Source of the DNA: Bugula neritina
Lineage: Eukaryota; Animalia; Bryozoa
Length of the DNA: 64,000 bases
NCBI GenBank assembly: GCA_964035545.1
Contig: OZ037766.1
Coordinates: 12,452,722 to 12,516,721, forward strand
Direction of reading: 5' to 3'
Of the stretch, positions 1 to 64,000 are shown piece after piece. Under the pieces are notes generated by a model, which worked only from the letters and a program-made list of their open reading frames with translations, did no database searches and was not told the origin of the DNA. Made by a program: the position numbers and the translations under genes. The stretch's first letter is position 1. Each line of letters begins with the position of its first letter.

Positions 1-651
1 TGAAATTATTGCTATGCCTTTACTCACCCTTTCTGCATGTTATAATAGTTGTCTTTATTTTTCTGTAGCATCTCTTAATTATTAATTAGTTTCCTTACCT
101 TTGTTATTATGTTCAGAAATAATCCTTTGTATTTCTGGCCAAATTTTATGTAAAGTATACATCATGTTGTTATTACACAGGTATGGATCTATTTTCCCCC
201 ACAAAGTTTGTTCATATCTTTAGAAATATACTACGTTTTACTTCAACCTTCCCTTTAAAATTGTTACCAATTCATTGATTTTTTCTAGCCTCCGTTATAT
301 AAAACAAGTTTGTAACTGTTCCTTGGTTCTTTGCATTAACTCCCTCTACCTAGTGTAATTGACACTGAGAGAACATCTGATTTTTCCTGTCACGAATCCC
401 GTAACTTTACTTTTTTCTATTCATGCAGCTCACAAATGGATTTTAGCCTTTATCCTGAAATATCTATTCTCAGCTGGCACTTGTCAGCATCTTTGATAGG
501 TTAAAGCTATACTGAGTGTTCTACGTTGAGATTCATGCATCAGGAAAATAAAATCAATGTTGTATAAATATTAAGAATTTTGGAGATATTGTTTCCAAAG
601 ATTTTTGATAAAAGGTTATTTAGTTGTAAAGTTTTTCTAAATTATATTCAG

Positions 652-3600
652 ATGGGATGTTGTGAAAGAGAAAATACTGAAATTAGTCCAGCAATCAAAT
701 GGATATTGTTCACCTTTAATATTGTCTTTTGGGTAAGTAAATTTTGTCGCTTATTGTTCGAAAGGTTTCCTTTTTTATTTTACTGTGTGTATAGTACAGG
801 TAGCATCAGAGTGTATAAAAATGCTTCCCAACTGCTGATGGCCAATATATTTTTTGACAACAAAACTTTTTGAATTTATGTTACAACTATAAAAGGCCTG
901 AAACTTGGTATTTTAAATAGCTGACTAGGCTCACTACTACCATACGCTTATGGAGCTGCTGAGATAACAAGCTTGGCTCACTGTCCAACCAACTCTATAT
1001 CTTTCTTTTACTGTTTGGCTAAACAAAACGCAATTATTGCTAGCTCAACTTTACTTAAGCATTAAAATTTGAGTTAATGTATTCATAGAAAGTCTTTTGC
1101 AAATTAGCAAATTTATCTTGCCTTCTATTCAAATAACATTTTTAATATTTTTTGATGCAGTTCAATATTATAATTTTAAATTATAAAAGATTGCTCAAGT
1201 TTAATATAAAATACAATACATTGCATTTAATTTTTTAGCATAACCTGAAATTCTACTCCTATTTTCTATATTCTAGGTGATCAGTATATTGATAATAGCG
1301 GTTGGTATATGGGGATATGTTTTGACCAAGGAACTGAACACCAACAATGGCACTGCTGCACAAGAGAAGGATATATTTGACATCTTGTTTGACATAACTA
1401 TAGTAATTATGGCATTTGGTTCTTTGGTGTTTACGATAACATTTTTTGGAGCAATTGGAGCCCTACGTGAAAATATTTGCTTGTTAAGAACTGTAAGTTA
1501 TAACCAATTCTTAAATATGACTTTCATCAATTCACTTTTGTTAAATGTTAAGTTATATATTTTTCTTGTTCTTTCTTTGTTTTTTTTTGTGCGTACACTG
1601 AACGTTAAAGTATAATGTAAAAACCATCTGTTTAGTTTATGTAATCATATATTTTTCCTGAAATAGACCTCATTACAAGTGAAAGAATAGATATCGTTTT
1701 GAGATTTAAAACTGCTATGTATAAAGTTTTCTCTCTCTTTACAAAAGTTAGTAACTATTGGTCTGTGATTTGAGCATTTAGACAGAGTAGCTAATAATAA
1801 GTTTGTAACTTATTTTCCTGCTTGTTAATTAAATATTTATTCTAGAAATTAGTTCACAATTATTGGTTATAATTAAAAACAGTTTTTGGGCATTTTAAAA
1901 TCCATATACTCATGTGCTTTTAAAGGTGTGCCATTATTTTTTATTTCTCATTTGTTTAGTACGCTGTGTTTCTCGGAATCGTATTCGTGGCGGAAATTTC
2001 TCTTGCGATAGTAATACTTTCTTCACCCCAGAAGGTGAAAAGTAGCCTCAGAGATATACTACAGATGGAAGCCATTGAGGATTATAGAGATGCTGATATC
2101 AATCGCAGAAATGTGATTGATTGGTTTCAAGAAACGGTGGGTAAAAATAAATGCTGGATATAAATTATCATAATAAATGAAGACACGTTATATATTAATG
2201 TTAAAGCATGATTCCACTTTGTTAGTTTATTATATACATAGGATAGTGGAATTATTCCATAAGCAGCTCCGAATTAGAGGTGACTGAGTACAGTAGTTTG
2301 GGATTTTCGAGCTTAGGGGGGGTTTAAGTTGGAACTTAGAACCCCCAACTCCAAGCTCGAGAGTCTCCAACTATTGCCTTCAGTCACCCCCAACTCGGAG
2401 CTGCTTATAGAATGATTTGAGCTAGTGTGCCAATACCCCGCTTAGATTCATTTTTTATGTTTATAGTTTGAGTGTTGTGGCATTGGTGAAGAAGGGTATA
2501 AGTCGTGGGAGAACAACCGCTATTTCTCCTGTTCAGGCCCAGGATTTGAAGCATGCTCAGTGCCGCATTCCTGTTGTAGAGAGGAGTTTAGAGTTCTCAC
2601 AACTCGCTGCGGTGAAGGAATGCTGAACCCCGCTCTCACTGTAAGCTCAGTCGTTTTACTAAGTCAGTCAAAACTTTTTAAATGGTTCACCCACACGGCA
2701 GTTTTCTATATTATACTATGCCTTAAATTCACAATAATTTTACTTTAGTAACTTAGTCCTGAAGGAACCAAAATTATGTGAATTTAGCTGCAAATGTAAA
2801 AGTTGCAACCAAACAAAACTTGTTATTCTGAAGGCTAACAAATGTTTTCCTGAATATTATTTAATGTTATTACAGTAATAGTATTTGTTATATGGAGTCA
2901 AACATTATAATTATGGTAGTAAATGATCTGTCGTTCCCAATGCATCAGTTTGCATTGAAAAAAAGCATACATCTAAGGTAGAGGGTTTGATACATTAGCT
3001 TTAATATTTAGTGTAGTTGTAACGCAGGCACTTTACAATCCATTAGCCATGCTAATAAAATCTTCAGTAACATGTTACGTTTTGTGTAATCTCTAAAATT
3101 GCATCAATATCACTATTATACTTGCAGCATTATAACATTTCAATAGTTCGAGTTTGGTGGACACCTCTCATATATTCTATCTATGACTTAATGATTACTC
3201 TAGCTAATACTGGCAGGAGTTGCTGTCCCTTTTAGTACTGTTGCCAAGTATGGCTTTACAAAACCTGTACACAACTGTTGCTATATTACTATTCATATAT
3301 TAACACTAAGGGCACTTTCTAGATTTTTAAAAGTTCATTATTTTCATTGTGCCATTTTGACGAAACATATTATTACTGTGACAGTTTTCGTTTCTTGAAC
3401 TATAATGGCCTTTCTAAAAATTAATCTTCTATCTCTAAGTAATATAATATGTAATATTGCTTGGTCTATAAGAAGGCCTCAGTGAATAATGATTTAAAAT
3501 AATGATACATTACTGTAATATATACGAGTAACTTTCCATATATTTATTGTTTAATTTCATTTATGGTTTTGGTATTACAGCGAGCTGAGGCGTCCCAGAC

Positions 3601-3864
3601 AATATATACTGTAGGATGTGTGGATGCTGCCTTTCAGTATGCTAGAGATAATACTCTTCTTATAGGAGGGATTTCCCTGGTTGTAGTAATTCCCCAGGTT
3701 TGTAGTATGAAAATGTGACGCGTGCTTGAAATTAGTTTTTAATTCGCTGTCACCGATTTTCTCAATTTTGCTAACCAACCTTTTTCTTGTATTTTTAGGT
3801 ACTCGGGATTGCACTAGCAATCAGTCTTTCAAGGCAAATCAGTCGTCATAGAAAACTAAGATAA
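652..3864 (+). CDS. Tetraspanin, TspanC8 subfamily (TSPAN5/14/17/33-like), copy 1; 6 coding exons
   Basis: Exons 652-732, 1277-1492, 1960-2136, 2467-2640, 3581-3697, 3799-3864; all introns GT-AG, phase 0, frame continuous. Four TM segments, GAIGALREN after TM2, and a large loop with CCG, NRYFSC, ACSVPHSCC, TRCG and VGC (8 Cys). Confidence 0.92.
2251..2416. mobile_element. Fold-back (MITE-like) element in intron 3 of tetraspanin copy 1
   Basis: ATTATTCCATAAGCAGCTCCGAATTAGAGGTGACTGA is an imperfect reverse complement of TCAGTCACCCCCAACTCGGAGCTGCTTATAGAATGAT; pairing continues nearly to the centre. No clear TSD. Confidence 0.65.
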
Positions 3865-4486
3865 ATATAACTTGCATTTTGCAACTCATGACAATCAAAT
3901 AATATTTAGATGCAACGCTAACGTTTCTCCCTACTCAATTTTATACTTACACAATTTAGTAAAGTTTTTATTACACCTATTCACTTTTTAGCATACAATT
4001 TTCCTATTTTATATGCAAACAATCAGATTGAATTTAAATGCAATACTAACATTCCTACTCACTCAATTATACTATATACTATCGTGTATGTTCTTAAAAT
4101 TTAGTAATTTTTTACACACATTTTATGTTTTTTTTACTAATACTTTTCTCTTATTTACTGTGATGTTGCACTTTTGAAATGTTCTCAAAGTTGCATTATT
4201 TTAACTCTTTTGAATAGTTTAGTATTCATTTTCAGACAAGCCCATCTTATATTTAATGCATGGAGTTTATACTTGATTTTTATAAATATATAATAATTTG
4301 CAAAATATCAAATTTGTTTCTAAAAATGTCTTTCTACAAAAGGGAACATTTTCTACTGTTTTGATGGTTTTATCTCAAGTCAAATAATTTAAAAACAACA
4401 GTTCGAATATGCTTACAGGAGTCTACATACAAATTGAGTTTCACCAAAATAGTCAGTATTATGCATGTGGGTGTGTGCGTACCTCT

Positions 4487-4535
4487 ATTTGTGCGTAGCA
4501 GCTGTTTTGGGATTTGTCCCCTCATCAGCACAGAA
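4487..4535 (-). ncRNA. Degenerate type-I hammerhead-ribozyme-like motif
   Basis: Minus strand reads TGTG-CTGATGA-GGGGACAAATCCC-AAAA-CAGCTG...CACA. The CUGAUGA box, stem II and palindromic stem III are present, but GAAA is AAAA and the cleavage triplet is disrupted. Confidence 0.4.
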
Positions 4536-5667
4536 TTGAGTACCATGACCCATACTTTCGCAATATATGAAACTAATTCTTCCATTAAAGCCTATTTAAA
4601 AAGTGTATAAACTCAAGCCAAAGAGTTCGAGTAACTCTCTAGGAGACTTGCATAGTGCTGAAGCAAAGTAGCCATTTCTTTAGCCTAGCTGTTGCAGCAA
4701 TTTTTGAAAAGGAAAAGTCCTCTATATATTTCTCTGTAGTTATTTATTAATCTGCTTAATTGCCCTTCCTAGTATTTATGCCACCTGTTTGATTCTAACA
4801 GACACTAGCTGATGTAAAACTGTTGCACACCTACGTCATACCATCCATGTGGATTTATATGACTATCATATGAAATTATTTTGGGAGTTTAAGAAAATCC
4901 AAGACTCAATATTATGCTACTGCAGAGCACAGCAACTCATGGTAGTTTGATGAGAGACACTATATCTGATTTAGTTATACACACTATCTAATATTTTCTA
5001 ATTACCACATTCACACGCACACAATGTACACTGCACGCAATTTCTATTATAAGCAAAAATGCTGCAATAAAAAAAGTTGGAGAAATTGCTTCATTTTGCA
5101 GAGATCATACTATTGTAAAATTGTAATTGTTCAACACAAGCAGAATTGGCTATCATATGTCAATTACACTATATTTGATAAGCGTTGCACAAAACTCAAG
5201 ATAACTAACAACTTGTCTGCTTAACACAAATATTAGCAGTGATAAAGCGTGCACACATTGTAATATTATATTCTTTTTATCGCAGATAGGCAGGCTTAGA
5301 TTTTAAAATCTAATATGAACACGAACGTATTAAAATAATATTATCTCAAAGCGATTACGGAAAAGTAGGGAAGATGACTTCAGCGTCTCAACTTCCCTTG
5401 ACATTTATGCCTGGCCAGTTATTGCTTCGATAAAACTACAATCATAAGTTGATTGTAGTTAGGCGCGGTTGTTATGCAATTTTCAGCCTTGTAACGGAAA
5501 TAGTAATTGATCAAGCAAGCTATCGCAGGTGCTTCCTCTTTTCGTATTCGTACCACTACCAGTCACCGAATCATTATCCTATTATTCCTTGTCCATCTCG
5601 TGACATTTACTTTGAACCTGTTTTAACAATTCACAGTTGTTATAAATGATATTGCTATTTACAAAAT

Positions 5668-8600
5668 ATGGGCTCAAGTTCGTCTAAAGCTCAAACTAGA
5701 AGTTCTGGCCAACGTGAAAGAGGACGTGGTCGTCTTGGAGATGTTAACAGAAAAGAAAGAAGGGATGAAACCTTTGTTAGTCCGTGGGTGAAATGGCTCA
5801 TGTTTTCATTCAACATGCTTTTTTGGGTTAGTTGCTTTGCTGGTTTTTTTTTTTCATAAATATGCGACACGGCTAGTAAAACATTAAATGTAGAACACAA
5901 GACTAGATTTATTTTAATCATTTACTGATTTAGTGATTTAGTTTTACATTATCATACGCATAGCAGTCACGACAAGCCAATACCCAGTAGCCACATACCA
6001 AATCTCTTTCAGTAGGACTATTATTATGAGTAGCACCTCCACTATTAGTATCACTATGAGTATGTAGGCACAACAATAGCTACAATCATATGCACCTTCA
6101 ATTAAAGCCATTTTATCAAGTCAAAATTCCAACTCCGACAACAATGATAAAAGTCAAGCAGCTATTTGATTTGATTTTACTCCGGCCAGTAAAAATTGGA
6201 TTTGGTAAGAGTCGCATCGAGCAATATAAAGAACAGTGTTGGTTTCAGTTTAAAACTAAAATTTATTTTAGCCAATAACTAGTTTGCCAATGTCAAACAA
6301 CCATTATAATTATAAGAGCTAAATTATTTATGTAATTATAATAATGCTTATATTATAGTTGTAAAGTTATTACTGAGAAATTTAATAATCAGCAATTTAG
6401 TTTGAGTATTTCTTATTAAACTGCTATGAAATCTGTATAGTTTAACGTAGACATCATTCTCTGTTGCTAGTTTAAATATATAAATTGTTTTAATAAGGCT
6501 GCAATGATTTGAAACCAGTAATTATGAAATTAAGCCATAATTTGTAGTGTTTTTTTTTAAAGGAGAAGTTTAAGTTTAAAGAAAAATAATGGCTTCTTTG
6601 GTAATACTGATAGAACCCTACTTCAAATGAACATTTGAACTAAGATGTAGTTGTTAGCATGTGGTGTGGTAAATCATTCATTACTTAAATTATTTTGCAA
6701 CACTGCATTATGAAAAAAAGTTTATTAAAGCTTGACCTAATTTGTTGAATTGGTGTTAGGTGTTGGTTAAATGCGGTTTGCCTATAGCTATTAATAGAGT
6801 TCAATAACGTCTCTTTATTATCATTATGTATAGCTGATGGCTTCTAGTTATTGTAGGAAGCTCATTTCATACACCAGTGATCACATGGAGTAGTCTTAAG
6901 TAGTATCTGTTATTAGTTGAGGAAAATATTTTACCTAACTTTATAACATGCCTATCATTATTATATTAGCATGCTCTTAGCACAATCTTCAATTGGCCCC
7001 TACTATTAGATAAAGCCTAAATTTTATCTCTCATTTAATTTTGTGTTTATTAGGGGCTGTGAAGTTAATGTGACCTAGAGGGTCATTATCGTAATTCTCC
7101 CTCCTTATGTTAAATGGTATATATGTGGCTCTTGTTTTGTTTTAGTTTGTAGATACTTACTAGATAGGTTTGCATAATAAAATGGCAAGATAAAACAGTA
7201 AAGGCATATTCAGATTACTTAGCGAATTTATTTTTATTTATATAGCTGTAACTAATCAAGTTAATGCATTAATGAAGCTCATAATGTTCTATATTGCAGT
7301 AAACAACTTTTAATATAAACAACAACAATAGAGTAGACAACTCTTAACACAAATAACCCAACAACTCTGGTTCAGCTAAAGGGTTCTAAAACAACTCAAC
7401 TTATTGTTAGGAAGTTATCCTGAAATATTTGTTTGATTACTGATTAGCATTAAATGTCAAAGTAAGTTATGTTTTGTAATTATTAATTAAAATTATTTAT
7501 CTATGGCTTTTGAACTGATGAAAAAAGCATCACGCCCAAACACCCAAATTTACTAAAAAAAATTAGGATAAAACATGAAATCAAGCAAAATAAGAAAAGA
7601 AAAACTTGATTATTCAGCGGTATTTGTTAATATTTTACCATTTTGATGCAAGTAAATGTATACACTAGCAGTTAAACTATGAAAAATCGCTAAAAACTAG
7701 GGATATGTAGTGTGTACTAAATTAGGTAAATGACCCTTACTCATAACTTTTGAACTTTCTTCAAGATTTTTTTCTACACTGGTGGATTGATGTGTAGTGG
7801 TGACAATTCCTAAAATAATATAATACTTAAAATGCTCTTTAATGATATATTACCTAGTTTTTATTTTTAATATTCAGCTTGTCTCTAAGCAGGCTGAGAA
7901 AAACGGACAATTTTAAACTTTATTTCACCCAGACAAATTACTTTTTTGTAATAAAACTCATAGTTACTTTTCATGTTCAACATTTCTCCTTTTAATAGTA
8001 TTTTGTGAGCCTTAAAATTAAAAATCTTTATTATTTATATGCATCTTAAAACTGCTCATAAACAGGAGTTGATCATTAACCATTATTTCATTGTTTAATT
8101 TCAGCTCATAAGCTGGGTGCTCATAGCCATTGGAATCTGGGCGTACTTTGCTACTCAGCAGTATAATTCTGGTCCTTCAGACACCAAATCGCTGTTTGAT
8201 GTTCTTTTTGACATATCTCTGTTATTGATCATTTTTGGATCTGTGATCTTTTTACTCGCATTCTTGGGAGCTATAGGATCATTAAGAGAAAATACGTGCT
8301 TACTCAAAACGGTAAGTTCTGTCATTTCATTTTATAGTATACAGATTGCAGTGTCTATTTAAGTCTTGTAGTTGGCATATTTAGTTAATGTGCATTTCAT
8401 AGTGTTTATCAGGATTTTGTGTTTCATTTACAAAGTGATCAAGGATAGACAATTAATTTTAATAATTACATAAGTTAAATCAAAAATTTTAGTTGGATAT
8501 AGTTTCATCTAACTTTTTTGAAATTTAAAACAAAATTAGTCTCATTTAGCTCTTTCAGTTTCATCTTGTTCTCTAATTTATAAGTTGGAGTATGAAAAAT

Positions 8601-11600
8601 TGTCTAATGTTGGAACCATAGTTTAATGTCCAGAGCCTCAGAGACTATAATACTATAAGTTACATTTAATGGTAACAAATTCTATCAATGAGTTTCACAA
8701 AGTTGCATTGACTAAGTGTAGTGGGTAGGTAGGACCTGCATGAAAGGTGGTGATTTGCGATAAAACATTTGAGTAAACATAGTGTGTTAGTTAATGCTTT
8801 TACATTCACTTCTACAATTTGTTGTTTGCAAACATCTACATAAACTTCATTATTTTATTTGCAGTTTGCAGCTTTCCTGATAATAATATTCTTGGCAGAG
8901 GTAGGAATAGTGATTACTGTGTTTGCTCTATCAGGGAAGGTCAGGTTAGAGTTGCAAGATATTCTGAAAGACGAGGCAATTCGAGACTACAGAGATAACA
9001 TCAATACACAGAATATTATTGACTGGTTCCAAGAAACGGTAAGTTAAATATGGATACAGGTAGTATGTATGTAAACATATAAATGTACTGCATATTCTGT
9101 TGTGTTTTATATATTTAGCTAGTGTAGTTGCAGACGTGATCAGGCAGTGCAGACGTTAATTCTAGTAATGCAGCATTTTGAACAAAAATGAGGTCCTATG
9201 ATTGTCTTATGTTTCAGTTTTTATCTTTCTGTTGTATTTAAAAATTTCAAGACAAACTTTCAAACTAAGATTTACAGTCAATATAATTGTTAGCCATTAG
9301 AATGTCTACGAAAGTAAAACATTTTTGTAACATAGCTAGAAGCTAATTCAGCAGTTTCTTAATTTGATTCTAAATGAGAAAACTTTCCTATTATTACACG
9401 CCTTAGCCTCGTTCCCTCAACTCCCTTTTCAATCAACTTCTATTTTGTTATAAACTTTGCTATGAAAATCGTGATAAAGAAATAAATAGTAAACAACAAA
9501 CTTTTCTTATAGGCCATAGTATTGTGATAAGTGTTCTGGTGTGATAATGATGGCGGTGCTTTAAATGAAACCAATTTTGTATGTAGGCTTGACTGAGTCT
9601 TCAAGAAATATGACACTTCCTATAATTTGGCTATTACAATAGTTATTCTAGCTAGTATGAAAAATAGGGGACTGCTTTTACCTTCAAAATGTATAATTTT
9701 GTAATTATTCTTAGTTTGATGTATAACTACACCATTGTGGTGTGGTTCATACCATCAGCCTAATTACAAATGATCAATCCTAAAAATAATTAGTAAGACA
9801 ACATCAAAAATGCATGCTATTAGTCCTAGTAGCTACTAACTTGTTAATGCATGGCTGATCACAATGAGTCAGATTGCACCTGATAGGAAATTAAAATGCA
9901 TGTTGATCATTCAATCAATGTTCAACCCCACATCACTGAAGAAGCATTCATATAAAACTAACATAAGCTTAAGTTTTTTTTTCTGTAAATCAAGAAGTTG
10001 TTGCTTGCTTGAAACTGTTGTATCTCTATTAAAAGTAGTTACACTATATTATAAGGGCCTAAAACTTATTAATTGTAGTAACGTGTTTTTTTCATGAACT
10101 TTATTCTGTTTTATTGGAAATTCATTAGGCTACACTTTTTAAAAAGAAGGTACTGTACTCAATAGAAGTGATTTCCCTTAAAGTTTCTGAATTTATTACA
10201 ATGTTGTTGCTGGCTTGTAGTTTAAGTGTTGTGGTGTGGGTTCCACCGGATATAAAGTATGGGAGGAGAATAAGTATTTCAACTGCTCCAGTCAAGGATT
10301 TGAGGCTTGCTCTGTGCCATACTCGTGCTGTATAGACCCCTACACATTCGACTCTGAGGTGGCCAACACTCGGTGTGGAGCTGGTGTTCTAGAAGACACA
10401 GTATCGGTGAGTTGTCCTCCCACAATAATAAGTAAATTGTAGTAAAGTTTCACTGAAGCATTCCTTGTGGTGCTCAACTTTGAAACAATCTGTTTCTCTA
10501 TAATGTGGTAGTTTACAATCTTATCCTAATATACTCTGGACTTGAATTTCTTTCACTTCTCAACTAAAAGCAACTACTTCTACATTATAGATTACTCTGT
10601 TTGTGAGAGATAGATGACTGCCTCAGCGCTTTTGTTTGTTGTGATCATGTTATTGTTGCAATTATTTGCACCTGAAGTTTAGAAGGGTTGATAATGAAAA
10701 ATGATTTTTTAATGTTTAACTAGTCATAATCTAGATGTGTAGAAGTTTGCATTCTTTACAGCACTGGATAGTGATAAACTTAAACAGGCTTTTACACATT
10801 TCCAACGATGATTTTATTAGTTAGTTTTGCTGGCAGTTAATTTCACAAAACAATGATGAAATAGGCACTATCTGTGTCAGGAAAATATTTTGGGCCAAGT
10901 AGGAAATTTAAGCCTTAAACTGATATTATTTTGGTCACTTTAACATGCATTTTCAAATTAACCTAACCCGTCATGATGAATATGTGTACTTTCTTTCTGA
11001 AATTGATTTGCCGGCAAGTGTTATAAAACTATTGAACTTGTTTACAGCAAGCCGAAGCAGCTGCCATTATACACACTAATGGCTGTGTAGACGCTGCTAT
11101 TCAGACTGCTAAAGACAACATGTTTTTAATTGGAGGTATTGGCGTTGGCATTGTTATACCACAGGTAAGCTCATTTACTTGTGCAGAAGATGGTGCAAAT
11201 AATTTCTCAGGTGTCTTAAATAGTTTTTGTTGTTGTCGAGTATCAAGTAGCTTTATACATTTTGTTGTTTTGATTATTTTATTACAGTGTTTTGGGAAAT
11301 ACTGTTTGAAGAAATATTGCAATAGTTTTGAAAATAATGCTCTTTGAAAAGGGTTGAGATTTAATTTCCAAGTTTTGTCAGCTTTTGTTTATATATATGT
11401 ATACGCTGATGTCTATTAAGTGATATAGCCAGTCTCTTTTTATGGTTGATCAAATGGCATCAGAATAATGCCTAGCTGAAATAAATTTATAAAAAAGTGC
11501 TACACAACATAAATTAGTCTTTTGTGTTACATCATGAGCTTCTCTTTCGGCATTTTTGCAGATTGCAGAATGAGTTTGTGTGTGTTTTCATGTAGTACGT

Positions 11601-11716
11601 TGCATTTTTTCTATGTTCTCATATTTTATGCTACTGTTTTACAGCTTTTGGGAATACTGTTGGCAAAAATACTATGGAGTCAAATAGAGGATCAAAAAGC
11701 TCGTTGGGGGGCATAA
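5668..11716 (+). CDS. Tetraspanin, TspanC8 subfamily, copy 2; 6 coding exons
   Basis: Exons 5668-5826, 8105-8311, 8865-9038, 10221-10406, 11048-11164, 11645-11716; same phase-0 intron positions as copy 1. Large loop has [22 protein letters not shown] and NGC (8 Cys). Confidence 0.93.
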
Positions 11717-13120
11717 CTCCCGACTAAAATAAAGTATACATACTTACCTAAACTTGCATCGTTTTTATATCTTTTTCCTGTCTACAGAAACAAATTATAT
11801 TACATATTGCATTACATTGAAGTTCATTTTATAGTGTTTTGTAATTATTTTTAAGTTTATAGTATTTTTACTTTAGCATTTCCTAATTATCTCCACTTCA
11901 TATTTATTTAGTACTTACTTCAATGAATTCTGGCGTTTTTGAAAAGTGTATTAACTTTATTTCTAGGTGCATACTGTTGATCTATCATGTAAGTGTGTTA
12001 TAAGATGTTTATCATTCTTATTTTACAATAAATTCAACTTATTTACTATGCCACCAATACAATAAAAAGATTATATTATAAGCCTAATTTTATGATGTTC
12101 TAATATTAATAGCACTATTGAACTATTGAGTGCATTGTCAGCTCTGTCTGATAGCTGCAAACAAAATTTCACATTCTTCATTAGAGGTGCAAATATTGCT
12201 TTATTGTTTAAAGTTGACATTTGATTTAGTTTGCAGTAAATATAGTGCACATGTATTACAAAAGCTGAAAGCATAATATAACTACTAATATTACAATGTA
12301 TAAACATGCTATCATTAATTGAACTTCCAAAATATTTGTGGCCATAAAAATTAGTTTTGTGTTTTCAGAGCTGTCTGTAGTTATGTAAAAAATAACACCA
12401 TTTATTTAAAAGTTTTACATATTTATAAAAGATATCTTTTATTTATTTAATAAATAAACTTTTTATACATAGATGTTCATCATTGTATCCAAAACTTACC
12501 ATGAACTACAACTTCCATTAACACGATGCTAAGCTGTAGGTATGAAAAAATGAAACTCTCTATTATCAATTATGTTATTTAGAGTTTAGCTTTAATTTAA
12601 ACTTTATAATTGTTGAAACAAATAAGAATTTTAAAAGTTACTTATAGCAATGAGAAGGACTAACAGGCTTTTTATCGTCTACTAAATTAACTACAGAGTT
12701 GTCTTTTCGTAAACAACTAGTATCGATTCTATAATTATATCCTCGACTTCGTACCTGTGCTCAGTGAGTCCGCTTTAGTAGTTGCATGTACGATTGGCAA
12801 TTATAAAATGTACAAATGCATATTAATTCACTTTTACCTGCGAGGTCTATATTTTGCGCTGCATCTCTAAGAAATCCGTGTCATCACTCATAGTTATGGA
12901 CTATCAAGTCTGATAGGCTACATACTGTTGTGATTTTGTGGATTATAAGAATAGACTAGTAGTCTGCATGCCAGTTATTGTGAGAGAAATAAAGAGTCTT
13001 GATTAAAATGAATCTATGAGTATTTATTTCTTCTGACTGCTTCGAGCTCCAGTACAAGAATTAATTAACTTTGAAAAGCTTCGCACTTATATAGGGGGGA
13101 ATTCCCGCCACTAATGAGGG

Positions 13121-13239
13121 GCCGAAACTCGTGCGAACGTCGGGGTTCCGCCGACCGACATCGGAGGGAGTACTGCCCAATCTCGGGCAGGTCCCTCCGA
13201 CATCGTGTCTTCGGTCTCCGACTTCGCACGAGTCTCGGC
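13121..13239. repeat. GC-rich ~120-bp inverted repeat / long hairpin
   Basis: GCCGAAACTCGTGCGAA...TTCGCACGAGTCTCGGC, with inner stems TCGGAGGGA/TCCCTCCGA and CTGCCC/GGGCAG. Confidence 0.75.
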
Positions 13240-14571
13240 TTACATATAATAAAAAGAAAACGAGTGCGAGGGAATACAACTCACAAAAACTATTACAGTA
13301 AACAACAAAAATAATAGGAAGGGCAATTCACAATCATTACGCTATTTACTACACTAAGCTTAGTTATAATTACAATATTTGAGGCATTAGAAAGCTACGC
13401 AAGGAGCTTAGCTATAATTACAGCATTTACAGTATTTACAAAGTTACGCTAAGTCCATTATAATAGTGACGCGATATAATTACTAGAGCGTTAAAATCCA
13501 TTACAATACTATTACAATTCTATCTCACAATTGTAACTATTGACTCATAGCTATACAGCACATAGATATATAATAGTTGAAATTTAAGGTAGGGAATAGT
13601 CCAGCAAAACTCGTTGACTGATGAAGTTGCAAGGAGTAAGATCAACATAAACAACTGCAAGTGTGAGTGTGATACTCATACTCATACTGAGTTTGATACT
13701 GATAGCTGGTTTAACTTTATTTTAACTTTAAGTTTATTATACTCACACTGTGACTGAGCCGCATTCGTAATTCGTCACACTTCTACACATTACCGGGATA
13801 CCGACAGTCGTAGAGCTTAGTGGTCATTACAATTAACATTATACTTATAGGAAAACTAAATGAAAAGTTAAAGTAATCATGTTATTTGTTATAATGATTA
13901 AATACTAGCATTGTCATTGTGATTTTTATCGTTGCGATGCCAATGATTAGTGCTATAAAGATATAATTAATTATTATTGATATTATTCGTATCACTATCA
14001 GTATCTACTTTTGGCATCTTGATCTTTTGTCAGTGATCAGTAACTATCATTGTATAAGGGCAAAGTTTAAATATTCTGACTAAAACCGAACCAAAAGACG
14101 ACCAAGCCTCATTTCTAGAGAATAAGAGTATACCTAGAGTTAGTCAGATTTAGTATAGGACGTTTCCAAAAGTAACTTACTCACCTAAAGCTTAACTCTG
14201 AGCCAGCAGTGACAGTAAACGGTATTTTAAGTTGCCAGTCGTACTACAAGTACATTTGTTTCAGTTTGTGGTTAGACTTGGCATAAACGTATTTAATCTC
14301 CAACAGTCACAGTGAGACGTAGTGGAACATAATTTAACAAGTAAATTTAGTTGTTCAGCTGATCTTCACTTGAATTGATCCTGACTACCATTCGTTGACT
14401 CATAGCCTCTTGAGTTGTTACCGAGAATATTACTATTAGAATAAATATATATAGGATCGGCACCAGGATTTTAATTTGACAATAGAGACTAGTCTTAATA
14501 TCAAATTGAGATTCGTAGTTTTCTCTGGCATATAATTACTCAATGATTGAGCAACTACTAGAATCTACAGA

Positions 14572-24496
<9,925 letters not shown>

Positions 24497-27400
24497 TTCC
24501 TGGGAAAATAGTAATAATTTTTTATGATATTCTTTAAAAATTATTAATATTTCATGGTTTAGGCTAGTGGTGGCTAGATTTGCTAGTCTGAGGGTTCTAG
24601 AATTGCTAATTCTGGTATTATACAATCGATACAATAGATTTAACTTTGTGTGCTGTTTTGTCTATTAGCTGCCAATTTACTTCTTAATTGGAATTATTTA
24701 TTTCCACCAGTTAGCAGTTTATCTATACAATATCCATACTTATGATTTTGATTTTTTAGGGGTTTCTATGAATGTTCATGTACATAATATATTTGTGCAC
24801 TTTAGAGCTCTAGGATGTGACTGCTTCAAGTGTTGAATTTGTGCCAATATAATCTCAGATTTTAGCAATATTCAATGGTTTTGTAATAGATTATACATCC
24901 ACAACTAGAGCAACATTATATACATCCACAATTGTACTCTTTGCATTTATTGTGCTGCTTTTTACTAAATGAGTACTACAACTAGTGACCCAATGCAATG
25001 TCAAATGTCAACATAGTTACTGAACTGTGATTTACCAATTAACTTTCATATTGCAGTATCCAATACTTTATTAAATTCATTTTTCATCACCTGAAACTTG
25101 ACTTTTTTGTTATAATCGGTTTTGGTAACTTTTCGACATTTAATAGAGAAATTTTAAGACGCAAAAAACAATTTTTTTGGTATTTGGTAGTTTACTATTA
25201 TACCTATAGGAAACGTTTCTATGCATGATGAAACTCAATAAAAGGATAAATCTCAACATTTATGTTAATGCTGTGTTACACTCTTTAGCATTTAGTTACA
25301 ATCAAAACTTTCAGAAAATCTTGAACCAAGTGTAAACTATCATGCTCTAATATAGTTCAAACCAGCAGAAGTGCTATAGTTATTTAGAGCATATTTATTG
25401 TGTTTGCACAGTAAGAAAGTCTTTGGGCGTAAATTCTAAATAGACAAATTAGAATGCTGTTGTAGTTGTAGGAAGTGATAACTTTGAAGGCAGGTGAATC
25501 TCTTTTTACTTAACAGCACCAGCATAAAACTCTCGCAAGTTTATAGTCGGCATCCCTGCGAGAAACCCCCAATGGAAGGAGTTTTTGTTACTCCGGGCTA
25601 AGGACTCATTCATATGGGACACACTAGCATCATGGAACAAAATAAGTTTTATGTCTGATAAACTGATTAAGAAGTATTATATATCTGCATGTGTCTTTTG
25701 CCTTCAATAGATTGTGTAAAAGATTTTAAGTTGAATTTTGTAATGCAAACCACCAACATAATATTGGAAAAATATTCTTTCAATGTTGAGTAATTTGGTT
25801 TTGTTTTAGTGCTTTGAGAAAATGTATAAGAACAACTTAAAATGTCTAGTTTTAAAATTTGAAGATTAGTTTCATTAGGTTGTGATTTAAACCATCAATA
25901 CAATGTGACAGTTTGATTGCTTACATATACCTGCTGCATTCTATTGTGAGCTACATTTAAAAAAGTAATTATGATTTATGAGTTGAGGTAAATTTCCGAT
26001 TTTAGTTAAATACCAATAATAGCTGATAGTAATAAATGTAGTGTATTTATTATGCAATTTTTATTTTAGTTTGATTTGTAAACCAAAACGAGCTTGTGTG
26101 ATAAACCAAATACTCAAAAATAAACTAAAAAGGCTGCAACAATTTGAATAATAAATAACTTGCTTATGCAAAATGCTATAACATTTCATTAATGAATGCA
26201 ATACTATGCAGATATACATGAAACCCTCTTTCCTTGTTTTGAGTTATGTTAATTTACATTTCAATTTTATATATTTATGTAATTTAATTATTTTTATAGT
26301 TTCAATCATATCTGTAATTTTACAACACAATGTATTTTTTATTCTTAAATTATTATTTTTGTACACAATTGGAACTACTCTATAGCTTAGTGCAAACACG
26401 CCACATAACTTCATTGCCTTATATAACCCAGTATGATGTTTATTGAAGATAACAGGTTGTGGGCACATCAAACAAAGGCCCAAATACAGGTTACACCCAA
26501 CGTTTCAATCTCTTTGAAAAGAGGAGATATCGCATGTGGGTAAAGCCAGATGCAGGGAAATCTTGGAGAGAAATAATTTTCAACAAAGAGGAAATAATGG
26601 TGTATTGGCCCATGGTACTGTACCTGCACTATGTGTTACAAAACATGCAGTGTGTTTTAATTATGATCATCAAACCCACTCTCGAAATTTTCATAAACTG
26701 AAAATTACCCATGCATTTTCCGTGCTTTAACACTAATTTTTAATATGCATTTTTTATTATATGTTTCTTGTTATGCTTGTCAGTTGCAACATCTTAGTAA
26801 AATTGCTCCATTAATTAAATATCGAAAGTTATTAGTTTTATTCATCAGTGAATATTATGGACCAAGTAATATATGCAGCTCTGTTGTTACTATGCACCAG
26901 ATTCATTATTGAAAATGCATGTCTAGCACAAGCATATTTATCAACTATGTACTGGCAAAACTTTAGGCTACTTCAGAGTAAATATGCTCAAATTATAAAT
27001 ACTCCAGTATAACTTTCCTAATATAATTTATCATATTTCATAAATATTAAAATAAATTTAGACATAATATTCTCATGGAAATTTTTATATATAGCAATTG
27101 CTTACTGTAAACTGTTAATTTCTTGCTGACATATTTAGTTATTGCTTTTAGGGCTGGGTTACATTTTTTGAATTGCAATAAAAATAGAATATATATAACA
27201 TATTGCTAGTAAATTTATATGTTGTTAATGCTATGGGTGTAGGGAAAGAACTGCATGCTTGCAAAGAGTGTTGTTGTGCCCCAAAATCGTCACATATGTC
27301 ATTGCACCCTATGAATCACAGGCATTTTTGATTTATTCTGTTTCAAAACTTGAAGTTTTCATTGCAAATATTATAGTCAATTATCATAATTATTATATAA

Positions 27401-30400
27401 TCAATCAGTTAGCCACGCATGCATGCCGAACTAGTATTGTCAACAAACATCCAAAACTCATTGCAATTCATTTCTAATTGTTATCAATTATTTACATACA
27501 TTAAAAAAATTATTATTTTTTATGTCAACTATATTTAACTGAGGCTGGATTGCAAGCAGATTTTTATCAAAATTTGTATATAAATGCCAGTTAAGCTAAA
27601 ATATTCCAGTCAAAATTTTTAATGTGTGCACTACATAGTTATGTGGAAATCTGATTTTGTTTCATGGTAAATAATTTATTTAATATTGATATAGGAAAAA
27701 TAAAAAGCATAAACAATAAGCGAAAACAATTTCATAGTGTGCAAACAGATAAAAACAATGTATAAACAGCAAGGAACTCCTGTAGCCTATAGGTGCTAGG
27801 AAGTGCATTATCAACACTAGTTAGTTTAAGGTAAGCATCTCTCTAAGATATTGCCTATCCTGGTTTAGCAATGTACCATAATTTATTGAGTAGTAATTAC
27901 CTGCTAATGTGTGCAGAGGACACTATAGAGCAAGGTAAATACAAACTCTAGCATGAAGTACCCACTACCTATTACTTATAACTATTTCAATTGTTTAGCA
28001 AGCAATAAGCTTCCTAGCTTAGCAAACCGGTTTCAGAATAATTTGCAACAATAATGCAATACAAAATGGTTTCCTAGTGAAATGCCAATAAGAACTTAAC
28101 TGGTGAATAATTTTTAGAACGGAACAAACAAGCTTATCTTTAATAATATGAAGAAAGGTGTGTATATAGTCTGTAATGCAGTCACGAGTGTTACAACAGC
28201 TTATAATAGCTACATATCATAGGATACCCGTGACTGTTTGGAGGATAATGAATAACCTGAAGAGTTATTCATTATCCTACATATATCATAGCAAACCTAT
28301 ATCCTATATGCATATACCGTGGGCTTAAGGACCAATTTTTTAAGCAATAAAGCCATTATTCATCTTCATGCCTTTGTATATGCTTATGCAATCAGTTTGA
28401 TGATAAGTTGCATACCTTGCATTTGCTAATTAAATAATTAGCACTTTGTTTAAAGTTGTAAATTGTTTTTTAGAGGAAAATATGTCATCCAACAGTAAAT
28501 AAGTATGTCCGTTATGTGCACTTTCCAAGACCTTAGCTTAGAGAAATTGATCTGAAGATGTAAATAATCAGTTGGGTAATCAGTCTCTGGCATAATCTGA
28601 TACTTCAACTGTTTGATTCCTTAAACACTCGTGGCAACAACTTGACTTGTTACAAATAACTGTAAAAGGTTCATTGTAACAAAATTTATACCTTGATAAC
28701 AAGGCAATGCAAGGGGAACTTTTCACAAGTTGTTTGTGCATGAAAAGTTTTACCGTCAAAATATCTATGGTTTAGTCTCTTTAATGTGTGTCAGAAGAGG
28801 TCAGCTTAAGCTACCAGTTCATGATTTCCTATCATAAGGCTACAAAACTACAGTCACTAAGGATAAGGTTAGACTATGAATTAAGGGGTAGAGGTGTGCT
28901 GCTTTGAATCATAAAAGTAACAAAATTTCACAACAAAATATTAAAAGCTCTCATTTAACCCTGTCTAGCAACCATTCTTTTTAACTTATGTCTAATTATT
29001 TTCTAAATTTACATTTGGTAAATTTTAGCAGAAAATGTGAGTTTTGCTCAAGTGTGATATGATGCCCTGTGCACTCTAATTACTTTATTGCTGAAAATTA
29101 AACTAAACTTCTTGTCGAAGATATGGAAAAAGTTTAGCATGTTTCATATTTGTAAAGCAAAATATTAAAAAGGTGATTTGAACTCCTTGCATGACCGGAA
29201 TGATGTTATTCGAAATTTTTTTCTTTTATGACATTACAAGATGCCTGGCACCTTTCAAACTGCTTTTGCCTAGATAAGGAGTAGTGGTGACCGCCAAGGT
29301 CACGAAATCTTGTGTAAACAAAAGTATCTCGACCAAATAAAAAGTGACATACATTTTACTTAATCAAAATTAACACATGTATATAATATAAGGCAAATGT
29401 GACATTAACTTGTCCTTCAATTGGATCAGGAGTTAGCTTTTCCTGCTACCTCTAATAATAGAACTATTTTATAGATTACATGCGCATTAAATTGCACATT
29501 TTTTGAAGTTGTGACAAAATATGCTTTAATAATCTTATAAAACCTATGATTACGTATTATGAAATACAATAATCACTGCTTGAATGAGACTCTTATGCTA
29601 CGTTAATTGGTGTTTGTGGAGCCACCACCCAAGATAAAGCGCAAGTTTAAACATTACCAAAAATATGCCTTAATTATTGCTAACTTTTATTATATTAATT
29701 TGAAAATTACTATAATACCACATGCCATTCAATTACTATTCACACAATCTCCCAGAACTTGATTAATGACAAGTCAAGATTGTCCAGGATAAGTTAAAAA
29801 TAGCAATCACAACTACTAGACTTGGCATGGAATCAAGTAGGTATAAGTTTCCTATATAACATCCCTTATATAACCAACATAAAGATAAAAGGAACTCTAG
29901 CTCCTGTCTCTCTATGTCTTGGAGAAGTAATCTTGTCAAAATTATCAAACCTCTGCTCCTATTTAGACATTTTGTATAGTTGAGGTTTATTTCTATGCTA
30001 AACCTTGGATCTTTTCAATTTTAGTTATAACCTGAATCATATTTGGAAAACTATACAATCATAATATTCAATATAATATATTAATAACACACCGCATATA
30101 AGTAGAAAGCAAGTGTTTATTAATTTCAATTTATATTTTGTAACTGTTATTGAAATTTTAAAATTTGATCTTGAATAAATGTGAAACAGTTATTTTTTAG
30201 ATTGAACTTAAGATATACATAAACACTAAGAAAATAATGTACTGATTTACTATAGTTATGACCAGACTAAAGTTGTACAAACTTAGTAGGTGATAGTTTG
30301 GTTAGCATGAATATATTAATCAGGGCATGTAGTGCATTGAACTAAGATGCTACACTATCACCCTACTCAAGTGCTATACCTGATGCTGAAATCATAACAT

Positions 30401-31953
30401 TTTCGTTTAAGAACCTTTGATAGGATGTCCTATGACACCCTGTCATGTTACGTAACTATGGGAGGGTGTTGCATAGCTATGAGTCAGCTTAAACCAGTTT
30501 AGCTACAGTATCATTATGGATGCTCAGCAACACCTGCCTATGTTTATATTTATAAATTCTTTAAATATCTTTACAAATACCAAATGATAAAAGTGGGTTT
30601 TTCATGTGATCCCTTAAAGATAGAGAAAGATAGTGTCCGATTTTTAGGAAAATAAATATACAGGCAGAGTATAATAACATAAGGTTATTATTTTGCAAAC
30701 GTAAGCAAGTACCCTTGGTGTAGGGGTTAGAGCATTAGCTTAGTAAACACAAAGTCATGGGGACAAACTTCAACTAGTAAAGGTTAAAATTGCTCCTGTG
30801 CCACCTATGAATAAGTCCTTGGCAACTTGAAAGAACCCCTTCCATCAGGGGTTCTGGCATGGATAGTGACTATAAAGTTACAGAAGTTTTATTATATTGC
30901 AAACATAATTGCAATGATAGATTAAAAGCTTTTAGGCTGATTGGCATTGTGTGTAAAAATACAAGTGTAAACTTAAAAACATGCATCTATACAAAACTAC
31001 CATATGTGATAAATGTTTTGCATTGCATTGTGTTTGCCTATAAAAATGCAGTTCTGACTTTCTGCAGATCATGTTAGTATGCTAATCATTATGTCCTGGC
31101 ATCTCAGTAGCATTTAATGCAGCCATTTGATATCTCTGAGAGACAACAGCTATAATTGTAACTGCCAGTTATCTTGACTTGTAACAATGGCTAATGTCTG
31201 CTTCTGTGGAAAACAATTAAGGGCGTTACCTACATAATCAAATGATAGACCACAAAACTAGTGTTTACTCTATTAAAGGAATGCTGCCACAAATATCAAA
31301 GCTATAGATTTCACAAAGAAACCACATACAGATTATTTTATGTTTTTTGCAAGTTTACTTTTCCTAATGTGGTTGGCAGAGAATGATATTACTGGGTAAG
31401 TAACAATAATATTCTGACAGTTGAGTAGCAGCCCCTGTATTTTAGTTATTTTACAACTACACAACTACTTCATGGTGCCCAATGAAGCCCAGACCGAGAG
31501 CTGAGTGACACTATACCCTCTTTAGGCTGGTGATAAATTAAACAACACATTATACACATGCCATAAGCGAAGCTATGCTATTGCCAAAACTTCAGCTAGA
31601 TCACATTTTAAAGTATGCTGCTTAAGCACCAAATACGAAATTGCAAAAAATATCAACAGGTATAGGTTGCTTCTAAGTTCTTTTATTAAAAACTTAGTCA
31701 AAAGTCTGACGAAAGATGTTTTCAAAGTAGTGGCAATTAATATTTAGAATTAATGATTCAATATAGATTAATTGTTGCACTATTTTTATATAAATGCAAT
31801 TATAAAGGAACTAAATGTGGTCTCGTGGTTTATGTCAATATAAAAAATCCTATAATTTCATTTTTAAATATAAATTAAAACTTAAATAGATTAAATGGGC
31901 AAAAGTGGAGTCATTATACAATTTTTTATCTGACAGGTTCCCGTTTCTCCAAA

Positions 31954-32465
31954 TAAATGTTAGCTTTAAAACCTGGTTTAATTTTGTTTGAAATCAGGTG
32001 AGAGAGACTAGAAGTTAAAAATAAATGGCTAAAAATATAATGATTCAGCAGAATTTATTATAGACAGAATTATCAGTGAATATTCCATAGTGCAATATTC
32101 TCAAGTATCTTACAAAGTCACAAGACTAGCTTGTGACTGTGCGATTTAGTAGTTTATTAAGATATGAAAAAATTTGTAATTACATTTTTAAACATAAAAA
32201 CTTGACTAAATTAAATGTGCAATAGTTCAGTTATTTTAAGTTTTCATGTCAGATAAGTTTCCAGTCTACTAGGTAAATGTTAGCTTTAAAACCAATTTCA
32301 ATTTAATCGAAAACCAGGTGAGGGAAAGAGAGTAGAAGTTGAAAATAAATGGCTAAAAATAGAATGATTCAGCAGAATTTATTATAGATAGAATTATCAG
32401 CATATTCCATGGTGCAATGTTCTCAAGTACCATACCGGATGCCTTATAAAAATTCACAAGACTAG
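31954..32465. repeat. Diverged direct repeat, ~180 bp x2
   Basis: TAAATGTTAGCTTTAAAACC...AATGATTCAGCAGAATTTATTATAGA...TTCTCAAGTA...TCACAAGACTAG at ~31954-32129 and ~32274-32465. Confidence 0.85.
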
Positions 32466-33102
32466 TTTTTCATCTTTTATCTCTTGAGTCACATTTTAAA
32501 CTTAGCAATAAATCTGCTAATTTTACATGCAGGTTTGTTAATTTATTATTCTGGTACATGTTACAAGACTAAGTGTGATATAGCCCATGGTTAAGGACAA
32601 TATGATAATTTTCTTTATTTGCTATGTAGGTGTGGGATCTGCACATCACAACATAAGTGCACTTATAATCATAGCCCTAAACCTTTTGAAAACTATCTAA
32701 AGTTGAAGCTAAATATTTACTTTGACAAAGACAACTACCTACGATGATGAGGCATTAGAGGATGCTTAGCCAAGAATCTTGTAAAGGAAACGAGGCTCTA
32801 TAAGTAGACAGCCCACATGTTGACAAGCGGAATAATGTTTGTCAACTTGTTTTTGCCAACGTAGTACTATAAGGCCATGTGTTGTGCACCAATATAAAAT
32901 AAAGCAAACCGTTATGGGTAAACCACAAAGCCAGCTGAAGTCAAGCTGTAAAGATAAATGAGAGAGCTAACAAAAGTTTTTATTTTTAGATAAACCTCAG
33001 AAATAAATAGCTACTTTTGGAAACAAAGGACAGTTATAGTAAGAAGTTGAACATACTTGTCAGTCTTATATAATAGAACTAGATACGTGCTAAAGGATCA
33101 TC

Positions 33103-36019
33103 ATGTATTTAAAAACATATCAAAGCAAAATCGGAATAGAAATCAGTTCATCTTTCAAGGTAAGCTTAATCTTTTCACTGTAAGATAGAGTGTAAGACTA
33201 AGTCATTAGATGTATTAAAGAAGTAATTAGATTTTGTTTAATCATACCTATTAATTTATACATATAGTAATGTTTTATAGTGTTTTAACAGTTATGAGAA
33301 AGAGTATAAATGACTGTACTTGTAGTGTGTAGTATATTCTTCAGTAATAGTAAAAGTCTAATAGTACATGTAAATTAAAATAAGCAGTTTTGAGAAGCTT
33401 TTTGTGTTGTATTAAAAATATGTTAATATGTTAATCTATAATTGATATTATTCTAAGCAAGCTTAGATCAAGTTGCTAAGAATTATTGGATGTTTTGTAG
33501 ATCTTAGCCGTAATATTCAGTTTTCAACTAATTCTCACAGAAGCCAGAAGTCTTAATAATAAAATTATGAGCAATAGTCATAGAGACATGATTAAACCAG
33601 CATGTAACAGTTTTCTATGCAAAACATCCAGGTGAGTAGCTAACCTAACTACTTAATGTAACGCAGTTAATGAATTATTTGTTTGCAACACTTGCTAAAA
33701 AATTATTAAAAGTAAAAAATTCAATTTTGCTTTTAAATTGAGTTGATTTACTATTTTAACTCATTTACAATCATTTGTAGCCACTAAAAAGAAACTGATG
33801 TCTTTTACGCTTTTTCGTTGCACAACTGAAAAATATTATTATTAATATGCATGTATTTCTCTTTTTACATAATATGATAATAACTTCTCGAATTTATATT
33901 AATGTTTCTTAAGCCCAGTCCTTGCATTGAAACAGCAAACATAATATAATAGTGCTTTATATATTATTTAAATGCTCAATGCAAATTGCCAGCAAATAAG
34001 CAAAGGCCATATTATATTTAAGTTTAATCCATTTGTTCTACATGTTCTACACATTGAGTGCAAATAAAGTCTTTGGTGCTGGGCTGGCTAAAGTTATCTC
34101 AGTTTCACCATTAATTCCTTAAACCAAGTGTCATCTTGTTTGCAGTATCAGAAATCCTTAAATTAAACTGATTAGAGATCTGTTACATTTGTTACAGTAG
34201 TTATGATGGCTAAAATCTACACATGTTTAGCTCTGTGGGCATATGAACATGTTTGGTAGAGAAGGAAAGTTAAAAATTCACACTTTTACAAAACTAAAAT
34301 AAGAAAATTTTCTATGTTTTGTTTTCAGTCACAGGCAATAAATTTGATTGAAAAATGTGTATAATGTGCTAAGCCAAATTGCATAAATTACTGTTATTAG
34401 AATTTTATTTTAAACCTAATGTTTACCAGTTTTATTGGATAACTACATTAAATTAGATGACAGATTTAAAAGACTTGTCTAATAAAAGTTTTGCAAACTA
34501 TTATTGGGCAAACAATTACTTTGCTTACATTTCTAGGGATTCTACATTTACTCATAGCAATGTTTTTGTTCTATAATTATTTACTTGCATCAAATGTGTT
34601 CTAGTTAAGCTCCTCAAATTGCTGTAAGCCTTTTCAATTTTTAAACCAAGTTTAGTGCTAAAGGTGACACTAAAAAAGTTTTCAGTAACTGAGTTCAATT
34701 AATTGCCGATTTAAGATCATATACTTGTAAACCGAGTTTAGCTGAAAGTGATGCAGAACTGCAGCTTTTCCAATACTGCTGTTGCAGCTAAAATGTATAG
34801 CATGAAAAGTAGTATGCGCCATAAGAAATATGACCCAATCTAAGCAAGAATCTACATCACGGCCCCTAAAGTTGTACTGGGATTTATTGAGTTATCTTTC
34901 AAACCGTGTAGCCGCCTAAAAGCGGAGGCGTTAGTTGGGTATTAACATGTTATCATCAAGTTTAAATATTATATTTGACGTCAAAAACCACAATTGAGAT
35001 ACTGAAAAAGAAAAACCTGAAAAGTTTTAAAGTTGCTATCAAAAGTTAAGGAAAAGAGATAACAGTTGTTGACAAGTTTAAAATTAGAATTTTTATGAGC
35101 TTTCAAATGTTATATCGGAAATATCTCTTTCATGTACAGCATTATTATCAATCCTTTATAATTCCACCCACATGGCAAACATAAGTAATTAATTTATCTT
35201 AAAATAATATCAGATTATTTATGTTATACGAGTGCCTTTTTTAATAGAAACAAAATGCAATTTATACTAATAACTAGGTTTTTGATAGCAAAATATAAAA
35301 CCCATTATATGTATTTTACAGATCTTATAAGGCAAAAGCAAAGGATATGTTGAAACCAGTAACTGAAGAACATATTTTAAGTAGAAAGAAAAGAACTGAT
35401 GCAGATGTAAAGATAGCAGAGTACATAGCCTGGATGGCAATGAATGGTCACTCTCACTCTAATTGTAGAGATATAGCTTGTGGTCTCATAGATGTCATTG
35501 ATGTTGACCAAGAGTAAGTATCTTATAAAGTCTAAAAATATGGAATATTATGATTAAATATTTTTTTCTAGACATTCATTTTTAAAAAGCAGTGGGTGTG
35601 CTATGATTACATGAAAGTAATAATTGACTGATGTGAAGTAATAAATGACACAATATTATAGTACAGTAATCTTACAATTTTTCTGGCTATTTACTACCCA
35701 CAAAATATTCCTTTTGTCTTCAATGGTCATGAGCATTGATCAGCCAGTATTAGTTTTATCATAATAACACTGAAGTAGGCATTCTTTGATTTAAGACTAA
35801 GCACTGGCTCACACTTTTTTGTTATCAGCTAGGAGCCATTCTTTAGTGTAAATGTGTTTTTTCTTATATTGGTGAAGCTGTCATGTTGCAACAACCACGC
35901 AGCCACAGCAAAACATTGTAGGCGACACTTTTTGTTGAATTTTCAGCTCAAGGGGAAAGAGGTCAACGGCTAACACAGATCCCACGTTGCAATTGGTTCA
36001 AGGCCACTCCTGGAGCTAA
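33103..36019 (+). CDS. Neuropeptide precursor, 150 aa; putative invertebrate parathyroid-hormone-like (iPTH/PXXXamide-type) amidated peptide; 4 coding exons
   Basis: Exons 33103-33159, 33501-33631, 35322-35513, 35947-36019 with donors GTAAGC, GTGAGT and GTAAGT and matching phases 0, 2, 2. Protein: MYLKTYQSKIGIEISSSFKILAVIFSFQLILTEA/RSLNNKIMSNSHRDMIKPACNSFLCKTSRSYKAKAKDMLKPVTEEHILS-RKKR-TDADVKIAEYIAWMAMNGHSHSNCRDIACGLIDVIDVDQDSR-GKR-STANTDPTLQLVQGHSWS. Precursor architecture is seen directly; the family call is from recalled motif similarity. Confidence 0.82.
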
Positions 36020-36851
36020 CTAAATATAGCTACTAGCAACCTCTAGTTGTCAAGTCATTCTCTCCAACCGGTAAGTACAACAAGACATATAAAAAGGCAC
36101 CAGGTTACAGTTAATACTGTGCTGGGAAATCTAGCCACAAGATTGTGTTATTGGCATAAATTAGAGCACGAGGCTACAGCTGAAAGATTAATATAACTGC
36201 AGGATTTAGTGTCATTTGAGGACATGACTAAAGAAAACAGAATCCTGTTCCAACTAAGTAGTTATTGATTCAATTAAAAATGTTTGTGAATGTAGTAATT
36301 ATTAACCTCAATCTTATTTCTTTTTAGGCCAATCCCAAGAATCTCTATTCTAAGAAATCACACCAAGCTGACATTCTTACTAAATTTTGTATAGACTATG
36401 GTTTGTCCTTCAGATGGAACATTGCCACAAGCAAATAGCAAGATCGAAGTGAATAATTAGGAAGACAAAATTTGTTGTATAGTATTTATATTGTAGTTTT
36501 ATTTCTCAGCATTCGTTAAAGATTGTTAAGTTGATTTTGTTTTGTTCTATGATACTCTTCTCAAAAATTTAGGCAGTTAGTATATTAACCATTAAATTAT
36601 TTTTTTTTGTAGTACTATATCTAACCAGGTTATCTAAAACTGGCTATGAAACTGCCAGCAATGAAATATTTATAATTGAAAGTTATAGCCTCTATACTTT
36701 TGTTCCTTGACATCTCATGTAATATTTTAATTATTAAAATACAAAAGATAACTAAATTCAACATCATTTTATTGAATTATAAATGTAGAAATTTATGACA
36801 GCGCAAAAAGCAGCAGCAAATACTAGCAAACAAATGATTAGCTTATGAAAC

Positions 36852-39800
36852 TCATGGATAGAAGGGCGTTTTGTGATAAATTTTGTCTTTAGAAAAAGCA
36901 TTTCTGACATGGTAGGGAGCATATGGATCATTCGGATAATGCCTGTGCCTTTTCCAGTATTTTCCAACCATTCGCTCCAGTAACCAGCTCTGCCTCTTGG
37001 TACAGAGCACATGTGTTTTCATTCTATGACGCTGAGTCTTACTTTTCCGCCACAAATGTTTATGTCTACCAGATCTGGTTCTTATCCATAAGCCACATCC
37101 TAGCCTCTTGAATCGCTCAGTAACAGCAGCGACGGTCTTTGGTCGTGCAGATTTATATGATTGATATACTCGAGTTCTAACTTGTTCCTTTTGCACAAGT
37201 CTGTTTACAAACCTGCAAACAAAATCAAACCCGCTGAGCATTTCATTTGATGGAATACAGGCTAATGCAAACAATTTAGCAGCTAGATATTATAATTTAT
37301 ACCTTACTTTTTGATAGGTAGAGATAAATTTAATGCACTACACCCACCAGTGCTGAGCATGCACAAAAAAGTGAAGTTGTCTAGCTTACATACAAACTTT
37401 AAAAAGGAAAAATTTAAACAGCGCTGACCAACTAAAGCAAATATTGGACACAAACCATGCCTACTTTATCTGATGTCACAGGTTTTTGAAACTAGAAAGA
37501 CTTTTTTGAAGAGCATTCACATGGCTTTAAAGCATAAGTACCTATTCTACTATTCAGTCAATCAAAATGATGATGTTTAATAATCAATTTCTTATAAAAT
37601 AGGAGTTGTCTGTACCATCTATGTCCTATAATAACAATAGCCAACCCCTCCTCTATTAACAACATTAGCAGGATTAGACAACTGACATGATGGTAGGCAG
37701 GCAAAGTTCAATTTACAAATATATGGAACTTCAGTGAACAACTGGCACAGTACCAAGCTTACAGCCAAACAAATCATTGCCAATTCATTTCTAAGGTAAA
37801 ATTAATAAACAGATCATCAATCAACCAAAGTAAATAAGTACCTGGAATATATGCCATATTCTACAGCTTTACTTTGCAATGGCATTAATTTCTCAATTTG
37901 TAAAGAGGGTTTTATTTGTGTTGTAGCAACAGAAAGAAATCTATATGGAACTTTAGTCAACTGCTGTGGCAGGATGCAGTTACAGCTTCCAGATGCCAGC
38001 CCTCTTATCACAGCTACAAATATAATAATCACTAGTCAAAACATAAAAGAAATTGTTTTTTTTTATTAGAAAATGTTGTGCATGTAAAAAAACAGTTATA
38101 AAAACGAAATATTATGAAGATATATACTCCTGCAATACAGACTTATGTCAATTTCTCAAAATTAAAACTTTAAATTGAAAGCACATAAAGCTATTATAAA
38201 CATGTAACTTGAATTATAATAAAAATATTTAATTAATCTCATTTAATGCCCAAACAGTGCTTTCAACCAAGAAAAATCAATGTAGGTTCACAAAGACCAA
38301 TTTTGATTTTGAGCTCAAATGCAATATTGACTTATTTCAGCTGTTCCAACACAAATATTTTTAACATATTGTTGGCAAACACAATACAATATTAAAAATC
38401 TCAGCAGTACTAGTGAATACTAAGTAATTACTACCTAAAGTCTTAGCTCATTTTGAAAAAAAAAACCATTAGATTAAATAAATTATGATGCTTTTAAATA
38501 AAAAAAACTTAAGCTGGAAAATAACATAGTATCCCTGTTTGACATTGCTGAAAAAGTCTCAAGCTACACAAAACAAAGTACAGAAATAGTTTTTAATTTA
38601 GTAACTACTCACTGTTCTAGTTTTTGTTATTTTATTGTTCAGTATGTCGCCATCTGAAAATTGTGATAATATATGAAAACACTAGTAAAAATGCTTTAAT
38701 CAGATTTTTACCTTGTAGTGTGTGTGTGTTCGCGCATATTATTTATAAATTTTGATTGCTAATTATGGTTTGAGTAAACACTAAAGCAAGAAATTACAGA
38801 GATTTTATTACCAAATATACAATATGTGAATTTTTTTGCAAAGAAAATCTTATGTATTGAGAACCTAGAAGAATGTGTGGCCAATTTTGGCTATTCTTAT
38901 TTTCGATTGTTTTATGTCTTTCCAACTTTTGCAAATAGTATACGAAAACAACAGTGCAGCAATAACTAGCTAGTTATCACAACCAAACAGGTTGTATGTC
39001 AGCAGGAGAGAAGGCAGCAGAAAAATGATGTCAGCTGAATAATATGTAAGAATAAATGAATACAGCTTGTCAGATTACATCAATAGGACAGGTATAGATA
39101 TTAGATGGAGACACCATACTGAATAACTTCTGAAGGAAAAAACTGCAGTAAACCCAAAAACGAAGAAGTGATGAGAAAACTAATGGATGGCAAGATAAAG
39201 ACTCTACATTCAGTACTTTAGAAAAGTGGAAGAAATAAACAAAATATCCGATAAGAACTGGTTAAAATCTATTTCATTGAAAATGAGAAATGAAGACTAT
39301 AAATTAGAGAACTTTAGCTGCTTAGGATCACCTACTCCCTACCAGAAATTCCAAGATAGTCACAATGAGGGAACATTGCAGCAATAAGTGTTGGGTGTGT
39401 AATGCGAGTGATGAAACTATGATGCATATACTTGGGTAATGTGAAAAGCTAGCACAAGACTGTAAAAAGGAATACGGTTATGTGGTTTCATAATTCACTG
39501 AGAATTGGTTCGACGGCCTAGCAGAATCAGTAATGGAAAGTGACAACACAAGGATATTGTGGGATTCCAACAGAAACACTGACATAGAAGATAGGTGACC
39601 TGATAATGTGACAGCCGACAAGCACAATGTGAAAGCATTGATCATATACTAAGACCTAGCATTGGAATTGACCCATCTTTAGGAAACACCAACAAAAGTG
39701 TTTTGCCATATTAATTGGAACTCCAATATTATGGCGATGAATTTCGTTGACATTTTCTAAAGGTGGGTAAATTCCAGTGCCAGGTTCTAATTTTTGCAAT

Positions 39801-42800
39801 CTTCTCGGATTCTTTCTTTTTCACCTAGCAGTGAGCAGGAGTAGCAATACTAAATTGCACTGACTGGAGTAGCTGATAACAAATGCACATCGATTCGAAA
39901 CTTGGTTTCACTAGCCCTAGGGTCAGCTCACATCTCCATCTCAAGATAAGTTTGATTCATCCCAGCCTAGTAGATTTAGACTGATGGTAGAATACAACAC
40001 CAGCAAAAAGCTGTGTTACAACCAATAGTTATAAAAATAAACTATAATAATTTACGATTCACCAACACTATAGAGTAATACTCAGACATAGCAAATGTGA
40101 TAGGTACACTTATTTAGTTATCAATTAATACTGATACTCGTGATTACCGACTTTAAGCAATTATCCTCAACCGATCAGTAATTCTAAATCAATTCAAGAT
40201 GAAGGTATGTTTGCATAAGAATTTTATAAATTAAAATTGTTTGAGCATCAGCATACAACCCTCAAACAGACTGTAGAACCAGAAGAAGATGATAGTATAA
40301 CTAGTAACTACAAGTAATTTAGTTAAGACTATTACTATTGTGGTGGCTCGTGGAGCTACCAGCAACACAATACGCAAGGTTGCGTATTGACCCGGAACAA
40401 TGTATTAGCCAATTAGCTAGGCTGTTTTATAAGTAATAGTAGCCGCTTCGCGCTACTAGTTCAGTTGAGGATAGTGCTGTAAATTAAATAGACGTGCGTA
40501 TCATTACTGTTGTACATTGGATTTTATTATGTATTCTTGTATTAAAATATAACGATATCTACTCGACTTAACTCGGTGAAGTTTCTCTAGTGATAAATAG
40601 ACTCTCTTGGTGGCACATCAACCCTAAATCTGGAAATCATAACAGTGGTGGCAGCGGTGGGATAGTGTATATCAAAGATGGAGACTGAAAATGCTAGAAT
40701 GCAACCACCCCCAGTAGAAGGTGAGCGTAGAAATGCTATTAATCCTGTGAATCGTGAGGGAGAAGAAGCTTATAGACATTGCTTGAAAGCTCCCACCTTT
40801 ACTGGGTCGGAAGATGTCGAACAATTTATACAAGAATTTAGAGAGGTAATGGAGGTTGCTCAATGGCCGCATAGAGTGGCCCTTATTCAATTGCGGAGAG
40901 CGGTGACGGAGCAAGCCAAGCTGTACGGAGTGGGAACGGACGTAGACGGCATACTGGCTGCGCTGCGGGCCCGTTTTGGCATCTCCGCAATAGACGCTAG
41001 GACCAAGCTGGAGAGATTGTGCCGCACCCCGCGGACCTCGCTGCAAGAACATGCCGCGACGGTGAAGAAGTTGGCGCAGATTGCGTATAGCGATCTGCCA
41101 GCACAACACCAAGAGCGTTACACCTATGACGCCTTTGTCCAGTCACTAAACGACCTGGGCTTACACCATCAACTACGAGCTAAAGGGATAACCAGAATAG
41201 AGGATGCCCTGAAGGCTGGAGAAGCTTACCTGTTGGCTACCCAAATGCATCAAGCACGACGGAACCCACCAGTAGTTGAAGTCAGCGCTGCCAGGGCTAC
41301 AACAAGCCCCGAAGCCCCCCCGCTAGAAGCCGAAGTGGACCGTATGGTAGAGATGCTGGGACAACTGGTAACCATTCTGGCCGGTGCTGGCCCCGGTCAA
41401 GCCCTGCGGGTGCCCCCAACGCCTGTGGGGCAGGGTTGGAGTAGCGCTGATCAGGACCAGGGACAGAAAGGACGACCCCAATACCAGGGGGCAATAAACT
41501 GTCACGGCCCGCGGACACTCTCCCTCGCCGCGGGCCGCAACTGAAGGAGTATGGTGGGACACGCCGTCGTCTGTCCGTACGGACACGACGGAACACTCCA
41601 CCCGAGTGGCAGGTACCACGCAGGACTAGTAGGCCCGCACAACGGCCGAGTAGCTTCTCCCTGCCACTCGCTAACCGGTTCCACCGGTTACCTCGGGAAG
41701 AGGAGCCCGCCACTGAAATGGAGCCAGAAGGCCCAGTGGAGAGCCCCAAACCCCGCCGGCATCAACCTCGCCGCCGGAAGCCCCGTAAACCACGGGTGAA
41801 ACCCCCGCCGTCCTGTCAATTTAGGACAGCACATGCGGGGGGGGTGAAAGTACAACCACATGGAGAGAGCTATTTCCTACCCGGAAAGGTGGCCGGCAAC
41901 GCCGTCACTTTCCTGCTCGACTCCGGTTGTACTACCAACCTTCTCAGTCGTAGAGTCTTTGAGGCACTGCCCCGCCGGGACAGGGATAGAGTACGACCGT
42001 ATACTGGGGAACATGGCACCCTGGCAGACGGGTCATGTATTCCCTTTTATGGTATTATCGAGCTCCCTGGGCGTGTCAGAGACCAGGCTGTACAGGAGAC
42101 CTTTGTCATAGGCCAACTGGAGGAAGATGCTATCCTCGGAATGCCCTTCTTGAAGCAACACCAGTGCCGAATAGACTTTAGTAAGTCGGTGGTGCTGATG
42201 GGCGGGCGAGAACTCGCCTGTGTGGATAAGTTTGGGCGTCCTCTGGTGGGCGGTGTTCAGGTAGTTCGAAACTGCACCGTACCCGGACGCTCCAGAGCTA
42301 CTATCCACTGCCGAGTGAACAGCAACCGGATAGCCAGGCTCGGGGTCGTTGAAGGCGCGCACGAAAGGATCCAACTCGCCAGTAGTTTAAACCGACTAAC
42401 TGAGCGAGGGGAGGTCTTAGTGCAGTGTGTCAACCCCTTTACCGAGCCCATTGAGCTCCCAGCTGGGTCAATGCTGGGCCGGTTCCACTCCGTCCAGGAA
42501 GAGGACGTGGGCCCGTCGCTGGGTGATGCGACGGAGGCACCCCCTCAGTGCCCTACTCAGGGACGGGGGGCAGTCCCAACACATCTCCGGGAGTTATACG
42601 AAACAGCCAGTGGCGGCTGCGCGAGTAACAGAGAACGCCAAGCTATGGCTAAGTTACTACGCGACTACGGTGATGTGTTCAGCAGCGGAGAGCATGACGT
42701 GGGACTGACTGGAATTGTCAGACACGAAATACCGCTGACTGCAGGGACAGTCCCTGTCCGGCAGCCCACACGCAGGCTGGGGCCGGAGAAAGAGAAGGAG

Positions 42801-45800
42801 GTTAGCCGACAAGTACGGGATCTTCTGGACCGGGGACTGATAGAGCCCGCCCATAGCGCGTGGAGCTCGCCAGTCGTACTGGTCCGGAAGAAAGACGGCA
42901 GTTGGCGGTTCTGTGTGGACTACCGCAAACTCAATAGCGTAACCATACAGGACGCCTACCCTCTACCTCGTATTGACGAGTCATTGGACGCCCTAGCCGG
43001 CAGCAAGTACTTCAGTACGTTAGACTTGCTCAGCGGCTATTGGCAGGTTCCTCTGAGTCCCGACGCCCAAGAGAAAGCGGCGTTTATCACACGGGACGGT
43101 TTGTGGAAGTGGAAGGTGCTGCCCTTCGGGTTAACCTCCGCCCCAGCCACCTTCCAGAGGCTGATGGAACAAGTCCTTAGCGGACTCCATTGGAAGACAC
43201 TGCTGGTCTACCTCGATGATGTCATCGTAATCTCTCCAGACTTCGAGACACATGTCAGTCGTCTGCAGGAGGTTTTCGAGAGACTCCGAGGTGCCGGTCT
43301 TAAGCTCAAACCTTCCAAGTGCGCTCTATTGCAGCCGGAGGTCAAGTACCTGGGGCACGTTGTCGGTCGAAACGGCGTGGCAACGGATCCCGAAAAGGTA
43401 CGGGCAGTAGAAGACTGGGTCACCCCCCAAGACTTGACCGGACTCCGGGCTTTCTTGGGGCTGGTAGGGTATTACAGGCAATACATACCAGACTTTGCGG
43501 GCATAGCCCAGCCGTTAAACCGGCTCACCGCAAAGGGAGTGACGTGGCAGTGGACTCCAGTCGAACAAGGAGCGTTCGACCGCCTCAAGGGCTGCCTACT
43601 AACGGCGCCCATCTTGGCCTACCCAGACCCCACTCTGGAGTACATCCTTGACACGGACGCCAGTGACCAGAATGTTGGCGCTGTGCTGTCGCAAGTGCAG
43701 GAAGGCCGAGAGGTAGTAGTAGCCTACTACAGCAAGTCTCTCTCACCCGCTGAACGAAATTACTGCACTACCCGCAAGGAGCTGCTGGCAGTAATCAAGT
43801 CAGTGAAGCACTTCAGACCATACCTATATGGCAGGAAGTTCCGGCTGCGTACGGATCATGCCTCGCTGATCTGGTTGTGCAGGAGAGCAGAGCCCTCTAG
43901 TCAGGTCGCCCGGTGGCTCGAAATCCTAGCTGAATTCTCGTACCGGATCGAACACCGACCGGGCAAGAGACACAGCAATGCGGATGGGTTGAGTCGCCGA
44001 CCTGACGGAGGTTGCAAACAGTGTCTCAACATCGAGAGGAGGGATGGAGGTCCCCCACGATGCGAGTTGGAGACGCTGGCTCATCACGGAGCACCGTTTG
44101 ATTGGGATCAAGGTCAACTCAGGCAAAGAGTTGATGAGTCCCCGGAGGATGTACAAAACCTCCGCGCCAACCCTGTACTGGCCGGTAATGTTCGAGAGCT
44201 GAAGAAGCTCCAAGAAGAGCTGCCTGGAGTCGTGGCAGACATATACCGGGCCAAAAGGGAAGGGCGACGACCCAGCGAGGAACGCATACGACAGGGATGC
44301 GCCGAGTTCCGGCTATACTGTCAGCGTTGGGACTCGCTGCGGATCGGGCAGGATGGGTTGCTAACCATCTCTCTAGCTGCCAGCGGCAGACACCCGGAAA
44401 GGAAGAGGGTAGTCTGCCCCACGGCCATCCGCCGTGAGTTGATTTGGGATACTCACAAACAGGCCCACGCAGGGGTCAAGAGAGTGATATCCAAATTACG
44501 ACTCCGGTGGTATTGGCCGCAGATGGAGCGTGACGTCCGGCTCAGAGTCAAACAGTGTGAGATCTGCCAGGCCAGTAAGCATAGCCGCCCCCCTGGTGAA
44601 GCAGGACGGCGGAGGCTATATGCTGGTAGGCCCTGGCAAGTAGTCGCTGTAGACCTGGTCGGACCCATGCCCCTGACCCCCAGAGGCAATAATTGGATAC
44701 TAGTACTAACCGACCACTTTACTAGGTGGGCGGACGCTCTGGCTATCCCAGATGCATCAGCCCCAACAGTGGCCAGGGCGCTAGACCAACATGTATTCTG
44801 TTATTTTGGGCTTCCCGAACAGATACACTCTGATCAAGGCGCTCAATTCCAGTCTCAACTGATGAGCGACCTTTGCCACCTCTGGGGAGTAAATCAGAGC
44901 AGGACCACCCCCTACCACCCTCAAGGTGACGGGGTGGTGGAGCGCAACAACCGGATGCTAGGTGATGCACTCCGGAGTCTCCTCCTTGGACGAGGTCAAG
45001 AGGAATGGGATACGGTGTTGCCGCAAGTCATGCGTGCATACCGTAGCACCCCACACACCAGTACCGGTGAGACCCCAAACCTCTTGATGCTCGGGAGAGA
45101 GACTCGTGTCCCTGACCATCTCACCTATCACGTTCCAGAGCAAGACAACTCAGTTCACGAGTATGCCAGTGAACTAGTGGAACGGATGAAGGCCGCACAC
45201 GATATACTGCGTCAACAGCAGTGGAAGGTGCGGCACGAAGATTCCGATGAACCACCTCTCTATCAAACGGGAGATAAGGTGTGGATGGTCAATTACCGTA
45301 GGCGTCGCGGACAGGCTGATAAACTGAAGCCTAAGTTCGTAGGCCCCTACGTGGTCGTCGAGGCTATGCCCAATCATACGTACAAGATTGAGCGCTCAGG
45401 ACAGGTGTCTATCCAGAATGAGTCTCGCTTGAAACCGTATTGGGCTAGCCCTGACGGAGTGGGAGAAGCCCCCCCGTTGTTAGAGCCCAGGAGGCAGACA
45501 ACGACGCGCGGGCGACGGCGGCATGGACCTGAATACGAAGTGGTCATACCGCGGGAGGAAAACTTGGTGAGAGAGGAGCGGCAGCTTTTGTCAACAGAAG
45601 CGTGTCCGCCACCGCCAAGTCTAATTCCATCACTTCCAGAAACCGAGCCGGTTCCGGAAGTGCAAACCCCCACGGAGGGAGGGGCTCCATCCGGAGAACA
45701 AGAAGAGGTGACCGCTAACGGTGAAGTAGAGACGCCATTAGAGGCCCCTACTAACGAACCGGCAAGCGTGTCACCCCCCCTAGAAAGGGGACAGCGTACG

Positions 45801-48181
45801 AGGAAACCCCCACCATATTTAAAAGACTTCGTATGTGACTGCATTAGAAGCGGCGCACATGAAAGTCTAGGGGAAAACCGTACGATAAAATGTTGGAGTT
45901 GTGAACCCCACGCAAATATCAACTTTTGCGAGGGCGGAATAGTGGGAGGAATTAATGCGCGTAAAGCAAATAGTTCCGACCTCGTGCCTCAGAAATGATG
46001 CTCAGCCTTTTCTTATGCTGACATCGCCAAAGGCAGACGTATCTCACAACCAGCTCCAACCTTACCAAGAACGTTGAGTATGGACATTAATACCGAGTTC
46101 CCAGGTAAGCCAGTATAAGTCTTGTATTCCTATTCATGGAAACGGGCTCGATGCCAGTAAATTCTGAACTAATTCGACAGATTGAATCAGAATTACTGGG
46201 AACCACGTTTCATGTGAATGACGATGAAGACACTGTAATGGCCGACGGTCTGTTAGACCTGGAGCTAGACACTGTTCTTGGTCAGTCCACACATGATTCA
46301 TCAGTTCCTCGAGTGCATTCCAAAAGCTGTGACTCTCAGGCTAGCAACGGTCGACAGTCATTAGAATTATGTTGTAAAGATCCACCGCGATCTAACAATA
46401 ATTCTACTTTTGTAGACACACTCGCGCCCGTCTCTCCGGGCATGCCTTCTCTAGAGATGGCGTGGGACCCAGAGCCGGCCCCAACAACTTCTACAACCAG
46501 GCAACTGCCACCCCAGTTGGAAGCAACCTCCAACTGGATTACCCCTGCCACAGAGAGAGAAATCAGGACCCATCAAGGAGGTGAGAGTAATCGTGAATGC
46601 AACCTCTGCCAACAGCGATTCACAACCCACCGCAGACTAAAAGTACACTTGCCGCAGCACTACATCACCACTTTCTGCCCTTGCGGAGAATATAGCTACA
46701 ATCGTGATTACCTATTGCGGCACCAACGTACTATGCAGTGTTATCAAGGGCATGTCTATGAAGTAGACGAATCATCCTATCCTGCCTTTCTCAACGCCAT
46801 CAAACCACTCATCACTGACTCAGCTCGGCTATCTCGCCTGGAGCAAGGCTTCCCTTCCCCGCGACCCATCATCTCTGGAGCCGCAGATAAACCTACACAG
46901 TCTACTAACTCTCCACCTCACAGTCCTCTACGCATGCCGCATACCTTTCCTCGTGTCGTACTACAGAGGGTAGACACAAATGCGTATACACTCCCTCCTC
47001 CCCTTCCATCCTCAGAGCGGAAAAGACATAGACAGCCGACTTCCTCTCGCTCGTCCCCCTGGGCCCGCAACCTACGTGAAGTAGAAGCTAGGGCACACGA
47101 CTTGGAGCAAGAAGTGTACAGACTGGCCCCACGGGTGCAGGCTGCATCCAGTGAACTCAAATATTTACAGGAGTCTATTAAACGCATGAAGCGTGTGGCC
47201 CGCAGTTAACTGGAATCTATCTCCAACTCTATACTACTCTTCCCCTACCTCTCTGTGGCATTCCCTACCGTTATGGTGGCACGTACTCTACATGTAGATA
47301 GGACTTTCTCTTACTTATTACATATTGTGCACGTTATATATACCTGTATATTTTATCAGTTGTTGTTTTTTTTGTATATACTTTTATACTGTTCTCTTAC
47401 CCCCCCACGACGAAGTATACGTTTTTTATGTGAATTTTATTTTATCAGAAAGTGGGCTTTCTGCTGGAGGGGGCAGTGTGGTGGCTCGTGGAGCTACCAG
47501 CAACACAATACGCAAGGTTGCGTATTGACCCGGAACAATGTATTAGCCAATTAGCTAGGCTGTTTTATAAGTAATAGTAGCCGCTTCGCGCTACTAGTTC
47601 AGTTGAGGATAGTGCTGTAAATTAAATAGACGTGCGTATCATTACTGTTGTACATTGGATTTTATTATGTATTCTTGTATTAAAATATAACGATATCTAC
47701 TCGACTTAACTCGGTGAAGTTTCTCTAGTGATAAATAGACTCTCTTGGTGGCACATCAACCCTAAATCTGGAAATCATAACACTATTAGTATTAGTATTG
47801 AATTAAAATATCAATATGAGTTAATCATAATGATAATGTTATACTAAATCTAATAGTATAACATGTATTAATAGTTATCTGAGTAATACTTATAGTTATA
47901 CTTATATTTATATTTATAGCAATGCTAATACTAATAGTTGTAATCTATTATTAATCTTGTAACCAACTGACAGTAAGTGTAACTTCAACTTCAAGTTCAA
48001 ACTTGTAAGTTGTAGCTCATAGTCATAGTGATAGTATTAGTTGCCAAGTCTAACACAGGAACAGCAGGTATTGTATTTGTATATTAATTCAAAGAACTAT
48101 GAAGTTACAATTAATATCATAACTCAATGTTCAAGTAAAATTTAATTAATTACCAGCAGAAAATTGTCTTATCAAAGCCAT
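36852..48181 (-). CDS. MRPL35: Mitochondrial ribosomal protein L35 (bL35m), 186 aa; 3 exons, intron 1 = 10.1 kb
   Basis: Exons 48181-48154 (MALIRQFSA+G, GTAATT donor), 38013-37842, 37212-36852; phases 1 and 2 match, total 561 nt. Signature KTVAAVTERFKRLGCGLWIRTRSGRHKHLWRK...DPYAPYHVR. Exon 1 is less certain than exons 2-3. Confidence 0.88.
39150..39725 (+). mobile_element. Decayed 3' fragment of a non-LTR retrotransposon with restriction-like endonuclease (R4/Dong/NeSL-like)
   Basis: Stop- and frameshift-disrupted remnants: A*DHLLPTR, KCWVCNASDETMMHILG*CEKLAQ (CCHC knuckle), AESVMESDNTRILWD...R*PDNVTADK (PD-D endonuclease) and DLALELTHL. Confidence 0.75.
40339..40644 (+). repeat. 5' LTR
   Basis: TGTGGTGGCTCG...GGAAATCATAACA; no difference from the 3' LTR found by eye. 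Confidence 0.97.
40646..40663 (+). promoter_or_regulatory. Primer-binding site, tRNA-Leu
   Basis: TGGTGGCAGCGGTGGGAT, 1 nt after the LTR, complementary to the 3' end (AUCCCACCGCUGCCACCA) of metazoan tRNA-Leu(AAG/TAG). Confidence 0.88.
40678..41544 (+). CDS. gag: Gag, 288 aa
   Basis: First ORF after the PBS; capsid-like KAPTFTGSEDVEQFIQEF...W...LRARFG; no intact CCHC knuckle. Confidence 0.9.
   Translation: METENARMQPPPVEGERRNAINPVNREGEEAYRHCLKAPTFTGSEDVEQFIQEFREVMEVAQWPHRVALIQLRRAVTEQAKLYGVGTDVDGILAALRARFGISAIDARTKLERLCRTPRTSLQEHAATVKKLAQIAYSDLPAQHQERYTYDAFVQSLNDLGLHHQLRAKGITRIEDALKAGEAYLLATQMHQARRNPPVVEVSAARATTSPEAPPLEAEVDRMVEMLGQLVTILAGAGPGQALRVPPTPVGQGWSSADQDQGQKGRPQYQGAINCHGPRTLSLAAGRN
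41493..41536 (+). promoter_or_regulatory. Putative -1 ribosomal frameshift signal
   Basis: A_ATA_AAC, 6-nt spacer, then a perfect 9-bp stem GGCCCGCGG/CCGCGGGCC (41506-41536), all inside the gag/pol overlap 41451-41544. Pol is -1 relative to gag. Confidence 0.7.
41718..45998 (+). CDS. pol: Pol polyprotein (protease, RT, RNase H, integrase); frame is open from 41451
   Basis: LLDSG protease; WSSPVVLV, RFCVDYR, LPFGL and YLDD in RT; TDAS and ELLA in RNase H; H-H-C-C, VDLVGP/SDQG/VER and GPY in integrase. No internal stops. Confidence 0.97.
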   Translation: MEPEGPVESPKPRRHQPRRRKPRKPRVKPPPSCQFRTAHAGGVKVQPHGESYFLPGKVAGNAVTFLLDSGCTTNLLSRRVFEALPRRDRDRVRPYTGEHGTLADGSCIPFYGIIELPGRVRDQAVQETFVIGQLEEDAILGMPFLKQHQCRIDFSKSVVLMGGRELACVDKFGRPLVGGVQVVRNCTVPGRSRATIHCRVNSNRIARLGVVEGAHERIQLASSLNRLTERGEVLVQCVNPFTEPIELPAGSMLGRFHSVQEEDVGPSLGDATEAPPQCPTQGRGAVPTHLRELYETASGGCASNRERQAMAKLLRDYGDVFSSGEHDVGLTGIVRHEIPLTAGTVPVRQPTRRLGPEKEKEVSRQVRDLLDRGLIEPAHSAWSSPVVLVRKKDGSWRFCVDYRKLNSVTIQDAYPLPRIDESLDALAGSKYFSTLDLLSGYWQVPLSPDAQEKAAFITRDGLWKWKVLPFGLTSAPATFQRLMEQVLSGLHWKTLLVYLDDVIVISPDFETHVSRLQEVFERLRGAGLKLKPSKCALLQPEVKYLGHVVGRNGVATDPEKVRAVEDWVTPQDLTGLRAFLGLVGYYRQYIPDFAGIAQPLNRLTAKGVTWQWTPVEQGAFDRLKGCLLTAPILAYPDPTLEYILDTDASDQNVGAVLSQVQEGREVVVAYYSKSLSPAERNYCTTRKELLAVIKSVKHFRPYLYGRKFRLRTDHASLIWLCRRAEPSSQVARWLEILAEFSYRIEHRPGKRHSNADGLSRRPDGGCKQCLNIERRDGGPPRCELETLAHHGAPFDWDQGQLRQRVDESPEDVQNLRANPVLAGNVRELKKLQEELPGVVADIYRAKREGRRPSEERIRQGCAEFRLYCQRWDSLRIGQDGLLTISLAASGRHPERKRVVCPTAIRRELIWDTHKQAHAGVKRVISKLRLRWYWPQMERDVRLRVKQCEICQASKHSRPPGEAGRRRLYAGRPWQVVAVDLVGPMPLTPRGNNWILVLTDHFTRWADALAIPDASAPTVARALDQHVFCYFGLPEQIHSDQGAQFQSQLMSDLCHLWGVNQSRTTPYHPQGDGVVERNNRMLGDALRSLLLGRGQEEWDTVLPQVMRAYRSTPHTSTGETPNLLMLGRETRVPDHLTYHVPEQDNSVHEYASELVERMKAAHDILRQQQWKVRHEDSDEPPLYQTGDKVWMVNYRRRRGQADKLKPKFVGPYVVVEAMPNHTYKIERSGQVSIQNESRLKPYWASPDGVGEAPPLLEPRRQTTTRGRRRHGPEYEVVIPREENLVREERQLLSTEACPPPPSLIPSLPETEPVPEVQTPTEGGAPSGEQEEVTANGEVETPLEAPTNEPASVSPPLERGQRTRKPPPYLKDFVCDCIRSGAHESLGENRTIKCWSCEPHANINFCEGGIVGGINARKANSSDLVPQK
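46136..47209 (+). CDS. Extra retrotransposon ORF3: zinc-finger and coiled-coil protein, 357 aa
   Basis: CNLCQQRFTTHRRLKVHLPQH (C2H2), CPCGEYSYNRDYLLRHQRTMQC (atypical finger), basic RKRHR, C-terminal heptad helix. No signal peptide or TM segment, so not env-like. Confidence 0.8.
   Translation: METGSMPVNSELIRQIESELLGTTFHVNDDEDTVMADGLLDLELDTVLGQSTHDSSVPRVHSKSCDSQASNGRQSLELCCKDPPRSNNNSTFVDTLAPVSPGMPSLEMAWDPEPAPTTSTTRQLPPQLEATSNWITPATEREIRTHQGGESNRECNLCQQRFTTHRRLKVHLPQHYITTFCPCGEYSYNRDYLLRHQRTMQCYQGHVYEVDESSYPAFLNAIKPLITDSARLSRLEQGFPSPRPIISGAADKPTQSTNSPPHSPLRMPHTFPRVVLQRVDTNAYTLPPPLPSSERKRHRQPTSSRSSPWARNLREVEARAHDLEQEVYRLAPRVQAASSELKYLQESIKRMKRVARS
47466..47476 (+). promoter_or_regulatory. Polypurine tract
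   Basis: GGAGGGGGCAG directly before the 3' LTR. Confidence 0.8.
47477..47782 (+). repeat. 3' LTR
   Basis: 306 bp, matches the 5' LTR, followed by TSD CTAT. Confidence 0.97.
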
Positions 48182-48827
48182 AGAAGTTTTATTCTTGACT
48201 TGAACCTTTACTCGTCTTTTAGTTTCACTCCATCAATATAAGGTGTACTTGTAGCTGCCTATGACCTTGAATTTTGCAACTGTGATCAGCCAAAACCAAA
48301 CCTAAAACCAAAATCGAGTATGAAATCAACACGATAATTTACAAAATACGAGCTTATAGAACGCGGGTTATGTGTTACTTAAAAGTAGCAGAGCCTATCA
48401 ATAGCGTTATTTTAGAAATGTCATTGTTTTCAGAGTTGTGCTTTCTAAACCAATCCATTGAGTAATTCGAGCCGTGAAGCTTTATCGGGTTTCCTGCTGA
48501 TTCGATTTATATACAAAATATAAAGTGAAGTTTGTTGAGGTACACCGCTCTCATAGGTGTATCTAGTCAAATTATTAATATTATATCAAATTTTCATGTC
48601 ACCTTGCCTTACTAGATTAGGGATTTTCCGGAAATATTTCGAATCGTGTATGTAAAAGTGTGCAATTTTACAAAAGAAGACTAAAGTGCATTGAAAAGTG
48701 TTGCTCTCTTAAAAGTGAAATTAACATAGACAAAGTGGCTTTTTCGATCGATTTTGGAAGTCACTTCCCTGATTCAACACTCAACTTTAAGAAGCCTAAA
48801 GCTAAAGTTAAAACTAGCTCTACTGCT
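48182..48827. promoter_or_regulatory. Probable bidirectional promoter, MRPL35/KCMF1
   Basis: Divergent start codons 646 bp apart, locally more CpG, ETS-like palindrome GGAAGTCACTTCC (~48756) and TTCCGGAA (~48626). Confidence 0.6.
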
Positions 48828-51800
48828 ATGTCCAGTCACGAAAGTTAGTAATTAACCATTTTACGTTCAGTTTTTGTTTTAGTTTTACTGAGTTTTTAGT
48901 CGCCGTGCCTTGTAGTTTCATCACATTGATAATTGACTATCATTATCATGATCATCTCAGTCTCACCTTTTCTTTGAGATTTACTCCTAGTAGTAATAAT
49001 AATATTGAGTTCACTTTCAGCCTGTTGTATCACATTCTTAATCTTACTTCTAATGATTTAAATTTTGAAGATGTTTAAAGTTTAACTTTAAAATGATTAG
49101 TTTTAGACGACCTAAAATTGATGTAGATATTTAAATTTTAAACTAACTCAGACTGAAACATAGGATTTTATATTAATATAAAATACTAGAAAGAACTTAA
49201 AACAGAAATATAAGCCTAAGGGTGCTATTAGTACTAGTGTTTTTGTTACAGCACTTTAGATTCAAACTTGGACACCAAGCCTAATAGCAAATTATTAGAA
49301 TGGTGTATCTGTTTGTTATTAAAATGCAGCAAATCCAAATTTTATATCATTGGGTGTATGACAGGTCAAATATTAAAAAGACTATTAAAAGAGAGACATT
49401 GCAATGCATTAATATGTTTTTTATCATAAAGAAACAATATGTCTATACTATGATCATGATATGTAGAATCTAAATTATCTAGAAAAATTTGTGTTTATTG
49501 TTGCAGGTGTCAGCTGTGATTCATGCATGAAAGCTAATTTTAAAGGGAAAAGGTACAAATGTTTAATTTGCTATGACTATGATCTGTGCAGTACGTGTTA
49601 TGAAGGTGGTGTGACAACTGGTAGACACTCAACAGATCATGCCATGCAATGTATACTCACAAGAGCAGATTTTGGTGAGCATTTTAGATTTCTTTGTATA
49701 TGTTTTACTTTGATATGTTTGTGTATCCATATTTAAATGAAGATATATTTCATGTATAAAAGTAAATGTGAAGCAGAAAAAACACTGTTGGAGATGAGTT
49801 GTGGTTTAAATTACCGTTTTTGCTAAGCTTGTTCGTATGAATAAATCTGTCATTGAGGATAATAACTTATTTACTGTAAGCTAATTTTCTAGTAGTAAGA
49901 TAAATTTATAATATACACCATAAAATCTGGTATATATTAAACATCAATTTTATGGTCTAGTAACGACTACACTGGCCTAGGTCATTGGTTTGAATCCTAA
50001 AGTCGAAGGTAATGTTAATAAAGGTATCTGATCATAATTGTTTCTGTGCTACTTTGAAAACCCTCAAACATGTTGCCATCGTTATTTAGCCCTTTTAGAA
50101 TATTCACCATCAAGGTTTGTTGCAGGGATGCATATTTTAAACAAACTCAAGTTATACTATAAGATATTTTAAGGAGAGTTACATAATTGCAGTTGATTTG
50201 CTTGACCACTGGTAATTGAATGTTATAGAATTATATTACGGTGGTGATGCTGTTGCCACCGATCAACCACAGTCCTTCACATGTCCTTATTGTGGAAGCA
50301 TGGGCTTTTCTGAGGATACGCTATCTGATCATGTTACTTCAATGCACAGTGACTCCAGCACAGAAGTTGTAAGTCACGTAGCTATTGTTGTGTAAACTAT
50401 AAAGTTTTTGTGTATTTGTTATTAAAGTTTATAGATTACCCTACTGTGACTGCTACCCTTTTTGCGGCGTGATACATTTTTTATTAGTAGTTTTTCAGTG
50501 CTGTATCTTGCAACTGGTTTTATTTTTACCTGCATTTTGGTAGAGTTCTTAATGCATAAGCGCAGTTATGATGATTGGTATGCAATGCCTCACTTATGTT
50601 GTAGATATGCCCCATATGTGCTGCACAGCCCGGAGGAGATCCGAATATGGTTTCTGATGACTTCCAGGATCATCTAGCAATGGAGCATAGGAGTGGCCGA
50701 GGTAGCTTACATGTATATGAGGCTGAGTTGCCAGGTAACATGCATAGAGCTCAAAGACGGCTAGCTACGTCCTCCAGGAGAGGCAATAGACAAAGACATT
50801 ATACGCCATCTACGACTAGTAGTATGGCCAACAGTCAATCAGCTATTCTCAGAGAATCTATGGATCCAATAGCTGGTATGTATAGGTTAAACGGCATATC
50901 CAGACTCGATTCATTCAAAGACATTCCGATATGCTATAGTTCGTTTGATTGTGCAGCATATTTACCAAATGTATTCTATGCTTAATAGTTTTGTGACTTT
51001 CTTGGCTAAATCTTTTGGTATATAAGCTAAGTTTCTTTGAAATTAAAATTTGAATGAGAGCATATGCAATGTGGCTATTTAATGATTGATTATAGATTCA
51101 AAACCTATCAACTGCAGCATTGTAGTGAGTTGTACAAGTGATAAAATAAATTGGCATATAAATCTGATAGACTGATTTATATATAATTCTATTGAAGAAC
51201 TTCTACAGTGATTTTCCAAACAAAGTGATGATTTTATAATTGCTACTGTTTTCTTTTACATATATTATCCGCTTGTGTGTATTGACAGAATTACTATCAC
51301 ATTTATCGGGTGTCCATAACAGACTAAGGACACCTCAGCAATTGAGAGATATTCAAATGCAAATAGAAGCAGAACGTCAAGCTATTAGGTAAGAACTTGT
51401 TAAACATTATATATAGCCGTAAATTATCCAAAATCATTGTTTAGTGACTTTTGGTTTTCAAATCTATATAAAATATTGCATAAGTGTGCAGTATTTTAAT
51501 TCGTTTTAGTTGTAAAAGTATATACATTTTATTCTTAGAATTCCGGCAGACAGCCTGTCTTCATACAGAGAACACTTACAAAGACTTCCTCGGAGGGCTG
51601 GTATGTTGTATGAACCTGTAGCACAAGGCTCGTCTGCTGCCAACTCAACTAACGAGCCATCTAAAGCTGCTGCCTCTTCTACTCAGCCTCCTTCAACTAA
51701 TTCCAGTCAGAATAAATCATTGCTTCTTAGCAAGTAAGTCAAACATTTGTAGATGATCAGGCACTTGCGCAGCATGTTGAGTGAGCATACATCTTATTTT

Positions 51801-52571
51801 GAAAAGTGCACTACTTCAATAAAAACTTGCAATAGATAGTAGTGTTCCTAAATTATATTAGCCTATGTGATTTGATTTAAATTATTAAATTTGTTATCTT
51901 TGTCCCAAACATCATTAATGGAATTGGGTAGATCTATCAATATATTAAGCTTTCTTGAATAAAATATTTTGAAATAATTATGTATGTATGAGCTAAAAAT
52001 CTTGGAATTTAGAAAACTGTGTAATAACAGTTAGGACACAACCATTATAAAGCATGTGGAAAAATGGCACTTTAAAAGCAATATTTAAAACTAATAAAAT
52101 GGTCAAACCAGTTGTTTAAATGAGGCTCTGTAAATTAGAACATTTTTGATTAGCCAACATTGCCATCATTTTTCTAAGTTTACCCTGTAACATGGGTCAA
52201 TTCATTTTCATAATTACTGTATGTTTCTTCACTCAATTTTACATATATTTGAGAGGATTTTATCAAGAATTTTGTATTTCTGTAGATATTTAAAGGGACC
52301 TGAAATAAGCGGCAAGGAACAAGAGCAAAGAGAGAAAAGCAATGCAGAACGCAGTCTCTTTATTCAGGAGGTTCTGTTAGCCACGTTGACCGACACAAAT
52401 TTGTCAATTAGAAATTCAAATGAAAGTCAGGCTCTAGATACTAACAGTAGTATTTCAAAAGAAATTTGTTCCTCGAGCTTAGCGTCCAATGAAGAAAACC
52501 AAATTTCTGATCATTCGCCAACTAGTGAAGCCACAATCCCAAAAAATTCAGATAATGGTGGGAAAAATTGA
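48828..52571 (+). CDS. KCMF1: E3 ubiquitin ligase KCMF1 (ZZ finger + Di19-type C2H2 fingers); 7 exons
   Basis: Exons 48828-48843, 49507-49674, 50229-50368, 50605-50875, 51289-51388, 51539-51733, 52286-52571. MSSHESVSCDSC..FKGKRYKCLICYDYDLC, QSFTCPYCG, ICPICAAQPGGDPN, MDPIAELLS, ERSLFIQEVLLATL. Confidence 0.93.
49953..50055 (+). mobile_element. Possible decayed tRNA-derived SINE head in KCMF1 intron 2
   Basis: A-box-like TGGTCTAGT (49953) and B-box-like GGTTTGAATCC (49987) at tRNA-like spacing; no cloverleaf. Confidence 0.35.
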
Positions 52572-53113
52572 AACACGTTTAACCCGAAGCAGTTTTTATC
52601 TAATTTGCTACTGGTGCATGTAGCTAGAGAGACAGAAAATGTTCGTTATATGGTATACGCATAGCCATGCATATTAGTATGCTCTTTAGTGCATCTGCTA
52701 ACAAGAATTGTTTTTGTGAAAAGATGGTTTCAACTAGGTAATTAGTAGACTTATATTGAAATTTAGTTAGTGAAGCTAATTTCAAATATTTTTGTGATTG
52801 TCTTTTGAATTTGGATGTTGATATTTGGTGAATTTCCCTTTCTTCTATTTTGCTTATAACGGCTTTGTTTACTGGCACTCAGAAAATGTCAAAATACAGT
52901 AAAAATTAACACTGAATTTACATTAGAATGACATTGTATTATGTTAATCTATCATTGCTGTATTGCACAAAAGAATAAACTGAACATATTGCACTATGCA
53001 TTTTGTTTTAAAGCATACTAAGTTATAAAAAAAGCAGATCTGGAAAGAGAAGCTTCTGGGCGGGTAGCATCTAATTAAGCTGGACTTGAACATCTGTTCT
53101 AGGTCTGATTGAT

Positions 53114-56100
53114 TTATTGACACTTGAGTTTGTGCTCTGAATGGCCAATTATCATTTGATAGTTGAAATATAGATAATATACAATGAAATGTGCACAAGA
53201 AAATAATGAAACTAAGACAGGCCAAAGATCAGGAAATCTCTCTGGTGGTTGAACAGCTACCGCACAAATTGTCAGTATTATCACACCTAAACCTGTGACA
53301 GCAGTCTACAAAATACACATGTTAACAGTTATCTACTGGTCTACACCTTTTTGAGATTCAGTCAATTTTTTGCAAAAAAATTTTTTATTACAATATAAAT
53401 ATGCCACATTTTGCAAATAATTTACTGTAATTGTATGTAAAAATGGCCAGAATTTGTTGAAAAAAATTATTTTTAAAGTTTGACTACAATAATATTGTAG
53501 TCAAACTTTAAAAATTACTTTTTTTCAAATATATTATATTTGTAAACATTCTGGGTAAGTTATTCTATCAAAATTTTACTTCATGTATTTTTTGAATATG
53601 ACAACATTAAACATACCAGTAGCTTCTTGGTGAGATTATTGAGCTTAGATCCGTAAAGGGCAAACAGTACAAAAGCAAGTGCAGCAGTTGTAGCCACATA
53701 AGCTAGTAACAGGCCATCTTTAATGAGCAGAGGCAGCATGCTAAATGAATAAGAAGAGACTATCTTACAGCTGATGATTCCAAAGTCTATAACTACAGTC
53801 ATGTAATTGTGCATACACAATAAATTTGTTATAGTCTATGTTTTGGATACTCATAAACACATTACATAACTTATCAAATTTTTAGAAACGAACAAATAAT
53901 TTGGAACACTTAATTTGCAACAGCCTCACAATTTGGAAATGTTCAGTGTTCAAGCTGATTAGTTGAAAAGTAAGCTATGTTTTTTCTCTGTTTTAACAAA
54001 ATTTTCACTAATTAGAATTTAATTGGTTTATGGAAGCTAAATGTCAAAAGTAACAGTCCAGATTGTTAAAAATGTGTTCAATAGAGCTACGAAAAAAAAT
54101 CAATTTGTTCTTAATGCATAATTTAAAAATGATGTAAGTTGAAGAGTACAGTTATTATAATTGTACTTAAAATAATGTTTTTCTTCGTCTTGAGTTTAAG
54201 CTGTTACATACTATGCAAGTTTTATAAATAGAGTTCAGGCCTGGCTTCACGCTCGTGAGAATCACACGAAACTCATGTGACGATTTTCGTGAGTTATCCT
54301 CTCGTTATGACCAGCCACACAATTGTCGGACGAAACACATAATAAATAGTCCGTGAATGAGTTTTGCACGAGATACAAACAGCAGAAAATTGCCAAATAG
54401 AGAAACTTGGTAGAAATGAAATAATTACTGTTGCTAAAATTCTATGGTGCTTATCGTTGATTGTGATTTTTCGTCCATCGTCATCGTTGTGTACACCCAA
54501 CGAAGACGACTTTGTTTGAATTCCCTCAAATTTTCTTGTATGATTATTTTTTCGTGTCAAATAGACGATTTCGTGTGATTCTCACGAGTGTGTGGCCAGA
54601 CCTTTACTTGAGTACCCCGACTTCAATTTACACATCTTCAAAAAAAGAACTTTAGTAGAAACATTAGTTTCCTCTATTGTAAAGGTATATACCCTTTGCT
54701 AATATAAAAGACAAAAGTTGGAACAGCTGCTGCACTTGAACTGAGTTATAATTCTATGCTTTCAACCACATATTTTAAGCTTTCAAGTGACAAAGTACTT
54801 ACCTGAAAACTGAAGTTATAGAAAACAGAGCAACCATGAAAGGTTCTTGATCAACAATAAGCAATGAGGATCTACAAGTTAAACAAAACTTAAAACTAAA
54901 GCATAGAGAAATAGACAACCAAGGTGGTTTATCAAATGATGTGGAAGTAAATATTACAAAATATAAAATACTTACACCAGTGGCACCAGGATTGTCTTCT
55001 CGTGAACTTGGTATGAGAATAAGAAAAAACCTAATGATGAGATTACCTACCAATAAAATAAAATACATATTTTTGAAGCACTATGAAGGAATAAAAATAA
55101 CATGTTTTAAACACAAGTATTACTTCTGGACACTACTCTATTATTATTAGAGCATTAACACACTTTAAACAATGCAGCAGTTGGGTTATGCTAAATCATC
55201 ATGTTTTGGAATGCCATGGATGAATAATTCAAAAAATCCCCAAAACAGTGTGAATTACTACAGTAATAGAACTAAAAAATTCTATTGATTAGGAAAGATA
55301 ATCACCTAAAACCTAAATGAAATTTTTTTTATAATTGTTTTAGGTACCTATTTGCTAAAACAGTAGCTCTGCCTAGTAAGACTGCCCTTTAGAAAATTTG
55401 AGGTTTTTTCAATTCATTTAGCATGTGATACACACATTAGCAAGTGCCAAGGAACTGTATAATAGAGGGGGGGGAATTATAATAATTTGTTCTGACGTAT
55501 CTTTTCACACGCATTGAAGAATAACATTCACAACATACACAAAATAAGGCACCTTTCAGCTAGTACAAAAAAGTTATGAGACGTAAATTCTTTCACAATG
55601 TTTATTTTTTAACTGAACTGAATAAATAGCTCTACTCACCAAAGCGTACTTGAAGTTTATCATTGAAGGGTGTGTTAACAGTTTAACAGAAGAAGGCAAG
55701 ATGGACAATAAAGTTGTAAACAAACTAAAAATATAACAACAACTGTCGTATGTAAGCAATCCAGAAAAACAATGACAAATACTGCAATTTTATTACTTTA
55801 GCAGCAGAAACTGTCTAATGATAAAATAAGCTACTTCATCCAGCATAGATGTGTGCAAGTTTTAGAATAGATATTTGAAGCTGACAAATTGCTAAAGAAA
55901 AAAAAGGATAGAAAACATTTTATAAACATAATTAGAGCATATAAAACCACTCAAACCTAACAAAAATGAATGAATTCTAAGTGCATAACTTAACAGGTAC
56001 TTGAATAAATCAAGTCAACATGACTACAACTCAGCGTTGCTGACGCTTAACGCTTAGCAAACAAAGTTCACCTACCAGAGACTAACAATGGTCGACTGTG

Positions 56101-59100
56101 TAAAAATAGTCTTTATTTTGAAAATTACATTTGCAGAGCACCAGAAATTTGACACTTTGTCCTAAAAAAAACAAAATTTATTCAAAATATTATAACACCC
56201 TGACAACATATATATACATACATGCCTGCAGTTATAAACTTTATACTAAAAAGATGTAGAAAGTTTATAACTAAAAACAAAAAATATTAACAAAAATATT
56301 TGTTACGAGAGCAACAAACATACCTACTGTTATTAGCATTTCACATTTATAAATTTCTCTTATAATACCAAACTGCATGTTTTTTAAAATAAATTGAGCT
56401 GTATTCATTTAGGAACGCAACTTTGTAAAGTGGGAAATACCCACAGCACAAGGTAACTATGTCAAATACCTTACAAAATACTTTTAAAACGCTAATGTTT
56501 TAATTGCTTTTTTTAGGTAAACCTGAATTTAATACTCATGCAATATAATTTGGCAAGAACAGATTCACCTCAAAAAGACCTCTAGAAAAGGGAAATAGCC
56601 TGTGAATCACAGCCAGAATATCATCTGGTGTATGTGAAAAAGGAGCCCAGCAGACAAGGAAGGTTCCGATGACAGCTACCCCCACACAAGCCACACCCAT
56701 AAATCTAAAATAATAAATTCGAAGAGTGAAAACATAAAATCATTTCATTAGAAAAACCAAAGAACATGCAAAAACTTGAATTTCATAGCACCCAATACCT
56801 ACAGCAATAAAAAACTTGGAACTTTATTAATATACATTATAACACAATGTATATTAATTTATAACTTTTTTGAAACTTTTAGTAAAACACTATTTGCAAC
56901 ACTACCTAAAACTACATACATGTATATCATTTTTAAACTGTCGGTATTCAACTTACAATTTGACCTTCAGCAACTTTTCTTGCACATAATTTAGATTTTA
57001 AACGGTGTAACAGTACCATGCATAATATTCCATGTAATAAATATATCATGAATATACTACTTATATTATTATAATGTGTGAAATACCTTTTTGCATATGA
57101 TGTTTTCTGATTAAAATAGTAACCAAGAATATACACGAAAAAAGGGAAGGCATGGTAAAGCTCCATCTGCTTATAGTTGAGGGCCAAACAAAAGGCTATA
57201 GAGCCTAGCAGGATTCTATTTCTGTCCAAGAGAGCCACAGCAAGAATAAAGAATCCCAGGCTAACACTGTTATATCTAAACATCTGAGTTAAGTATTATA
57301 ATTGACGTGTTAGCTTATTTTGATGGCAAGGAGGATGGATGATAATATTTTGAATTAGAAAAATTCATATGTAAATAAAAACATTTCATTTTTTCATCAA
57401 GTGCACATGACGTGTAAAGTTTTCCCATTTTATGAGATTGCAGATAAATTATAGATTGCAAAATAATTTACTTTTAATTACTTTTTGAAAAAAAATCTCA
57501 ACAACTAAGTGACTTTGAAAAATACGCATTAACGCATGAGACTAGTATATTGGAAACTGCAAAAAGAGCTGAAGTGAAAAGGATACTGAAAGTGCCCATG
57601 GTCAATGATGACAAGTCCAGGGTAAAGTAGAAGCGAGAGCAAAGTATGCCATGATACCTACAATATGGTAAATATAACACATGTGTTTAAACAAACAAAC
57701 TACTCTGTATAGAATAGGTGTTTCCAATATAAGTCATAATAGAAGCCTATTTATATTTTATGCACACTCCTTAGGTTGCTGCATAATATAACTTGACAAC
57801 TACGTGGAATTTACCTCAAGCCAAAAACAGGTTTTCCTCCGTACTTTGAGTATCGTACTGCTTTGAAATAATGCAATGAACAAGTTATACTCTTAGTAAA
57901 GAGGTAATAAATTGTACACATATTTTAATGCAATAATTTTATTGCAATGTATTTCAAAGTACTAAAGGTTAGGTAAGTAAAACTTTTACATTACCTGACA
58001 ATATGTGAAACCCAGTATTAGCTTATTAAAATTATATAACTTACTACAAAATAACATTATTTCATTATGCAACGATAAAACAACGCTAAACAAAACTACA
58101 ACAGTATAAATGAATGTGTTTAAATTTTAATCTTAAGAAAGCACAAAACCTCACTCAATATCATGATCTATCACAGAGCTGCATGTATAATAAACAGAAA
58201 GTTTAGAATGCAAAGGAGCACAGAATCAATATATAAACACATCAAAATGTTTGGGCATTTCCAGCCTTATAAATTAATTTTCATCTATACAGTGCAAACG
58301 TGCAGCTCTCATACTGTATGCATTATTATACATACAAAATTTTGATGCTTAATCACTTTAAAATGTAATCGTTCATATTATTCAACAAGAAAATAGAAAG
58401 TTCAACTCTAAGTTGACTGATCAAGTTATTACCTTGTGAGAAAAACTGTTGGAGTAGAGAAGACAACTAGGGATGTAGACAAGAAGATCGCTAATAAGAA
58501 CTACAATGTGACAATATAAATTAATTTTGTGTATAAAACAAAACTATTTCTTAAAACAAAATATTACCAGTATATGTAAGACAATGCTTAGATTTATACT
58601 GCTGATAAGCAGTATTAGTGTTATAACAGCATGTATCATAGCAAATAGGTATAACAGGTATAACAGCATGTATAATAGCATATAGGTATAACAGGTATAA
58701 CAGCATGTACTATGGCAAATAGGTATAACAGGTATAACAGCAGGTATTATAACAGCAGATGTTATGACAGTACAGAAGTTTATCATACTAATATATCTAT
58801 AACCTTGTTTCATACCTGAATACCTCATAAACAGCTTGTGGTGATAAGATTCAACTCCTCGTGATCCGTGGAGCTCAACCCATGACTGATTCAACATAGA
58901 ACCCCTATAATTACAGCACAACCATCAATCAATCAATAACAAAAATATCAGAGGTCTGATGAAACACTGCAGTATAAACTTTAAAGTAAAAATAAGAGTA
59001 GAGTCAGTAGTAAACTGCGCCAGAACGAAGATAATATTTATCACAGCGTCATATATAGAGTTTAGTATTTATACTTACACACTCCCTACCAGCCAGCTAT

Positions 59101-59690
59101 GATATGCAGTCAAAGGTGGGTAATCGAGTCCCCAATATAACAAATCATTATCTGATGAGTTTTTATACCTGAAAAATAGATTATTCCTTTTTAATTACCG
59201 CTCAACAGATTTACTATCCTTATTGCCGGTATTCTTGATTTAAAATATACATTTCAGAAAATTTAAATATATAAATCTACTAATACAAAGAAAGTTAAAA
59301 CTGTTAGTCATACCATTGAGATGCTGGTAGATTTATTGTAATCTCCTGCCAGTGTCGCTGAGCTTCGTAATCACCAAACATGGGACCTGTGTTCATACCT
59401 GTATAGTCACAAGCGATGTAATATAATCTTTCAAGCGAAAAAAATGCTATGCTTTTAACACGTGCTAAAGCATTTTGTGATATTTACCATATAAAGTTGC
59501 AGTTATTCAAAGGTCTAAAAAATGTTGTTTTGCTTTTGAATGATAAAAAAACACAAGTGACAAAAATATAACTCGTTGAAAAGAGAATTTGTATGATCTT
59601 TGCAAATTTACCTGAATAAGGGAATGTGCTTATGACCCATCGCAAAAACAGTGACAGTACAACCAATAGAGAGATAAGTAGTAACTCCAT
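53114..59690 (-). CDS. ALG6: Dolichyl-PP-Man9GlcNAc2 alpha-1,3-glucosyltransferase; 14 coding exons
   Basis: Exons 59690-59612, 59398-59314, 59168-59079, 58904-58816, 58500-58433, 57657-57587, 57275-57087, 56704-56569, 56161-56076, 55724-55640, 55046-54976, 54871-54803, 53740-53617, 53305-53114. Motifs [72 protein letters not shown], and C-terminal KLKCQ (KxKxx ER retrieval). Confidence 0.94.
53469..53515. repeat. Perfect 23-bp-arm palindrome in the last ALG6 intron
   Basis: ATTTTTAAAGTTTGACTACAATA-A-TATTGTAGTCAAACTTTAAAAAT. Confidence 0.9.
54237..54603. mobile_element. MITE (PIF/Harbinger-like non-autonomous DNA transposon), ~367 bp, in an ALG6 intron
   Basis: TIRs AGGCCTGGCTTCACGCTCGTGAGAATCACACGAAA / TTTCGTGTGATTCTCACGAGTGTGTGGCCAGACCT; flanks TTC/TTA may be a decayed 3-bp TSD. 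Superfamily is inferred. Confidence 0.75.
57276..57586 (-). other. U12-type (minor spliceosome) GT-AG intron of ALG6
   Basis: 5' site GTATCCTTTT; branch-like TACTTAAC (57295-57288) close to the AG with no pyrimidine tract; splicing restores HFQ/YN. Confidence 0.85.
58622..58757. repeat. 37-bp minisatellite, ~3.5 copies
   Basis: Unit TATAACAGCATGTATCATAGCAAATAGGTATAACAGG repeated with few substitutions. Confidence 0.85.
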
Positions 59691-61779
59691 CTACAGGACA
59701 TGCAACTGACCTATTAACAAAAATATTTTACGACTAGACATCAATGAACATTACACAATATTACAAATAAGATAACAATCAGCCTTTGTCATGCCCGGTT
59801 TTTTACCTCTGACCACAAATTATGAAAATTTTAAATAGCGATAGTTTTTTTACCAAGTTAATTGCATTATCTACAATAGAAATCATTTAACTGACTTTAT
59901 CTGGCCATTGAGCTAACACTTTGAATATAAAGATTTCTAAAAACATCCATAAAAGATAGAATTTACTAATTTGTTTATTGCAGTTTCAATTTCTTATTGC
60001 AGCTAAATTAATTAGGTTGAAATAATATTGTTAGCTAAATAAAAATATATACAGAATCACAATAATAAGTATTCAGCAACTTACTGTTACAACTATTGAA
60101 GTAAACACTTTTATACAAAAAAATTCACTGACTTTTTGAAAACACAATTTATCTTTAATAGGTTTCTACCTACAGCATCATTTTTATAAAATACATTCTT
60201 TATTAGTACCTAACTTAAAAAAAACTAAGCAAAACAAGTATATGAACAAAAATAAGATTGACATCAACTAAAGCAGACAGCACATTAAATTGTAAATGCC
60301 TAGTATGACAGCAAGTAGAACTTTTTCTTGAAATATGTATCATAAGAAAAACTTGAAACAAACTTAATAGAAAAAGGTCAGGACTTCAGGTGTGTAACTG
60401 ACAACAAAATATAAAGAGAAAAAAATTATAGCTGGATGGTTAATAAATGTGGAAAAACTAGAGTGACAAGGTTATAAAACATATTGTTATAGACTAATTC
60501 AACAGCACTTAAAACTCTACATGAAATTTCGAGTAAATATCTTAGGACTTCCAGATTGATGATTAAATTATTTATATGTTTATAAATAATGAATAGAAAA
60601 ACATTTCAAATGAATTCTTTTTCAAATTTAGGGCTGCTCACCAACTGCCAACTACAGGACTAAAGCTTCAACTTTTCCCCTTCAAGTTCTGCTATAGCTA
60701 CAATAATTGACAAGTGGCACATAAAATAACAAAAACTTGGAGTTTGTTGGTTGTAAATATTAGGAAACCGCATGAATGATTTTAATATAGCTGTAAAAAG
60801 TTAGATGCTAAACACATTAAATCACTGTCTGACCATGTATGTTGCATATTACTATTACAAATATAAAATAAGTTATGCTGTTATTATTATATTTATTATA
60901 ATAACTTATGAGCTGGTCATCATTCAACCTTAAGTTAAACTCTATTAGTATTACTAGTAATACAATGCGAGTTTCTTATTAAGTCCAAATCAGTGTAAAA
61001 CTAAAAGTAACAGAGTATAACTATAAATATAAGTAAGCACAAAATTATAATAAATGTAACATTAACAATACTAATAGTCTTATTTATCCTTAAGGGCCGT
61101 AAGCATTTAGATTATTTTTTACATTTCAGCAAAAGTTTGCATGCTTTTCAACTGTTTTATCAGCATTTCATCCAATTTCTTATACGAAAACACTACAAAA
61201 ATGCAAGTAAAAGTGGTCACATTAGGTGTCTTAGACTTGCCCAGACTTGCCCGCGAGCTTGCCCTCCGTGTCCTATTCTGACGTGGGGATGGCAAAATAG
61301 CCCTATTGTAGCGTGAGTTTATATCGCGTAGAGTTATTAAAGGCGGGTTTGTCTCAGATTCTCGTCATTCGTAGCTCAAATCACATGAATGTTACTCTTC
61401 GGGTGGCTACTAATAACTAACGTTAGCTACGCAACATCAAGAAAGGTAACTAATTTGACTGTTTTCAAATGGACTATTCCATTTCGCTGGTTTGTAACTT
61501 GCTGTAAATCACAAAATAATTATCTTCCCTATTTTAATTTCAATTATCACGTCGACCACACTACCAGAAAATTACTTTTGAATATGCAGTAAATGATGAT
61601 TTTCAACCGTTTTGTGATGAATTATAGGTTAGTAGTTGTCTACGTAAAATCAAGTTTTAAAATTTGTAACTGAATCAGTGAATCACAGTATCAGTATGAG
61701 TATGACTATGAATATCAATATCACTTATTCACTATGTCTATGACTCTCACTCAGTCTATGACTATCGCCTATTGGTGAA

Positions 61780-62430
61780 CTATTAGTATTATTAATAATA
61801 TTCAATGGTTATATTTATTAATACTATTAATAATCATAATGATAATCATATGACATTTGACAATTACAATATCAGTATGTTACGGAGCAGGATCAGTTTC
61901 GAAACTAATACTAATACTAATAGTAATACTTATAATATTAGTTATAACTATAAGTATAAGTTATATCGATAGCAATATTAATATAAATATTTATATTCAT
62001 AGTAATATTAATAGCAAATGTAATATTATTAAGTTGATAGTTATACTTGCAAGTTATAGTATAAAGCAAACGAAACAAGTATTAATTTGAACTGCTGGTC
62101 TTAAAATAAAAAATAAAATAAATATAAATAATAAATTATAATAATTTAATTATACTAATACTAATAGTAATAGCAATACTTTTACAGTAATATAATTATA
62201 ATAAATTTATAGAACCCAAACAACTTTAAATTTAATGAACAACTTTAAATACAAACATAAAGATAATATTAAATAATTATAATCATAATGGTCATAACAA
62301 TAAATATGATTCCAATAATTACCAATATATTATATAATATTTAAATTATTTTAATTTATAATTATAATCATAATTTTTATAGTTATAGTAAATAAATCAA
62401 ATATGACATAATTACTATAATATAAAGCAG
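61780..62430. repeat. Extremely AT-rich low-complexity tract
   Basis: Degenerate ATA/TAA/ACTAAT iterations, almost no G or C. Confidence 0.6.
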
Positions 62431-64000
62431 TCAGTCTATCTCTAATGCTGATTGATATTCAGATTGTTATGACTGTATCATTATTCACTAACTCTAAGAG
62501 TAAGTGACTACAATTATTAGTATCAATGTTGTGTTAGAGTACTATACCCATTGGAATTTTGATAAATCCATTATATTTACAACTCTGCCTGTTACAGCTA
62601 TTAATAAATTGAACCAAAATACCAACAGTGCCTAATCTACGCCTTATTTGTAAAATAATCACTATCATAATGCTCAAGTTAATAGATTGGAAATTATTGA
62701 AAATTATATTGATGCCAATATAACTATGACATTGCATGCATCCAAGTAGTGATGTTGTAATATATCTTGGAAGATAATTACATTATAATAAGAGTTAAAT
62801 TCCTCTAAGTAACTTTTTTACAATTATTCCTTAGAATAACTATAACTTATACTCCTAATATTTAGTAGCGCATTAGTTTTAGATTGAGCTACTAATTGTA
62901 TTTATTGCATGTGAAGGTTAGTTATTCTCCATCAGCTGCATGAATGTGACTGGTAAATTTTGTAACCTTTGGCAGTAATAACTCTATAGCATAAATTAGA
63001 CACATTTTTATAAAAATACATAATTGCTATAGCTGCTAGTAATTCTAATGGGTGAAATAATATTACTTTCACCAGCATTAATTTTTACTTTGTTCATGCT
63101 TCATGAAGCATTTTCTAAATTCTTTTTTAAATAAATTTCTACAATACATATAATGTGCTGAATAGATTACATATGCTGGGGTTCTTCCTTTACTGCAGCT
63201 CAGCCTACACTCCCGCCACAAATATTCCTAAACTACTAGCTCCATCAGCACACAGGTTGATGGAGCTGTATTGATAGAAACTGGAATCATGGAAAATGGC
63301 AAGTATTTTACTCAATAAGAATGCAGTTTTTTACTTCTACAAATTTGATAGCCTACACTATTCTATTTAAATGGAGACTGGTCTGACATAATGTGTCTGC
63401 AATTTATTAGTTATAATATAGTAAATACTATGCGGGCCTATAGATAAAAAGGCTCAAAAAATAATTAAAAAAAAAACATTACGCAATGCTGTACTTATTA
63501 GCAATGTGATACTTAGCAACTAATTTCACATTATTATTGTTTGCAAAGTTTTATATATCTACATATGTTTGTTCAATTCAGTGTTCTGGAATAGAAGGTT
63601 CCAACAGCAGGGAAAAGCCTTGAACAAGATATTATGTTCTACATCTCCAACTCATTTTAACTTTGCTGGTCAGTTCATTGTGTATCTGGAGCATAGTTTT
63701 GTATTTTCAAGTAGTCCATCAGATACCTTTGTAGATAGTTAAGATTACAATGTTTGTGCAATGATGTCCATAATGTTGAACTGATTTATTGAAACTAAAA
63801 CTGTTCTTAATTATAACAAAACTTGACAATCTTTACAAAAGACTAATGTCCTATAATCTATCTTCATTGTAAACAAAATTAGAAACTTCCACATCAGCAA
63901 ATTGTTTATCATCATCTGTAGGTGGAAGACGCTTGCACTCAGTTATAAAGGCAAGCTGAAAGTGGTTTTCTTTGCCTTCTATGAAGATTTGAAAAGAGCC

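Follow-up and report, generated by a model that had tools for sequence, protein, structure and literature searches.

QSGa was described from Platynereis (Conzelmann 2013, PMC3890597), and the iPTH/PXXXamide peptides of insects have been deorphanised on PTH-receptor-like GPCRs (Xie 2020, PMC7224569). Cysteine-containing forms of Lingula, Phoronis, Sepia, Lottia, Crassostrea, Octopus, and annelids are entered as PTH/iPTH transcripts in the S1 Table of the latter study, and one of the Lottia forms has the ring C-R-D-I-A-C-G, identical to that of the Bugula neritina peptide described here (PMC7224569). In molluscs, brachiopods, and phoronids, a single gene encodes both the cysteine-ring and the cysteine-free peptide type by means of alternative exons; in the oyster, most of the forms derived from such exons have been detected by mass spectrometry, and transcript levels are highest in the digestive gland and gonad (PMC8398477). 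The iPTH system affects cuticle maturation in Tribolium and feeding and ecdysis in Ixodes. Receptor activation has been shown for cysteine-free iPTH only, and Thiel 2021, in which the orthology was confirmed, states that the pairing of QSGamide with the PTH receptor is unproven in lophotrochozoans (PMC8557429). The only neuropeptide survey of Bugula that we found contains 11 precursors, QSGamide/iPTH not being among them (PMC4990251). We found no report of QSGamide/iPTH in bryozoans in the searchable literature; an earlier record may exist, an ectoproct having been sampled in De Oliveira 2019.

Here we describe a locus of the cheilostome B. neritina (or of a member of its species complex) that very probably is a neuropeptide or peptide-hormone gene for a QSGamide-type peptide, the cysteine-ring kind within the protostome iPTH/QSGamide/PXXXamide family. 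Positions given without a prefix refer to the window, i.e., the whole 64,000-nucleotide stretch of DNA that was analysed.

Gene structure, transcription, and precursor layout

The peptide gene has four coding exons (33103 to 33159, 33501 to 33631, 35322 to 35513, and 35947 to 36019) with AG/GT splice ends; the phases are 0/2/2. Upstream of the ATG at 33103, the reading frame is blocked by an in-frame stop at 33091. The GenBank entry KAF6031819.1 (P0002; hypothetical protein EB796_009878, Bugula neritina, 150 aa) maps onto these four exons, and the exon 3 protein clusters with it. The exons of the window were searched singly; the full-length protein in the analyses was this public record. Thus, the originally predicted four-exon model with a 150-aa product is borne out by the splice sites, the phases, the coding total of 453 nt (150 codons plus the stop), and a GenBank model of the same structure.

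Logan contigs from four runs, each belonging to a different study, lack all three coding introns, so that each of the predicted junctions (33159/33501, 33631/35322, and 35513/35947) is present in spliced contigs. The Logan runs are typed as RNA by guess only; contigs without introns nevertheless represent spliced cDNA whatever the run label, since such contigs are impossible from this genomic DNA. A fourth intron (36071 to 36327), located in the 3' UTR, is also missing from the contigs, and the gene therefore has five exons, the fifth being non-coding. The Logan animals and the window are a few percent apart in sequence, and at position 35947, in the third junction, the animals carry A where the window has C, changing the split codon from Asp to Glu. 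Other acceptors up to position 40000, considered as starts of alternative last exons, yield no amidation signal; the acceptor used in the RNA contigs is that at 35947. The locus is a real, transcribed, and spliced gene of B. neritina. It had been described as hidden; its four coding exons stand, but the gene is annotated in GenBank, although unnamed, and the non-coding fifth exon had been missed.

Exon 1 (32923 to 33159, plus strand) comprises the 5' UTR, the transcript contigs beginning at about 32923 to 32949, and codons 1 to 19, which encode the basic n-region of the putative signal peptide. Exon 2 (33501 to 33631, plus strand) encodes the hydrophobic core of the putative signal peptide, with cleavage predicted after Ala34 (33545), and a part of the pro-region. 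The signal-peptide region consists of a long n-region of 19 aa and an 11-residue hydrophobic core (mean Kyte-Doolittle value, 2.6) followed by T-E-A; the core with its T-E-A is kept in Watersipora and in a Bugula paralog. Exon 3 (35322 to 35513, plus strand) contains the end of the pro-region, the dibasic site RKKR (35383 to 35394; RRKR in the GenBank allele), and, directly after it, the single mature peptide, of which residues 1 to 39 (35395 to 35511) include the N-terminal helix and the C-x4-C-G ring (cysteine codons at 35464 and 35479). Exon 4 (35947 to 36070, plus strand) encodes the end of the mature peptide, the GKR signal (35954 to 35962), and an 18-aa C-terminal extension, and it also contains the stop codon (36017 to 36019) and the start of the 3' UTR. 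Exon 5 (36328 to 36761, plus strand) is 3' UTR; the contigs stop at 36662 and 36761 or continue into mRpL35.

The stop codon precedes the exon junction of the 3' UTR by 51 nt, or by 53 nt in the RNA allele, which is borderline under the 50- to 55-nt rule of nonsense-mediated decay; the spliced transcript is found in all four runs. Across the interval from 36328 to 36852, the 3' UTR runs towards the convergent neighbour mRpL35, the last coding exon of which (36852 to 37214, minus strand) lies outside the peptide gene and serves as a synteny marker. A single contig spans both genes in two of the runs, suggesting that either their 3' ends overlap or the contig is an assembly join.

The predicted mature peptide thus comprises 39 codons, a split codon, and 2 further codons, i.e., 42 aa, with an N-terminal Thr, a cysteine ring opening at residue 24 of the 42, and a predicted Arg-amide end. 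AlphaFold placed a helix at residues 3 to 18 of a 47-residue piece (pLDDT, 74 to 78), a result of modest confidence that leaves the remainder unresolved. The original prediction of a prohormone architecture is supported as far as both sites are concerned, RKKR being present at 35383 to 35394 and GKR at 35954 to 35962 on the spliced exon. Processing would then follow established prohormone biochemistry: the signal peptide would direct the precursor to the secretory pathway, furin or a prohormone convertase would cut after R-K-K-R and after G-K-R, carboxypeptidase E would remove K-R, PAM would turn the Gly into the amide, and the two cysteines would close a six-residue ring, releasing a 42-aa peptide with an N-terminal helix. 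We regard these steps (signal, convertase, carboxypeptidase, PAM, and disulfide) as likely. The C-terminus, with its IDV-IDV run and SR-amide, had been considered unusual and is mildly so; it is not unique, as the first IDV is a family motif that is present in the paralog too, the IDV-IDV run also occurs in the unnamed relative P0010, and a Novocrania member is listed with an Arg-amide end.

The pro-region has a second cysteine pair, C-x3-L-C (33603 to 33620, with cysteine codons at 33603 and 33618), which is invariant in Bugula, Watersipora (P0014), and an unnamed precursor (P0044), while the pro-regions of the three are otherwise poorly conserved. The pair is followed by R-S-Y in two of the three precursors and may serve in folding or belong to a second released peptide.

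Family assignment, constraint, and the paralog

A profile made of exon 3 and the corresponding exon of the paralog was searched against 1.84 billion proteins and matched 46 at E values of ≤1e-3; of these, 43 are short precursors sharing the motif, and the 3 long ones look spurious. Twenty of the 46 were looked up: 14 were from molluscs, 2 from Watersipora, and 4 were unnamed, so that all 14 named non-bryozoan matches were mollusc proteins. Several of the mollusc precursors carry the cysteine-ring and the cysteine-free PXXXamide-type peptides together. As a non-circular test, profiles were built from non-bryozoan rows only, with nine rows each for the cysteine-ring form (seven named or clustered as mollusc and two unnamed near-copies of mollusc matches) and the cysteine-free form. 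Exon 3 was matched by the cysteine-ring profile at an E value of 7e-16 (next unrelated frame, 0.63) and by the cysteine-free PXXXamide profile at 7e-5 (best background, 4.2). Based on these similarities, the Bugula gene almost certainly belongs to the iPTH/QSGamide/PXXXamide family, and the originally suggested kinship to invertebrate PTH-like (iPTH/PXXXamide) peptides is upheld.

Within the family, the peptide is a variant of the cysteine-ring QS(G)amide subtype, and not the PXXXamide form. It contains both the D-x-x-x-A-E helix motif, in which Asp and Ala are invariant and Glu is present in at least 90% of the rows in a 27-row alignment, and the ring motif C-x4-C-G-[LV]-[IV]-D. The N-terminal Gln and the common Ser-amide end of the cysteine-ring subtype are both absent, which is why we classify it as a variant and not as a typical member; all the published cysteine-ring members in the lists that we compared begin with Gln. 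The peptide has two cysteines and no Pro at position -4, in contrast to the cysteine-free PXXXamides. Hence, the family part of the original iPTH/PXXXamide label holds, whereas the label does not fit in the narrower sense of the PXXXamide form, the one with demonstrated activity on the receptors of insects and ticks. No family name was obtained from Pfam, PDB, or the ESM Atlas (the Atlas matches were generic neuropeptide precursors under 0.9), and a word-based protein search returned either the peptide gene itself or no match. In the tree of 27 mature peptides, only the clade of non-amidated paralogs was firmly supported, and since it is based on 42 columns, the tree was not used for deeper claims.

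A comparison of the window with the GenBank haplotype indicated constraint on the mature peptide. Of the aligned sites, 8.2% differ in the introns and 6 to 8% in the pro-region exons, whereas none of the 119 nt of mature-peptide DNA in exon 3 differs between the two Bugula haplotypes (P of about 4e-5 at the intron rate). The mature peptide is under purifying selection. On a larger scale, the region from 23227 to 52566 is only 85 to 94% identical to the GenBank B. neritina assembly (L071) over long stretches, which is consistent with cryptic species or strongly diverged haplotypes.

The unnamed Watersipora subatra protein XP_067936399.1 (P0014) is the syntenic orthologue: its four exons have phases 0/2/2, its pro-region carries the cysteine pair, and its gene is arranged tail to tail with mRpL35, as in the Bugula window. 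It differs from the Bugula protein in its shorter C-terminus (I-N-S-G-R) and short n-region. Two other elements of the neighbourhood were identified. The large intron of mRpL35 harbours a Ty3/gypsy-type LTR retrotransposon (40339 to 47780), whose two 300-nt repeats are identical and whose pol frame is uninterrupted. A CTAT target-site duplication accompanies the element, which is missing from the GenBank haplotype, in line with a recent insertion. The upstream neighbour is a gene for a secretory-pathway Ca2+/Mn2+ P-type ATPase, which we take to be SPCA-like, with its long last exon at 22940 to 24496 (Pfam Cation_ATPase_C); no evidence was found for a functional link between this gene and the peptide gene.

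Profile searches identified only two genes of the family in the Bugula genome. The second one, on another contig at G000:C1:15721519 (model L002:628-1608; G000:C1:15720646-15721626, plus strand), has three predicted exons, with phases 0 and 2 as in the amidated gene. Its cysteine-ring peptide ends at a stop codon without a Gly and is thus predicted to be non-amidated. Likewise, a second unnamed Watersipora protein, XP_067928920.1 (P0015), ends at a stop without a Gly, and it groups with the Bugula paralog with 96/99 support. Both Watersipora peptides also lack the N-terminal Gln.

No separate cysteine-free PXXXamide exon was detected in the 216-Mb genome by a profile search with a loose first look in which only four candidates were scored; the best match to the PXXXamide profile genome-wide was exon 3 of the amidated gene (E value, 0.18). 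Similarly, a motif scan and a local HMM search identified no alternative PXXXamide exon in the introns and flanks, and none was found in 22.7 kb of the Watersipora locus. The simplest reading of these sequence searches is that the cysteine-free form may have been lost; they could overlook an exon that is diverged or split by an intron.

Candidate receptors and alternative explanations

Exon-wise searches of the Bugula genome revealed at least five class B1-like GPCR genes. Two of them show features of cluster B (the PTH/glucagon-receptor group), an assignment given by the best matches of single exons: one on C4 at 22.72 Mb (L052/L067; G000:C4:22718530-22729500) and one on C5 at 14.86 Mb (L051; G000:C5:14864292-14869400). 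For the C4 receptor, the top 60 matches of the TM2 exon comprised only glucagon, PACAP, secretin, and PTH group receptors, and the best PDB match of the TM6 exon was PTH1R (E value, 1e-11); for the TM3 exon, the calcitonin receptor scored slightly better. The TM2, TM3, and TM6 exons of the C5 receptor best matched the GLP-1, secretin/PTH, and PTH1 receptors, respectively. A control locus gave matches to calcitonin-group receptors only. The search for a PTH-receptor-like GPCR, suggested along with the original prediction, thus turned up two candidate cluster-B genes, both with TM6 exons that match PTH1R best.

By orthology, the 42-aa peptide would activate one or both of these cluster-B class B1 GPCRs, most likely via Gs/cAMP or calcium, and we consider a pairing with a cluster-B receptor reasonably probable. 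Our best guess, made with low confidence, is that the peptide may act as a neuroendocrine or gut/gonad signal in growth or metamorphosis. More tentatively, and at somewhat less than an even chance, the cheilostomes may have lost the cysteine-free PXXXamide, so that two disulfide-ring peptides, one amidated and one not, pair with the two cluster-B receptors. If the family and the processing are as proposed, the cysteine-ring peptides could instead use a class B1 receptor outside cluster B (e.g., of the calcitonin/DH31, CRF, or PDF type), with an undetected cysteine-free peptide serving cluster B. Assays of these receptors have used cysteine-free iPTH only (PMC7224569; bioRxiv 10.64898/2026.06.22.733765), other class B1 receptors are present in the genome, and the genome search for PXXXamide was, as noted, a loose one. 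This alternative is nonetheless unlikely, as that search found no separate PXXXamide exon in the 216 Mb, though its profile did pick up the more distant cysteine-ring exon 3 as best match, and as both peptide types derive from one gene in molluscs, brachiopods, and phoronids.

Certain features count against the favoured QSGamide-type assignment with a cluster-B receptor, namely, the lack of the N-terminal Gln and of the Ser-amide, the 19-aa n-region, and the TM3 exon of the C4 receptor being nearer to the calcitonin receptor. CGRP and amylin also carry a six-residue cysteine ring, and the peptide has no Pfam family, no PDB peptide match, and only generic Atlas precursors under 0.9, as would be expected if it belonged to a new family or were a calcitonin/CGRP-like peptide merely resembling QSGamide. 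We regard this as extremely improbable, since it is refuted by the E value obtained with the mollusc-only QSamide profile; a ring located in the C-terminal half, after the conserved D-x-x-x-A-E-Y helix, and the conserved precursor layout also speak against it. The cysteine rings of the calcitonin family are N-terminal, and the hallmarks of calcitonin, CGRP, and DH31 are an N-terminal cysteine ring or the DH31 motif and a Pro-amide or aromatic amide end. Membership in the calcitonin/CGRP/DH31 group was rejected on the basis of the ring position (residue 24 of 42), the profile results, and the absence of a Pfam or PDB match. If the hormone family had given rise to a secreted toxin or defence peptide, this would also be small, secreted, disulfide bonded, and amidated (all predicted here) and present in whole-animal libraries. 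Defence peptides usually expand and diversify, whereas here there are two genes only, a mature peptide that has not diverged between the haplotypes, and a syntenic Watersipora orthologue, making this reading highly improbable.

With the QSGamide-type assignment, the hypothetical protein EB796_009878 (KAF6031819.1) gains a family name, and, judging by the literature that can be searched, the QSGamide/iPTH system is recorded here for the first time in Bryozoa. In molluscs, cysteine-ring and cysteine-free forms occur in one gene, and their roles are confounded. Since only cysteine-ring forms were found in Bugula, beside two candidate receptors, the question of a QSGamide-PTH receptor pairing becomes simple to test. 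If both the loss and the pairing of two ligands with two receptors are true, Bugula would provide a clean test of cysteine-ring QSGamides as ligands of invertebrate PTH receptors, and the amide would be shown to be dispensable.

Comparison with known peptide systems

The similarity to the vertebrate peptides PTH, PTHrP, and TIP39 is limited to the receptor orthology group. The identity between iPTH and vertebrate PTH is under 12% (Xie 2020, PMC7224569), and no PTH chain in PDB was matched by our profile. "PTH-like" refers to the receptor and not to calcium physiology, and nothing beyond the receptor name connects the Bugula peptide with the control of calcium or the skeleton. With the iPTH/PXXXamide peptides of Tribolium, Ixodes, and Sepia, the Bugula peptide shares a homologous N-terminal helix, the precursor layout, and the strictly conserved signal of Gly plus basic residues, and the iPTH receptor group is represented in the Bugula genome. 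However, iPTH is cysteine free and has the sequence H-G-x-x-D-P-x-x-x-amide, whereas the Bugula peptide has a predicted disulfide ring and no Pro at position -4.

The closest counterparts are the QSGamides/QSamides of lophotrochozoans. Shared elements include a predicted signal peptide, the dibasic site, a single peptide with the D-x-x-x-A-E-Y helix and C-x4-C-G-[LV]-[IV]-D, the Gly plus basic residues, and the C-terminal extension, and the peptide is homologous to the QS(G)amides of molluscs, annelids, brachiopods, and phoronids. The Bugula peptide, however, starts with Thr and has no pyroglutamate, while the lophotrochozoan QSGamides start with Gln; it has five extra residues between the ring motif and the Gly compared to most mollusc forms; and it ends in a predicted Arg-amide instead of the usual Ser-amide. 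Its pro-region is longer and has an additional cysteine pair, and no alternative PXXXamide exon was detected. Rather than an undescribed hormone system, as was originally proposed, the Bugula gene extends to bryozoans a known system from a family already described in annelids, molluscs, brachiopods, phoronids, and nemerteans (PMC3890597, PMC7224569, PMC8398477, PMC8557429).
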